From: Candidatus Nanopelagicaceae bacterium
GTDB lineage: Archaea; Asgardarchaeota; Lokiarchaeia; Sigyniarchaeales; SOKP01
Length of the DNA stretch: 62,300 nucleotides
Assembly: GCA_035530895.1 (NCBI GenBank)
Contig: DATKTW010000134.1
Span: 1 to 62,300, forward strand
Direction of reading: 5' to 3'
Below are positions 1-62,300 of this stretch, piece by piece. Each line of letters starts with the position of its first letter. Position 1 is the first letter of the stretch. The translations under genes were made by a program, and so were the position numbers. The notes under the pieces were generated by a model. The model did no database searches. It was given only the letters and a program-made list of their open reading frames with translations, and was not told the origin of the DNA.

Positions 1-133
1 TGTCGAGATTAGATATAAAACTTGGCAAAGTGCTATATATGTAAAAATGTAATAGATCAAATCTATTATAATTTATAACTTTTTCTGTAATCATCTATGT
101 AGTACCTTATGTGAATGATTTCCCTAAGTTAAG

Positions 134-1150
134 TTACTTGAAATGTTCATAGCCTTGACTTTTTAGGTCAAACCTTTTGCCTTTTTTTAAAAAATAGATT
201 TTCTCGTCAGAAATTGCTTTCCCTACTTTAAATAGCCTTCCTCCTTTAGATATAACTAACTTTTGAGCTTTATCAAAGTCGTCTGGATCAATTGCAAATA
301 GATGAATGAATTCCTCACCCCCTTCAAATATCAATTTTTCTAACGATATAGAAAATTCTTTTGAGTATTCCCTAGCTTTCTCGTGAATTAAATTTTCATT
401 GAAATCAATTTCAAAGCCCAAATTAGGATTAGATAAAGTTAGGTCTTTTAAAGTTTTTGATAAACCATCAGAAGAGTCTATACTAGCTGTAGCTAATTTA
501 TTATCCGCTAGAATATAAGCTTCTTTTCCCAAGTCGTTTGGCTCCAGAACACTATTTATTGCCCCGCGATATTCTGAGCAGTCTTTAATGTTCACATCTC
601 TGTGTAAGAGGATATCAAAACCTACACCAGTTAGGCCAAATTTGTTGTTTATTGCTAATATATCCCCGGGGTTTATACCTTTCCGATAGATTATCTCCTT
701 AGGATTCTTAAAACCAAACACAGTTGGATTTATGATAATCTCTTTAGATGTGTTAAGATCGCCCCCAAGATAATTAAGATTCCATTTATTCGAGTAATCG
801 ACAATACCCTCTATTAATCGTTTAAAATTTACGACAGGTAAATCATTAGGAAGCCCTAACGAAACTATAATACCTTCTGGTTTTACTCCCTTAACAACAA
901 GATCGCTAAGATTCATGAGAACAGACTTAAGTCCCATTTGATAGAAATCCATTTGTTTTGGAGCATCAGTTGTAGCGTTAAACATGTCTGAGTTAAGAAC
1001 AAGACAATCTCCTTCTTTTTGGTATTTATATTTAAAAAAAAAAGAATCGTCTCTTCGTAACCTTTTACCTGTTTTGCTATAAATTACCCCATCTATTAAT
1101 TCAATTAGTCCAGATTCACCGTAAAAACTAATATTTTCGTTCTGTTTCAT
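134..1150 (-). CDS. thiL: thiamine-monophosphate kinase-like protein (PurM/AIR-synthase fold)
   Basis: 338-aa ORF. PurM-fold N-domain pattern (NSDMFNATTDAP ... NLSDLVVKGVKPEG), a GGDL segment, and a C-terminal GYEHF as in ThiL proteins. Confidence 0.6.
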   Translation of the reverse strand: MKQNENISFYGESGLIELIDGVIYSKTGKRLRRDDSFFFKYKYQKEGDCLVLNSDMFNATTDAPKQMDFYQMGLKSVLMNLSDLVVKGVKPEGIIVSLGLPNDLPVVNFKRLIEGIVDYSNKWNLNYLGGDLNTSKEIIINPTVFGFKNPKEIIYRKGINPGDILAINNKFGLTGVGFDILLHRDVNIKDCSEYRGAINSVLEPNDLGKEAYILADNKLATASIDSSDGLSKTLKDLTLSNPNLGFEIDFNENLIHEKAREYSKEFSISLEKLIFEGGEEFIHLFAIDPDDFDKAQKLVISKGGRLFKVGKAISDEKIYFLKKGKRFDLKSQGYEHFK

Positions 1151-1288
1151 TAGTAAAATTTTATAATTCTGTATGATTTAACAAGGTTTTAAATATTTTA
1201 AGCACTGATATTACAATTTTATTTTTCATTTAATTTATTTTCTTGTGGAAGATTTAGTGAAGTATAAAAACAATGATAAAAAAAACGA

Positions 1289-2770
1289 TTGATGAATATC
1301 AAGGATTATGATGAAGAAATCGTTGATAATATTGGAGATAAATCAGGGGATGAGAAAGAACTAAAAAAAGTCCTTTTAGAAGGAATAGAGGAAAATTGGG
1401 AACCCTTTGAGAAAGGTGAAGGCAATGAAGAATTAATAGAAGATGACCGGGAAACTATTATTTCCGATGAACAAGAATTAGGAGATGATTGGGAACCACT
1501 TGAAATTGATGAACACCATGACCTAATTTATGAATTAAAAGAAGCAAATCTTGAAAATAAAAAAAAAATTAATGAAGATAAAATTAAATTAGATAATGAT
1601 GATTTAAAGAAAACCTGGGAGGAATTAAGAAACATTGGACTTACTTTAAAACAAATAAGAGAAAAAATTGGAGTTGATATAAGAGGAACTCTTTATCGGG
1701 GAAATAGAATTAATAAGAAATCTCTAAAAAAGCTTGAGAATCTAATTGGAAGGGAAATATGCAGAGCAGAAAAAATTGAAATTTTAGAAGAAAAAGACCG
1801 AATTTACATAGAGTCTTCTTTAGTAACTGAAATATGTTCAGAACTCAACCAAAGAGGAATTTCAAATAATAAAATAAGTAAAAATATAGGAACGTACATT
1901 GGTAATACTTTATATCATGGATACACCCTGAACCAAGACAGCTTTGAAAAATTAGAAGAATTGTATGGATATAGAACTCCAAATAAAATAATTGAGCCCA
2001 AAGAAAAAATAAATAAACCTTTAAAATTAAAAAAGAATGAAGATCTTGCTGAGTTAATATGTATAATATTAGGGGATGGACATCTTCATAAAAAAGGAGA
2101 AAAGAAATATAAAAATAGTTTATTAAGCATTTCTTTGAATCGTGTCGATGAACTCGAATATGTATTTTATGTAAGAAATTTGATGCAAAAGGTGTTTAAG
2201 ATTTCTCCAGATTTAGTTCCACGAAAGAATTCTAAATCAGTCGACATTAAATTATATGGAGATGGTTTGATAGAGACATTAAAACGATTAGGATTAATGA
2301 CAGGGGATAAAATACAAAATCAAGTATGCGTTCCTCAATGGATTAAAAAGGATCAAGAATGGATTGAATGCAATAAGGAAGAATGGATATTTAAATATCG
2401 CCCGCTATTAATTAGAGGTTTAAAGGGATTAGTTGATACAGACGGTACAATTTATGTTGATAAAAAAAACAAATCTTTAGGCATTGGTTTTAGAAATGCG
2501 TCGTTACCACTAATTAGGGATTTTAAAGAGATGTGTCGATCTTTAGGAATATCTTGTGGTAAAATAACAATATCAAAAACAATTTCGAAAAAAACAGGAA
2601 GATTGTTAAAAGGATATCAAACTCTTATTCGAGCAAAAGATGATGTTAAAAATTTTATAATTACCATAGAACCAATGAAGTGGAAGATTAAAAAAGTCCA
2701 TATTAGAGAAACCATGAAAAAACTTGGCTCATCCGTAGATGAAGCGTTAATGAAGAAAGAATCGAATTAA
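1289..2770 (+). CDS. free-standing LAGLIDADG-type homing-endonuclease-like protein with acidic N-terminus and two HTH-like repeats
   Basis: 493-aa ORF (TTG 1289, ATG 1292). Two LAGLIDADG-like motifs (LAELICIILGDGHL and LIRGLKGLVDTDGTIY) lie roughly 130 aa apart. The N-terminal half has duplicated segments (ENWEPFE / DDWEPLE; GLTLKQIREKIGVDIRGTLYRGNRINKKSLKKLENLIG / GISNNKISKNIGTYIGNTLYHGYTLNQDSFEKLEELYG). Confidence 0.65.
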   Translation: MMNIKDYDEEIVDNIGDKSGDEKELKKVLLEGIEENWEPFEKGEGNEELIEDDRETIISDEQELGDDWEPLEIDEHHDLIYELKEANLENKKKINEDKIKLDNDDLKKTWEELRNIGLTLKQIREKIGVDIRGTLYRGNRINKKSLKKLENLIGREICRAEKIEILEEKDRIYIESSLVTEICSELNQRGISNNKISKNIGTYIGNTLYHGYTLNQDSFEKLEELYGYRTPNKIIEPKEKINKPLKLKKNEDLAELICIILGDGHLHKKGEKKYKNSLLSISLNRVDELEYVFYVRNLMQKVFKISPDLVPRKNSKSVDIKLYGDGLIETLKRLGLMTGDKIQNQVCVPQWIKKDQEWIECNKEEWIFKYRPLLIRGLKGLVDTDGTIYVDKKNKSLGIGFRNASLPLIRDFKEMCRSLGISCGKITISKTISKKTGRLLKGYQTLIRAKDDVKNFIITIEPMKWKIKKVHIRETMKKLGSSVDEALMKKESN

Positions 2771-2874
2771 AACACATTTTAAAATATTCATGCTAATAAG
2801 AATTTTATTAAAATGAAAAATTTTTTTTTAAAAGGACATTTCAATATAGTAATTTTAAATAAATTAATTTTTAC

Positions 2875-2975
2875 GCCTCTGTGGCTTAGCGGTAGAGCAA
2901 CATTTAATGCCATTTAGAATTACATGTTAAAGATTCGTAATCTGTAGATCGGGGGTTCAAGTCCCCCCAGAGGCT
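2875..2975 (+). tRNA. tRNA-Thr (anticodon CGT) interrupted by a ~29-nt intron at a non-canonical position in the 5' strand of the anticodon stem
   Basis: Acceptor GCCTCTG/CAGAGGC, D arm GCTT-AGCGGTA-GAGC, T arm GGGGG-TTCAAGT-CCCCC. The anticodon arm ACAGA-TTCGTAA-TCTGT forms only if 29 nt (2902/2903..2930/2931; the boundary is ambiguous by one A) are removed. The mature length would be 72 nt. Confidence 0.7.
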
Positions 2976-2979
2976 CTCG

Positions 2980-3996
2980 TTAAAAGTCTTGAGTTTCAAT
3001 AAATCTATTAATTATTTGCAAAGCAAGCATTTTGAAGGCATCATTGATATTTTCTCCTGTTTTAGCGGAGGTTTCGATATAAGTCAATGTCAATTTTTGC
3101 GCTAATGCCTCTCCCTCGTCGCGAGACACTACTCTCTCAGACTCTAAATCTATTTTATTTCCCACTAGAATGAGTGCAATATTAGGGGACGCTTTTTTAA
3201 TCTCAATATACCAATTTTTATCTATATTTTCGAAACTAGATCGATTAGTTACATCGTAGACTAATATACCCGCTTCGGCGTTAGCTAAATACGACTGTCT
3301 AACGCGTTTAAACTGAGCTTGACCAGCTAAATCCCATATTACGAACCTTACAATGCTTTCAAGTTCTTTAAACGTACACTCCTTCTTCATAATAGAAGTC
3401 CCAATAGTGGATTTATAATCAGTCGCAAACTCATTTTCAACATATCTATGCACCATACTCGTTTTACCTACTGCACCGTCACCTCCTAGAATTAACTTAA
3501 AGGCATATTCTCCTGATTTGATTTTAACTTTTTGAAATTTATCCAGTTTTCGCTGAACATTGTTAGCACCACTTTCTGTAACTAATTTAGGTATAACGGG
3601 GCTTACAGGTCTACCGTCAAAAATTCTCGCGATCTTTTCAGCAGCCAAATAAGCGTAAGGGAAAACAGAATCAACACCTGCTATAGCATCCATTACAGTA
3701 ACTAAAACTGCTTCTGGACCAGATTCGCAGAATATGAACCTATAATCTTCTGTATCGAAGGTTCCCGTTCCAAAGGATCCTGAACTAAATTCTTCAGTAA
3801 TTCTAGTTAAAACTGGTTCTACTAAAGCACTTACTCCACCGATTATTTCTTCGTCAAGCGATTTTTCCGAAGGCCCTACTAAGGAATCCATGATCAATCC
3901 ATCTCTATTTACTACGAGGGCGGCAACTAAATTATCACCAATGCTCTGCTTGTACCACTGTAGTAACGCTCCTAATTTTTTTGTATCGACTGACAA
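2980..3996 (-). CDS. Roadblock/LC7 (MglB-like) domain fused to a C-terminal Ras/Rab-like small GTPase
   Basis: 338 aa. The N-terminal ~150 aa is Roadblock-like (NLVAALVVNRDGLIMDS ... VLVTVMD). The C-terminal half carries G1 GGDGAVGKTS, G3 DLAGQ, G4 NKIDL and G5 SAK. Confidence 0.75.
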   Translation of the reverse strand: MSVDTKKLGALLQWYKQSIGDNLVAALVVNRDGLIMDSLVGPSEKSLDEEIIGGVSALVEPVLTRITEEFSSGSFGTGTFDTEDYRFIFCESGPEAVLVTVMDAIAGVDSVFPYAYLAAEKIARIFDGRPVSPVIPKLVTESGANNVQRKLDKFQKVKIKSGEYAFKLILGGDGAVGKTSMVHRYVENEFATDYKSTIGTSIMKKECTFKELESIVRFVIWDLAGQAQFKRVRQSYLANAEAGILVYDVTNRSSFENIDKNWYIEIKKASPNIALILVGNKIDLESERVVSRDEGEALAQKLTLTYIETSAKTGENINDAFKMLALQIINRFIETQDF

Positions 3997-4138
3997 TCTC
4001 TTATAACATCTTTTTTTAAGTATTAAATAGCACTATGATATTAATATGTAAATATTCTTGCATAAAAATTTTTTTAATATAAAAAAGTAGGAATTAACTG
4101 GTTAGATGATTGCATCAACGAAAAAAACGCCGAGAACT

Positions 4139-4984
4139 TCATTCACCAGTAAAAATTGGTTTTCTCTTCTCTAAGAACGCTTTAATACCTTCTTGAAAAT
4201 CTTTAGTTCCAGCACAAATTTTTATCTTTTCAGATTCATTTTTTAAATGTGATATAAGATCACTATTATAGGAATTATCTAACAAATTTTTAATATTTTG
4301 ATAAGCGATTGTAGGACCTTGGCTTATTTTTAATGCAATTTTATTTACTTCGCTTAGGAAATCTTTTTCATCTGAAATAATCATCGATACTAACCCAGAA
4401 TTCTTTGCTTCTTTTGCTGTAATTGTTCGATTTAAGAGAATCATTTCTGTTGCAAGGGATAAACCTACTAATTTTGGCAAGTGATAAGATGTTGAAGAAT
4501 CAGGAGACAATCCAATCCCTGCGAAGGCAGCTCCAAATTTTGCGCTATCGCGGCAGATTCTTATATCACAGCTACAAGCGTAACCGAGAGACGCTCCAAA
4601 ACATGGACCATTGATAGCCGCTAAAGAGGGAACGCGTAAATCCTTCAATAATTTTATCCCTTCGTGTAATTTATCTGCTAGTTTACCCATAAACTCTTGG
4701 GGTGCCTTGGCTTCTTTAAATTCCTTTATATCGCCCCCCACCGAAAAATTTTTCCCCATTCCCGTGATAATAAGGCATTTTAACGATTTTAACGATTTCA
4801 AATCATTAATAGCTAAGCAGAATTCACTTACAAGTTTAAAATTAAAAGCGTTCATTGATTTTGATCTGTTAAAATAAAGGGTTACTATCCCATTGGATTC
4901 GTTTAACTCAACTTTAATATTTTCGTACTTAAACATATAAATCAGTTCTAAAAAAATACTTAAATGATAAAAGAATCTAAACAA
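4139..4984 (-). CDS. enoyl-CoA hydratase/isomerase (crotonase) family protein
   Basis: Crotonase-fold pattern (NRSKSMNAF, ITGMGKNFSVGGDIKEF, AAINGPCFGASLGYACSCDIRI, FLEKRKP). The real start is probably the internal Met at 4936 (MFKYENIKVE...). Confidence 0.75.
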   Translation of the reverse strand: MFRFFYHLSIFLELIYMFKYENIKVELNESNGIVTLYFNRSKSMNAFNFKLVSEFCLAINDLKSLKSLKCLIITGMGKNFSVGGDIKEFKEAKAPQEFMGKLADKLHEGIKLLKDLRVPSLAAINGPCFGASLGYACSCDIRICRDSAKFGAAFAGIGLSPDSSTSYHLPKLVGLSLATEMILLNRTITAKEAKNSGLVSMIISDEKDFLSEVNKIALKISQGPTIAYQNIKNLLDNSYNSDLISHLKNESEKIKICAGTKDFQEGIKAFLEKRKPIFTGE

Positions 4985-5085
4985 ATAAAATTTTTAACAT
5001 TTCATTAATTTAATTCGATTAAAACAAGTATTATTTGTATTTAAATCTTATAAAGAAATAAAACATTTTTTACTCGAAATATCAA

Positions 5086-5170
5086 GCAGGAGTCGCCAAG
5101 CCTGGTCAACGGTGCTAGACCGAGGCTCTAGTCTCATAGGAGTTCGAGGGTTCAAATCCCTCCTTCTGCA
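5086..5170 (+). tRNA. tRNA-Leu (anticodon GAG), class II with long variable arm
   Basis: Acceptor GCAGGAG/CTTCTGC, D region GCCAAGCCTGGTCAACGGT, anticodon arm CTAGA-CCGAGGC-TCTAG, variable arm TCTCATAGGAGTTC, T arm GAGGG-TTCAAAT-CCCTC. Position 33 reads C rather than the usual T. Confidence 0.7.
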
Positions 5171-5525
5171 TTAATATTGACATGATAGAAACCTAAATCG
5201 GCTTTTTTAACAAAAAAGGTTTCCTCCACAAGAAAAAGCTTAATAACTGATTAAACGATGATCTTGACAATTCAGCCTACAAGTTAGACGTACCAATTGT
5301 TAAATATAACAGTTTCACTACACCAAAAAGTGATCATAGATCTTTTATTAAATTTGCGAAGAAAACGAAAATTTCCATTAAAGTAGCTTATTTTCATTCA
5401 AGCAAAGATTCAAAATATATCCACTCTCCAAGAGACACACCAGAAAATGCAACCCTTAAAATTTGAACGGTTGTTTAGATATATGTCACGATACTATAAG
5501 AACAATCGACTCATCTAAGCGTTTC

Positions 5526-8500
5526 TTAAAAGAAGTTAGATAATTTTTGTTGCTTAATCTTGGGATTATTCGTAAGACTTTCAACGTATTCTTTTACTAG
5601 TTCCATCCGTTGTATAGTATAAGCGTCCAAATTAAAATCTCTGCTAATTTTTAAAGCTTTTGGGATATATTTTTCAATTCCACCGCGATTGACTGTTAAT
5701 ATAACATTACCTCCACATTTTAGACACTTTCCTGCATTTGAGAGGGGTGGACGTCTATATTTCTCGTTACATTTCACGCACCTAAAATGCTGTACGGCAA
5801 ATTTTCTTAGGTTTCCCATTATATCGGGATTAAAGTGTGTTGTCAAAATCTTCTCAGCAACATTTTTATCGTTGACTGCTCTTATAATTTTAGCTAGGTG
5901 CAGTTGCGCGTTTATCTTTTCTTCCATACTTGCATAGGTCTTATATGCTGTTGTTGTCGGACCGTCGTTAATATCGTTAGTTGGTATGTTGAAACCCAGA
6001 TTTTCGTACTGCGCAGGTGTTCCTAACCGGCTTCTCACTAAATTCATTTTCTTTTCTAGCTCAAATGGCATAAGATATTCTTGTGTTGCCTTATAAAACT
6101 CAAGAGGATACTTAAACAATGTGTCGATATTATGAGCTTCACTATCGATTTCATTAGGATCTAATAAAGAGGATATTACTAATGTAGCGTCCATTCTACC
6201 CCCTATTTTGCTTGGTAAATAATACCTCGAGAAATTTAACAATGGATCTAAAAGAAGCATAATCCCATCTTCATCCCCATCGCAGTTTCTGCGTTTCGCT
6301 GCATGCCAAAAGGGGTGGGCGTAAATCGATCGTGCGGGCGAAAAACCAATGATTCTACCGACAATTCCCGCGCTAGTATGAGGAGCAAGTCCTACAGCTA
6401 AATGGCCAATTAAATCTTCTCTCTTAGTAATATTGTAAAATGTGTCTAGGTTATAAAACAATTCTAGTTCGTCGTCTATAAAGTTAGCAATTTTAATAAA
6501 GTACTTAGCGCAATCGTCTGAAAGGATGACATCCTGCACTTGAAGCTCTAATATCTGATTTTCGTTATTTAATTCGTTAGCTTTATAGTCCAATTCATAT
6601 CCCAATTCGATTAACCTACTTACTGGAGTAGTAATTTCTTTAGGTTTGAAATGAGTTAATGGAATATCTGTAGCGTCATATCGAATTTCTGCAGTTTTGT
6701 ACACTAATAATCCGTTTTTGGCTCTAAGAATTCCCTTCATTAGTGGTTCTGGGACTTTAAATTGATTTGTCAATCCTAAAATACCTTTAAATTTGTCCGG
6801 TATAGACATATTTAATGAGCTGAGTATTGTTTTTGAATAGTTTTTTATATTAAAAGAAGCTTCCTTAGAGAAGTTTAATACGCCTCCGCATTGCTGGCAC
6901 TTTTCTTCGTTTTTAGTGTAATATTTATTACATTTTAGACAAATTTTCTGAAATTCGGTATGAGATCCACATTCAGGGCATAGGTTAAATGGAGTAATGA
7001 ATGAACAATTCGGACATTTCTTTCTACATATATCAATTTTTATTCTTCCCAAATCAATCGCCTTCTGTACCGATCTTGTATTACCAACTTGATCACTGAG
7101 AGGAAATAAGCTTTGAACGCCTTTCATACTTTTTCTTTCAGACTTCTCAGGGCGTCCCATGCGAGTTCCCATATAATAAGGAGCTTTATTTCTAATTTCG
7201 ATGGGGGAAATGCTTGAAAAATAATTAAAGACATTGTCTTCATTTTTCATATCAACAAATTCCTTACGGTTTAAATTGAATATAGTTTCGTATATTTCTG
7301 TCGTTGCGTTATCTAGAAAAATACAATTTTCATTAACTGTGTGAGGAACAAATGCTCTTTCTAAAATATCCTTAATGGTAGCGCTATTCTTTAAATTTAT
7401 TTTCTTAGTCTTATTATCATAGTCGGCGGTTAAAGCTTCTCTTAAAGTACTCAAATCACTTACAGAAATGTTACCCCAAAAATCAGTGTATTTAGGATGC
7501 AAGGGCACAGCAAAATTTTTTGCTAAATCGATCGCCTCTTTTGCTGAGGGAATGTTATTAAAAGGATCTTCGATAAATTTACTTAATTCCTTGTTTGATC
7601 TTTGTTCAATTTTTAATGCTTCCTCTAACTCTAAAGCCCACCATTCTTCAACATAACCAGATGGAACCAGTTTATGGTTATTTTCAGAAAACTCCCCAAA
7701 TCCAAAGAGAATATCTCCCAGAAAAAGAATTTCTTTTATGTCTTGAAAGAGTGCTGTTGCTTTTTTTGCGTTCGAAATCCTTACCACGTTTCCATTTTTG
7801 AGTTTTATTATAGGTGGTTCTATCGAGGTTACAGGACAAATACTGGTACTTTTTCCTGGTCTTTCAATTCTCAATTGTGTTCCAATTGCTATAAAACCGT
7901 CCAAAATAGCCATAGTCGCAGGATGTAATCCTCCCGCAGCTAATCCGGTATTGCGCGATCTTCCATATCGTATTCTGTGCCCACCAATTTTGGAAGGATC
8001 GCTAAAAACTGGTCTACCCGCGATAATATCAGAAATGTATTTAGAGTTAGGTGTAATTTTAATAGTAGATTTGCTCTCTAAATCATCATTTTTCTTTACT
8101 TTCTCTTCCTTTTGTGCGATATCTTTTAGTTTTCCTAACCAATTCCAGCCTTCTAATTTCATATTTTGAGCAATCTTAAGAAGTTTTGGAGCTTTAAGTA
8201 ATATCCCATCGTTTAATACTAAACAAGCACCTCCTCGAATTTTGTTCGTTTCGATTCTAGGTAATCCCCTAAACGCTGATACTTCTTCATCTTCAGTAGC
8301 GTCTCCATTTATCTCAACAGGTAAATGTTCTACGGCGTATCGAATTTCATCGTTAGATGATGGATATTGTAAGTGACCTCTCCGATCGTATAATTTGACT
8401 TCTTCAACGTATCTTCCTATTTCACCCTCAGTCGCTTCATATTTTGGAATATTTGATCGTTTCCTAACATAATCTGCAATCAGAACGCATAAAGCGGCTG

Positions 8501-8960
8501 TTGTGCCTCCCGCAGCCCTAATCGGACCTGCAAAATATAAAGATAAGTATTTATTGTTGTGTTGATCTTCTCGTATTAATATTTTTGATATACCTTCAAG
8601 GGGAGCGCTAACGACACCCATCGTTTTTATAGCAAGACCCACCCGGATAGCTCTTTCAACCCTTTCCTCTAGCGATTCAATTTTTACTACTTTTTGGCTA
8701 AGAATGTCAGAAACTACTTGAAACACAATCTCATCTTCGTTTTTTCCTTGATTTTTTAAAAATCTTATAACATCAGCTACGCCCTTTGGTCCTACAAGCT
8801 TTTCTACTCTTCCTGCTAAATCTTTAGCTTGAGGAGATTCTACAAAAGTTTCAGGATCAAGTCCTTTTTTACGTGCCTTTTCTGCGATTTCGTAGCATTT
8901 GTCAACATCTCTTTGCAATAGAGAAAAGTAGTCTTCCACCTTATTACTCATTTCTACCAT
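5526..8960 (-). CDS. polC: DNA polymerase II (PolD) large subunit DP2
   Basis: 1144 aa with size and conserved blocks typical of DP2 (LSLYFAGPIRAAGGT, multiple Cys4 zinc modules CPNC...CPECG and CVKC...CLKCGG, NCDGDEDG catalytic block). No intein-sized insertion. Confidence 0.9.
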   Translation of the reverse strand: MVEMSNKVEDYFSLLQRDVDKCYEIAEKARKKGLDPETFVESPQAKDLAGRVEKLVGPKGVADVIRFLKNQGKNEDEIVFQVVSDILSQKVVKIESLEERVERAIRVGLAIKTMGVVSAPLEGISKILIREDQHNNKYLSLYFAGPIRAAGGTTAALCVLIADYVRKRSNIPKYEATEGEIGRYVEEVKLYDRRGHLQYPSSNDEIRYAVEHLPVEINGDATEDEEVSAFRGLPRIETNKIRGGACLVLNDGILLKAPKLLKIAQNMKLEGWNWLGKLKDIAQKEEKVKKNDDLESKSTIKITPNSKYISDIIAGRPVFSDPSKIGGHRIRYGRSRNTGLAAGGLHPATMAILDGFIAIGTQLRIERPGKSTSICPVTSIEPPIIKLKNGNVVRISNAKKATALFQDIKEILFLGDILFGFGEFSENNHKLVPSGYVEEWWALELEEALKIEQRSNKELSKFIEDPFNNIPSAKEAIDLAKNFAVPLHPKYTDFWGNISVSDLSTLREALTADYDNKTKKINLKNSATIKDILERAFVPHTVNENCIFLDNATTEIYETIFNLNRKEFVDMKNEDNVFNYFSSISPIEIRNKAPYYMGTRMGRPEKSERKSMKGVQSLFPLSDQVGNTRSVQKAIDLGRIKIDICRKKCPNCSFITPFNLCPECGSHTEFQKICLKCNKYYTKNEEKCQQCGGVLNFSKEASFNIKNYSKTILSSLNMSIPDKFKGILGLTNQFKVPEPLMKGILRAKNGLLVYKTAEIRYDATDIPLTHFKPKEITTPVSRLIELGYELDYKANELNNENQILELQVQDVILSDDCAKYFIKIANFIDDELELFYNLDTFYNITKREDLIGHLAVGLAPHTSAGIVGRIIGFSPARSIYAHPFWHAAKRRNCDGDEDGIMLLLDPLLNFSRYYLPSKIGGRMDATLVISSLLDPNEIDSEAHNIDTLFKYPLEFYKATQEYLMPFELEKKMNLVRSRLGTPAQYENLGFNIPTNDINDGPTTTAYKTYASMEEKINAQLHLAKIIRAVNDKNVAEKILTTHFNPDIMGNLRKFAVQHFRCVKCNEKYRRPPLSNAGKCLKCGGNVILTVNRGGIEKYIPKALKISRDFNLDAYTIQRMELVKEYVESLTNNPKIKQQKLSNFF

Positions 8961-9228
8961 AATACTATCCGTACGCTGATAAGATAATTAATCTTTTTGT
9001 TGAAAATTAGGTTACATAATGTTAAATTTTTAGGTTCAAAATAAAATGTTTTATTAATAGGTTAGTTGAATCTTACTATTTGAATTCGAGGAGATTTAAA
9101 GTTTTTGATAAAAGTATGAGAATTAGCATGCCCTCCTAATAATTATAAACATTGTTTATTCTTTAATAATAAACAATTTATCTTTAGCTTTTAATAAATA
9201 TAATAATTCTATCAAGGGAGAATCAGAC

Positions 9229-11007
9229 TTGGAAACCAGAACCACAGAACAGAAGAAGGCTATTCTAAATAAACTAATAAATTCAGGGATAAATATATCT
9301 CCTACAATGCTAGAAAATATTCTAACTATGAATAATCCGTTGAAAAACTTAAATCTCCTTATTAAGGAAACTAGTTTTATTCCTTCTTTTAAGAGTCACT
9401 TAACGGAAACTGTTGTAAAAGACATTTCAGACGAAAAACTTCAAAGAATGCTGAAACGCACCATATCTAAAACCAATTCTCTGCAATTACATGAAGAAAC
9501 TGAAAACCCCCCCGAATATTCCAATCCTCCACAAGAAGCAGTTAAGAGCTCTTTAATAGATAAAAATCTTCCATCAGAAATTTTACCCCTTTTTGAAAAA
9601 TCTAAAACAGAATACGAAAGCCAAGAAACTTTTAATACAGATCTCTTGCCCAAGCAAATTACCAAAATAGAAAGCACAAAAAGAACTCCAAGATTCGAAT
9701 CCACCAAATCTATTTTTACCTTTAAACCTATTGCTAAAGAATACAAATCTAACTACGAAGTTATTCAAGATCCTTCAAGTAAATTATTTACTACCGGAAA
9801 TTACGATGATTTTTATGAATTAACGCTTGACAAATATAATAAGCTAAAAAAACTCATCAGAAAAAGACCGGAAGTAAGTTCGGCTACTAACATCAATAAT
9901 ATATTTAGGATATCTAATAGCATTGAAATATCAACATTAGGTTTAGTAGATGCTATTCATCAAACAAAAAAAGGGAATTTTCTTTTTACTTTAGAGGATT
10001 TAACTGGTAAGATTAGCGTATTGATTCAAAATAATTCGGAAAACCTAGATTCCGTCAAAATTATAGAAAGAACTCTTAACGATCAGATGTTGTTCGTTAA
10101 GGGTTTGTATAATCCTGGTGAACATGGGAGAAAAGGAATAATTTTTGCCTCCTACATCTCAAAAATAGATATTCCGACAAATTTTCAACCTAATTTATCA
10201 CCAGATCCTCTCTCTATCGCTTTAATTTCTGATATTCATATTGGAAGCAAAGAGTTTGAAGAAGCCTTATTTGCTAGATTTATTAGTTTTTTAAACGGAA
10301 AAAGTAAAAATAAACTCCTAAGAGAGAAGGCTGGAAGAATAAAGTACTTAGTCATTAATGGCGATCTAATTGATGGAGTAGGTATATATCCCAACCAACA
10401 AGAAGATCTCGTTATCGCAGATATTTATAAACAATTCAAAAAAGCTTCAGAAATTCTTTTGGAAATTCCGGATTATATCAAAATATTTTTTGTATCTGGA
10501 AATCACGAACCAGTAAGAAACGCAATACCTCGACCCGCAGTACCAAAGAAATATTGCGAAGATTTAGTTAACATGGGAATCAAATGTCTGGGCAACCCTT
10601 CTTTAATAAAAACTCATAATGTCAACACACTTATATATCATGGGGAGAGTATGCACGATTTTAATAGATTAATTCACGATTTAGACATAAATAAACCGAT
10701 CGAAACCATGAAGGAATTTCTAATATGTAGACATCTTGCTCCAACTTTTGGGGAAAAAACGCAAATTGCCCCTGTAAACATAGATCATCTAATAGTAGAA
10801 AAGATTCCTGATATCTTTCATACAGGACACATACATATAAACGGGATTGGAAAATACAGGAATGTAACTCTCGTAAATTCGGGATGTTTTCAAGCTCAAA
10901 CTGACTTTATGAAAAGTTTTGGGATAATACCTACGCCCGGTATAGTACCAGTAATTGAGTTGGATTCTTTAGATTTTTTATCACTCGATTTTAATAAAAT
11001 TAATTAA
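9229..11007 (+). CDS. polB: DNA polymerase II (PolD) small subunit DP1 (calcineurin-like phosphoesterase fold)
   Basis: 592 aa. Metallophosphoesterase motifs (SDIHIGS, INGDLIDG, SGNHEP, GHIH). TTG start preceded by GGGAG. Divergent from the DP2 gene. Confidence 0.85.
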   Translation: METRTTEQKKAILNKLINSGINISPTMLENILTMNNPLKNLNLLIKETSFIPSFKSHLTETVVKDISDEKLQRMLKRTISKTNSLQLHEETENPPEYSNPPQEAVKSSLIDKNLPSEILPLFEKSKTEYESQETFNTDLLPKQITKIESTKRTPRFESTKSIFTFKPIAKEYKSNYEVIQDPSSKLFTTGNYDDFYELTLDKYNKLKKLIRKRPEVSSATNINNIFRISNSIEISTLGLVDAIHQTKKGNFLFTLEDLTGKISVLIQNNSENLDSVKIIERTLNDQMLFVKGLYNPGEHGRKGIIFASYISKIDIPTNFQPNLSPDPLSIALISDIHIGSKEFEEALFARFISFLNGKSKNKLLREKAGRIKYLVINGDLIDGVGIYPNQQEDLVIADIYKQFKKASEILLEIPDYIKIFFVSGNHEPVRNAIPRPAVPKKYCEDLVNMGIKCLGNPSLIKTHNVNTLIYHGESMHDFNRLIHDLDINKPIETMKEFLICRHLAPTFGEKTQIAPVNIDHLIVEKIPDIFHTGHIHINGIGKYRNVTLVNSGCFQAQTDFMKSFGIIPTPGIVPVIELDSLDFLSLDFNKIN

Positions 11008-11041
11008 ATTCTTCTGCTTTTAATTGTATTAGGTGCTTTAA

Positions 11042-11725
11042 TTGAATTTTGCTATTCCACGTGGCAATACCTTGGAGATGGTTTTTCACATTTGGAAAAT
11101 AATAGAGCTTCCAAGTATACAACAAGATGATTTATTGCGCAAAATTTCTTTTGAACTGTTTCTTTTCTCGCCTAAAGAGGCAAAGGAATTCATAAATATG
11201 GCTATTCATAAAGGTTATCTAATACTAGAAGGCGATGTGCGAATAAAATTATCAGAATCCTTAGCTCTCGAGTTAAACAAATGGCATGAAAAGAGAAAAA
11301 CGCACATTTCAGAAAAGATAAAAGATGTAAACGATCTCAAAGAGTTCACTAATGAATCTAAAAATAATGGCATAAATAAATTCAATCTTTTATTAATAGC
11401 TTTACTTGATAAAGGAACTATAAATAGAGCGGTAGCAGAGTCTGATAGCGCATACAAATTTGGATTAATCGATTCTGCTCAAAAAATTATTAAAGCTGAA
11501 GTTCAAGGTTCTCAGAAGATTCCGTATAACATTGATATAAACATAAGTGAAAAAGTGATAAAACATAATTGCCATGATTTTCGGACTAAAAGAGCAGTAA
11601 ATAAAAAATTCTGTAAACATTTAGCGAAATTATTTCTCCTCTTAAAAAGTAAAAACGCGGATTTAGCATCGTACTTTCTTGAGAGTATTACCAAAGATAT
11701 TAATAATTGGAAATTTCTTTCTTAA
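11042..11725 (+). CDS. hypothetical protein with degenerate SWIM-like zinc-finger segment, co-directional with the PolD small subunit gene
   Basis: 227 aa, TTG start. The C-terminal NCHDF...KFCKHLAKLF resembles the SWIM CxC..CxH motif but lacks one Cys. Confidence 0.35.
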   Translation: MNFAIPRGNTLEMVFHIWKIIELPSIQQDDLLRKISFELFLFSPKEAKEFINMAIHKGYLILEGDVRIKLSESLALELNKWHEKRKTHISEKIKDVNDLKEFTNESKNNGINKFNLLLIALLDKGTINRAVAESDSAYKFGLIDSAQKIIKAEVQGSQKIPYNIDINISEKVIKHNCHDFRTKRAVNKKFCKHLAKLFLLLKSKNADLASYFLESITKDINNWKFLS

Positions 11726-13044
11726 ATTAGCTTTTTAAACACCACATTCTTTATCTTAACTTTATCGGTTTGGAGTATTATCGGTTTATAATCCAATAAT
11801 CGATACTCTTTTATTATTTTAATCTGAGACAAAACTCGTTCTATTAGGTTAAAATCGATGTCAAGTTTTACAATTTTCGTTCGACCATAATGACCCATCG
11901 ATTTTGTTATAGCTGTTATTAATCCTGATAACGCTAATTCATTAATATAGTCACTAATCCTTCTGCGCGTCAATTGTTTCACATTTGGAATGAATGCTGC
12001 TAATTCTGAATGAACTTCGTAAATATCGCCCGAAGTAATTATGTGTTCTTTAGTGTTTTTTGACAATAAATAGATGGCCGTTAATGTTAATTTTGATTGA
12101 AGAGGCATCGAAAAGATATATTCAACAATGTGATCTTTATCAATATCTTTTTGAGCTTTTTCTACATGATGTTCCATTATTTTTTTAGTTTGGTTTCGTT
12201 CAGCGATTTCTCCAGCTTTTCTTAACAATTGAAGAGCTTTTCTCGCATCACCATGTTCTTTTGCTGCTAGACCTGCACATAGCTTTATAACTCCATCGTC
12301 AATAACGCCTTCCTGAAAAGCTACTTCTGTTCTTAGTTTAAGAATATCGTAGAGTTGGTTAGCGTCATACGGTTTAAAGACAATCGGTTCTTCTTCCTCT
12401 AGATTAGATGTAACTCTCGCATCGAGGTATTCCATGAATTTTAGTTTATTAGATATCCCGATAACACTCGTTCTACAGTAATCTAAGTTCTCATTTAACC
12501 TCGTTAAGTTATACAAGATTTCATTTCCTCCTTTTTTCTCAATTAGAATATCTATTTCATCTAATACAAGAAAACAGATACTATCTTTGATATGTTGGTC
12601 CAATAAACCTAACAATTTCTTGAGAATTACGTCTTTAGGTAAACCCGTTGATGGGATTTTTTCTTTACCAACTATCGTATTGTAGATATGAGCTAAGATT
12701 CTATAAGGTGTAGATACTACTGTACAATTAATATATACCCACCAGGGAGGTTTGGTGGAGCAATGTTGCGCAAGTTTTTGTGAAATGTACCTTACAGTAG
12801 CCGTTTTACCCGTACCAGTCATCCCATAACACACGAAATTAGGAGGAACATCACCGTTTAACGCACAAGCAGTTATACCCGCTATCTTCTCGATCTCCGA
12901 ATTTCTGTGAGGTAATTCATCAGGAATAAACGAAGGTTCGAGAGCTTCTCGTTTTTTAAAAAGTTTCGGTCCTTTTAAGTAATTCTGGTAAAATTTATCG
13001 ATATTGAATGAATACATTCCTTTTTCATTATGGTTAGTCAACAC
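11722..13044 (-). CDS. cdc6: Orc1/Cdc6 replication initiator (AAA+ plus winged helix)
   Basis: 440 aa. Walker A GMTGTGKT, Walker B LVLDEID, sensor and winged-helix region. GTG start at 13044. Confidence 0.9.
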   Translation of the reverse strand: MLTNHNEKGMYSFNIDKFYQNYLKGPKLFKKREALEPSFIPDELPHRNSEIEKIAGITACALNGDVPPNFVCYGMTGTGKTATVRYISQKLAQHCSTKPPWWVYINCTVVSTPYRILAHIYNTIVGKEKIPSTGLPKDVILKKLLGLLDQHIKDSICFLVLDEIDILIEKKGGNEILYNLTRLNENLDYCRTSVIGISNKLKFMEYLDARVTSNLEEEEPIVFKPYDANQLYDILKLRTEVAFQEGVIDDGVIKLCAGLAAKEHGDARKALQLLRKAGEIAERNQTKKIMEHHVEKAQKDIDKDHIVEYIFSMPLQSKLTLTAIYLLSKNTKEHIITSGDIYEVHSELAAFIPNVKQLTRRRISDYINELALSGLITAITKSMGHYGRTKIVKLDIDFNLIERVLSQIKIIKEYRLLDYKPIILQTDKVKIKNVVFKKLI

Positions 13045-13353
13045 TCATTTCCACCACGTAAAAATTTTCCACGCGAAATAATGCCAATATTTGATATTTC
13101 GATTCCGCGCTATTTAAATTTATTTATTAATCGAAAAAGTAAGAATAATATGTTAAAGCTTTAATATGCTAGTTTCATATCGTTTAATTTGCAGCGATTA
13201 AAGCGATAGTTTATAATAATATTGTCGGAGCTTTAAAAGATAATTATTTAGGAAGCAATATTATTAAGGGTTTAGTATAATTTGTTATATTTACCAAAAT
13301 TTAATTTTAATTAAAAATTATTAAACCTATTCATTTAAATTACTGGAAAATTT
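13045..13353. other. candidate replication origin / divergent promoter region with ORB-like TTTCCA[C/G] motifs
   Basis: 309-bp AT-rich spacer next to cdc6. TTTCCACCACG (13048..13058) and TTTTCCACGCG (13065..13075) run in one orientation, the related ATTCCGCGC sits at 13102..13110, and CTGGAAAATTT (13343..13353) is inverted. The reverse complements read GTGGAAA(T/A), resembling archaeal ORB cores. Confidence 0.35.
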
Positions 13354-14124
13354 ATGTCTAGAAATAATAAGGGAGATATCGACAGAAGAAACGTAAGACT
13401 CGCTATAATATTGACTTTAACGTTTATCAGTTTGCTTTTTTTTAACTTTCTGATTATCTCTATGATCTTTACATGGGCTGATTGGTTAGCAACTTTAATT
13501 TTTAGCGTACTTTTTATTGTCCCAGCATATTTTTCGAACGCAGGAATGGTTATTGTTGGAGGTGGAAAACCATTAGATAAAGGTAAATTTTGGAGCGACG
13601 ACCGTAGAATTTTAGGAGATCATAAAACAGTATCTGGACTTGTCAAGGGACCTTTATACATAGGGATACCCTTAAGTAGTGCATTATTCTTTCTGTTTTT
13701 TATTTTATGGCCCATTATACAACAAATTCCAAACGAAGGTGCTTCTCTTGGAGTTTACAAATTATATTCTGAATTGTTTTATTATCAGTATTATTTCGTT
13801 GGAGGTTCATTTCCAATAGGAATAGTTATTATACTTTTGAGGATTGTCTTTTGTTCCTACGGTGCAGCTTTTGGAGATTTAGCTGGATCTTTTCTGAAAA
13901 GAAGGGTTAATATTAAAAGTGGAGCGCCTTTTTGGATCGTAGATCAATTAGATTTTGTGGTAGGAGCTCTAATTTTTGCTTTAATTCCAGCTATTTTTTT
14001 TCCAGGATTGTACGTGATCCCAGATCTTAACATCGTTATATTTCTTTTCATTTTAACCCCCTCTGTAAGCCTTATATCTAATACAATAGCGTATCTAATT
14101 AATTTAAAAGATGTGCCTTGGTAA
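13354..14124 (+). CDS. carS: CDP-archaeol synthase (CDP-2,3-bis-O-geranylgeranyl-sn-glycerol synthase)
   Basis: 256-aa polytopic membrane protein with the FGDLAGSFLKRR...PFWIVDQLDFVVGA block characteristic of CarS (DUF46). Confidence 0.75.
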   Translation: MSRNNKGDIDRRNVRLAIILTLTFISLLFFNFLIISMIFTWADWLATLIFSVLFIVPAYFSNAGMVIVGGGKPLDKGKFWSDDRRILGDHKTVSGLVKGPLYIGIPLSSALFFLFFILWPIIQQIPNEGASLGVYKLYSELFYYQYYFVGGSFPIGIVIILLRIVFCSYGAAFGDLAGSFLKRRVNIKSGAPFWIVDQLDFVVGALIFALIPAIFFPGLYVIPDLNIVIFLFILTPSVSLISNTIAYLINLKDVPW

Positions 14125-14133
14125 TAAAAATTC

Positions 14134-14649
14134 TTATATTTTAACTACATCACACTTAATTCTAATTTGAAATCCGATGCTATTAACAAAAATAACATAC
14201 CGTTTGAAAATCTCGTTAACTGCTTTTATGTAATTACCGTTACACCCTACAGCAATTCCTCGTTCCTCGTACGTAAGAAAACCTACCATTATATCCGTTT
14301 TTCCAGTATATACATTTCTTTCGATTCTAACTGTATGAATATAAGGATCTGGAAAGAAACCATAAACTAAGTTAACTAGTACTTCTTCTTCCCGTACAAT
14401 CACTATTTTCCTATGCTGAAATTTTTTTCTAAGATATGGTAATTTTGACTTTGCACTAAAATAATTTTCATTTTTTAGGAAAAAAAATACAAATTCGTTT
14501 ACTATAACCACATTTTGAGGAAAAACCTTAGTAATTTCATGAAAAAAGTGAAAAAGTAAAAGTTGTTCATTTGAAAACTTCTTTCTTATCGTTAATCTTT
14601 GATAAAAAAGTACCGTGTCATTAAGTGTAGAATGAATTGTACTCAACAT
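14134..14649 (-). CDS. hypothetical protein (possible KH-like GxxG segment)
   Basis: 171 aa. Only the ERGIAVGCNGNYIKAVNEIF segment hints at a KH-type RNA-binding fold. The N-terminal boundary is uncertain. Confidence 0.3.
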   Translation of the reverse strand: MLSTIHSTLNDTVLFYQRLTIRKKFSNEQLLLFHFFHEITKVFPQNVVIVNEFVFFFLKNENYFSAKSKLPYLRKKFQHRKIVIVREEEVLVNLVYGFFPDPYIHTVRIERNVYTGKTDIMVGFLTYEERGIAVGCNGNYIKAVNEIFKRYVIFVNSIGFQIRIKCDVVKI

Positions 14650-14770
14650 ATAATTAAGATTTTAGACGTATAGTTTTAAACTCCCCGATGCAAATTCAAT
14701 CAAACGTAAAAACTTATTTTTTATTAAACAATTATCTAAAGTAGATTTTTAACTGGTATGAAAAAAAATA

Positions 14771-15208
14771 ATGAAAAAAGCGGGATTTGAGTTTAGAGAT
14801 CATACTGCCGATGTTCAAGTTAGATGTTGGGGCCCTACTTTGCAAGCGGCCTTTTCGCAAGCTGCATATGGTCTAATGACAACGATAACACCAGACCTTA
14901 AGAAAGTATCTCCTAATCTTGAAAAGAAAATAGTAGTTAAAGCTGAAGATAAAGCATCACTATTATTTGATTTTCTCTCTGAATTCCTTTACATCTTTGA
15001 TGTAGATGAGTTAGTTTTTAGTCAGATTCACGTGAATAAAATTGAAAAAACAAACGGTATTTACATCTTGGAAGCGAAACTTAAGGGCGAGAAGTTTAAT
15101 AGAAATAAGCACGATATTGGGATCGAAGTTAAAGCTATTACTTATTCTTTTCTAAATATAGATGAAAGGAAAAATGGTTCGATAATAGACATTGTATTTG
15201 ACATTTAA
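14771..15208 (+). CDS. archease (RtcB activator)
   Basis: 145 aa. N-terminal FEFRDHTADVQVRCWG is the archease signature. Convergent with rtcB. Confidence 0.85.
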   Translation: MKKAGFEFRDHTADVQVRCWGPTLQAAFSQAAYGLMTTITPDLKKVSPNLEKKIVVKAEDKASLLFDFLSEFLYIFDVDELVFSQIHVNKIEKTNGIYILEAKLKGEKFNRNKHDIGIEVKAITYSFLNIDERKNGSIIDIVFDI

Positions 15209-15377
15209 TGAAATATTCAATTATAAGTTATTAAAACCGCTTGATGCGTCTGCTATCATATTGTAAGATTTTAAAAAACACCCAGATCTATTAGAAATTA
15301 ATAGATAAAAAGCTCCAAACAAAAAGCTATAAATCTAATTCTAGTTTTAGTTGAGTTTAGTAGATTTTCATGATTAA

Positions 15378-15399
15378 TCAGCATTACTGAATTTTTTTT
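15378..15399 (+). terminator. small hairpin plus T8 run downstream of the archease gene
   Basis: TCAG-CATTA-CTGA followed by A and T8 (15392..15399). Oligo-T tracts act as archaeal terminators. Confidence 0.35.
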
Positions 15400-15447
15400 A
15401 ACATTAAGGTGATTTTAAGATGCCAGGTTGTGCAGACGCCATTCCAA

Positions 15448-15494
15448 ATGCATAAAACTACAGATTGTAGTTGCATATTTATTTTTTTTTTTTT
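15448..15494 (+). terminator. strong hairpin followed by a T13 run
   Basis: AACTACA-GAT-TGTAGTT (15456..15472) is extended by ATGC/GCAT with an internal bulge, then ATTTA and T13 (15482..15494). Confidence 0.5.
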
Positions 15495-15531
15495 GGAAAA
15501 TTCAAATTAAATAATAGGAAGAAGTAAATAT

Positions 15532-17004
15532 TTAACCTTTTACAACGCCAATTGGAACTAACCTAACAATTTTTTCCACAATGCCGAGATCATGGCTCAC
15601 TTGGACAACTTGATCTATATCTTTATATGCTCCAGGAGCTTCTTCCGCAATCACTTTAGGAGAAGCGGCTCGTATGGTAATTCCTTTATTAAGTAGATCT
15701 TCCTTTATTTTACTACCCCAATATAGCTTTGTTGCCTTAGATCTTGACATCACACGCCCAGATCCATGAGCTGTAGAACCAAAGGAGAGATCCATTGCTT
15801 TTGGTCTTCCTACACATAAATACGAAGCAGATCCCATAGTTCCAGGAATTAAAGCTGGTTGACCTACACTTTTATAATCACTGGGTATATCTGGATGCCC
15901 TGGTGGGAAAGCTCTAGTTGCGCCTTTTCTATGGACGTTTAATTTCATTTTTTTTCCATCAACTTCATGTTCTTCTATCTTTAAGATATTGTGACAAACA
16001 CCATAAATCAATTTGAAATCCAGATCGTCATAACTCCTTTTAAAATGCTCTTGGAAAGATTCTCTTAGCCAATGCGTTATTAATTGGCGATTAGCAAACC
16101 CAAAATTTGCAGCACACGCCATGTTTTTCAAGTATTGCATTGCTTCTGGAGTATCGGCTGGCACACAAGCTAATTCGCGATCTGGTACTTCTATTTTGTA
16201 TTTTCTCATTGCTTGCTCGATATTTCTAAGTGAATCCGTGCACACTTGATGGCCAAGAGCCCGAGAACCAGTATGAACCATGATAGCTATTTGATCTTTA
16301 TCAAAGATTCCGAATTTCTTTGCTACTGGCTTGTTATAAATCTCATCAACCTTTTGTATTTCGAGAAAATGATTACCACTCCCTAAAGAACCGAGTTGTT
16401 TTATTCCTCTTTGCTTTGCTTTTTGAGATACTAATTTTGAATCTGCGTTTTTCAAAAAACCGTTTTCTTCGCAATGCTCTAAATCCTCTTTTAATGCATA
16501 ATCATTATCTAATGCCCAATTTAAGCCGTTATCTAAAACCTCATCTAATTCCGAGGAACTGATAATTAGTTTTCCTTTACTTCCTAATCCGGATGGTATA
16601 TTCCTAAAAATAGTATCTAGTAATTTAGGAATTGAACTTTCAATATCTTTCAGGTGAAGATTTGTTCTTAGAATTCTCACACCACAGTTAATATCGTATC
16701 CTACCCCACCTGGGGAAACCATTCCAGAATAAGCGTCTGTTCCTGCTACGCCCCCAATACAAAACCCATAACCTTGGTGTGCATCAGAAAGAGCGATAGC
16801 GTGCTTTTGTATGCCGGGGAGACAAGCTACATTACAAATTTGATCCAAAGTTCTATCATTTTTAATTTTTTCTAAAATGTACTCGTTAGCATAAATATGG
16901 ACTGGTACTTTCATTTGAAATTTTACGATCTTTCCTTCCACTCGAGCCATTAAAGTTTTTTGAGGGATTTCGTAGATGTTTTCATCTATTTTATTCACGT
17001 TCAT
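15532..17004 (-). CDS. rtcB: RNA-splicing ligase RtcB (3'-phosphate/5'-hydroxyl RNA ligase)
   Basis: 490 aa. Conserved RtcB blocks (GYGFCIGG, GGVGYDINCGVR, GSGNHFLE, HTGSRALGHQV, HGSGR). No intein. Confidence 0.9.
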   Translation of the reverse strand: MNVNKIDENIYEIPQKTLMARVEGKIVKFQMKVPVHIYANEYILEKIKNDRTLDQICNVACLPGIQKHAIALSDAHQGYGFCIGGVAGTDAYSGMVSPGGVGYDINCGVRILRTNLHLKDIESSIPKLLDTIFRNIPSGLGSKGKLIISSSELDEVLDNGLNWALDNDYALKEDLEHCEENGFLKNADSKLVSQKAKQRGIKQLGSLGSGNHFLEIQKVDEIYNKPVAKKFGIFDKDQIAIMVHTGSRALGHQVCTDSLRNIEQAMRKYKIEVPDRELACVPADTPEAMQYLKNMACAANFGFANRQLITHWLRESFQEHFKRSYDDLDFKLIYGVCHNILKIEEHEVDGKKMKLNVHRKGATRAFPPGHPDIPSDYKSVGQPALIPGTMGSASYLCVGRPKAMDLSFGSTAHGSGRVMSRSKATKLYWGSKIKEDLLNKGITIRAASPKVIAEEAPGAYKDIDQVVQVSHDLGIVEKIVRLVPIGVVKG

Positions 17005-17157
17005 ACTAATTAGACTAGTAATATTTTTTTCATAAATTTTATGTTTACCAATTTTAATTGGACAAGCTTATTTAATTTAATAAAAATAGAAAAATAAGCC
17101 AACTCAGATTCAAGAAATTAGAAAGTGTAGGTTAAAGGTAATATGAAAAAACTTATG

Positions 17158-17892
17158 TTATTTTATATCAATAAACTTGAGCAAGCCAAGACCGTCTAAA
17201 TCATCGATCATTACATCAATCTCCGCTTTTGGAACGCCAGCTTCCTCTGCTATATCTGCTACAGTGTGAAAACCATCGGCCAGATGAGCAATCTTATACT
17301 GTTCCTTGTTTAAAAAACCCTGAATGATTACTTGGGTAGGAAGACGTTTTGAAGTCCATGCGGGTTTCTGGTCTTGAACCTTCCGTAAATCTTCCTCCGA
17401 AAGCACCATACCCTTTTTTGTTAGTAGTTTCTGAGATTTTACATAGTCTTTTTCATAGATTTTTAAAATAGGAATCTTTAATGGGATTTCTGCTATATGA
17501 CCGTTTTTTAATATGTCATCCATAACATTTTCAAATCCTTTGAACATCCTAACATCTCCTGACCAATCCTCCATTAGGTTTCCATATCTTTCCAGGAATT
17601 TGTCGATAATATCACTTAACATTTTATGTGTTATTTTAGCATCATCATTCTTGTCAGCAGCTGCTGTGCACAGGATCCCTTCCTTAAAAACAAGAAGGAG
17701 ATAAAATATTTGCATATCAATGATTTTCAATTCACCCGATCCTTTCGAGAACTCCACAGAAAAATCTTTTAATGCTGTTAAAAACCCCGATACTAAATCT
17801 TGATTAAACTCTATCGTTCCATACTTCCTATGGATTAAACAAATGCCCGTAAAATTTGATATTAGGTAAACGTTGTGAAGGATTACAATCAA
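17158..17892 (-). CDS. longin/Roadblock-like N-terminal domain protein with C-terminal winged-helix-like segment
   Basis: 244 aa. The N-terminus (IVILHNVYLISNFTGICLIHRKYG...LVSGFLTALKDFS...LLLVFKEGILCTAAADKNDD) resembles longin/sigma-adaptin-like folds. The C-terminus TVADIAEEAGVPKAEIDVMIDDLDGLGLLKF is wHTH-like. Confidence 0.4.
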   Translation of the reverse strand: MIVILHNVYLISNFTGICLIHRKYGTIEFNQDLVSGFLTALKDFSVEFSKGSGELKIIDMQIFYLLLVFKEGILCTAAADKNDDAKITHKMLSDIIDKFLERYGNLMEDWSGDVRMFKGFENVMDDILKNGHIAEIPLKIPILKIYEKDYVKSQKLLTKKGMVLSEEDLRKVQDQKPAWTSKRLPTQVIIQGFLNKEQYKIAHLADGFHTVADIAEEAGVPKAEIDVMIDDLDGLGLLKFIDIK

Positions 17893-18155
17893 CTCCTTAA
17901 AGCATAATTATATTTTTTTTTATTAATAATATAAGTTCTCCTATTTATAATTTCATTTAAGAAAAAATAGCATTTCCTAGATAAAAAAACATAGAAGAAA
18001 TATTAAAATTTAAATCTGTTTTTTCTCCCTTATGCAAAAATGTTTTATAATGACTATTAACTTAATTCTTTTTGTTTATGAATTGTTTATATCGTAATTA
18101 GATTGAAATTGATTTGTACATTATTAGAATCAGATATCATACCTAAGGGAAAAAG

Positions 18156-18470
18156 ATGGATTATTACATATTTTTCGTCACTGTACCTAATTATGAAGAG
18201 GGTAATAAAATTGCAAACTTATTAATAGAAAATAAATTAGCAGCCTGCGTAAATATCATACCTAATTTAACTTCTATATATTGGTGGGAAGGAAAAATAG
18301 AAAGAAATAACGAGTTACTATTAATAATTAAAACTACTGAAAAAAATTGCGATTTAATAATTCAAAAAATCGGAGAAGTTCATAGTTATTCAAACCCCGA
18401 ATGCGTTGCTTTCAAAATCGAGAAGGGATCTAAGAAATATTTGGATTGGATTGACGAAGTTGTAGATTAA
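18156..18470 (+). CDS. cutA: divalent-cation tolerance protein CutA
   Basis: 104 aa. KLAACVNI...SIYWWEGKIE...LLIIKT is the CutA1 pattern. Confidence 0.8.
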   Translation: MDYYIFFVTVPNYEEGNKIANLLIENKLAACVNIIPNLTSIYWWEGKIERNNELLLIIKTTEKNCDLIIQKIGEVHSYSNPECVAFKIEKGSKKYLDWIDEVVD

Positions 18471-18494
18471 TATAAGTAGTGCATTGTAAATATT

Positions 18495-19307
18495 ATGACA
18501 TTTGACGTCTTTCAAGTTGATTGGATTACAATTGATATTATCATAATTGTATTGTTAATCCTGCTTTTAATCGGTGTAAAGGTACTTAAAGAAATATATC
18601 GGTGGAGATTTTTTTTTTCAAACGTTTCAACGATTAGGAAAGTTGATAACCTTCAGCATATTAACAATCAGTTTTCGTCTATATCTATAAAAAAGTGCAA
18701 TTTGACTAAATCTAGCGTTTTTCAGCAAGAAAAATTAATAAAACCGACAATAATCTTAATAAGAAGGTATCGAAAACTAATGTTGTTGAAAGCACTCACA
18801 GAAGCATTTTGTACGTTTGGATATAATGTGATAAACCTTCGGCTTAAAATGTTAACTAAAAACATGATGGAACAATTGATACCTGATATCGAAAAAGAGT
18901 TGCAACAAACGTTTCCTGCTATTTTAACATTTCACAATCAATATTTTAACTTATTGAGTCAGAATTATAATGTTATTGATTTTACTAAAAAAGTTTTACC
19001 TTTGAATCTTCTTTTGAAAGACTATCATTGTAGGAACATAATTTTGATTAATCCTCGCTTAAAATCGTACAATCTGGAAGTTTATTTAACTTTACTAAAT
19101 GATTCAAACAAAAATCCTAAATTATCTACGATATTTAGTGAGAAATTAAATCCATTTTTTAAAAACAAGAAAGTAAAAACGATATTACATAATAATGAAA
19201 CATTTAAATACTCCCCATATACTATTATCCAAAAAACTAAAAGCACATTCAAGTATTACGAAACATTACTTTTAAGCGTAATATTTAGATATATAGAGAA
19301 ACAGTAA
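18495..19307 (+). CDS. hypothetical membrane-anchored protein
   Basis: 270 aa with a single N-terminal hydrophobic helix (IDIIIIVLLILLLIGV). No recognisable motif. Confidence 0.4.
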   Translation: MTFDVFQVDWITIDIIIIVLLILLLIGVKVLKEIYRWRFFFSNVSTIRKVDNLQHINNQFSSISIKKCNLTKSSVFQQEKLIKPTIILIRRYRKLMLLKALTEAFCTFGYNVINLRLKMLTKNMMEQLIPDIEKELQQTFPAILTFHNQYFNLLSQNYNVIDFTKKVLPLNLLLKDYHCRNIILINPRLKSYNLEVYLTLLNDSNKNPKLSTIFSEKLNPFFKNKKVKTILHNNETFKYSPYTIIQKTKSTFKYYETLLLSVIFRYIEKQ

Positions 19308-19332
19308 AAAAGATAAAAGCGATTAAATTCTG

Positions 19333-20040
19333 ATGAAAGGACATAAAATTCTAAGAGATTATTTTAATACCGTTACATACTCTGAAAATCACTTGACACT
19401 ATTAAAACAAAAAAGAGAACGATCTAAAACACTGCTGGAGATGTTCGCTAAAGAGGGTTTGAACCCATTTTTATATGGTAGTATTGCTCGAGGCGATGTG
19501 CATAACGATAGCGATATCGACATTGTTTTAATCCAATCAATCGCTCCGTATCAAATAGAAATAATACTCGACAAGAACGGTTTTAATAATTACTTCAGAG
19601 AAATTATTATGGCAACTCCCGCTGACACTTTGAAACTCTACATCTATTTAAGCGAGTTAGAGAGCATAACAATTCCATTATCTAAGTTCGATAAAAAATC
19701 AAGAGAATTTTACGATTTTGGAGGAAAAATTAATATAAACCAATTAAAAAATAGTATTAGAGTGCCTGGAATCGATAAAAGGTTAGTTTTGATTCAACCC
19801 ACTTCTGATGGTCATGAAGAATATTCGATTATTGGAAACGAAAATTTAGCTGCAAAGCAGTTGAATGTTAGTATTGATTTGATTAATGAAAGAAAAAAAG
19901 TTCTTTTAAAGAGAGAAAAATTTGGAAAAACAGGTGTATTTTTAAAGAGATCAATTGAAATATACGAAACTACCGAAGATGTGTTAAAAAAATTAGCCAA
20001 TAAAAAATCGATTGTGAGAAAAAAGCTGTTACAAAGATGA
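19333..20040 (+). CDS. Pol-beta-superfamily nucleotidyltransferase domain protein
   Basis: 235 aa. YGSIARGDVHNDSDIDIVL is the GS-x-DxD nucleotidyltransferase motif. Its stop overlaps the next start (ATGA). Confidence 0.55.
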   Translation: MKGHKILRDYFNTVTYSENHLTLLKQKRERSKTLLEMFAKEGLNPFLYGSIARGDVHNDSDIDIVLIQSIAPYQIEIILDKNGFNNYFREIIMATPADTLKLYIYLSELESITIPLSKFDKKSREFYDFGGKININQLKNSIRVPGIDKRLVLIQPTSDGHEEYSIIGNENLAAKQLNVSIDLINERKKVLLKREKFGKTGVFLKRSIEIYETTEDVLKKLANKKSIVRKKLLQR

Positions 20041-21188
20041 GAGATCCAGTGATTTTAGAATCTAGAGCACATACATTTTATGTGAAAAAAGAAGGAATCC
20101 CTAAAGGATGTCAACAATGTTTAAAGGGTGCCAAAGCAGTATTATTTCTTAATGGAATCTGTCAGAATCCAAAACATTGTTGGTGGTATTGTCCGATTTC
20201 TGAAAAACGAAAAGGTAAGAAAGATACCTATATAAACGAGATTCAAATATCTTCTAAAGAGCAGATACTACATGAACTCAAAGCTATTAATGCGAAAGGC
20301 ATGAGTATTACGGGTGGAGACCCGTTATATGAACCTAACTTAAAAAAAACGCTAGAATATATCAAATTCATCAAAGAAAATAAAGGAAAAAAGTTCCATA
20401 TTCACCTTTATACCAACGGTCTTAATTTTAGCGAAGAAATTGCGGCAAAACTCGCTCGAGCAGGGTTAGACGAAATTAGATTCAACCCTGCAAAAGAAAA
20501 TTGGAATGTGATTAAATACGCATTAAACAAGGGTATGTCCGTAGGAGCTGAAGTTCCTGTGATTCCAGATGCGGAATATATCGAAAATTTGAAAAAATTC
20601 ATCTTTTATATGAATAAAATAGGCGCAGATTTTATCAATTTGAATGAATTTGAGTATACTTTACCAAATAGTCAAAACCTTAAGGACCGAAATTTTAAGT
20701 TGGAAGCAGGTACAATAGCATCTGTAAAGAATAGTAAAGAGTGTGCTATTAAACTCATACATGATATCGTTCCAAAAGTTTCAATAAAAATTCATTTTTG
20801 TACGATTATAGCTAAGGATTATTGGCAATTGAGAGAAAGGTATTTAAGACGTGCAAAAACTATTAAATTACCATACGAAGAAATCACGAGAGATGGTTTG
20901 CTATTATACGCTCTAATAGAAGGCGAGAAGAAGGACATTAAAGCGTTTTATAATCTTTTATTAAATGAGCTAAAAGTCCCTCAAAACTTCTTATCTTACG
21001 AAGTAACTTATATTAAATTACCCATAAAGTTTGCTTTGGAAGAATTTTTTATGGATTTACTAATTCAACATAATTTAAAAGGATATATAATAGAAATGAT
21101 ACCGTTTCGAGAAGAAAAATATCAACAAATAACGGAAAAAACACCTATAAGGTTATTTAAAGAAGAGATGGGACTAAATGATTATTGA
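20037..21188 (+). CDS. radical-SAM / pyruvate-formate-lyase-activase-related protein (COG2108-like)
   Basis: 383 aa. Cys cluster CQQC...CQNPKHCWWYCP is followed by a TIM-barrel-like region (GMSITGGDPL, HLYTNG). The assignment is from memory of the family and is of low certainty. Confidence 0.4.
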   Translation: MRDPVILESRAHTFYVKKEGIPKGCQQCLKGAKAVLFLNGICQNPKHCWWYCPISEKRKGKKDTYINEIQISSKEQILHELKAINAKGMSITGGDPLYEPNLKKTLEYIKFIKENKGKKFHIHLYTNGLNFSEEIAAKLARAGLDEIRFNPAKENWNVIKYALNKGMSVGAEVPVIPDAEYIENLKKFIFYMNKIGADFINLNEFEYTLPNSQNLKDRNFKLEAGTIASVKNSKECAIKLIHDIVPKVSIKIHFCTIIAKDYWQLRERYLRRAKTIKLPYEEITRDGLLLYALIEGEKKDIKAFYNLLLNELKVPQNFLSYEVTYIKLPIKFALEEFFMDLLIQHNLKGYIIEMIPFREEKYQQITEKTPIRLFKEEMGLNDY

Positions 21189-21624
21189 TACCGTCACTCT
21201 TAAGGATTTAGATGAAATTTACAATTTAGAAAGAAGAAATTTCAAGAAGGACTCATTTTCTAAAGAACTAATTTTTAATTTGATAAAAACGAACAAATAT
21301 TTTTTTAAGCTCATTGATGACGAATTATCGAATAGTATTATAGGGTTCATCATTATTATTCAAGATCGAGAAGAAAAATTAAACTTAATTAACTTTTTAA
21401 TTAGAAAGGGGGAAAGAAAAAGAGGTTATGGGAGTTTTCTTTTAAGATACACTCTGAAAAAAGTGATAGCATTAGATAAGATAAAAACAATTATATTGAA
21501 TGTGAACTCTAAAAATAAAGCTGCTATAAGCTTGTATCAAAAATTTGATTTTCAGATTGTCGAAAGAATAGAAAATTATTATCGGGACAAGCAAAGCGCT
21601 TACTTAATGATATTGAACATTTAA
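21178..21624 (+). CDS. GNAT family N-acetyltransferase (RimI-like)
   Basis: 148 aa. RKRGYGSFLL acetyl-CoA-binding motif and the LYQKFDF segment. Confidence 0.7.
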   Translation: MIIDTVTLKDLDEIYNLERRNFKKDSFSKELIFNLIKTNKYFFKLIDDELSNSIIGFIIIIQDREEKLNLINFLIRKGERKRGYGSFLLRYTLKKVIALDKIKTIILNVNSKNKAAISLYQKFDFQIVERIENYYRDKQSAYLMILNI

Positions 21625-21734
21625 TCATTTTCTAAAAACCAAGACTTATAAATAAATTCTATTATAAATTTTGTATAGAACGCATTGATAATGTGCTCAA
21701 AAAAAGGAAACAAAAATAAAAGTATTGAGTGATT

Positions 21735-21890
21735 ATGACGCCCTTAGGTACCGAATTAAAAGATGAAATTAAAAAAGGTGTTACTCTCCAAAAGGTTGAC
21801 GAGGAAGATATGAAAAAACGTGAAGAAGAGAAAAAGAAACGAATGGAAGAATTAGAAAAAGTTAAAGCAGCCTTAGGAGCTAAAGATTAA
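21735..21890 (+). CDS. unannotated 51-aa ORF with a canonical-looking WH2 (actin-monomer-binding) motif
   Basis: ATG 21735, TAA 21888..21890. Translation is MTPLGTELKDEIKKGVTLQKVDEEDMKKREEEKKKRMEELEKVKAALGAKD, in which LKDEIKKGVTLQKV fits L-x3-I-x2-G-x2-L-[KQ]-K-V. TATA-like boxes lie upstream (about 21646..21672) and T-rich tracts downstream. Confidence 0.5.
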   Translation: MTPLGTELKDEIKKGVTLQKVDEEDMKKREEEKKKRMEELEKVKAALGAKD

Positions 21891-22037
21891 ATTTTATCTG
21901 TTTTTTGTATTTATTATTTTTTTTCTTTATTCTTAGTTTAACTCATAAATCCCCAAGCAAAATGCAATTTAAGTGTGTTAAACTTAATTGTTAGGGTTAA
22001 TTATAAAAATTTAGGAATTTTGAGTTTGAAGTGCCAA

Positions 22038-23111
22038 ATGAAAATTCTGGATATTGATAAGAAGGAGGAAACCATTTCATTAAGAACCGAAGATTTAAAC
22101 GATCTATGGACACTCTATAATATTATTGCTAAAAATGACCACGTAACGGCAAGAACAAACCGTAGAATAGTTTTAAAAGAAGGTTCTAAAGGAGAAAGAA
22201 AACAAATGAAATTGAAAATAAACGTCGATTCTATTTCATTCCACGAGTTTTCAAATCGGTTAAGAGTAAAAGGAACTATCTTAGAAGGACCAGAGGATTT
22301 TGTTTCGTATGGGACATATCACACAATTAATATAGAACCAGGACTAAAATTAACAATTAAAAAACCTAAGTGGTTAAATAGTGAGATTAAACGCCTTAGT
22401 AAATCGCCTAGATTTCAAACTGATTTTGTCATGCTAATAATAGCGATCGAAACAGGGTTAGCAACAATCGCTCTTATTACAAATTATAGCCATAATAGAA
22501 TCGCTACGGTAAAAAAAAACATCCCAGGCAAAAGATACGAGCAATCATATCGAAACAAAGCTTATGAAGAATTCTATAGTGATATTAGCAGCATAATTAA
22601 AGAAAAAGCAGAAAATGTAGATTTAAAAATCATTATAATATGTGGCCCTGGGAGCACAAAGGATCACTTAACACAATATATTAAAGAAAAAGCCCAAATA
22701 ACGAGGTTACCGAAAATCGTAAACATTCAAGCTAGCTCTGGAACTGAAAGTGCAATCCTGGAAACTCTTAAATCAAAAGAACTCAAACTTCTAAAGAAAA
22801 ATGTTAAAATCTTCCATGAAACTGAGAAAATTGAGGAAATTTTTCAGTTGTTTAGCACCAATTCAGATTTAATTGCAATTGGATTCGATGAAATCTCGAA
22901 AGCTATTGAAAAAAGAGCTGTAAAGGAACTTTTTTGCGCAGATATTCTTATAAGAGGTGCATCAAAAAAACAGAAATTAAGAATAGAACAATTATTAAAC
23001 GGTGTAGAATCTTTAGGTGGAGAAATTCATATTTTAAATAGCGAACACCCAACAGGGAAACAAATAATTGATTTGGGATCTATCGTTGCTATTTTAAGAT
23101 TTAAAATTTAA
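22038..23111 (+). CDS. pelA: Pelota/Dom34 (mRNA surveillance, aRF1-related)
   Basis: N-terminus MKILDIDKKEETISLRTEDLNDLWTLYNII is typical of Pelota. I prefer ATG 22038 over the track start 21975. Confidence 0.85.
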   Translation: MKILDIDKKEETISLRTEDLNDLWTLYNIIAKNDHVTARTNRRIVLKEGSKGERKQMKLKINVDSISFHEFSNRLRVKGTILEGPEDFVSYGTYHTINIEPGLKLTIKKPKWLNSEIKRLSKSPRFQTDFVMLIIAIETGLATIALITNYSHNRIATVKKNIPGKRYEQSYRNKAYEEFYSDISSIIKEKAENVDLKIIIICGPGSTKDHLTQYIKEKAQITRLPKIVNIQASSGTESAILETLKSKELKLLKKNVKIFHETEKIEEIFQLFSTNSDLIAIGFDEISKAIEKRAVKELFCADILIRGASKKQKLRIEQLLNGVESLGGEIHILNSEHPTGKQIIDLGSIVAILRFKI

Positions 23112-23141
23112 GAACTGCAAAATCATAGTATTTATTCTAAC

Positions 23142-24176
23142 ATGAATGGTAAAATACAATATGTTGATAAAATCTCGAAAATCCCTCTAATGGGGGTAGA
23201 TTTTCTAGGGATCATTGATAGAGGGACAAATGTAATCGAACTTAAACCACTTACTCTTTGCAATCTCCAATGCAAGTATTGTTTTGTAAATTCTGGAAAA
23301 TACAACACTAACTTCGTTGTAGATTCCAACTACTTGATTGAAAAAGTTCTAGATCTTGTCCAAATTAAAGGGGACTATAGTCTCGAAATTCACTTTTCAC
23401 CTTATGGAGAGATATTACTTTACAAAGAACTCGAAAGTCTTTTAAAAAGACTCTCAGATATCAAAGGAATCTCAATTATATCAATGCAAACTAATGGCTT
23501 ATTACTTTCGAAACCAGTTATTGATAAATTAAAAAAATCCAAACTCACTCGGATTAATATAAGCTTAAATAGTTTAAAAGAGGAGACAGATTGTTATTTA
23601 TGTAATTGTACTCAGTATGATGTCGACAAGCTTATTAAAAATATATATACGCTAATGAACTCCAACATACAGGTATTGATCGCGCCAGTATGGTTTCCCG
23701 GAGAAAACGACAAAGATATTGAAGAAATTATAGAATTTGTTCTTAATGTGAGGAATGAAGGATATTCAAAGAGTCAATTACAAATAGGTATCCAGAAATA
23801 TTTAATTTACAAGACTGGGAGAACCTTAAAAAAAATACAACCAAAGTCTTGGGACTATTTTTATTCTTATTTGTCGAAGTTGGAAAAAAAATTCAACATT
23901 AAATTAAAACTTGGACCAAAGGATTTTGGAATTCATAAACGAAAGCGTGTATCAACCTTGGATCTTCAGAAAAAGGATTTGCTTAAAATTGAAATAGTTT
24001 CGAAGGGAAGGTGGGAAAATGAGTGTATCGGTAAAATCAACGATTCTCTTGGAATAAAGGTATTATTGAAGAAACCCCTTGTTTTTTCTGAACCTCTAAT
24101 TGGAAAAGTTATTGAAGCTGAAGTAATTAAAGCAAATTATAAAGATAATATTTTAACCGCAATCTTTCCATTATAA
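23142..24176 (+). CDS. radical SAM domain protein
   Basis: 344 aa. Canonical CNLQCKYC (Cx3Cx2C) motif near the N-terminus and a C-terminal beta-rich (TRAM-like?) region. Confidence 0.65.
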   Translation: MNGKIQYVDKISKIPLMGVDFLGIIDRGTNVIELKPLTLCNLQCKYCFVNSGKYNTNFVVDSNYLIEKVLDLVQIKGDYSLEIHFSPYGEILLYKELESLLKRLSDIKGISIISMQTNGLLLSKPVIDKLKKSKLTRINISLNSLKEETDCYLCNCTQYDVDKLIKNIYTLMNSNIQVLIAPVWFPGENDKDIEEIIEFVLNVRNEGYSKSQLQIGIQKYLIYKTGRTLKKIQPKSWDYFYSYLSKLEKKFNIKLKLGPKDFGIHKRKRVSTLDLQKKDLLKIEIVSKGRWENECIGKINDSLGIKVLLKKPLVFSEPLIGKVIEAEVIKANYKDNILTAIFPL

Positions 24177-24482
24177 ACTTTAATTTTTCTTATTTCACTT
24201 TATTTAAAATAACTAAATCATTCGACTCATTAAATTTAGGTTCAAATTTTCTTGTAATTTAAATATAGCGATATAGACAACATATTAAGTTTTTATTAAA
24301 ATAATTTATATTTAATGTCCAAATTGTAGACTTTGTTTAGATCTTGGTGGAAATAGCATTTTCTGTCCTATTGGTGGAGAAAATAAAAGTTCTCATAATG
24401 ATTTTACGAAAATGATAAACCTTAATATACCCAAGTAATCTCTCCAAGAAAATGAAGCATGGAAAAATGATGGTTTTTACAA

Positions 24483-25997
24483 TTGAAAGAATGTGATAAT
24501 AAAGAGTATAGTGATGAAAAAAAAGTTTTAAAAACTGAACTGGAATTAGATGAGAATGAATTTAAACCTCTTGATGAAGTTGAAGGATTATATGATAATT
24601 TAATTGAAAATTTTGAACCAAAAGATGAGTTAGAAAATGAAGACCCACAAATCAAAATTGATTTCATCCCATATGATATAAATTCTTTAGAAACTTTCTC
24701 AAAAAGGGGAAATGATGAATTTACAAAACTTGAAATTGATTATCATCCTAATAATTATAAATATAAATTTTATTCTGAAAAGGATGTCAGATCTTGGATG
24801 CAACAATATAAAAATTATAAATACTTCAAGAAAGTCCAAAATCATTTACGAGCTGAAGGCGAAATGGCACCTGCGATTTCTACCATTCAAAATAGAATTA
24901 AACTATTGTTAGGAAAAGAGAAATACAAAGAATTCGTGAGGAAATACACTTTCAATGATGCAAAAATGATAGTCTCACAAATGGGTATAAGTAAAACTGG
25001 AATTTCTGGAAAAATTTTATCTAATCCTGAAGATTTTAAAGGCGTTAAATCAAAATTATCAATCCAATGTGGAAAATGTAATCACTCTTGGACAACAATA
25101 TTAGATGCGATAATACATAATAAAAGTTGGTGTCCAAATTGTGCTACAAAACATCGAGTAGCAAATCAAAGAGGCTCAGTCAGAAAGCATCAAAAAATTA
25201 TAACGCAAAGAGGTGGTAGGTTAATTGGAGTCATATATGAAGATGCTAAAGAAAAACTTTTCAATCAAAGAACTAGATTCAAAATTGAATGTCAAGCTGG
25301 TCATAAATTTAATATTAACGCTAGCAATCTAAAAATAGGTAGATGGTGTAGGAAATGTAGTCACACAGTTATAGGCGTGAAAAATAGAGGATCTTTCCAA
25401 GATATTCAAAACCTTATTGAAAAGAGGGGTGGTCAATGTATTTCTAAACCAGAAGATTACAAAAATCAACATCAAAAATTAAAAATTCAATGCGATAAAG
25501 ACCATATATTTGAAAGGAGACCTACTAACTTAAAAAGAGGTGATTGGTGCCCTGTTTGTTCTCAAGGAAGATTCGAGAAAATATGTCGAAGTTTTTTCGA
25601 AGAAATTTTTCAAAACGAATTTCCAAAAGAACGACCAAAATGGCTAATAAATTCTCGGGGAAATCAAATGGAACTGGACGGTTATAATAAAGGTTTAGGT
25701 TTGGCATTTGAAGCTCAAGGAGAACAACATTATCACGCTGTAGCACATTTTGATCAGACATTAAAGGACTTAGAACAAAGAATTCAAGACGATTTATTGA
25801 AATTAGAACTATGTAATCAAAAAAATATTAAATTAATACAAATACCATATTATGTGCATCCTAATAATATACAGCATTACATTACTGCTAAATATGAAAA
25901 CTTGATGAATGAAAAATTACCAATAATCCCTAAAATAGATTATAACAGATTTTTAAATACTCCAGATGATCAAAAAAACTTGGATGATTATTTATAG
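24483..25997 (+). CDS. three tandem treble-clef zinc-ribbon repeats plus C-terminal PD-(D/E)XK-like (Vsr/DUF559-like) nuclease domain; probable selfish/homing-type gene
   Basis: 504 aa, TTG start. Repeats are CGKCNHSWTT..HNKSWCPNC, CQAGHKFNI..KIGRWCRKC and CDKDHIFER..KRGDWCPVC, each followed by RG(S/G)... The C-terminus MELDGYNKGLGLAFEAQGEQHY resembles restriction-endonuclease-fold motifs. Confidence 0.55.
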   Translation: MKECDNKEYSDEKKVLKTELELDENEFKPLDEVEGLYDNLIENFEPKDELENEDPQIKIDFIPYDINSLETFSKRGNDEFTKLEIDYHPNNYKYKFYSEKDVRSWMQQYKNYKYFKKVQNHLRAEGEMAPAISTIQNRIKLLLGKEKYKEFVRKYTFNDAKMIVSQMGISKTGISGKILSNPEDFKGVKSKLSIQCGKCNHSWTTILDAIIHNKSWCPNCATKHRVANQRGSVRKHQKIITQRGGRLIGVIYEDAKEKLFNQRTRFKIECQAGHKFNINASNLKIGRWCRKCSHTVIGVKNRGSFQDIQNLIEKRGGQCISKPEDYKNQHQKLKIQCDKDHIFERRPTNLKRGDWCPVCSQGRFEKICRSFFEEIFQNEFPKERPKWLINSRGNQMELDGYNKGLGLAFEAQGEQHYHAVAHFDQTLKDLEQRIQDDLLKLELCNQKNIKLIQIPYYVHPNNIQHYITAKYENLMNEKLPIIPKIDYNRFLNTPDDQKNLDDYL

Positions 25998-26102
25998 TTT
26001 GAATTTGTTATTATGCACAAAAAAGATATTTATCAATTGGATATATATATTAATTTATAGAATATTAAAAAAAAAATCAATTCATAGGAGATTTATTAAT
26101 TT

Positions 26103-26726
26103 ATGAGCCCCATAATTACATCAGAAGACGAATTAGAACTCGCCTCATTAGAAAAAGAATTAGTAACCCAAATAAGGAAATTAGCAAAAGCTCAGAGTAC
26201 GTTAATTGATTCTCAAAAAAAATACGCCGAAAATTTAAAAAAAGCAACACTAACCCGAGAAATGCTTAATAGAACATTTAGAGACGTATTGAAACACATG
26301 CAGACTCTAGTACGAGAGAAACGATCAAATATTAAAGATGAGGAAGTGAAATTATTTCAAGATATTATCCACAAAAACGATAGTTACATAGAAGTAAACA
26401 ACAAATACATTGATTCGATTAAGGACCTCGCCGTTAAAAAAGACTACCTTGTTGAAAAAAAATACGAATTTGCTTCGGCATTAAGCGAAGTAGCAGGCAA
26501 AAGAAATGTAGTTATCAAAAAAGCATTATCTGTTGAGAAAAGAAAAAACGATTTAATCGAAGGAGAAAAAAGGAAACTTTTAGAGTCCGAATTGAACGAT
26601 TCGCAAAGAGACTTTGATCGTGCTCGAGATATTTTAATAAAAAAAATTGGCCAATTTTTACAGGTTAAGAACGAAGTAGATGAATTGTGGCTAAATTTGA
26701 AAAATAGCGTTGACAAAGCAAGCTGA
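26103..26726 (+). CDS. all-helical coiled-coil protein, function unknown
   Basis: 207 aa, rich in K/E/L heptads, with no Cys, His or nucleotide-binding motifs. Confidence 0.5.
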   Translation: MSPIITSEDELELASLEKELVTQIRKLAKAQSTLIDSQKKYAENLKKATLTREMLNRTFRDVLKHMQTLVREKRSNIKDEEVKLFQDIIHKNDSYIEVNNKYIDSIKDLAVKKDYLVEKKYEFASALSEVAGKRNVVIKKALSVEKRKNDLIEGEKRKLLESELNDSQRDFDRARDILIKKIGQFLQVKNEVDELWLNLKNSVDKAS

Positions 26727-26858
26727 ATTTAAACTTTTTTTTATTTTATTTTTGTACAAATTATCAAGTATGAACTTAAATTTATTAAATAGTTCAAATA
26801 TATAATTATTAGAAATAATACTTGGATAAATCGTTATTATTAAACTAGAGAGAATAAT

Positions 26859-27308
26859 ATGGCAGAAGAATTCGCAAATTTCATGCAAGAAACAAAAAAG
26901 GCTCCAATAGAAGAAAAACTAAACGCATTTGGAGACATCGTTGAAAGAATGATGTCTGTAATTCTAAGAATACCTGATTTAGTAGATCAGTCTTTAGCTA
27001 CTGTAAATCAAAAAATATCCACATTGGAATCACGATTTAATACGTTTAATAATGAAGTATCAGCATTACGAACCAAAGGCGTTGGGGCATCCTCAGTAAT
27101 CGCTGCACCTGCTTCCCCAAACAGTGCACCACCACCTTCTGGAGGTCCGCCTGGAGGTCCACCGCCACCGCCTGGAGGTCCACCTGGAGGTCCACCACCG
27201 CAGCCTGGAGGTCCAGGAGCTGCTCGTCCAGCTAGTCCTGTGAGCTTAAGAGGTGCAATAATGGGCGAATTAAAGCAGCTTTTTTCTAAGAGAAATCAAT
27301 CGGGATAG
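26859..27308 (+). CDS. coiled-coil protein with polyproline tract and C-terminal WH2/GAB-like helix
   Basis: 149 aa. It has an N-terminal helical region, PPPSGGPPGGPPPPPGGPPGGPPPQPGGPG, then SLRGAIMGELKQLFSKR. Confidence 0.6.
   Translation: MAEEFANFMQETKKAPIEEKLNAFGDIVERMMSVILRIPDLVDQSLATVNQKISTLESRFNTFNNEVSALRTKGVGASSVIAAPASPNSAPPPSGGPPGGPPPPPGGPPGGPPPQPGGPGAARPASPVSLRGAIMGELKQLFSKRNQSG
27129..27216 (+). repeat. GC-rich imperfect tandem CCTGGAGGTCCA-type repeats encoding the Pro/Gly tract
   Basis: At least five copies of (C)CTGGAGGTCC(A/G) lie in an otherwise AT-rich genome, in-frame within the 26859..27308 CDS. Confidence 0.8.
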
Positions 27309-27836
27309 TTAATTTACGAATTATTTTTCTAAAATAAATTCGCTCCATACCTTCGCGATTGAAGAAAAGTTCTCTGTATTCGTTAAAGTTGGTTTAACTT
27401 GAAGACGATTTAGTTTCAGTCGTTCACTTTTAAGTATTAATCTAATTGTTTTTAAAATCAATTAAAATTAAAACTAAAAAAAAGATATATTACTATAAGA
27501 AGTATTCTGTTTTGATTTGATTTCTTTGGTGTAAGAATTATCAGTAAAGGCTTAAAAGTAAATAGGGTAAATGTTGCTCACGATCTACAAAGACAAATCC
27601 TAGAAATTACGTCCTTCGTTAGGGTTTTAAATAATTATTATTATGAAAAAGCAAAGATAGAAAAAAAACTAAAACCTCTTGCACTAAAAAGCTTTAAAGA
27701 TGAGTTAAAAAACATAGAAAGTGATGGAGATGGGCTTCACAGCGTTCCGCTAGCTATAAACTCGTTAAGTGACGATTTAAATATCAAGAAAGATTCTTTT
27801 AGATTTCCTGATAGCATAATTTTATTTGAGGCTTGG

Positions 27837-29264
27837 ATGAATTTAGGTTTTGGAGCGCTTTTTCCTAGATTAGCACTCCATTACAAATTTCCTGGATTTT
27901 TAAATGGAGAAAAAACGAGGAATATTTTCCAATTCACATATTCAACTTCTAGAGGATTCGGATTCCCAATTTATTTTGGTCCAGAATTCTATGGGTATAT
28001 ATTAACTATAGGTAAATTTTTAGAATCTTTGTTTAAATGGAGTCACACTATCTGTCACAGAGCAAATCAAGCGATTTATCTTGTTGGAAAAAAATATGGA
28101 ATTAAAAGACATCACCCTGGAGAATTTGAATCTGTAATTATATCAGAGTATAAAGACAATATTTTTAAAGGAATTGACACCCTCTTACACGGCTATTACA
28201 CGCAAGACCCAAAAACATTTGGTGTGTTCTCAAGTTTAGAAAATGCACTTGATAACGTTACATTTTCTTATTCTGTAGGAGATCACGCGATGTCTGTCGA
28301 AAGCGAAAAATCAGAGAAAACAATTAGCGTACCTTTAATTACACATGATACTATCGTTCGTAAATACAATGTGAATTTTTACGACTATTTAAATAACTTA
28401 TTAGCAACAGAAAAGTTGATAAAAAGAAAGATCATCCACTTTAAACAGCTAAGAAAGGAGTATATTGGTAATTTAAAGAGAATCGATAGAATTAAATTTA
28501 GGATCGATCAATCTAAATCATTTTCAGTTCCAAGTTTGAAAATTTCTCAAAAATTTTCTAAAATTCAAGAATTTTCCCTTCATATTCGACTTATGGAAAT
28601 AATTATAAAGATGCTATGGACAACTCCCCTTTATACCCATACGATTCATAAAACTATCGACGACGAATTAATTCTTCAAAAGCAGAAACGAAATGAATTC
28701 ATTACTGATTTTAATAATGTATCGATAGATTCAATTTTTTTACTCTTTATAAAAAAATTTGAAGAACTAAACTCGTTTTCTTTCAAAGAAATGGAAGTTA
28801 TCAATGAATTAATTAAACTTAGAGACAATATGGGAACCATGTGGCTTTATTTTAAGGAGAAACATTTCAATTTTGCTTTGAAAAAACTAAACGATCTTTC
28901 TACTTTATCGTTGGATGACTTTAGTTATAGAAAAGTTGTAAACGAATACATAAACAACCTTATCCCTATTTTTTCAATTTATGAAATTTTTAATAGAGCT
29001 CTTTCAGAGTCAGTTTATCCTGAATCAGTTCCTCAAACAAAACGGTTGGGAGGGTATTTAGCTAGTCTATTAACTTCAAGGTTTAATCCCTTCGGAGTAA
29101 ATCTAATGAATCTTTTTAATAAATTAGCGTTTAATAACTGGAGCTATCTAATAATAAACCGAAAATTAAATCGAAAACAGTTTTTCAAATTGATAGTGAA
29201 ACTTCCTATATGGAAAAATATTCCTAAAACTATTAAAAAGAGAATTCTGAACTTAGATTTTTAA
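27837..29264 (+). CDS. hypothetical protein; the reading frame stays open upstream to 27516 without a canonical start
   Basis: 475 aa from ATG 27837 with no recognisable motifs. The same frame is stop-free for 107 further codons upstream. Confidence 0.6.
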   Translation: MNLGFGALFPRLALHYKFPGFLNGEKTRNIFQFTYSTSRGFGFPIYFGPEFYGYILTIGKFLESLFKWSHTICHRANQAIYLVGKKYGIKRHHPGEFESVIISEYKDNIFKGIDTLLHGYYTQDPKTFGVFSSLENALDNVTFSYSVGDHAMSVESEKSEKTISVPLITHDTIVRKYNVNFYDYLNNLLATEKLIKRKIIHFKQLRKEYIGNLKRIDRIKFRIDQSKSFSVPSLKISQKFSKIQEFSLHIRLMEIIIKMLWTTPLYTHTIHKTIDDELILQKQKRNEFITDFNNVSIDSIFLLFIKKFEELNSFSFKEMEVINELIKLRDNMGTMWLYFKEKHFNFALKKLNDLSTLSLDDFSYRKVVNEYINNLIPIFSIYEIFNRALSESVYPESVPQTKRLGGYLASLLTSRFNPFGVNLMNLFNKLAFNNWSYLIINRKLNRKQFFKLIVKLPIWKNIPKTIKKRILNLDF

Positions 29265-29295
29265 TTATTCAGGTGGGAAGTCGATTTTAACGATA

Positions 29296-29826
29296 TTAGA
29301 ATTCAAGAAACCCGGGGTCGTCAAAGATATCTTCGATTTTTTTTTCCTTCTTCATATCACTCTCGTCGTGCTCTGTAAATAAAGACTCGTCATCTGTTTT
29401 TATTCCTTTCTCTAATTCAAGGGAGTCTAATTGAAGTAATGCATCCTTTTCTAGCTTTTTATATTCTTCTGCTTTAATTTTCCATTTATTAACTACATCA
29501 AGGTTGACATTATCTTCATCTTCTAAGGCCTCTGCAGCTTTAGCTTTGCAAATATCCGATAAAATAGAATAACATAGAACTAATTCCCCCCATTCACTTT
29601 TCTGTTTAAGTTTCGCGATGCGTTTTTCTAATCTCTGAAGTTCTTGATCAGCGTAATAAATATCGATAAAATCTCCAAAGGCATCAACGGGTTCTGATAT
29701 AGAATTAACTAAAACTTCCTTTATTAAGCTACAATGACCACACTTCACTGTAGCAATTGCGCTTTTCCGAATATTCTCAACCTTGACAGATTTTTCACCG
29801 CAATCCATATTAAATGGGAGAACCAT
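29296..29826 (-). CDS. Elf1-like transcription elongation factor with a degenerate zinc ribbon and long acidic/coiled-coil C-terminal extension
   Basis: 176 aa. FNMDCGEKSVKV...VKCGHCSLIKEVLVNSISEPVDAFGDFIDIYY parallels eukaryotic Elf1 (FxCxFCxHEKSV...C..C...L.EPVDVY.DWID), but the first CxxC has only one Cys. Confidence 0.6.
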   Translation of the reverse strand: MVLPFNMDCGEKSVKVENIRKSAIATVKCGHCSLIKEVLVNSISEPVDAFGDFIDIYYADQELQRLEKRIAKLKQKSEWGELVLCYSILSDICKAKAAEALEDEDNVNLDVVNKWKIKAEEYKKLEKDALLQLDSLELEKGIKTDDESLFTEHDESDMKKEKKIEDIFDDPGFLEF

Positions 29827-30296
29827 TTAGTTATTTGGGCAAGTGAAAATCTTTGGAACTCTCTTGACTCTTTTATACGATTGTTGTTTACGTTTCCTTC
29901 TTCCCATTATTCAAACACTAATTATTGTATATACTAAATAAGAAAAACATAACAAAAAAGTTTTGTTACAATAATTTATAGTAGTCATAAAAAACATTTT
30001 AATTCCTTGAGTTCTTAATTTGGCCTTTAATTTGTTTATAGGTCTTTTGGTTTAATGAGTTCCTTATTAGGATTAACATCTTTAATATTCATTTTTCGAT
30101 TAATAAACTTATTTTCTATATTATGACATAAAATATTTTTATTTAAAAGAAAAGGGAGTTCTAAGTATTTTAAAAATAGATTAGAGCCGTATTTTAGTAT
30201 CAATCGAAAAATTTTTTAGGAATGCTTAATTTATTCACTCACTCTTTTTAACTGAAATAGATGATATTTATTCAATAATATTAGTGGACTATAGGT

Positions 30297-31397
30297 ATGG
30301 AACATACGAATTTGTCATTAGAATATGATAAAAGCTTGATAGAAAGGATTCTGGACGATCTCGAAATGAGATACATTATTTTATTTTTGTATATTATCAG
30401 AAATGACTTGTTTAAAGATTTAAAGGATTTAAAAATTATAGGGTCCTATGAGAGAGTTATTATTTTAGATGAAATATTCAAAAATAACGTACTTAACTTT
30501 TGGGAAGAAAATTTTATTGAAATAGCGATCGATTTAGGCTTGTTTAAAAATATTCGTAGTATTAGAGAATTTAATCATAACGATGGGGATTTCATAATAC
30601 GATTAGGAGAAGAAACAATTACAATCGAGAACGACAAAATATCAGTGCCAGATCATACTCTTTTCTTAATGATAAATAAAAAATTTAAGTTTCTTACCAG
30701 AAGAAATTATAATTTAGCCTTGATTAAATTAAAAGGAGTAAAATGTCAGACTAGTAACCTTATTCATCAATTTATATCTCAAATGGGAGAAAACGATTAT
30801 GCAATATCTGATGATATATACTACATATTAGATCAATTTGGTAATGTTTATCAAGCAATTAAAATTGAGATCACAATCGAAGGGGTTCACCAGAAATACA
30901 AAGACATGAAAGAAAAAATTAACGAATATATAGATATTTTTGATCCAAAATTAAGGAGTAAATCCGTGCTAAAAAAAATATTTGAAGCGATAAAGAGTGA
31001 GAAGGATGTTTTTAAATATCTGAGGGATGAAAAAATTGAACTTCCTGATAAGTTCCACTTTGATGAAGATACAGAGAGGAATGAAATTGGCAACGATTGG
31101 TATTTCAGATTGATGGCATTACTGAACACTAGGTTTAGGATGGAACAACTCGACGAGAATATATTAGAAACTAAAAAATATTATTCTGGAAAAGATAAAA
31201 AGTTTAACTATCTTGAATTTATTGAAAAAGTTTCGTTTAACGAAGATAACATAGTTAATAAAATTCAAAATGTTCTACTTAAACTTAGAGAGGATTTAAT
31301 AGATATTAATAAAGAACTTGAAGTAATAACGAAGAAAGAATTAAAATTATTAAATATAGATTATGAACGGTATTTAATTACAAGAAGTGATGATTAA
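30297..31397 (+). CDS. hypothetical protein (operon gene 1 of 8)
   Basis: 366 aa with no recognisable motif. It follows a 470-nt AT-rich intergenic region. Confidence 0.6.
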   Translation: MEHTNLSLEYDKSLIERILDDLEMRYIILFLYIIRNDLFKDLKDLKIIGSYERVIILDEIFKNNVLNFWEENFIEIAIDLGLFKNIRSIREFNHNDGDFIIRLGEETITIENDKISVPDHTLFLMINKKFKFLTRRNYNLALIKLKGVKCQTSNLIHQFISQMGENDYAISDDIYYILDQFGNVYQAIKIEITIEGVHQKYKDMKEKINEYIDIFDPKLRSKSVLKKIFEAIKSEKDVFKYLRDEKIELPDKFHFDEDTERNEIGNDWYFRLMALLNTRFRMEQLDENILETKKYYSGKDKKFNYLEFIEKVSFNEDNIVNKIQNVLLKLREDLIDINKELEVITKKELKLLNIDYERYLITRSDD

Positions 31398-31399
31398 AT

Positions 31400-32356
31400 T
31401 TGAAGTGTTTAGCATGTAACGTCGAAATGGAGCCTTTGGTTTCTGGAATTTACCAATGTCCTCAATGTAGAAAAATTGTAAAACAAAAAGACGAAATAGC
31501 TGAACCTGAAGATGTAAAAAAGATAGATAAAGGAGAATTTCTCGAAGGAGAATATTTTCATAATAATGCAAGCCTAAATAAACAATACGAAGTGTGCGAA
31601 CAGGGTATTATTATAAACAAGACCGAAACTCATTTATTTGCTGCGTTAATATGTCACAGCGCTTATTTAAAAGACGAAAAATACATAAGACTCTCATGGT
31701 GGAAAAGTTTTCAACATGCCGGCATGTTTAAAATCTATGAAAAAGATGTATTGAATAATGTTATAATCACATTAGAAAAAATTAATAGGGATTTTGACGA
31801 TATTTGGACTTGGGGCGGAAAATATGAAAAACAAGAACCTAAAACCAAAGATGCAAAAGAGAAGGAAAAATATTTAGACCTAATAAAATTCAGGATTTTA
31901 GAACATAGAACTTGCCCAAAATGTCAAAAAAAAATGGATAAAAAGAAATCTCATTACGAATGCCAACATTGTGGTGAAATAGTTATACTGGAGGGGTATA
32001 ATCAACCAATTTTTAACATACAATCATCAGAGTTGGATTTACGTTTTCAAACTAATTTCCCAATCAATTATTACTTGCCAGTGAGCGGTATAACTGTGAA
32101 GTGGTTAATGGGAGAGTGGAAGGCACTAGTAGTTATTCACGCTAAAGATAATCCTAATAAGCGATGGCTAAGATTTTATTGGTGGATGCGAGACTTAAGC
32201 AATCTATTAAAGTACGGACAGAGAGAAATAGGTGAAGGAATCCAAATGGGCTGGAAAGCCCAAAAGGGAATCGCGTCTCCTAATATCTATGATAAAAAAC
32301 TTGTAACACCCTTAATCAATGCATTAAAGAGAATAAAACAGGAGTTAAATTGGTGA
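31400..32356 (+). CDS. internally duplicated protein: two [CxxC-x(10-12)-CxxC zinc ribbon plus ~100-aa R-x-x-W-W domain] modules (operon gene 2)
   Basis: 318 aa. TTG start 2 nt after the upstream stop. Zinc ribbons are CLACNVEMEPLVSGIYQCPQC and CPKCQKKMDKKKSHYECQHC. Duplicated segments are ALICHSAYLKDEKYIRLSWWKS / ALVVIHAKDNPNKRWLRFYWWMR. Confidence 0.65.
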   Translation: MKCLACNVEMEPLVSGIYQCPQCRKIVKQKDEIAEPEDVKKIDKGEFLEGEYFHNNASLNKQYEVCEQGIIINKTETHLFAALICHSAYLKDEKYIRLSWWKSFQHAGMFKIYEKDVLNNVIITLEKINRDFDDIWTWGGKYEKQEPKTKDAKEKEKYLDLIKFRILEHRTCPKCQKKMDKKKSHYECQHCGEIVILEGYNQPIFNIQSSELDLRFQTNFPINYYLPVSGITVKWLMGEWKALVVIHAKDNPNKRWLRFYWWMRDLSNLLKYGQREIGEGIQMGWKAQKGIASPNIYDKKLVTPLINALKRIKQELNW

Positions 32357-32381
32357 AATTGAAAAAAAACATACCATTAAG

Positions 32382-33530
32382 GTGAACAAAATGGAAAGAA
32401 ATCAAGAGAGCACTTGGCATGAGCTACTTCAAGACTTTGAGAGGGGCTTAGAAAAAGCTATTGATGAGCTCGAAAAACGAGATGTGGAAAACATACCAGG
32501 TGCAAAGGAAGCTTTAAAACAAAGATTAAAGAATATGAGGCTTCATTTTCCTAAAAATAATGGTGAAATTTTCTTAAAATCCATTGACGATAAAATTCAA
32601 AACGCGTTTTTCCCTAACACAAAAGATTTTTCTGAAGCATTTCAAAAGATAATAAAATCTCGTACTCACGAACAGGATTTTATCATAAATGAGCTGTTAA
32701 ACGGTTTCGTGGCATCAAAAGCCAAAGCTGTTGCTACGGGAACTCAAGGACCTGTAATTGATAGAATGGTTGAAGCTTTTAGTAAAAGAAATGACTTTCA
32801 TATTATTGATTATCAATTTTATGCAATGTTTGGCGACCCAAATAAGCCTCGACACTATATTAAAAGTCAACTTGAAGAGTTGGTTAAATTATTTGGTCTC
32901 GTGTCAAAAGAATTAATTATAGAAAAAGATGTTAGAAAAAGCGAAGAAAAAATATTCACATTTTACACTTTTCCGGAAAAAATTATTAAAATACTTGAAA
33001 AGAAATATTTGATACTAGACGAAAAATTAGGATATACCTACGTTTCTGAAGCATTTGATAGAAATGTATTCATATGTATGTTTTTAGCGAATGTGGCCAT
33101 TAATAGGGATGATTTAGATAAGATTGGTGGATCTTATACATTGAATGGTATCTCGGCCATTTTTGCATTAATTCTGTTGTTAAGTTTTTTACCCAAATTA
33201 TCAGTAGATGAAACAAACCCCATCCTTAACGATCCTAATTACGATGCAGATACTATGAGTGTAATTCCTAAATCTTGGATGATGAGACAAGTTTTAGAAC
33301 CATTGTTCGAACCTTTAATTAAAATCATTGCTTACCGATTAGGGGGCGGTTTATGGTTGTCTAAAATCATTGATTCAGATATCAATAAAAAAATCCATAA
33401 TCAAATACGTTTTTTGATTAAAGATGTCAATAAATGGGTTCTCGGTCAACTCGTAAGAGTAGAAATACCAATTTTCGTAGAAATTTCGAATATTTTCACA
33501 GAAATCCTAGTGGACTACGATGAAAATTAA
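32382..33530 (+). CDS. hypothetical protein (operon gene 3)
   Basis: 382 aa. The likely start is ATG 32391 (MERNQES) with GGTGA just upstream. It has one hydrophobic segment (ISAIFALILLLSFLP). Confidence 0.6.
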   Translation: MNKMERNQESTWHELLQDFERGLEKAIDELEKRDVENIPGAKEALKQRLKNMRLHFPKNNGEIFLKSIDDKIQNAFFPNTKDFSEAFQKIIKSRTHEQDFIINELLNGFVASKAKAVATGTQGPVIDRMVEAFSKRNDFHIIDYQFYAMFGDPNKPRHYIKSQLEELVKLFGLVSKELIIEKDVRKSEEKIFTFYTFPEKIIKILEKKYLILDEKLGYTYVSEAFDRNVFICMFLANVAINRDDLDKIGGSYTLNGISAIFALILLLSFLPKLSVDETNPILNDPNYDADTMSVIPKSWMMRQVLEPLFEPLIKIIAYRLGGGLWLSKIIDSDINKKIHNQIRFLIKDVNKWVLGQLVRVEIPIFVEISNIFTEILVDYDEN

Positions 33531-33547
33531 TATCAATGATAAATTGA

Positions 33548-34864
33548 GTGAGAATTATGAGTTATAAAAAAAAAACGACAAGGAATGTTAAGCCTGGGAG
33601 AAAAAGGGAGAAGTGGACCGATATCTTACCGAGGTACCTTACGTTTTTAACTCATATGCGCCCAATACTAAGAGAAACAAGAAGGATAATAATTGATTTG
33701 GATGCCGACCTTCTTTTAGATACAGAAATTCTAGATAAAATCCGAGAAGAAGAAGAAAAACGAAATTTTAGAAAAGTGAGAGCTTTATCAGAATTTTCTG
33801 CAATGTACAGGTCAAATATATATGAAATTATTAAAGACTTCTTAGTTAAATATAGGAATCAAATACCTATCCTTGATATTAAAGATTATATTATTGAATT
33901 CTTATACGAATCAGTTGGGGCTCTGAATTTTTTGTTACACATCACTAACCCAGATGAAACAAATTTAGAAAACACATATCTATATGTTTTAGTTAAGTTC
34001 ATTGAAGAACGGCTCCTTCCGAGAGGTAGAAATTTAAGCATTATATATAGTAAATTATTTGGTTATTCTTCAGATTTGTACGATTGCCAAAGACATTTAC
34101 TACAACCTCATACTTATTATCGAGAAAAATTAGAATCCTCTGATTTATTTGAAATTCCTGGAATTTCCCCTAAACTTTATAATATCATTAATACTATCAC
34201 CTCACTTTTTAATTTGGATCCGAATTTCGGAGAATTCCCTGAAAGAGAAAATCAAGAACTGCCAATGATACTAAAATCTGAAGTATTCGATCCATATATT
34301 GATTCTATAGCAAATGCAGAAGAGGAAGCTATCGAACAAATTTCTGAACGATTTGGATTGCGAATAATTGATGGAATCTTTCTTGTTCCAAGAGAGGAAC
34401 TAGTAGATTTACTAACAGAGAATAATTTTTTACGAAAAAATTCACAATCAGATGGAAAAGTACGATTTATACCTCAATTAAGCAATGAAAGCTTATTTCT
34501 CTATTATTTAGCTTTCGCATCCCAGAGAAGAGGTTTTTTATCGAAGGAATTAATAAATTGGATTTCAATGAATTTCGCTTTTTTGATTTATATGGGTATT
34601 TTGAAGTGGAAATTGTCAGAACAAAATATTTTCTATCCTATTTTTAAGGATTTGCAAACAAATGAGAAGATTTTACCTTATCTTATGAAGCTTCTCTGTT
34701 TTCCCAACTATCTAGGTATTGATAAAATGAAAATACGGGATTCTCCGCAATACAGAAAAGAAATTTTTAACTTCATTGGTTCTCAAATCGATAACCTTAA
34801 AGATTTTATCTCAGAAATAGCAGAATTTTGTGAAAAGTTTGATAAAGAAAGAAAAAATAACTAA
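33548..34864 (+). CDS. hypothetical protein (operon gene 4)
   Basis: 438 aa with a basic N-terminus (KKKTTRNVKPGRKREK) and no catalytic motif recognised. Confidence 0.6.
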   Translation: MRIMSYKKKTTRNVKPGRKREKWTDILPRYLTFLTHMRPILRETRRIIIDLDADLLLDTEILDKIREEEEKRNFRKVRALSEFSAMYRSNIYEIIKDFLVKYRNQIPILDIKDYIIEFLYESVGALNFLLHITNPDETNLENTYLYVLVKFIEERLLPRGRNLSIIYSKLFGYSSDLYDCQRHLLQPHTYYREKLESSDLFEIPGISPKLYNIINTITSLFNLDPNFGEFPERENQELPMILKSEVFDPYIDSIANAEEEAIEQISERFGLRIIDGIFLVPREELVDLLTENNFLRKNSQSDGKVRFIPQLSNESLFLYYLAFASQRRGFLSKELINWISMNFAFLIYMGILKWKLSEQNIFYPIFKDLQTNEKILPYLMKLLCFPNYLGIDKMKIRDSPQYRKEIFNFIGSQIDNLKDFISEIAEFCEKFDKERKNN

Positions 34865-34880
34865 ATTAGAATAAAAAGAG

Positions 34881-35999
34881 ATGAGAAAAATGAGCAATTC
34901 GAAAGAGGATGGAGACAGGAATATAACTTTCACCGAAGATGTCATTAAAAGTAGGTTAGGCAAATATGGAGCAGTGTATTTTCCTTCCGCCATACAAGAA
35001 TCAATTGATGACATTCTAGGTAATGAGAATATAAAGGAAATTTTACACGATTTCTTTAAAGCTTTGAAGAAATACTATGATTTTAGTAAACAATTAAAAG
35101 GAGCAAAACTCAACCCTAGTTTGACTGTTCTCTTGTATGGACCTCCAGGTACAGGTAAAACATCTCTTACGAGAGGATTTGCAAAACATTACGATATTCC
35201 ATTATGCGTAGTAGAAACTGATAGGTTAGTTTCTCCCTTGCTAGGAGATACTATAAAGCAAATCAGGAATGTTGTGGATTTAGCGGCAGAGATAGCAAAG
35301 GAACGAGGTTCTTTTATCCTATTTTTTGATGAATTAGATGCTATAGGCTCCGAAAGATCTAATATTCATGAGGTAGGTGAGATCAAACGAGCCGTTATAT
35401 CATTTTTACAAGTAATTGATAGAATAAATTATGAGGGAGTACCCTTAGCAATTTTTGGGGCGACAAATCATCAAAATCAATTAGATTCAGCGATTTGGAG
35501 ACGGTTCACTTTTCACTTTAGCTTTGAATTCCCAGATTATCATCTGAGAAAAAAAATAATTGAATCATTCCTTACTAAAGTTAAAAATGCGAAAATTGGC
35601 GTTGATAACTCAATTTACACAAATTTAACAGAAGAATACGAGAAGATTCAAAAGATACGTAGTAATCTTACAAGTAAACTAGGATTAGAAATCTCCGAGT
35701 TTAGAGATACGCTACTTTGGGATGAAATCAATAAAAGTAGCAAAAACCCGGGGTTGTTAGAACTTACAATAGGATTTTCAGGCTCAGATATTGAAAGAGG
35801 AACGAAAGTTTCACTTTTAAAAGCTATTAATACAGAACGCTTAACTTACGATTTATTTTACAATTCTCTAAAATTGGTGGGAGGGACCGCTATGCATGTT
35901 GAAAGACAAGATACTTTAAGCGATTCAAAGCAAAGATTTATAAAATCTTCGAAAACTAAGCAGGAAAAACGCAATATGAGAGGTCCTCCAGAGATATAA
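34881..35999 (+). CDS. classical-clade AAA+ ATPase, single ATPase module (operon gene 5)
   Basis: 372 aa. Walker A LLYGPPGTGKTS, Walker B ILFFDELDAIG, sensor-1 FGATN, second region of homology LDSAIWRRF. The pore-loop position reads SPLLGDT with no aromatic residue. Confidence 0.85.
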   Translation: MRKMSNSKEDGDRNITFTEDVIKSRLGKYGAVYFPSAIQESIDDILGNENIKEILHDFFKALKKYYDFSKQLKGAKLNPSLTVLLYGPPGTGKTSLTRGFAKHYDIPLCVVETDRLVSPLLGDTIKQIRNVVDLAAEIAKERGSFILFFDELDAIGSERSNIHEVGEIKRAVISFLQVIDRINYEGVPLAIFGATNHQNQLDSAIWRRFTFHFSFEFPDYHLRKKIIESFLTKVKNAKIGVDNSIYTNLTEEYEKIQKIRSNLTSKLGLEISEFRDTLLWDEINKSSKNPGLLELTIGFSGSDIERGTKVSLLKAINTERLTYDLFYNSLKLVGGTAMHVERQDTLSDSKQRFIKSSKTKQEKRNMRGPPEI

Positions 36000-36047
36000 T
36001 CTATTTTTTTTTATAATACGAATAAAAAATTAATTATACTTAAAAAG

Positions 36048-37082
36048 ATGGAAACAGAACTATTTAACCTTGAAAAGATAAGGGAATTAACCGCTCCCAT
36101 TAACGCTTTACAAGGAAAGGTCAACCAAGTATCAAACCTCGTAAAAAATTTAGAACCTGAGCAACTGTTAGCTTCATCTTATTACGAAAACGATTTATTT
36201 TTAAAAAATTTCGCACAATTAACTAAATTAGTGAGCCAAATCAATGATGATTTAAAAATTGTCTCAAACCACAACATTAACAAATTTTTAAAATTAAAAA
36301 ACTATTTAATCAATAAATTCAAGCAATCGATTAATGATAGACTAAAAACTATTGATTTGGACAATGATTACCTTATACAGATTGGCCTATCTTTAATTGA
36401 AAATAAAGCAATTAGTAAAATAATTGAAAGAATTACCTACATTCCTTCTGTTAGCATTAAACAATGGCTTGATTTAATAGATGCTTTAAATCAGAACACT
36501 CTTTTTCTAAAATCTGTTGACAATCTGAGAAAACACTATAAAATAATTTTACAGAACAAATTAAAAAAGGAACTGGTTAAAATACCCAATAATGTAGAAT
36601 CTTCCATAATCGAAGATTTTAAAAGACAATTTCATATCACATCCGAGATAACTTATAATAAATTCATTCAATTGCGTGAATATAAACTTACTAAAGAAGA
36701 ATTAAAATCAAAGAAAGAACTCTTGGAAAAAAAAAAAGAAAAGCAAGAAATTGAAGAATTAAAAAAACAACAGGAAGAGCAAACAGAATCTTATGATAGT
36801 TATTTAAAATTATCAAATAAAGAATTCGAAAGAAAATTGCGAAAACAGAAGCGTGAAAAATTGACTGACATTAGCGATACGGGAAACGAGAAAAATGTTG
36901 AAATAACTGAAGAAATCTCCCAAAAAATCGAGAAGTTTAAAAATCAATTGGATAGAAAATCAGACGAAAATTTCGTTACTCTCGATGATTCCAAAGCAGA
37001 CCCAATAAAATTAATTAGAGAAAGAAAAAGAAAAAAAAAGGAAGAATATGACACTTTTAAGGATCATTTTGAAAGTGATTAA
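36048..37082 (+). CDS. coiled-coil protein with highly charged K/E-rich C-terminal half (operon gene 6)
   Basis: 344 aa with long heptad regions (KEELKSKKELLEKKKEKQEIEELKKQQEEQ) and no enzymatic motif. Confidence 0.6.
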   Translation: METELFNLEKIRELTAPINALQGKVNQVSNLVKNLEPEQLLASSYYENDLFLKNFAQLTKLVSQINDDLKIVSNHNINKFLKLKNYLINKFKQSINDRLKTIDLDNDYLIQIGLSLIENKAISKIIERITYIPSVSIKQWLDLIDALNQNTLFLKSVDNLRKHYKIILQNKLKKELVKIPNNVESSIIEDFKRQFHITSEITYNKFIQLREYKLTKEELKSKKELLEKKKEKQEIEELKKQQEEQTESYDSYLKLSNKEFERKLRKQKREKLTDISDTGNEKNVEITEEISQKIEKFKNQLDRKSDENFVTLDDSKADPIKLIRERKRKKKEEYDTFKDHFESD

Positions 37083-37095
37083 ATATTAAAGTGGA

Positions 37096-38718
37096 GTGAT
37101 TCACCTCATTAATAAAAATAGGACTGAGATTAAAATAGGAGATAATAAGATTTTTATCGAAGATAGATATACTTTAGTACAAGGAAAATTTAATCTTAAT
37201 CAATTCCATGAATATTATAATGACGTTTATCTTCAGATTCAAGAAAATTTAGATTTAATTCCAGTAGAAAAATTTATTAAAATAATTTCAAACGAACCAA
37301 ATAATTTATTTGGCTTAAGTAATTTTACGAAAATCCTAGACCTCTTATTTGATTATAGTAAGGTTGTTGAAAATAATCTAGAAATTTACTTAAGATTTAA
37401 TAAAAATATAGAAATTTTGTATACCCTCTTAAAGTTAATTTATTTCTCAGCAAAAAAGAAAATCCTATCTAGAGAGTTAGAATTATCAAAAATTCGTAAA
37501 TCCTCGAGCGATATCTTAGCGACTGCAGATTTAATGAAAAGTTTGACAGAATCTATAAATAATAATAAGGTGAAATTGTCCTACATCAAAGAAGATTATT
37601 TTCAGCGTAAAAATCAAATTGACAAAATCAAGAATGATCTTACAACTTATGAAACCCTAATTCAAGAGCAATCTCATATTAAAAAAAATTGCTTTGATCA
37701 AATTAATAAAATTACTCGGAAATTAGAAGGATCAAAAACAGAAAATGAAGATGATTCGTTTTTAAGGTTAGGTATTGATACAAATTTAACGAATTCAGAG
37801 AAGATTAGAGCCCTTCAAAAAAAAGCAAAAGATACTCAATATGAAATTAACAAGATTAGGCTAAGATCAAAACAATCACAAGCAGAATTCGAAGAGCTTT
37901 CACCAAATTATGAAATTTACAGAAACGATTATGAAGAAATTTTAAAAACCATAAACGAAGATGAGGAAAGATTGAGACAGGTTCATAAGAATTATGAAAA
38001 AGAACTTAGGGAAAATAAAGAAATTCAATTTGGAGAGACTGAAGATTTACTCTCACGATCTATTAGACCGTCTTTAGAGATTGAACAAGAAATAATAAAA
38101 GTTGAGTCTGAATTAGATAATTTGTCGTTTCCAAACAATTTAAAAAAGGAAAACCCTCCAAGTAACATACCTATAATGATTGAGAAGTTTAAAGAAATTG
38201 ACGCAACCCTCAGAAATAACGATGAAGAAATAAAAATTAGCGTAAAAGAAGAAGAAATCGAAGAAGTTTTTGAACATCTTCGTATTTTTGAGAATAAAAT
38301 TAAGGACATTGAAGATGTTATGAATAAGTTTCTAAAAGAGATTCAACTTCAAGTACAATTTAACCTCGTTACAAACCAAATGAACACTGCTTTTCTGATA
38401 AAGACGAATTTCACAAGAAAATACAAAATTAAAGTAAATTTTGAGAATTTAACTACTCCTGAAAAAATTTTTTTCATAATTAGTTTTTTTATCTCGTTTA
38501 AAGTCTTGCTAAATTCAAATAATATTATTTTTTCAAATTTATTTGTTCTTCCTGTATATAATAAAGGTGGTTCAATATATAGAACCATCAGGAAAATTTT
38601 GCCCCTATTTGAATCTGACGAAAATTTATCTAATGTGAGTATTATATTGCTTATGTCAAACCTAGAGTTGAAAAAAGATATAGAAAATTTGAAAATTATA
38701 AAAGTAAATGAGAGTTGA
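37096..38718 (+). CDS. SMC/Rad50-like coiled-coil protein with degenerate ABC-ATPase head motifs (operon gene 7)
   Basis: 540 aa. The N-terminus IHLINKNRTEIKIGDNKIFIEDRYTLVQGKFNLNQF has head-like spacing but no GxxGxGKS. A ~300-aa coiled coil follows. The C-terminus LTTPEKIFFIISFFISF...LFVLPVYNKGG...VSIILLMSN resembles the signature/Walker-B/D-loop layout without LSGGE or DE. This is a by-eye remote similarity. Confidence 0.4.
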   Translation: MIHLINKNRTEIKIGDNKIFIEDRYTLVQGKFNLNQFHEYYNDVYLQIQENLDLIPVEKFIKIISNEPNNLFGLSNFTKILDLLFDYSKVVENNLEIYLRFNKNIEILYTLLKLIYFSAKKKILSRELELSKIRKSSSDILATADLMKSLTESINNNKVKLSYIKEDYFQRKNQIDKIKNDLTTYETLIQEQSHIKKNCFDQINKITRKLEGSKTENEDDSFLRLGIDTNLTNSEKIRALQKKAKDTQYEINKIRLRSKQSQAEFEELSPNYEIYRNDYEEILKTINEDEERLRQVHKNYEKELRENKEIQFGETEDLLSRSIRPSLEIEQEIIKVESELDNLSFPNNLKKENPPSNIPIMIEKFKEIDATLRNNDEEIKISVKEEEIEEVFEHLRIFENKIKDIEDVMNKFLKEIQLQVQFNLVTNQMNTAFLIKTNFTRKYKIKVNFENLTTPEKIFFIISFFISFKVLLNSNNIIFSNLFVLPVYNKGGSIYRTIRKILPLFESDENLSNVSIILLMSNLELKKDIENLKIIKVNES

Positions 38719-38728
38719 TGAGAAATAG

Positions 38729-39238
38729 ATGGAAACTGTGAATTTTGAAGAGATAGTAAAAAACATCGCTAAAATCGTTCTAACAAGCCCCCAAAAAATG
38801 ATTAGAGAAGAAGATCTCCTGATTTTAACTAAGAACTTGGATTTTGAACAGGTGATAAGCGCTGTTTATTCAAATTTAAAAAATGTAGGGTTTGAATTTA
38901 TCAAGTCGAGGTTCTTAGATCAAAATTATTACATTTTAACTTCTGAAGGAAAAGATGATAGAGTTACTCCATCACAATACGGAACTCTCGCTCTAATCCT
39001 TGCGCTTAGCAAAGAATTGGATGAAAATTTAGACCTAAATGACCTAAAAGATATTTTTAAAGAAGTATGGAATACTGATATGAAATTTTTAATCGAAAAC
39101 GATTATTTAAGAAAAATCAATGACCAAAATATACTTAGAATAACGCCATTAGGAAAAGCGCTTTTAAAAAATATAATTAAAGATATTGAATTAAAAAACT
39201 TATTGGAAGCCTTTAAAAGAAAAAAAGAAACAGCATAA
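38729..39238 (+). CDS. small tandem winged-helix-like protein (ScpB/kite- or Vps25-like topology) (operon gene 8)
   Basis: 169 aa with two wHTH-like halves (EEDLLILTKNLDFEQVISAVYSNLKNVGFEFIKS..YYILTSE and LALILALSKE..FLIENDYLRKINDQNILRITPLGKALL). Confidence 0.4.
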   Translation: METVNFEEIVKNIAKIVLTSPQKMIREEDLLILTKNLDFEQVISAVYSNLKNVGFEFIKSRFLDQNYYILTSEGKDDRVTPSQYGTLALILALSKELDENLDLNDLKDIFKEVWNTDMKFLIENDYLRKINDQNILRITPLGKALLKNIIKDIELKNLLEAFKRKKETA

Positions 39239-39258
39239 GTTAAAAAAAAAAGATTTAC

Positions 39259-39642
39259 TTATTCCTTGTCTAAATCGATCTTAAATTGGTCGTAAATTTT
39301 TTTCACGCGATCAGCGGAAGGGCCAGTACCTCTCACCCCGTCTTCATTTACGATAATTTTCCCATTTAAAATAGAAATAATGTTTTGATCTTCTATATAA
39401 TTTACATGCCCTTTGGAAAAAATAGTAGCAATTCTGTCTGCTAATCCTTGCATAGGAAACGGTTCTTCTTCAACAGTAACATAATGATAATATGAGTTCC
39501 TAATCATTATTTTTGGGAAAACTTTATTTTTTTCACTTTTAACATTTGTAAGAATGAGATTACTGTCCTCTGAAACTCCTTTGAGTTGTCCTACGAAGAA
39601 TTTATCATTATCAAGATAAACTTTAACTATTTTATCAATCAA
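39259..39642 (-). CDS. Sm-like (LSm) domain protein with ~65-aa C-terminal extension
   Basis: 127 aa. Sm1-like VKVYLDNDKFFVGQLKGVSEDSNLILTNV and Sm2-like IMIRNSYYHYV, then an extra domain. Confidence 0.55.
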   Translation of the reverse strand: MIDKIVKVYLDNDKFFVGQLKGVSEDSNLILTNVKSEKNKVFPKIMIRNSYYHYVTVEEEPFPMQGLADRIATIFSKGHVNYIEDQNIISILNGKIIVNEDGVRGTGPSADRVKKIYDQFKIDLDKE

Positions 39643-39774
39643 TAAACCTAATTCGGTATTATATTGCCTTAGACTGATATTTCAACACCTTCAATAAAAA
39701 ATATTTTTTACTTTATTATTATATTCATTTACTTTTATTTTTAATTTAATTTCTACATCATAAATTTATACAAT

Positions 39775-40434
39775 TTAATTGTAAAATAGTTCTTTTACTA
39801 ATTCGGGTATATTCTCATCTGTAATAGCACTGGTTGTAAACACTTTTATATTCGGATTTATTTCAATAGCATCTCTAATCATTTCTTCTAGATTTACCTC
39901 TATTACATCAATTAGATCTATTTTATTTATTACTGCTATATCAGAAAATTTAAATAGCATAGGGTGTTTACGAATTACCCATGGACCTTCAGTAATTGAG
40001 ACTACTACAATCCGCTTATTTGTTCCTAAAATAAAATCTGAGGGACATATTAGATTACCCACATTTTCTATAAAAACAACATCAAAATTATTTAAATCAT
40101 AGTTTTTTATTACTTGAGAGATATGATATGAATTTAAGGCACATTCTCTACCTGTGTTAATCTGAACGGTTTTAACACCATGTTTTTCAATGCGATCAGC
40201 ATCAATACGCGTGACAACATCCCCATTAATAACTAAAACTCGCTTATTTCTTGAGATCTTTTTCGAAATTGACTCCAATAAAGCAGTTTTTCCTGCACCT
40301 ATAGCCCCAACAATATCAAAAGACACAATATTATGCTTTTTGAATATTTCTTTATTTTGAGCTGCTAGATTATCGTTGTTTTCAATTAAATCTTCATTTA
40401 ATTCAATAACTTTTGATAATCCATCTTCAGACAT
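39775..40434 (-). CDS. hypB: hydrogenase nickel-incorporation GTPase HypB (G3E family)
   Basis: 219 aa. GAIGAGKTALLE P-loop, ENVGNLICP and INKIDL motifs. No other hyp genes in the window. Confidence 0.8.
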   Translation of the reverse strand: MSEDGLSKVIELNEDLIENNDNLAAQNKEIFKKHNIVSFDIVGAIGAGKTALLESISKKISRNKRVLVINGDVVTRIDADRIEKHGVKTVQINTGRECALNSYHISQVIKNYDLNNFDVVFIENVGNLICPSDFILGTNKRIVVVSITEGPWVIRKHPMLFKFSDIAVINKIDLIDVIEVNLEEMIRDAIEINPNIKVFTTSAITDENIPELVKELFYN

Positions 40435-40530
40435 TTTAATTTAATGATTTAATTAATTTAAGATAGAAAAAATAAGATTTAATCGTTGATATTTTTTACT
40501 AATTCCAAAAAAAAATGAAGAATATAATTC

Positions 40531-41466
40531 TTATCTCATAAACATTCTATACTTATATACCAAATATGATCCTACTATTCCACCTAATTCAGGAAGATAG
40601 TAGAGAAAATATAGGGGTGAACCACTTAACCCAAAGATTAATCCTGGAATTAACCTAAATAGAATAATTATAAGTAAAAAACTCTTTCCACTCATCCTGA
40701 TTGGAATTATTGTTACTAGTGTTGTTAACTTTTGATCCATTGCAGGGAAAATAGTAAAAGTAAACAAGCCAAATAGTCCCCCCCAAACTAATCCAACGCT
40801 ATCAAAATTAGACAAACTGTCTAAAGGATAGTAAAGTATTAACCCAAGCCTCAATATAATATAAAACATTATAGAAACAAATCCGGAAAATAAGAATAAT
40901 TTTACTAAGAATCTCGTTCCAAAGGTTGATTCAATCATTCTCCCCATTAAATAAGCGAAGTAAAATACTATAAATATAAGAATTATTGAAAAGAAGAAGA
41001 AATAGTCGAATGGATTAATTGAATATAAAAAAAGAGATGTAATAAAAGTATGAAATGTAAATTTGTAAATTATAGCATTTAAGCTTAAAAAAACATACTC
41101 TTCTATACCCAAACTTCTAAAAATTATCGCTACTATTGAAAAGGAGATAATTATTAAAAGTATCACTTTAATACCTTGATATTGTGATTTCCTAGACGAG
41201 TACCTGCGCATTTGCTTTAATGATTTTTTCTTCTGCCTTTCTTGTCTTCTTATATATTTAGTAACATTTATTGCTCCTTTATTGGAATCACCTTGTTTAA
41301 GTTTAGATTCTTTAAGAGATGAAGTTATGACAGGAATATGTTTTGATTCAAAACTGCATTGGTGATTCTCAGGTAAACGATGTTCTTTACAATAAGCTCC
41401 TCCGCAATACTTGCATTTAAATGGTAAGAAGTTTATTTTTTCCCCACAATGTTCGCAAAATGTCAT
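40531..41466 (-). CDS. AN1-type zinc finger fused to a rhomboid-like membrane domain that appears to lack the catalytic Ser/His
   Basis: 311 aa. Perfect AN1 spacing CEHC-x10-CKYC-x4-CKEH-x5-HQC. Rhomboid-like MIESTFGTRFLVKLFLFSGFVS. The position expected for GxSG reads GLVWGG, and the position expected for (A)HxGG reads PELGG. Confidence 0.55.
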   Translation of the reverse strand: MTFCEHCGEKINFLPFKCKYCGGAYCKEHRLPENHQCSFESKHIPVITSSLKESKLKQGDSNKGAINVTKYIRRQERQKKKSLKQMRRYSSRKSQYQGIKVILLIIISFSIVAIIFRSLGIEEYVFLSLNAIIYKFTFHTFITSLFLYSINPFDYFFFFSIILIFIVFYFAYLMGRMIESTFGTRFLVKLFLFSGFVSIMFYIILRLGLILYYPLDSLSNFDSVGLVWGGLFGLFTFTIFPAMDQKLTTLVTIIPIRMSGKSFLLIIILFRLIPGLIFGLSGSPLYFLYYLPELGGIVGSYLVYKYRMFMR

Positions 41467-41647
41467 GGATTATACCTATAGTGTTGGAAAATAAAAATTG
41501 TTACTAATTCGATCACTTTTTTTAATCTGGTTTAATGATTTAAAGCTATCATCATACATAATTTTTTTTAAATTTTTTTAAAACTTTCAAAAAAAAATTG
41601 TACTTTGAAGGAACTAAGCTAAACAATTGAAGTTTTATCACTTGAGC

Positions 41648-42592
41648 TTATGGAAGATAGAGACTTAGACTTATGGAAGTATTTGTAATAATCATTGTTA
41701 ATATAAGTAATGGCACTAATGCCCCTATCAATCCAAAATATACTTTTTTTTTCCATTTCCATATATTTTGCCCATCCAAAATCCCAAAAGGGATCATATT
41801 AAATGATCCTAACATGAAATTTAAATACGCTCCAATACAAAAGATATAATTAAGGGGATATAATGACTTTGGAAAAATTAACGAAATTAGAAACAATATG
41901 ATGCCATACACCAAATTTATAAAAGGACCCGCTGCTTTACATAATCCTGTTTTTCTACTAATCTTGTCAAGGCCTAAAACAACGACCGCGCCAGGCAAAG
42001 CAAACCTTCCAATAGAGACTAAAGTCATTAGCAAACCATATGTAAGTAGTCTAAATTTTGTCTGCAATTTAAAATGAAGAGCTACTTGGCGATGCCCTAA
42101 TTCGTGAAAGAGAAACGCAGTTACATAAAAACCCGCTAGTACAAATAAAGTCCATAAATATGTAGAACCTATACTGGAGTAAAAACTCATAAGTCCAACA
42201 GCATATATAATTATCCCCGCAATTAAGAAATGAGTCAATTCAGATTTATGAGCGAGAAATATTCCCTTGAACGAGATTCCAGAGTCTGGATCAAAAGCGT
42301 TTTCTGGAACTGCTTGTTCTTGTCGATACCACGTATAAGTGCCATCACTGGTGCCTCGAATTATGCCGTCTGACATGGTACTTTGTGTGGTGCTCTGAGG
42401 CATTACTTGATTTGGAGTTGCATATGATGGAGTTGTTTGCGACGCTTGTTGCGGTCTGAAATTTAAGCTCTCAATAACAATATTACATTCATGTTCAATA
42501 GGATCTTTATGTATTGAGCAATAAGATTGGCCACATTTAGAACAACCAAACAATTCGGGGTTCTCGGTTCCACAATGATAACAGATCGGCAT
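41648..42592 (-). CDS. AN1-type zinc finger fused to an M50/site-2-protease-like intramembrane metalloprotease
   Basis: 314 aa. AN1 spacing CYHC-x9-CSKC-x4-CSIH-x5-HEC, HELGH zinc-binding motif in a TM helix, and multiple TM segments. Confidence 0.65.
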   Translation of the reverse strand: MPICYHCGTENPELFGCSKCGQSYCSIHKDPIEHECNIVIESLNFRPQQASQTTPSYATPNQVMPQSTTQSTMSDGIIRGTSDGTYTWYRQEQAVPENAFDPDSGISFKGIFLAHKSELTHFLIAGIIIYAVGLMSFYSSIGSTYLWTLFVLAGFYVTAFLFHELGHRQVALHFKLQTKFRLLTYGLLMTLVSIGRFALPGAVVVLGLDKISRKTGLCKAAGPFINLVYGIILFLISLIFPKSLYPLNYIFCIGAYLNFMLGSFNMIPFGILDGQNIWKWKKKVYFGLIGALVPLLILTMIITNTSISLSLYLP

Positions 42593-42824
42593 TTTTTATG
42601 AGTTCACTTTTCTTAATTAATTAAGAAGAACTTATACATGATATGAAGTTCACCATTAATAATATTAAGTTAAGATAAATGTTATTTCTGGAACTCTGTT
42701 TTTTATATATTTTAATACGCTACAATAGATTGTTTAATTCAGTGATTTCTCCCCCGTTCTTAATTACCATAAAATAATTAAACGACAATTTACCTATTTA
42801 ATTATACAAAGTAACTAAAAACAG

Positions 42825-43079
42825 TTGATTATAACGGGAAAAAAAACAGTCTATTGCCCAACATGCGAACAAAATGTCGTTTTAAGACGGAAGAATTTTG
42901 AACATATCTACCACGAAATACTTTGCTTCTCCGTCATCCTAACGGCTGGTTTAGGCTTTATATTTTACTTAATCTTGAAATACAGCAAGAAAAAAAACAG
43001 ATGCCCAAATTGCGAAGCACAATTCGATATTAACATTCTTTCAGATAGCGAAATTCTTGAAAAAGATATGACTCATTAG
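42825..43079 (+). CDS. small membrane protein with split zinc ribbon
   Basis: 84 aa, TTG start. CPTC ... TM helix ... CPNC. Confidence 0.4.
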   Translation: MIITGKKTVYCPTCEQNVVLRRKNFEHIYHEILCFSVILTAGLGFIFYLILKYSKKKNRCPNCEAQFDINILSDSEILEKDMTH

Positions 43080-43082
43080 TAT

Positions 43083-43337
43083 TTACTGAACTTTCATTTC
43101 GTTTCTGCATCGAGGACAAATGCGATCTTTTTCTGATAATTCTTTTTTCATTATTGTCTTTTTGTATTTACATTTTGGTTTAGAGCAGATAAGAACAAAT
43201 TTCGTTAATTTTATTGATTCATCTTCACATTTCTCTTCTATTGGTTGAGTCTTAGTTTTTTTTTTTGATCTTGCCTCTTCTTTATTCTCAGATTTTTTTA
43301 CAGTTCCTTCTGGTTTTATCCATTTATCTAATCCCAA
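43083..43337 (-). CDS. small lysine-rich zinc-ribbon protein
   Basis: 84 aa. Basic N-terminus, then CSKPKC ... CPRC. Confidence 0.4.
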   Translation of the reverse strand: MGLDKWIKPEGTVKKSENKEEARSKKKTKTQPIEEKCEDESIKLTKFVLICSKPKCKYKKTIMKKELSEKDRICPRCRNEMKVQ

Positions 43338-43469
43338 ATTTGTGTCACTTTATCAGCTTTAACTGTTTAATTCTCTCAATATATAAATAAAGTAATTGTT
43401 CATAATATATAGCTCTCAGTAATTAATATAATAAGAATAAAAAAAAATGTTACTAATCGACACTCAAAA

Positions 43470-44711
43470 TTAATAAGTTTGAACTTTTCCCTCAATTAAA
43501 CGCTTCCGTAAATCAATAAAGTACTCCTTGCTTAACATCTCTTCAGAAACTTCTTTAGCTATTTTTTCAATGCTCGCAAAATTTACATTTTCAGCAGGGA
43601 TCAGTTCTATCGAATTCACCCAAGGATCAGTAATAGGTCGTCCAATCTGGGAAAGTAATTTTACATGTGCTTCTAAAATGTCCCCCTCTCCCCTTTTATA
43701 GATCTCTCTACTCATTTCTGTGCCTAGAACATTATACAATTTACCTACATGGTTTATTGGGTTTTTTCCACAAACCGCTTCCAAACTCATCGGTCTACAA
43801 GGAGTAATTAACCCATTCGATCGATTACCTCTTCCTACTTCACCATCATCTCCAGCTTCAGCTGAAGTTCCCGTTATTGTAAGATAAAGAATTCCTTTTT
43901 CTATGTTATCTCCCACATTTACTTGGCAAGTGACTTCGCGTTCGGGTATTATTTTAGCCGCCAAATCTAAAACAGCGTCTTTAATTTGACTTGTGTAATT
44001 AAGATATTCATCGGCGTCATTGATGTATTTGCTAACCATCGCAGCCGCTACAGTAATTCCTACTTTATTACCGAGTCTTTCGGTCATAACTTTAATATCT
44101 TCTCCCGAACCTTTACATTTCTCTTTGAATTTATCTGAGTTAATCAGTTTTTCAGCTTCTAATGTTATCTTTTCTACATCTGAGTAGGGAGCATAACCCA
44201 CTCCAAAACTCGTATCGTTTGAAAGTGGTATGTCTTCTGAGTGGTGGGAGTCATCAAAAACTCCAGTTAAGTCTATAGATCCAGGTCGGACGGCATAATC
44301 GAATTGGATGTCTCTATTAAGGTTAAGATTCCTGAAAATATCACCGAGTATTTTTCTTTGTGTGTCAATACAAATAGTCGCAACGGGTATATATTCTAAT
44401 TTACTTTCAGTTCCACATTCAATGAGGATTTGATTTATTGCTCTTCCCACTATTAAAAAATATTGTGGTTGTATTATTAATCCTCCACCAAACTTTGGTT
44501 TAGCTGTTCCTCCAACTAGTGCTGCTTTATCAACGTTGTGATGATAAACCCTATCGAAGTTTTCCAGATAGTACAAACAAAGAGCTCTCGAACAAGCATC
44601 GGCTACTGCGTCACACACGCTATCGGGGTGCCCCACGCCTTTCCGCTCGCATATTTCCGGAAATTCGCTCTTTTCGATCGGTAAAAAATTCGCTTGTGAA
44701 ATTTTCAACAT
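43470..44711 (-). CDS. mat: archaeal-type S-adenosylmethionine synthetase
   Basis: 413 aa. [13 protein letters not shown] and other blocks typical of archaeal MAT. Confidence 0.9.
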
Positions 44712-44863
44712 TTTGCATAAACTCTATGTTATTTATATAAATAGTTATTTTAATTATGTATCTTAAAATTAATGGTATTTATTAATAATTATTGATAATA
44801 ATATGCATGATTTGCATGAAAAATGCTCTTAAATTATAATAATTAAACTTTACGCATTTTAAA

Positions 44864-45430
44864 ATGGAATTATTACCCGATTCTTCACAAATTAAAAATT
44901 TACGAAAGAGTTTAAATATTAGTCAAAAAGAGTTGGGAGAGAAATTAAGCATTTCTCAATCTACGATATCAAGAATAGAAAATGGTACGATGGATCCCCC
45001 CTACTCCAAGTTTAAATTAATTTATGAATTCTTAGAAAATGAAAGAATAGCTCGTAAACAATCCACAAAACATGCCGTAGACATTTTAACTCCAGAAATT
45101 ATATTCATAAATCCGCATTCAACTGTGAGAGAAGCCGTAGAGTTGATGACAAACTATAATATATCACAAATCCCAATTTTAGAGAATAATCATAATTATG
45201 GAAGTATTACATCTAAAAAAATTCAGAAATATATAACTGACGATCCCGTAATTTTGAATTTAAAGGTAACAGATGTCAAAGAATTGCCTTTCCCAGAAGT
45301 AGAAAAAAATTGGAATGTAAAAGACATATCAAGTTTATTGATAAATTATCCCGCAGTTTTAGTTAAAGAAGACAAAAAATACATAGGGATAATTACAGAC
45401 TCTAATTTTCTTCAACTTATGAGTAAATAA
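44864..45430 (+). CDS. XRE-family HTH plus CBS-pair domain regulator
   Basis: 188 aa. IKNLRKSLNISQKELGEKLSISQSTISRIENG HTH, followed by a CBS-like region (ISQIPIL, GIITDSNFL). Confidence 0.7.
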   Translation: MELLPDSSQIKNLRKSLNISQKELGEKLSISQSTISRIENGTMDPPYSKFKLIYEFLENERIARKQSTKHAVDILTPEIIFINPHSTVREAVELMTNYNISQIPILENNHNYGSITSKKIQKYITDDPVILNLKVTDVKELPFPEVEKNWNVKDISSLLINYPAVLVKEDKKYIGIITDSNFLQLMSK

Positions 45431-45555
45431 AAAACCCCGTAAGTACAAACTGGAATCTAAGAGTTAGTTTATTTAATAAGTAAATCGTTCCAAAATCTTG
45501 TATCACAATAAAAAAATTTTATTAAACTATTTAGCTTTTTTAGATATGGGTTTAA

Positions 45556-46566
45556 ATGAATAGTAATATACTTGAAAAAATTGACGATTTGCTGAAAAAA
45601 GCAAATTTTGAAACATTTATGTTAGATAATTTTTCCAATAAAAAAAACAAATTTTGTTTTGATTTACTCGTAAAAAAGAACGATACTATATTCAGCGTGA
45701 AAGTCTTTACGAACATCGATAATTTAAACGCTGAAATAGTTAACGATATTAAATCATTGTCTACGCTGCTAAAATCTAAACCGTTATTAATAGGGATTAA
45801 AAATCGATACAATGATTTAGAAGACAATACTATTTATATTAGAGAAGGTCTACCGTTCATTACTTTAACGACTTTAGAAAACATAATTGATAAAGGGTTA
45901 TATCCCTACATTCTGGCGAGAAGAGGTGGTGGTATAATGTTTTTGAACGGGAACGCTATGAAAGTCATTAGAGAAAAGCAGGAAATATCACGAAAAGAAT
46001 TATCAGAGTTACTTGGTGTAACAAAACGCACTCTATGTGCTTACGAAAATGAAAGCATGCGTCCTTCTGAAAAAATCGCTAAAAAATTATCAAATATCCT
46101 AGAAAATAACGAAATCTTTAGGAAAATTAATCTTTTTGAATGGAATTTCAAATTTGAAATTGATTGGAAAGAACCTCGAAAGCATGTTGCTCGTAATTCT
46201 TTTGAAACCCACCTTCAAGCAGTTTTGGACGACATTGGAGTTAGTTCTTATTGGTACAAAAATAGCCCAATTCCGTTTAAATTATCTTTATATTCCAAAG
46301 TTTCTGGCGAGAATAAGGAAAGAAGTGTCTATCCTCTTTTTTCGGGCGTTTCAGAAGAGGATAAAAAGATTAACGAACTTAGTCTCAATTGTTTAAATAT
46401 GTTCAACGAATTATTTCACATAAATTCTCTCTTTATCGTAAATAACGACATCAAAATACCAGATTCGTTAAGAAAAATTAGAGTTCCCATTGTTAAAATT
46501 AGAAATTTAGAAAAAATAGATGACGAAGAGGAATTTATTGACCTCGTCCAAGAATCAGGAATTTAA
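45556..46566 (+). CDS. archaeal predicted transcriptional regulator with central XRE-type HTH (COG1395-like)
   Basis: 336 aa. Central IREKQEISRKELSELLGVTKRTLCAYENESMRPS. Confidence 0.55.
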   Translation: MNSNILEKIDDLLKKANFETFMLDNFSNKKNKFCFDLLVKKNDTIFSVKVFTNIDNLNAEIVNDIKSLSTLLKSKPLLIGIKNRYNDLEDNTIYIREGLPFITLTTLENIIDKGLYPYILARRGGGIMFLNGNAMKVIREKQEISRKELSELLGVTKRTLCAYENESMRPSEKIAKKLSNILENNEIFRKINLFEWNFKFEIDWKEPRKHVARNSFETHLQAVLDDIGVSSYWYKNSPIPFKLSLYSKVSGENKERSVYPLFSGVSEEDKKINELSLNCLNMFNELFHINSLFIVNNDIKIPDSLRKIRVPIVKIRNLEKIDDEEEFIDLVQESGI

Positions 46567-47236
46567 CCACGAAGTTATTTGTGGTATTGACGAGGCGGGA
46601 AGAGGTCCCGTTTTAGGGCCAATGGTAATTTGTGGAGTGTGTTTTTTCGAAGCTGAGCTAAAATTGCTTTCCGATATCGGAGTTAAGGATTCAAAGAAAC
46701 TATCTTCCAAAAAACGGTCTGAACTAGCTAAAATAATAAAGAATAAATGTAAAAATTATAAGACCATTATCGTTTCGGCTCAAGAAATCGACGCGAGAGA
46801 AAAAAAAAGAATTACTTTGAATAGACTTGAAGAAATTAAGATGGCAGAAATTATTGAAGCGTTAAAGCCCAACATTATTTATATCGACGCTGCAGACGTG
46901 AACGAGGTAAGGTTTGCGAAATCTATCAAAACACTTCTTAAATATTCGCCTAATAAAATAATATCTAAACATAAAGCAGATGATTTATATCCGATCGTCT
47001 CAGCTAGCTCAATAATTGCAAAAGATATGAGAGATAGCATTGTTGAAGAACTAAAAAAGAATTATGGGGATTTCGGATCAGGATATCCCTCCGATACGCG
47101 AACTATAGAATTTCTGAGAGAATGGATAAAAGAAAAGAAAAAAGCTCCACCGTTCGCAAGAAAATCTTGGGAAACTACGAAAAATATATTCAGAGAGGAA
47201 ATTTCTAACACTAAGATAACTGATTTTGTAAAATGA
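46520..47236 (+). CDS. rnhB: ribonuclease HII
   Basis: ICGIDEAGRGPVLGPMVI catalytic block, DSKKLS and ASIIAK motifs. The annotated start overlaps the upstream gene by 47 nt, so the true start may be downstream. Confidence 0.85.
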   Translation: MTKRNLLTSSKNQEFNHEVICGIDEAGRGPVLGPMVICGVCFFEAELKLLSDIGVKDSKKLSSKKRSELAKIIKNKCKNYKTIIVSAQEIDAREKKRITLNRLEEIKMAEIIEALKPNIIYIDAADVNEVRFAKSIKTLLKYSPNKIISKHKADDLYPIVSASSIIAKDMRDSIVEELKKNYGDFGSGYPSDTRTIEFLREWIKEKKKAPPFARKSWETTKNIFREEISNTKITDFVK

Positions 47237-47276
47237 GATTCAGATCGATATAAAATATAATTTCCTCTATTTTAAA

Positions 47277-47966
47277 TTATTTTTGAACAGTTAAAATAAT
47301 GTGATTCGCAGCATAGTTATGAATGTTTATGTTATCGATTATTACATAACCTGCTTTCTCAAGAACATTTTTTTCTTGAATATAAATTTTTTCAGATTTT
47401 TGTACGCTGTCAATTGATTGAGATTTTATCGCGAGAATTAAAAATCCATTATTTTTTAGATAGTAATTGCAATTTTCAATGGCTATTTGGGCTTGGTTAG
47501 GTTGAGCGATGTCTTGATAGACTAGATCAATAGGAGTAAAAATAGACTTAGCATAACTTTCTGGAAAATTAGCGTTACCTAATATTGGAACGATATTCTT
47601 TCTTTTTTCGGTGTTTTGAATCAATTGTCTTATGCTACGCTCAGCAAATTCGACTCCGTAAATAACTCCATCGTATACGATGTCCGAAAGATGAGAAATT
47701 GTAGTTCCAGAGGATGCACCTAAATACAAACAATTTAAATCTTTTCTCAAGAATTCCAACGAGGGTTTTTCCAATATCATCGCAGCTAATTTGCTTCTAA
47801 AGGGATCCCATTCTCGGTATTCTTCTCCTTTAAAAGTAATTACTTTCTCTCCATATACCTTATTGCCAGGAACTAAGTTTTTAGAATAAAGTTTTGGATT
47901 CTGAGGTAACCCCGAGATATAAACGTTAGAATATTTTGGATGTGGTCTAATATTAATAGTGCTCAA
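47277..47966 (-). CDS. flpA: fibrillarin (rRNA/tRNA 2'-O-methyltransferase)
   Basis: EYREWDPFRSKLAA, YLGASSGTTISH SAM-binding motif. I prefer TTG at 47966, which is preceded by GGGAGGT (9-nt spacer) and lies just after the nop5 stop, over the track start 48035 that overlaps nop5. Confidence 0.85.
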   Translation of the reverse strand: MSTINIRPHPKYSNVYISGLPQNPKLYSKNLVPGNKVYGEKVITFKGEEYREWDPFRSKLAAMILEKPSLEFLRKDLNCLYLGASSGTTISHLSDIVYDGVIYGVEFAERSIRQLIQNTEKRKNIVPILGNANFPESYAKSIFTPIDLVYQDIAQPNQAQIAIENCNYYLKNNGFLILAIKSQSIDSVQKSEKIYIQEKNVLEKAGYVIIDNINIHNYAANHIILTVQK

Positions 47967-47973
47967 TTTAATT

Positions 47974-49209
47974 TTACCTCCCTTTTTTTTTACTTGTTTG
48001 TTTTTTATTCGATCTAATCTTAGTCTTGGGTTCACTTCTTTTTAGTGGAGGTTTTGGATATTTCTTCTCAATTTCTTGGATTTTTTCGTTTATTTCCTTT
48101 GAAAGCACATCGGCTACAAACTCTCCTCTAAAATAATCTACTTTTGCTGAAATACCAATTTTTCCAGATATCACTCTAGATATCTTCCCTCTATTCCAGG
48201 GCTTACTTCCTCGGATTTGATTCCACTGAAAAATTAATCCGTGTTTTGGGCGTTTTTCGCCGGTTTTAAGGAACCTATATAAAGCTTTCTCAGCCCCCAA
48301 GAGTTGAATCCTTGAAGCTGGCATGAATGCTAATTTTTTTAAACTTCCCGCCTTTGCTATTAGTTTCGCCCCAATTAAACCTCCAACTAAAGCAAAGAGA
48401 TTTGGAGCAACTTGTTCCATTAATGTATCTAAATAATCCTCTAATTCTTGCCTAAAATCGTCCAAAGATAAAATTTCATTAGCATATTTTTTAATTATGC
48501 TAAGATCAATATCCGCTCCCATTGATTGGGAAGCCAACTTTTGCAACATATTAATTCTCGATTCTTTAAAACTAAACTCTTGTTCGATCTTTTCAAAAGT
48601 GAAATTATCTCGTTTTCCTAAAATAGTAATTAATTTTGCAATAAGGATATTTTCTTCTATAAATTTATCAGTTAGTTCCGGAAAATGCAAACCATACCAT
48701 TCTCTCATGCGACTTGAGAACAAACTTATCGATTTTTTAAGAATATCCAATGTTTCTATGATTTGAATGACTTCTACATCTCCCTTACTCCCAAACTCAC
48801 TAACTTTCTCTTTAATCAATTGTTCTTCAACGATCTTAAAGAAAAAAAGAATTTCGTCTCGTGTTTTAGTGATACCTATTTTTTTTAATTGATCGCTGAG
48901 ATTAAAGCGAAAATTTTTAAATTCTAAAGAAAATTTTTCAAAGGAAGTGTTGTATCCTAACTTTTGCTTTGTTAAATCCTTTAGTTTTTTATTATCAAAC
49001 ACAAAATCATCAAAACCAGAACTATTTAGTTCAGTCATAAAGTCTGAGTATTCTTCAGAAAGAATACCGCTATTTAATGATTTATAAAAACTTATAGATT
49101 TTTCAATATCATCTAAAAAATCAATATAATTAAGGAAATTTCCTCCATCATCAATAGCATATATTCCTATTAAAGAATCAATAATATAACATCTCATTAT
49201 TCTAAACAC
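47974..49209 (-). CDS. nop5: Nop56/58 (Nop5) C/D box sRNP core protein
   Basis: 411 aa. NOP domain blocks (LGAEKALYRFLKTG.. PKHGLIF) and a lysine-rich C-terminal tail. Confidence 0.85.
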   Translation of the reverse strand: MFRIMRCYIIDSLIGIYAIDDGGNFLNYIDFLDDIEKSISFYKSLNSGILSEEYSDFMTELNSSGFDDFVFDNKKLKDLTKQKLGYNTSFEKFSLEFKNFRFNLSDQLKKIGITKTRDEILFFFKIVEEQLIKEKVSEFGSKGDVEVIQIIETLDILKKSISLFSSRMREWYGLHFPELTDKFIEENILIAKLITILGKRDNFTFEKIEQEFSFKESRINMLQKLASQSMGADIDLSIIKKYANEILSLDDFRQELEDYLDTLMEQVAPNLFALVGGLIGAKLIAKAGSLKKLAFMPASRIQLLGAEKALYRFLKTGEKRPKHGLIFQWNQIRGSKPWNRGKISRVISGKIGISAKVDYFRGEFVADVLSKEINEKIQEIEKKYPKPPLKRSEPKTKIRSNKKQTSKKKGR

Positions 49210-49267
49210 TTGCCGTACTAAAATTTCTCAAATAATAATAATAATAATTTCTTACATAATAATAGTA

Positions 49268-50194
49268 ATGCTTGAACTAAATATTTCTGAGTTAAAATTA
49301 AAATCTCCTTTAATTTTAGCTTCTGGCATTTTAGGAGTTTCTTATTCTACAATGAAAAGGCTAGTTGACGAAGGATTAGGTGCTATAACAACTAAATCAA
49401 TAGGTTTAAAGCCAAGAAAGGGATATAAAAATCCTTCAATCGTTGAAGTCTACCCAGGCACATTTTTGAATAGTGTAGGACTGGGAAATCCGGGAATAGA
49501 TAACTTTATAACAGAAATTAAAGAAATAAAGAAATATAAGTTTCCGTTAATTGTAAGTGTGTTTGGAAATACTATCGAATCTTATATAAAGGTTGCATTA
49601 AAAGCAGAACAAGCAGGCGCCGATGCTATAGAAATAAATATATCATGTCCTCATGCCGAGGTTTCTAGCATTGGTATTAATAAAAATCTTACTTTTTCGA
49701 TTGTTAAATCAATGAAAGAGGAGCTTAAGGTTCCACTATTTGTTAAATTGAATCCCAATGTGACTAACTTAGGAGAGATTGCCTTAGCAGCTCAGAACGG
49801 GGGTGCTGATGCTGTAGTAGCCATTAATACCCTTGCTGCTATGAAAGTAGATATTAATACAAAAAGACCGATTTTGTCACATGGAAGTGGAGGACTTTCA
49901 GGAAAAGCTATACATCCAATTGCTGTAAAAATGGTTTATGATTTATACAAAATATTAGAAATTCCCATAATCGGATGTGGAGGAACTTCAAATTGGCAAG
50001 ATGTTATAGAATTTATCCTAGTAGGGGCTTCTGCTGTTCAAATTGGGACGGTTTTGCATCAAGGTTTAGATATTATTACTTATATTATTAACGGGTTAAA
50101 GAAGTTTCTTAAGGATAATGAATATAGCTCAATTTCTGAGTTAAAAGGATTAGCACATGAATTTAAAACCCAGGAGGTTCCCGATTTTGACTAA
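49268..50194 (+). CDS. pyrD: dihydroorotate dehydrogenase, class 1B catalytic subunit
   Basis: 308 aa. NSVGLGNPG, EINISCPH, GGLSGKAIHPIA and IIGCGG blocks. Confidence 0.85.
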   Translation: MLELNISELKLKSPLILASGILGVSYSTMKRLVDEGLGAITTKSIGLKPRKGYKNPSIVEVYPGTFLNSVGLGNPGIDNFITEIKEIKKYKFPLIVSVFGNTIESYIKVALKAEQAGADAIEINISCPHAEVSSIGINKNLTFSIVKSMKEELKVPLFVKLNPNVTNLGEIALAAQNGGADAVVAINTLAAMKVDINTKRPILSHGSGGLSGKAIHPIAVKMVYDLYKILEIPIIGCGGTSNWQDVIEFILVGASAVQIGTVLHQGLDIITYIINGLKKFLKDNEYSSISELKGLAHEFKTQEVPDFD

Positions 50195-50198
50195 AAAT

Positions 50199-51023
50199 AT
50201 GATTGAAACGGTGAAGATTAAAGCAATCATAGATGAGTGTGATGGGGTAAAAACATTCGTATTTGAGAGAAACGATACAAGTGTTCCTAAACCTGGACAA
50301 TTCGTAATGATATGGGTACCAGGCGTTGATGAAATTCCAATGTCGGTATCTTCCTACAAAGAAAACGGAGAATGGGCCATAACAGTTAAAAATATTGGAG
50401 AGTGTACTAATTCAATTCACGAGCTAAAGATTGGGGATTTTATTGGAGTACGAGGACCATTAGGTAACTTTTTTAAAATTCCTCAAGAGACGAATAAAAT
50501 TATATTTTTAATTGGAGGAGGTATAGGAATGGTTCCACTAAGATTTTTAGCCTCTGAACTCCTCAAATTAGGATATAAATTTAAAATAATTGAAGGTGCG
50601 AAAGTAGAAGACGAAATATTATTTGTAAACGAGTTTCTTGAATACCACCAGGAGGATTTAGAATTTCATTTTTGTACTGATGATGGTAGTTATGGCGAAA
50701 AGGAGGTTGCAACAGAGTTATTTGAGCATATAATTGAAAATTTAAATGTAGAAGATGTAAAAAACAGTGTTGTTTTTACGTGTGGTCCTGAAATAATGAT
50801 GCATAAAATCCTCCAACTTTGCGAAGAGAAAAAAATTGAAATGTACGCGAGCCTTGAAAGAATTATGAGGTGCGGATGTGGATTATGTGGATTATGTGTT
50901 TTAGATCCTATTGGATTATTAGTTTGTAATGATGGACCTATTTTTAGTTTAAAATCTTTAACAGAAATCAAAGATTTTGGGAATTATGAGAGAGATTTTG
51001 CAGGAAAGAAAAACTTAATATAA
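50199..51023 (+). CDS. pyrK: dihydroorotate dehydrogenase electron-transfer subunit
   Basis: FAD/NAD-binding fold plus C-terminal CGCGLCGLC [2Fe-2S] motif. ATG 50199 sits 4 nt after the pyrD stop and is preferred over 50157. Confidence 0.8.
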   Translation: MIETVKIKAIIDECDGVKTFVFERNDTSVPKPGQFVMIWVPGVDEIPMSVSSYKENGEWAITVKNIGECTNSIHELKIGDFIGVRGPLGNFFKIPQETNKIIFLIGGGIGMVPLRFLASELLKLGYKFKIIEGAKVEDEILFVNEFLEYHQEDLEFHFCTDDGSYGEKEVATELFEHIIENLNVEDVKNSVVFTCGPEIMMHKILQLCEEKKIEMYASLERIMRCGCGLCGLCVLDPIGLLVCNDGPIFSLKSLTEIKDFGNYERDFAGKKNLI

Positions 51024-51068
51024 TAAATCTATTTATGAAACCAAAAAGAAAAGCATTTTTTTCACACT

Positions 51069-52715
51069 TTGCATAATATATCATATAGAATGAATGAGTT
51101 AACAGATTCAGAAACAATCAAAAAGATTTCAAGAGAAATTATTGACTATTTAATGATTCATCCGAACTTTCCCCAGCAGAAAATCACGAACTTAAAAGGG
51201 AAATTTGGAAAGAAGTATAATTTTCATAAAGTTATTAAAAACGCTCAAATCTTACATCATGCTGACGAAGAAGAATTAAGAGTTATTAATCAACTCTTAA
51301 AAAGAAGAATTACGAGAACTATTTCAGGCGTTTCTGTTATTGCAATAATGACAAAACCTCTTCCTTGTCCCGGAAATTGTGTTTACTGTCCAGGGCAAGA
51401 GTCTCAACCAAATCAAAAGGTTGCTCAATCGTACACAGGTCATGAACCGGCTGCGATGAGATCTATCCATAATAATTATGACCCCTATGAACAAGTACAG
51501 AGTAGAATCAGAGATTTAGAGGCAATTGGCCATGTTGTAGATAAAATCGAGCTTATTTGCATGGGAGGGACTTTCTTATCCTCACCTGTCGATTATCAAG
51601 AAGAATTCATCAAAGGAGCATACGAAGGGATCGTAGAGAGGAGAACTGATAATTTAGAGGAAATAAAAAAAATTGCAGAAAAATCAAAAAGGAGACTAAT
51701 AGGATTGACAATTGAAACTAGACCTGATTATTGCACAGAGCCATATGTAGACATGATGCTTAATTATGGAACTACACGGGTTGAAATTGGGATTCAAACA
51801 GTACTAGATGATGTTTATAAAAAAGTGAATAGAGGGCATACAACCCAAGACAGTATCAATGCTATAAGGATTGCAAAAGACGCTGGTTTAAAAATTAATG
51901 CTCATATTATGCCTAATCTTCCCGGTTCTAATTATTCTAAGGATTTAGAGATGTTCGATTATCTTTTTTCTTCTCCTGATTATCGCCCAGATATGTTAAA
52001 AATTTACCCTTGTTTAGTAATTAAAGGAACTAAATTATACGATTGGTGGAAAGAAGGTGAATTTACACCATATTCATTAGATGAATTGATTGATTTAATA
52101 TCAAATGTAAAACAAAATATTCCTTCTTATGTGAGAATACAGAGAATTATGAGAGATATTCCTGCGTTTCTAATTGAAGCAGGATGCAAAAAAAGTAATT
52201 TAAGACAATTAGTACACAAAAGATTAGATGAACTTAATTCTAAATGTAATTGCATAAGATGTCGAGAATATGGAATCGCTAAAAAATCAAAAATTATAGA
52301 TGAAAATATATTTGAAGATATTAAATTATATCGTTATGATTATGAAGCTTCTAATGGACAAGAAACATTTCTATCTTATGAAAATAAAAAGGAAGATTAT
52401 CTTGTAGCATACTTGAGATTAAGGAAACCTTCAGAACATGTTCATAGACGCGAATTGAACGATGGAAAAACAATGATAGTAAGGGAAGTTAAAGTTGTCG
52501 GCGAACTAGTTCCTAAAGATAAAAAACCGCGAAATACCCAACTCCAACATCGCGGATTTGGCAAACTACTGATGGAAAATGCTGAAAAAATTGCTCTTGA
52601 AGATTTCGACTCTAAAAAATTAGCTGTAATAAGTGGTATAGGTGTGAGGGACTGGTTTTATGAGATTGGTTATGCTCTTGATGGATGCTATGTCTCAAAA
52701 ACCTTAAATGATTAA
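51069..52715 (+). CDS. elp3: Elp3-type radical SAM / GNAT tRNA uridine(34) modification enzyme
   Basis: 548 aa. CPGNCVYCPG radical-SAM cluster and a C-terminal acetyltransferase domain (QHRGFGKLLM). Confidence 0.85.
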   Translation: MHNISYRMNELTDSETIKKISREIIDYLMIHPNFPQQKITNLKGKFGKKYNFHKVIKNAQILHHADEEELRVINQLLKRRITRTISGVSVIAIMTKPLPCPGNCVYCPGQESQPNQKVAQSYTGHEPAAMRSIHNNYDPYEQVQSRIRDLEAIGHVVDKIELICMGGTFLSSPVDYQEEFIKGAYEGIVERRTDNLEEIKKIAEKSKRRLIGLTIETRPDYCTEPYVDMMLNYGTTRVEIGIQTVLDDVYKKVNRGHTTQDSINAIRIAKDAGLKINAHIMPNLPGSNYSKDLEMFDYLFSSPDYRPDMLKIYPCLVIKGTKLYDWWKEGEFTPYSLDELIDLISNVKQNIPSYVRIQRIMRDIPAFLIEAGCKKSNLRQLVHKRLDELNSKCNCIRCREYGIAKKSKIIDENIFEDIKLYRYDYEASNGQETFLSYENKKEDYLVAYLRLRKPSEHVHRRELNDGKTMIVREVKVVGELVPKDKKPRNTQLQHRGFGKLLMENAEKIALEDFDSKKLAVISGIGVRDWFYEIGYALDGCYVSKTLND

Positions 52716-52958
52716 TTTTTTCTATTACTTAGAAATATACGAAAAGAATTGTTAGCATAAAGGTTTACGTTTCGTTTTAAAATGGCTTTTATTCGGTTTA
52801 TTTTAATAAGCATTTTATCAGCTGCTTAAAGACAATAAAAACAAGTTTGATTTCCTAGCTTAATGAACTAAATTTTAGATTTTACATACAATATATTAAA
52901 ATTATAAAATGAATTAAACAGTTCATAGTAGTAGTATATTATTCTTAAATGATTTATT

Positions 52959-54878
52959 ATGTTTAATTTCGATTATGAAGAATTGGGATTAAAATGCGGC
53001 TTAGAAATTCATCAGCAGCTTGACACGGACACAAAATTGTTTTGTAGATGCCCAAGTAAACTTCAAGGAACTAGGGAGCCAGATTTTAATACATTGAGAT
53101 ATATGAGACCCGTTTTGGGAGAAATGGGCACATTTGATAAAGCTATGCTAACGGAATATAAAAAGGGTAAAACTATCATCTATGAAGGTTACAACGATGT
53201 TATTTGTACGTATGAGTTAGACGATACTCCCCCGTTTTCCTGTAACGAGGAAGCTAGAAAAATTGCATTAGAAATAGCTTTACTTCTTTACGCAAATATT
53301 ATTGAGGAGATGCACGTAAGTAGGAAAAATTATCTTGATGGAAGCGTCCCTTCTGGGTTTCAACGCACGATGATTTTAGGAACAGATGGATATATAACGT
53401 TGAAGAACAATAAAAAAATCAGAATCGATATCTTAAGTTTAGAAGAAGAAGCTGCTAGGAAAATAAAAACTGAAAATAAAACTAATTTTTATCGATTAGA
53501 TCGCCTTGGAATTCCATTAGTAGAAGTAACAACTAAACCAGATATAAATACTCCTGAAGAATGTAGAGAATGTGCTGAAAGAATTGGATTACTACTGTGG
53601 ATAACCAATGTAAAAAAAGTACTTGGCTCAATTAGGCAAGATATCAATGTAAGCATTAAATCTGGAACCAGGATTGAAATTAAAGGAGTCCAAAAATTGA
53701 GTTGGATACCCAAATTAATTAACCAGGAAATTTCACGTCAGCTCAAACTAATAGAAATTAAAGAAGAACTAAAAAATCGAAAAATAAGTGAAAATGATAT
53801 CCCTCAAGAGCCTGTAGATTTAACTAGTTTAATGGGAAAGACTAAATCTAAGTTCATTGCAAATGGAATTAAATCAGGAAAAAAACTCTATGGATTTAAT
53901 TTTAAAGGTTTCAAGGATATTTTTGGAAAAGAGCTAATGGAGGATTATAGATTCGGTACTGAAGTAAGTAGTAAGATGAAAGTTATTTCTGGTTTAAAGG
54001 GGTTAATTCATTCTGACGAAAATTTAGATAAATATAATTTATCTGAAGAAGATATTAAAAAGGTTCAAAATAAATTGAATTCGAAAGATAACGATTGTTT
54101 TGTTTTAGTTCTGGGATCTGTTAAAGAACTTAATAAAGCAGCAGAAATAATCATTAATCGAATTAAATATGTTTTTAAAGGCGTTCCGCCTGAGACAAGA
54201 AAGGCATTTGAGAATGGAACTACTGAGTTTTTGAGAGAATTACACGGTGGAGCACGTTTATATCCTGATACAGATTCACAAGCAATAATGAATACAGCGG
54301 AAGAAATTAAACAAATTCAAAACATTTTACCTAATTATCCTTGGGATATAATTGAAGATTATGCTGAAAAATACAAAGTTGAACAGAGATCTGTTAAAAA
54401 ATTAATTTTTAAAGGGAAGTTATCTCTATTTGATAGCTTAATAGACATTTACCCTGCAAAACCTTCAATAGTCATAACAACATTATTAAACACAGCAAAA
54501 GCAATTAACCGAGAAGGAAAAAAAATAGAAAATATAACTAATGACGATTATAAAAAAATTTTCCTAGAATTGAAAAATAAAAAAATAGGAAAGGAAGCTA
54601 TCGAAGATATAATGAGATTGAAAGCAGATTCTCCAAATCTCACTATAGAACAAGCAATCGAGAATTTAAATCTTGAAAGTCTCTCATTTGAAGATTTAAG
54701 AGTTATAATTAATGAAATAGTAAAAAAAAACTTAAAAATCATTAAAGAAAGAGAAATGAGATCTATAGGACCACTAATGGGAGAAGTGATGAAAAAAGTA
54801 CGGGGAAAAATAGATGGTGAGATCGTTTCTAAAGAATTGAAGTTACAGATATCGAACAAATTAAAGGAGATGAAATAA
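52959..54878 (+). CDS. gatE: Glu-tRNA(Gln) amidotransferase subunit E
   Basis: 639 aa. N-terminus GLKCGLEIHQQL...KLFC and GatB/E-type domains. Immediately followed by gatD. Confidence 0.9.
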   Translation: MFNFDYEELGLKCGLEIHQQLDTDTKLFCRCPSKLQGTREPDFNTLRYMRPVLGEMGTFDKAMLTEYKKGKTIIYEGYNDVICTYELDDTPPFSCNEEARKIALEIALLLYANIIEEMHVSRKNYLDGSVPSGFQRTMILGTDGYITLKNNKKIRIDILSLEEEAARKIKTENKTNFYRLDRLGIPLVEVTTKPDINTPEECRECAERIGLLLWITNVKKVLGSIRQDINVSIKSGTRIEIKGVQKLSWIPKLINQEISRQLKLIEIKEELKNRKISENDIPQEPVDLTSLMGKTKSKFIANGIKSGKKLYGFNFKGFKDIFGKELMEDYRFGTEVSSKMKVISGLKGLIHSDENLDKYNLSEEDIKKVQNKLNSKDNDCFVLVLGSVKELNKAAEIIINRIKYVFKGVPPETRKAFENGTTEFLRELHGGARLYPDTDSQAIMNTAEEIKQIQNILPNYPWDIIEDYAEKYKVEQRSVKKLIFKGKLSLFDSLIDIYPAKPSIVITTLLNTAKAINREGKKIENITNDDYKKIFLELKNKKIGKEAIEDIMRLKADSPNLTIEQAIENLNLESLSFEDLRVIINEIVKKNLKIIKEREMRSIGPLMGEVMKKVRGKIDGEIVSKELKLQISNKLKEMK

Positions 54879-56237
54879 GTGGAAAATAAACTAAAAGGAT
54901 ATAAAGGCAAATCTATAGATATTTTAAAAAAGTATACAATAGAGATCTGGGATATCATTCAAATTACTACAAATAAAACACAATTAGAAGGAATAGTAAT
55001 GCCAAGAAGTGAATACTCTGCTCCTGATTTTATAGAAATCAAGTTAGAAAACAACTATAACGTTGGAATAAATGTCTCTGATATACAAAATATAAAAAAA
55101 ATTGGACAAAGAGAAGCAAATTACAAATTTCCGGAAAAAGAATTTCCATATAATAAAAATTTGCCTAAGCTTCAATTATTAGGAACTGGAGGAACGGTTG
55201 CTTCAAGATTAGATTATACGACTGGGGCGGTTATACCTTCTTTTACCCCTAGTGAGTTATTTAGCTCCGTTCCTGAATTAGCAGAAATTTGTAATCTTGA
55301 TTGCGAAGTAGTTTTCGAGATATTATCAGAAAATATGAAATTTGAATATTGGCAAAAATTAGCAGAAAAAGTTAAGCAAGCCGTAGATTCTGGTTTTGAA
55401 GGGGTAATTATAGGACATGGAACGGATACTATGACATTTACTAGCGCCGCTTTATCTTTCATGTTAAAAGATTTGTCCATTCCAGTTGTGTTAACAGGGA
55501 GTCAAAGAAGCTCCGATCGCCCTTCTTCTGATGCTGCCTTAAACTTGATAAACGCTGCTACTGTAGCTACTTCTGATATCGCTGAGGTTGTAGTAACTAT
55601 GCTAGGTTCTCCTTCACACGATTATGGATTAATTCATAGGGGAACGCTAGTAAGAAAAATGCATTCCTCAGTAAGAGATACTTTTCGTACTATCGATGAT
55701 ATACCATTAGGAATGGTAAAGGACAGGAAGATTAAAACATTTAAAAATAATTACCGAAAACGAAATCGATCTGAAACTACAATCAAAACGAATTATGAGA
55801 GGAAAATAGCTCTTATTTATTCATATCCTGGAATAGAAAATGAACAAATTGAATTTTATATAGATAAGGGTTATAAAGGTATAGTATTTGCTGGAACTGG
55901 TCTTGGTCATGTGAGTACCTCTATCTATGATTCCATAGAAAGAGCAATACAAGAAAATATAACTATTCTCATGACTACACAGACAATTCATGGTTTTGTT
56001 GGAATGAATGTCTATTCTACAGGAAGAGAGCTTCAAAATTTAGGTGTCATACCTGGAAAAAATCTATTACCTGAAGTCGGATATGTTAAATTAGGATGGG
56101 TGCTAGGGCAGACTAGTGATTCAACAGAAATTAAAAATTTATTGTTGACTAATATTGCAGGTGAATTTATAGAAAGAGAAATTCCAATTGCATTTAACTA
56201 TAATATTGACGAGCTTTTAAGAAATAATAAACTCTAA
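54879..56237 (+). CDS. gatD: Glu-tRNA(Gln) amidotransferase subunit D (asparaginase-like)
   Basis: 452 aa, GTG start adjacent to the gatE stop. GTGGTVAS and HGTDTM asparaginase motifs. Confidence 0.9.
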   Translation: MENKLKGYKGKSIDILKKYTIEIWDIIQITTNKTQLEGIVMPRSEYSAPDFIEIKLENNYNVGINVSDIQNIKKIGQREANYKFPEKEFPYNKNLPKLQLLGTGGTVASRLDYTTGAVIPSFTPSELFSSVPELAEICNLDCEVVFEILSENMKFEYWQKLAEKVKQAVDSGFEGVIIGHGTDTMTFTSAALSFMLKDLSIPVVLTGSQRSSDRPSSDAALNLINAATVATSDIAEVVVTMLGSPSHDYGLIHRGTLVRKMHSSVRDTFRTIDDIPLGMVKDRKIKTFKNNYRKRNRSETTIKTNYERKIALIYSYPGIENEQIEFYIDKGYKGIVFAGTGLGHVSTSIYDSIERAIQENITILMTTQTIHGFVGMNVYSTGRELQNLGVIPGKNLLPEVGYVKLGWVLGQTSDSTEIKNLLLTNIAGEFIEREIPIAFNYNIDELLRNNKL

Positions 56238-56337
56238 TCTAATTCCATATTTTAATCTTAAGAATTAATAAATTCTATCTAAAATAATAAAAAATTTATA
56301 CTTTTATTAATTAATTTATACTAATTCGATATAGTAA

Positions 56338-57075
56338 GTGATCTTTATGGGTAAGCGTATATTAGCTCAAAGAAAAGGATACGGCCATTTATGGGCGCGA
56401 TCTCCAAGTCATCGACATGTAGGAGAGGTAAAATATCGTCCCTTCAAGAAAGATGAAAAATTGTTAAAATTTAAAGTGATTGAATTCGTTCACGCTCCAG
56501 GTAGAGGTGCTCCAATAGCTAAAATTAGGTACGAAGATGGGGAAAAAAGTTTATGGTTACCTCCAGAAGGAATATATGAAGGACAAGAATTTATCCAATC
56601 AAAAACAGGATACGGGCAAGAAGTAAAAGTAGGAAATATCCTCCCTGTTAGAAAAATGCCAATAGGAACGCTTGTATTCAACATCGAAGGTTCTCCACAA
56701 GATGGAGGTAAATTCGCGAGAGCATCTGGAGTTGCTGCTATCGTTAGAAACAAATCTGGAAAAAATATTGAATTACTATTTCGATCAAAAAAAACTAAAT
56801 GGTTTAATGAAAATTGCCTTTGCACTGTAGGAGTAGTTGCAGGTGGAGGTAGAGTAGATAAACCTTTCCTGAAAGCAGGAAACGCACACCACGCCTACCG
56901 CTCTAAAGCAAAGAAATGGCCGGTCGTTAGGGGAGTTGCAATGGTTGCTGCTAGTCACCCATATGGCGGTGGTGCAAAGCAAAGCCCTCATAAACCAACA
57001 ACCACTTCTAGAAATGCTCCTCCAGGTAGAAAAGTTGGTCAAATCGCAGCTAGGCGTACAGGTCATCAGAATTAA
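56338..57075 (+). CDS. rpl2: 50S ribosomal protein uL2
   Basis: MGKRILAQRKG..., GGGRVDKP and HPYGGG blocks. The likely start is ATG 56347. It is not embedded in a ribosomal-protein operon here. Confidence 0.9.
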   Translation: MIFMGKRILAQRKGYGHLWARSPSHRHVGEVKYRPFKKDEKLLKFKVIEFVHAPGRGAPIAKIRYEDGEKSLWLPPEGIYEGQEFIQSKTGYGQEVKVGNILPVRKMPIGTLVFNIEGSPQDGGKFARASGVAAIVRNKSGKNIELLFRSKKTKWFNENCLCTVGVVAGGGRVDKPFLKAGNAHHAYRSKAKKWPVVRGVAMVAASHPYGGGAKQSPHKPTTTSRNAPPGRKVGQIAARRTGHQN

Positions 57076-57223
57076 ATTCTATTTTTGTTACTTCTCATTC
57101 TACGATACAATCAGCGAGATATTTTTTACTGAAATATTTGCTTTTTAATAACAATTTAAAAAAAGTATAATATTTGATCATAGATTATTTCAATTATAGA
57201 GATGATAAAAGAGTTAGATAGCT

Positions 57224-58582
57224 ATGGATCATAAATTTATCAATCCCGTTGAAACTCGTTATCGAACTGAAATAGCAGACATCTTTACTGAAGAAAAAAA
57301 ATTAGACAACTGGTTAAAAGTTGAAGCGGTATTAGCTAAAGCTCACGCTAAATTAGGGAACATTCCTCAAGACGCAGCGGATGAGATATTTAAAAAAGCT
57401 AATTTGCATTATGTAAATTTAAATCGTGTCAAAGAAATAGATAGAGAAATACATCATGATTTAATGGCTATGGTAAAAGCTTTATCTGAACAATGCGAGG
57501 GAGACGCCGGAAAATACATTCATTTAGGGGCAACCAGCTATGATATAGAAGACACAGCAACAGCACTTCAATTAAAAGAAGCGATCTCGCACATTATAAA
57601 ATCTTTGAAGAACCTACTTATAGCCTTAATCAAAGTAATTGATGATAAAAAAAACCTCGTTTGTATAGGAAGAACTCACGGACAACATGCTATTCCAACA
57701 ACATATGGGATGAGATTTGGTGTATGGGCATATGAATTAGATAGGCATATAGATAGATTAAAAGAAACGCTTAATCGGATCACATTCGGTAAAATGTCTG
57801 GTGCAGTAGGAACTATGGCAAGCTTTGGAGAAAAAGGTATAGAAATACAAAAAATAGTAACTAAAGAGCTCGATTTACATCCGCCGTTAATAGCAAACCA
57901 AATAATTCAAAGAGATCGTCACGCTGAGGTAATTTTTATAACAACATTAATAGGACAATCTCTTGCTAAAATTTCAACGCAAATTAGAATACTTCAAAGG
58001 AATGAAATAGCTGAAATGTTTGAACCTTTTAAGAAGAGTCAAGTTGGCAGTTCGACAATGCCCCACAAAAGAAATCCTCATAAATCTGAGAGAATCTGTA
58101 GTTTAGCCCGATTGTTGAAGTCTAACGTAATTCCCGCTTTAGATAATATAATTTTAGAAGATGAGAGAGACTTAACGAATTCTGCGAATGAAAGAATAAT
58201 TTTCTCAGAGAACTTCATACTTTTAGACTTTATGATAAATCAATTAACGGATATTATCCTAGGGGTCGAATTTGACGAATTTAAAATAGAAGAAAATTTA
58301 AATCTTACTAAAGGAGCGATTCTCTTCGAAAAAGTTATGGTTAATCTGGTTAAAAAAGGTGTCGGTAGGCAAGAAGGACATGAAATTTTAAGGAAGGCAG
58401 CTATTAAAGCAAAAAAAGAAAAAATATTAATTAAAGAAATTTTATATAAAAATCCAAAAATTCAAGAACTCCTTTCTAAAAACGAGATTGACGAATTATT
58501 AGATCCTCACAAGTACATAGGGAAAGCTCTTGAACAAACAGAAAATCTTCTAAATGTTCTTAAAAATAAATACGCGTTATAA
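57224..58582 (+). CDS. purB: adenylosuccinate lyase
   Basis: 452 aa. Fumarate-lyase signature GSSTMPHKRNP. Confidence 0.9.
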   Translation: MDHKFINPVETRYRTEIADIFTEEKKLDNWLKVEAVLAKAHAKLGNIPQDAADEIFKKANLHYVNLNRVKEIDREIHHDLMAMVKALSEQCEGDAGKYIHLGATSYDIEDTATALQLKEAISHIIKSLKNLLIALIKVIDDKKNLVCIGRTHGQHAIPTTYGMRFGVWAYELDRHIDRLKETLNRITFGKMSGAVGTMASFGEKGIEIQKIVTKELDLHPPLIANQIIQRDRHAEVIFITTLIGQSLAKISTQIRILQRNEIAEMFEPFKKSQVGSSTMPHKRNPHKSERICSLARLLKSNVIPALDNIILEDERDLTNSANERIIFSENFILLDFMINQLTDIILGVEFDEFKIEENLNLTKGAILFEKVMVNLVKKGVGRQEGHEILRKAAIKAKKEKILIKEILYKNPKIQELLSKNEIDELLDPHKYIGKALEQTENLLNVLKNKYAL

Positions 58583-58584
58583 AA

Positions 58585-59781
58585 ATGTCTAACCATAAAG
58601 ATATTTATTCTCAATTAGGTGTTTCTTCTAAAAAGGAAGACGTCCATAAAGCAATTCAACTTTTTGATAAAGGATTATACCCCGGATCTTTTTGTAAAAT
58701 CGTTCAAGATGTGAGGAAAAAAGCGGATTCTTGTTCAGTTTTTCATTCCGATGGAGCGGGGACTAAATCTAGCCTCGCTTATATGTATTATAAAGAGCTA
58801 GAAGACATATCCGTTTTTAGTGGAATTGTACAAGACGCAATTGTTATGAATATTGACGATATGCTCTGCGTTGGGGCGACAGGTGATTATTTCATTTCCA
58901 ATAATATCGGTCGAAATAGCAGGTACATTGATGGCGAGATTATTAATACCATAATCCAAGAATACTATTCCTATAGTAAAAAGTTGTCTGAATTGGGTTT
59001 AAATACTGTAGTATGTGGTGGTGAAACCGCTGATGTCGGAGATGTCGTAAAAACTCTTATAATCGACGCATCAGCGTTCACTAGTTTGAAGAAAAAAGAT
59101 GTTATCGATTTAAGCAAAATTTCCAATAACGATGTAATCATCGGTTTAGCTAGCTCTGGAAAAGCAACATATGAAGAAGAATTTAATAGCGGTATAGGTA
59201 GCAACGGTTTAACGCTTGCCCGACACGGAGTTCTATCGCACGAATATTACTCGAAATATCCTGAGTGTTATGACCAATCTCTTGAAGAACAATTAGTTTT
59301 TTTCGGAAATCACTTACTTTCTGATAAAATTAAAGATTCAAGTCTAACAATAGGAAAAGCACTTTTGTCTCCAACTAGAACTTATGCCCCAATAATCTTA
59401 GATGTACTAAAAAACCATCGGAAGGAAATTCACGGAATAATCCACAACACGGGAGGAGGTCAAACAAAAATCTTGAACTATGGTAAAGGAATTAAATACA
59501 CAAAAAACAATCTGTTTCAAATACCTAAAATATTTGAAATTATTCAAAGCTCTTCGGAAACTCAATGGAAAGAGATGTTTCAGGTGTTTAATATGGGTCA
59601 TCGGATGGAAATTTTTTGTGATGAAACTACAGCTCAAGATATAATCAAAATCAGCAAAAAATACAATGTAGAGTCGAAAATTATCGGTTACTGCCAAAAT
59701 TCACCATCAAAACACCAGAATTTACTCGAAATAAAGTCTGAATTTGGATCCTTTAATTACGATCAAAAAGACATAATTTAG
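58585..59781 (+). CDS. purM: PurM-like AIR synthase family protein (phosphoribosylformylglycinamidine cyclo-ligase-like)
   Basis: 398 aa. HSDGAGTK and CGGETAD motifs of the PurM family. Starts 2 nt after the purB stop. Confidence 0.6.
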   Translation: MSNHKDIYSQLGVSSKKEDVHKAIQLFDKGLYPGSFCKIVQDVRKKADSCSVFHSDGAGTKSSLAYMYYKELEDISVFSGIVQDAIVMNIDDMLCVGATGDYFISNNIGRNSRYIDGEIINTIIQEYYSYSKKLSELGLNTVVCGGETADVGDVVKTLIIDASAFTSLKKKDVIDLSKISNNDVIIGLASSGKATYEEEFNSGIGSNGLTLARHGVLSHEYYSKYPECYDQSLEEQLVFFGNHLLSDKIKDSSLTIGKALLSPTRTYAPIILDVLKNHRKEIHGIIHNTGGGQTKILNYGKGIKYTKNNLFQIPKIFEIIQSSSETQWKEMFQVFNMGHRMEIFCDETTAQDIIKISKKYNVESKIIGYCQNSPSKHQNLLEIKSEFGSFNYDQKDII

Positions 59782-59788
59782 GAGTGAA

Positions 59789-60769
59789 GTGGTTAAAATA
59801 TTCGATGTAATTTGTATTGGGGCTGCACTTGTTGACATGATAGCTCAAGTAGTAAGACATCCATATGATGATGACGAAGTATTTGTATCAGACTTAACAA
59901 TATTATCTGGTGGGGCTGCAGCGAATACTGCTTACGCTTGTGGGAAAATGGGCTTATCAGCAGCTTTCATCGGAAAATTGGGGCAAAATGATATCTTCGG
60001 TAATAAAATAATTAATGATTTTAAAGAAGCATCAGTTAAAACTAGGTTAATTAAATACTCAGATAGCTATAAAACAGGGTCTGCTTATATCGCTTTAAAT
60101 GAAAAGGGAGAAAGGAGGATATATGCTCATAGTGGTGCCGCTAATTATCTATCTAAAAACGATCTTTTAGAAGAAGAGATTGCAGCCACTAAATTAATCT
60201 TTTTAAGTAGCTTACAAAATATAGAACCCTTATTACACGCAGCAAAAATAGGTAGAAACCTTAATATACCTGTGATTTTGAACCCAGGCATGTTGATCAT
60301 AGACCAAGGTTTCGACTACATCAAAAACTTATTAGAGAAAATCGACATATTAATACTCTCTCAAAAAGAATTCAAAACTCTTTTTAATTTCAAAGAAAAT
60401 GATTTAAGTGAAGATTCAATTAGAGAAAGTTCAGCTTCATTATTTGCTTTAGGAATGAAAGTTATTGTTATTACACTTGGCGAAAAAGGGGCATTCTTAT
60501 TAACTACCACGCACGATGAGCTTATACAACCGTTAAAATTAGAAAAAGTAATAGATACAACTGGAGCTGGTGACGCTTTTTCTGCAGGTTTCATTTATGG
60601 TTTAGTTAAAAATTTAAACCTAAAATTTGAACACCTAAAAAATAATGTAAAAATTGGCAATTTTATAGCTGGCAATTGTATCCAAAAATTAGGTGCGAGA
60701 AATGGAATTCCAAGGAGAAATGAATTAAAAACTTTTTTGGGCAATACAAATACAAATAAAAAAATTTAA
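59789..60769 (+). CDS. PfkB-family carbohydrate/nucleoside kinase
   Basis: 326 aa. GGAAANTA and DTTGAGDAF motifs. Confidence 0.75.
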   Translation: MVKIFDVICIGAALVDMIAQVVRHPYDDDEVFVSDLTILSGGAAANTAYACGKMGLSAAFIGKLGQNDIFGNKIINDFKEASVKTRLIKYSDSYKTGSAYIALNEKGERRIYAHSGAANYLSKNDLLEEEIAATKLIFLSSLQNIEPLLHAAKIGRNLNIPVILNPGMLIIDQGFDYIKNLLEKIDILILSQKEFKTLFNFKENDLSEDSIRESSASLFALGMKVIVITLGEKGAFLLTTTHDELIQPLKLEKVIDTTGAGDAFSAGFIYGLVKNLNLKFEHLKNNVKIGNFIAGNCIQKLGARNGIPRRNELKTFLGNTNTNKKI

Positions 60770-60823
60770 AATATTTCGATATAACTATCTTTTATTCATA
60801 AAACATGTTGGTAAATATAAATC

Positions 60824-61891
60824 ATGGGAAGACTTGAAAGTCCTCTAAAAACGATATTAAGGCAACGATTTTATTATCTATTTGAAGCATTGATAATCTT
60901 TTTTGGCATTTTTATTTTCATGTTAATTCCTACTTTTCTGTTGCCATTTTTGATTGATAGTAATTCCGTGATTTTTGAACCTCTTTATTATTTATTAAGA
61001 GCAGCTTCTATAGTCGTTACCATACCTTTATTCCTTTATTTGGCTAATTTTATAATGGAAAAGCAGAGAAAAATATTGATATTAGAGGAAGACATTAGTC
61101 CTTCAAGAAATTTTCTTAATCTGTTTAAAATAACAAAAAGTAATTTTAAATTTCAACTCTTATACGGTATATTATTGCTTGTTTTAATTTTCATACCATT
61201 AGATTTTTTGACTTATCTCCTAGTACCTGAAATGCTTTCTTATGCTTCCACGGCAGTAGAATCCGCAGGAGCAGGTTATAATTCTTATTTTACTGAGAAT
61301 TACTCAATTTTTCTTCTATCAGTTGTTTTGATATCTCTATGTGTTGGGATTTACGAAGAATCATTAACAAGAGGCTTTTTAACTAACAGAGGAAGTGATT
61401 ACTTTAATAAAATGTCTGCGGTGATCATAACTTCCTTTTTCTTCGGTTTAGGACATTTTGCTTATATATTTAACCCGTCTTCATCTGGATTTCCAATTAT
61501 TTTTCCGATTATTTGGTTTTTACAAACTTTCTTAGTAGGAATTATTCTTGCTATGGTCGTTTTAAGAAGACATTGGATATTTCCAGTAATTTTTGCCCAT
61601 ACTATTAACAATATTATATCATCTCATTCGATTTGGAACTATATAAACGGTTTTGATTTTTCGTTTATGACCTTCTATGTTTACATTCCTTTATTGATAA
61701 TAGGAGTAATACTTTTTATTTGGCAATTTTCTCGAATTAAAGAGAGTTTATCAATAGGTTGGAAAGAGTTTAAAAAGTATTTTGCCCGTGATGAAAATAT
61801 CGGAGAAAATTCGTTAGAAACTGTTGTTAGAATTATGATGGATTTTTTATTTGGATTAATTATTTTTTTTGTTGGAGTAATAATATTATAG
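60824..61891 (+). CDS. CPBP (CAAX/Abi) family intramembrane metalloprotease
   Basis: 355 aa, polytopic. EESLTRGFL, FGLGH and HTINN motifs. Confidence 0.7.
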   Translation: MGRLESPLKTILRQRFYYLFEALIIFFGIFIFMLIPTFLLPFLIDSNSVIFEPLYYLLRAASIVVTIPLFLYLANFIMEKQRKILILEEDISPSRNFLNLFKITKSNFKFQLLYGILLLVLIFIPLDFLTYLLVPEMLSYASTAVESAGAGYNSYFTENYSIFLLSVVLISLCVGIYEESLTRGFLTNRGSDYFNKMSAVIITSFFFGLGHFAYIFNPSSSGFPIIFPIIWFLQTFLVGIILAMVVLRRHWIFPVIFAHTINNIISSHSIWNYINGFDFSFMTFYVYIPLLIIGVILFIWQFSRIKESLSIGWKEFKKYFARDENIGENSLETVVRIMMDFLFGLIIFFVGVIIL

Positions 61892-61908
61892 TGAGTATTA
61901 GAAAAGAA

Positions 61909-62300
61909 ATGGCTAAATTTGGAATCATTTCTGACACACATTTTACCAATACTGATAAAAATGAATTATATTATAAATTATTGAATCAATTAGAGGAAAC
62001 TTTCAAAGATGTTGATGAAATTATTCATGCTGGAGATGTTTGTGAATCATTTTTTCTTGACGATATGGAAAACATCGCTCCAGTCCGATGCGTACGAGGA
62101 GAGTCAGACAAAATAACGGGACTTATGAATTTTATAAAATTTGAAGTTGGTAAATACTCCCTCGGAATAATTCACAACAAACCTGAGAATACGGAAGTTT
62201 TTTTTAAAGAGCATAATATCCATATTCTTATTTTTGGGCATACCCATCAACCACTTATTAAAGGAACACCTTACAATACGCTATTAATCAATCCGGGGAG
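61909..62300 (+). CDS. MJ0936/YfcE (Vps29-like) metallophosphoesterase, 3' end outside the window
   Basis: Not in the ORF track because it runs off the end. The translation MAKFGIISDTHF...IIHAGDV...FGHTH shows phosphoesterase motifs. GTG 61891 is an alternative start. Confidence 0.65.
   Translation, partial: MAKFGIISDTHFTNTDKNELYYKLLNQLEETFKDVDEIIHAGDVCESFFLDDMENIAPVRCVRGESDKITGLMNFIKFEVGKYSLGIIHNKPENTEVFFKEHNIHILIFGHTHQPLIKGTPYNTLLINPG

Follow-up and report, generated by a model that had tools for sequence, protein, structure and literature searches.

A 51-codon open reading frame lies in the gap between an acetyltransferase gene and the Pelota gene in a 62,300-nucleotide stretch of Asgard archaeal DNA (the window; GCA_035530895.1, contig DATKTW010000134.1, positions 1 to 62,300). 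The preliminary description noted that its translation follows the spacing of the WH2 actin-binding motif, and proposed a thymosin/WH2-like actin-monomer binder. This raised the questions of whether so short a frame is a real gene, and whether its resemblance to WH2 reflects a link to actin.

A small conserved gene between a GNAT acetyltransferase and Pelota

We first mapped the locus. The frame runs from the ATG at 21735 to the TAA at 21888-21890 and encodes exactly the 51 residues given in the preliminary description. The gap between the GNAT stop codon (21624) and the probable Pelota start (ATG 22038, which gives 357 aa as in the orthologues) is 413 nt, not 350 nt as first noted. The features of the locus are as follows.

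21178..21624 (+), the upstream neighbour, a RimI-type GNAT N-acetyltransferase (context, not part of the element)
21644..21668 (+), a conserved promoter-like element, ACTTATAAATAAATTCTATTATAA(A), with two TATA-like boxes, 67-91 nt upstream of the start codon
21717..21733 (+), a putative ribosome-binding region, where relatives have AAAGGTGTTGA and the window has the weaker AAAGTATTGAGTGAT (low confidence for the window's own copy)
21735..21890 (+), the coding sequence of the 51-aa protein MTPLGTELKDEIKKGVTLQKVDEEDMKKREEEKKKRMEELEKVKAALGAKD, including the stop codon
21750..21776 (+), residues 6-14, a predicted short amphipathic helix with conserved L8 and I12, capped by the near-invariant G15
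21756..21797 (+), residues 8-21, LKDEIKKGVTLQKV, the WH2-like core, in which L18-Q-K20-V21 is the LKKV-equivalent
21801..21881 (+), residues 23-49, a predicted long, highly charged, conserved helix of ER/K single-alpha-helix character
21892..21930 (+), a T-rich tract (T6 at 21901-21906, T8 at 21917-21924), a probable archaeal oligo-T terminator that separates the gene from Pelota
22038..23111 (+), the downstream neighbour, Pelota (NCBIfam TIGR00111 at 242.7 bits; context, not part of the element)

The frame is short, lies in an AT-rich intergenic gap and was found by eye. Hence a chance ORF, a leader or uORF of Pelota, or a non-coding RNA had to be considered. The evolutionary data refute this possibility. 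The ORF is intact in 79 of 81 sources, and 216 homologues of 48-51 aa share 69-92% identity with it. Pairwise dN/dS among four lineages is 0.05-0.16 with saturated dS. Divergence at codon positions 1, 2 and 3 is 0.16, 0.08 and 0.40, the third-position value being 4.7 times that of second positions. The median amino-acid identity is 75%, compared with 62% for Pelota and 48% for the GNAT in the same genomes. The ATG at 21735, not the GTG at 21729, matches the M[TA]P start of the homologues. The conservation and selection that the preliminary description had set as its own test are present. Its label "unannotated" only reflects an ORF-size cut-off, because the gene is called in 19 public contigs and as a hypothetical protein in NCBI MAGs.

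The flanking signals noted in the preliminary description are also real. Performing a MAFFT alignment of 79 distinct upstream regions, we find that most positions of the 21644..21668 element are at least 80% conserved, whereas synonymous sites of the gene are saturated. The role of this element as an archaeal TATA/BRE promoter is inferred; a bacterial-type promoter and terminator scan does not apply to archaea. T-tracts are present downstream in all lineages compared, although terminator function is likewise inferred.

The GNAT-small gene-Pelota order holds in 67 of 69 loci. This synteny raised the question of whether the protein is a translation- or ribosome-associated small factor, for example an analogue of eukaryotic TMA7 (PF09072), linked functionally to its two neighbours. 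The two proteins are similar in size, and the C-terminal half weakly resembles the K/E-rich helical segment of TMA7 (DEED...KKxEEL; hhalign P 0.026). A weak hit to aEF-1beta was seen, and a RimI-type GNAT also lies beside the divergent family member P0135. However, the hhalign probability for TMA7 is only 1.9%, there is no Pfam hit, and the protein has net charge 0 (14 basic, 14 acidic residues), unlike the strongly basic TMA7. The gene has its own promoter-like element and probable terminator. The Pelota linkage is lost next to P0135 and another divergent member, P0139, so it is lineage-specific synteny, and the two GNATs share only 32% identity. We consider this reading very unlikely.

Next, we checked the distribution of the family. 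All named members are Promethearchaeota (Asgard), and all 82 matches among 185,579 prokaryotic species representatives are Asgard MAGs or unnamed archaeal MAGs. This is the only prokaryotic group with eukaryote-like actin, profilin and gelsolin. Labels at class level (Thor, Odin, Hod) could not be trusted, because identical proteins occur in MAGs with different labels. Cluster look-ups of distant members gave no taxonomic names.

WH2 likeness of the N-terminal half

Pfam and NCBIfam scans of the protein gave no family. The Pfam WH2 profile (PF02205), proposed as a check in the preliminary description, gives no hit at E<=10 for the window's protein. No member reaches the gathering score of 23.1 bits; only 4 of 63 N-terminal segments from family members touch PF02205, with a best E of 0.043. 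In comparison, eight reference WH2 domains score 34-51 bits. The WAVE and N-WASP strings given in the preliminary description are correct, as Pfam scores them as WH2 at 34-37 bits and the N-WASP string is printed in PDB alignments.

Nevertheless, the match is more than chance. Using our own WH2 HMM, the ORF is the best hit among all 733 six-frame segments of the window (7.3 bits, next best 3.4), and family members fill roughly the top 67 ranks among 4,758 segments from 80 related loci, although the family scores only 6-11 bits. Performing hhalign against eight Pfam-validated WH2 domains, we obtained P 3.8e-4 for single modules, 9.4e-5 for an independent set of repeat units, and 2.8e-6 for N-terminal halves pooled from single, tandem and fusion forms, always in the same register. 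The signal grew as the profile was diversified, from 36% to 59% to 88% probability (88.4% over 20 columns for the pooled set). Column-shuffle nulls gave 0/300, 0/200 and 0/300, with z up to 10.8. We chose where to cut the N-terminal segments with the WH2 hypothesis in mind, and for so short a motif a profile-level relationship cannot separate homology from convergence.

In searches of the PDB, the top hit of the family profile is the N-WASP WH2 tandem (E 1e-4 and 2e-4). This rank comes from summing three repeats; per domain, an unrelated aEF-1beta segment scored higher (15.6 bits against at most 9.8). With the pooled profile the aEF-1beta hit disappears, and we regard it as local chance. Five of the seven hits are then WH2 peptides solved on actin, namely N-WASP three times (best 6.9e-8), VopL (3m1f_V) and Spire (3mn7_S). 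Searching 1.84 billion proteins, the Asgard profile also retrieved a probable eukaryotic WH2-repeat protein, P0163, at E 4.7e-5. A homology search with P0163 returned only three unnamed metagenomic sequences, and its eukaryotic origin rests on intron-like features of the contig.

At the residue level, the spacing of helix, Gly, two-residue spacer and L-x-K-V segment is identical to WAVE and N-WASP. Four of the five invariant WH2 positions (L, I, G, L) coincide with the most conserved N-terminal positions of the family. G15 is present in 55 of 63 sequences, L18 in 63 of 63 and K20 in 51 of 63, while position 21 is V, P or I. The fifth position, the second Leu of the helix, is K or Q in the stand-alone form but hydrophobic (L, M, I or F) in the tandem and fusion forms. 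In the stand-alone form the first basic residue of LKKV is often Q, E, T or D, though canonical LKKV occurs in at least seven divergent representatives.

AlphaFold2 predicts helix 6-14 (pLDDT 84-86), an extended segment 15-22 and helix 23-49 (pLDDT about 90), with an overall pLDDT of 88 but pTM 0.44. A Foldseek search with this model gave no hits, which fits a non-globular binding peptide. The C-terminal helix is 67% charged, with 11 i/i+4 and 12 i/i+3 opposite-charge pairs. R36 and E39 are invariant, and E32, K33, K35 and L40 are conserved at 90% or more. This helix is at least as conserved as the WH2-like half and has no WH2 counterpart. By eye, its register does not fit the ESCRT MIM1 motif.

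The predicted architecture resembles that of beta-thymosins (PF01290), which are also stand-alone peptides of about 45-50 residues with an N-terminal helix, an LKKT-type segment and a C-terminal helix, and which have tandem-repeat relatives (ciboulot, actobindin). Thymosin beta-4 itself fails Pfam's WH2 threshold (14 bits). However, this is a match of architecture, not of sequence. There is no Pfam Thymosin hit, and hhalign against thymosin beta-4 gives P 0.11 with a misregistered alignment. The helix-to-LKKT spacer is shorter (2 residues, against what appears to be 4-5 in thymosin beta-4), and the C-terminal helix is much longer, starts directly after the LKKV-like segment and is ER/K-rich.

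Profilin fusions and tandem arrays of the module

Interestingly, the module also occurs in larger proteins. A family of 36 proteins (P0152/P0176-P0206) fuses it to an N-terminal domain whose top 28 Foldseek hits are all profilins. These are led by Odin profilin 5zza_P (TM 0.89, rmsd 1.6 A, E 5e-10, 25% identity), and the best matches are Odin, Loki, Thor and Heimdall profilins and then eukaryotic profilins. Pfam Profilin scores 21.6 and 19.1 bits for P0152 and P0154, below the threshold of 25, while P0188 and P0189 carry PF00235 in the precomputed annotation. These fusions are paralogues, not the window's gene. In addition, P0121, P0166 and P0171 carry 4-9 consecutive units whose helices have the canonical double hydrophobic pattern, for example LLGEITSETPRLKKID. 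WH2 likewise occurs in tandem in the actin nucleators Spire, Cordon-bleu and VopL/VopF. The repeat period is 45-47 aa because of the ER/K helix, longer than the roughly 30 aa that seems usual for eukaryotic arrays.

These observations led us to favor, with moderate confidence, the view that the ORF encodes a small, non-globular, Asgard-specific protein built from one copy of a two-part module, and that it is probably a third class of archaeal actin regulator. Residues about 6-21 would be a WH2-class actin-binding motif and residues 23-49 a conserved ER/K-type rigid helix. Binding to actin, the binding site and the effect on polymerisation are inferred. We propose that the LQKV segment runs up the front of the actin monomer, as in WH2 and thymosin complexes, and that the charged helix either lies along the actin surface towards the pointed face, in a thymosin-like sequestering mode, or acts as a rigid spacer. 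The single-module protein would therefore buffer or sequester monomers like a beta-thymosin. The tandem arrays would line up several monomers, acting as nucleators or filament binders like Spire, Cobl or VopL, and the profilin fusion would hand profilin-bound actin to the WH2-like element.

Alternatively, the protein could be an Asgard-specific adaptor or regulatory peptide for a partner other than actin. The WH2 resemblance would then be convergence on a common helix-Gly-extended pattern, and the charged helix would be the real functional surface. The conservation of this helix, the failure to reach the Pfam threshold and the comparable per-domain score of a globular aEF-1beta segment are in line with this view. 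The module is also fused to LRR, RHH/NikA-like and zinc-ribbon domains, and no actin, profilin or gelsolin gene lies near any family member examined. On the other hand, the WH2 signal strengthens in one register as the profile is diversified, WH2 peptides dominate the PDB hits, the most populous fusion partner is profilin, a dedicated actin-monomer binder, and the tandem repetition mirrors WH2 proteins. We regard this alternative as doubtful, but it is the strongest of those considered.

The module could also bind the side of actin filaments, with the ER/K helix lying along F-actin, the arrays acting as nebulin-like rulers or stabilisers, and the single-module protein decorating or stabilising filaments. 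The repeat units abut without linkers at a regular period and are mostly helical, and the long helix takes up more than half of each unit. However, the WH2-type helix and the LKKV segment are monomer and barbed-face elements in all solved complexes retrieved, the profilin fusion points to monomer handling, and no similarity to nebulin or tropomyosin appeared in any search. This reading is unlikely.

Relation to known archaeal actin regulators

The suggestion in the preliminary description that this class is undescribed in archaea needs qualifying. WH2-like LKKT motifs between the two domains of Asgard gelsolins (Thor LRRV, Heim LKHV/LRRT, Loki LVDV, L. ossiferum LKDV) are already known. They lie on the same actin surface in crystal structures with rabbit actin, and tolerate non-basic residues in the LKKT positions. 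In gelsolins only the four-residue extended segment is present, as a linker inside a globular protein, whereas here a complete helix + Gly + LxKV unit stands alone or repeats. No homology to gelsolin was detected. In the papers searched, we found no description of stand-alone, tandem or profilin-fused forms. The Lokiactin co-IP and proteome table of bioRxiv 10.1101/2025.11.30.690169 uses in-house locus tags (GNAMCCOK_...) that could not be mapped to sequences.

Reviews and a December 2025 study of living Asgard cells state that these archaea regulate Lokiactin mainly through profilins and gelsolins. A more far-reaching possibility, which we hold only tentatively and consider less likely than not, is that the WH2 module predates eukaryotes and that Asgard archaea carry a third class of actin regulator, made of a WH2 element joined to a rigid ER/K helix. 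The 51-aa form would be the archaeal counterpart of a beta-thymosin monomer buffer. The arrays would be the missing Lokiactin nucleators, since neither formins nor a complete Arp2/3 complex seem to be known in Asgards, and the profilin-WH2 fusion would be a one-polypeptide precursor of the profilin-to-WH2 hand-off used by WASP and Ena/VASP proteins.

Even if actin is not the partner, this protein is more conserved than any of its five neighbours in the same genomes, including Pelota, and has no assigned function. A conserved, apparently independently transcribed WH2-like protein, with tandem-array and profilin-fused relatives, would add a third regulator class and would give concrete candidates for a monomer buffer and for nucleators. 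It would also move the origin of the most widespread eukaryotic actin-binding motif to before eukaryogenesis.

A conserved small gene between a GNAT acetyltransferase and Pelota

We first checked the reading frame and its surroundings. The ORF encodes MTPLGTELKDEIKKGVTLQKVDEEDMKKREEEKKKRMEELEKVKAALGAKD, exactly as the preliminary description had translated it, in a window of about 30% G+C. The features of this stretch are as follows.
19333-21624: nucleotidyltransferase, radical-SAM and GNAT genes, overlapping by 4 and 11 nt (20037-20040 and 21178-21188)
21178-21624, same strand as the small gene: RimI-type GNAT acetyltransferase, upstream neighbour
21644-21668: conserved element ACTTATAAATAAATTCTATTATAA of 24-25 nt with two TATA-like boxes
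21735 (ATG) to 21890 (TAA), + strand: the small gene
21975-23111: Pelota as placed by the mechanical ORF list, from GTG 21975 (378 aa); the start is best placed at ATG 22038
24483-25997, + strand: a 504-aa protein rich in paired CxxC zinc-ribbon-like motifs

The ATG at 22038 gives Pelota the 357 aa of its orthologues, all of those seen being 357-360 aa, and leaves room for Pelota's own promoter after the T-tracts of the small gene. The gap around the small gene is 413 nt, rather than the 350 nt stated in the preliminary description. The gene is also not truly unannotated. The identical protein is called on 19 public contigs, and relatives are "hypothetical protein" entries in NCBI MAGs. The overlaps of the three upstream genes suggest one operon ending just before the promoter of the small gene, and this arrangement is conserved in the related loci examined. 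The 504-aa protein has no NCBIfam match, and its orthologue in the locus L001 has only weak Pfam CapR and DUF4379 hits.

Performing a search of 5.8 billion protein clusters, we found 216 relatives. All those listed are 48-51 aa long and 69-92% identical, and every one that carries an organism name comes from Asgard archaea. The JGI names of some members ("multidrug resistance efflux pump", "spermidine/putrescine-binding protein"; P0003, P0012, P0046, P0083 and P0091) are clear mis-annotations of a 50-aa soluble peptide. Compared with three other lineages, the pairwise dN/dS is 0.05-0.16 with synonymous sites saturated. Over 78 distinct coding sequences, the divergence per site at codon positions 1, 2 and 3 is 0.16, 0.08 and 0.40, respectively. 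The ORF is intact in 79 of 81 sources, with ATG, GTG or TTG starts. In the same genomes, its median identity to the window's copy is 75%, against 62% for Pelota and 48% for the GNAT, and in a four-way comparison it is the most conserved of six neighbouring genes. These observations exclude a non-coding or chance ORF.

We also examined the flanking DNA. The element ACTTATAAATAAATTCTATTATAA is largely at least 80% conserved across 79 loci, although the synonymous sites of the gene are saturated, and it is probably a strong archaeal promoter. A Shine-Dalgarno-like AAAGGTGTTGA precedes the start in most relatives, and T-tracts follow the stop codon. We infer an independent transcription unit with a TATA-type promoter and an oligo-T terminator.

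Distribution and predicted structure

Scanning one genome for each of 185,579 bacterial and archaeal species, we obtained 82 confirmed matches. All are Promethearchaeota or unnamed archaeal MAGs. Named members of the distant, tandem and fusion forms are also Promethearchaeota. However, the class labels (Thor, Odin, Hod, Hermod) from one large submission are not reliable, because identical proteins carry different labels. The phylum-level specificity is therefore solid, while the class-level breadth is uncertain.

The order GNAT-small gene-Pelota holds in 67 of 69 close loci, which raised the question of whether the protein has a TMA7-like or Pelota-linked role in translation. However, the order is absent next to two divergent members, P0139 (MoxR/VWA and Arf/Roc GTPase neighbours) and P0135 (ZPR1 neighbour), and is therefore lineage-specific synteny, not a functional clue. 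A RimI-type N-alpha-acetyltransferase does lie beside P0135 (L099 7239-7712), downstream on the opposite strand, but the two enzymes share only 32% identity. The hhalign probability for TMA7 is only 1.9%. The small protein has a net charge of 0, whereas TMA7 is very basic, and the gene has its own inferred promoter and terminator. This explanation is therefore weak.

AlphaFold2, run with a 40-sequence alignment, predicts helix 6-14, a non-helical segment 15-22 (GVTLQKVD) and helix 23-49. The local confidence is high (pLDDT 88), but pTM is low (0.44), and Foldseek finds no fold match. This describes a non-globular peptide. Across 40 diverse single-module members, L18, R36 and E39 are invariant, and G15, K20, E32, K33, K35 and L40 are at least 90% conserved. 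The C-terminal helix is 67% charged, with dense i/i+3 and i/i+4 opposite-charge pairs, from which we infer an ER/K single alpha-helix.

Similarity of the N-terminal half to the WH2 motif

We next asked whether the N-terminal half is a WH2 motif, as the preliminary description had proposed. Direct membership fails. Pfam PF02205 gives no hit for this protein, and only 4 of 63 N-terminal segments from family members touch it, with E no better than 0.043. Our own WH2 HMM gives the family 6-11 bits. Interestingly, thymosin beta-4, a proven WH2-class actin binder, also scores only 14 bits against Pfam WH2. This failure therefore lowers the claim of membership but not the claim of mechanism. As a multiple-testing control, we scored all 733 six-frame segments of the window, and the ORF is the best WH2-HMM hit among them. 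Family members fill roughly the top 67 ranks among 4,758 segments of 80 related loci.

The profile-level evidence is consistent and grows with diversity. Among 177,635 PDB sequences, the best hit of the family profile is the N-WASP WH2 tandem (E 1e-4), with a second N-WASP construct and the MIM WH2 also listed, and a broader profile reproduces the N-WASP hits. In these two searches, however, the rank of N-WASP comes from summing three repeats, and an aEF-1beta segment scored higher per domain. Performing hhalign against eight reference WH2 domains, validated with Pfam at 34-51 bits, we find that residues 6-24 align in exact register (P 3.8e-4, probability 36%). The score of 19.95 compares with a column-shuffle null of mean 7.3, sd 1.7 and maximum 13.4 (0 of 300). 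An independent set of 17 repeat units from tandem paralogues aligns in the same register (P 9.4e-5, probability 59%, 0 of 200 shuffles). These units carry the canonical double-hydrophobic helix, for example LLGEITSETPRLKKID and SLMAEIQQGPTLKEI.

We then pooled the N-terminal halves of single, tandem and fusion forms (63 sequences). The hhalign probability rose to 88.4%, with P 2.8e-6, z 10.8 and 0 of 300 shuffles. The segment boundaries were chosen with knowledge of the hypothesis, and for a motif of about 20 residues, profile similarity cannot separate common descent from convergence. The PDB search with the pooled profile returned seven sequences at E<=10, and the aEF-1beta hit disappeared. 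Five of the seven are WH2 peptides crystallised with actin: N-WASP three times (6.9e-8, 1.2e-3 and 6.4e-3), VopL (VPA1370) and Spire.

Against 1.84 billion representative proteins, the Asgard profile also retrieved P0163 (L095 256-765), a probable WH2-repeat protein from a metagenome, at E 4.7e-5. Its only PDB matches are the N-WASP and WIP WH2 peptides. Its contig shows splice-site-like features, and the prokaryotic gene caller read through intron-like GT...AG sequences, so it is probably eukaryotic. Its helices read LKNEIKKG, LHDEVKKG and LKKDIKKG, the same pattern as the Asgard LKDEIKKG, and its tails resemble WIP and verprolin (LKKTMSVDKSSP).

The module in larger proteins and its possible link to actin

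The same search (55 representatives at E<=1e-3) shows the module inside larger proteins. Tandem arrays are found in P0121 (497 aa), which has 9 recognisable units plus one degenerate unit at a 45-47 aa period, and in P0166 and P0171, which have 4 each. These proteins consist almost entirely of abutting copies of the module, and several units have the canonical LLxxI...LKK[IV] pattern. They are candidate nucleators or filament binders. Tandem repetition is typical of WH2 and beta-thymosin proteins. At the level of mechanism, binding to the side of filaments instead of to monomers is an alternative.

A family of 36 Asgard proteins (P0152 and P0176-P0206; L090 8001-8909 and L022 from about 725) has an N-terminal domain, one to four WH2-like modules and a small, unassigned C-terminal domain of about 50 aa with an invariant IYDDF motif. 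AlphaFold2 models the N-terminal domain at pLDDT about 85. Strikingly, the best Foldseek matches of this model are Odin profilin (TM 0.89, rmsd 1.6 A, 25% identity, E 5e-10), Loki profilins 1 and 2, Thor and Heimdall profilins, and then eukaryotic profilins. Two family members already carry Pfam Profilin in the precomputed annotation. The established role of profilin is to bind actin monomers, so this fusion links the module to actin independently of the motif argument. The neighbouring genes of the fusion proteins are uninformative, and the window has no actin gene.

The module also follows leucine-rich repeats, with an RHH or a zinc ribbon after it (P0160 and P0170), and an RHH domain (P0167). 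These fusions, together with the conserved ER/K helix that has no WH2 counterpart, keep alive the one serious rival explanation, that the module binds some other partner and the WH2 likeness is convergent.

WH2-like LKKT segments inside Asgard gelsolins (LRRV, LVDV and LKDV) are already published and were seen on actin in crystal structures. None of the papers we found describes a stand-alone, tandem or profilin-fused WH2-like module in archaea, although our literature search was incomplete and a prior description elsewhere cannot be excluded.

In summary, the conserved ORF is confirmed, while its proposed identity as a WH2-like actin-monomer binder is partly supported. The protein is best described as a WH2-like element fused to a conserved ER/K helix, specific to Asgard archaea. 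We consider actin binding slightly more likely than not. If so, the result would add a third class of archaeal actin regulator and suggest candidate nucleators.
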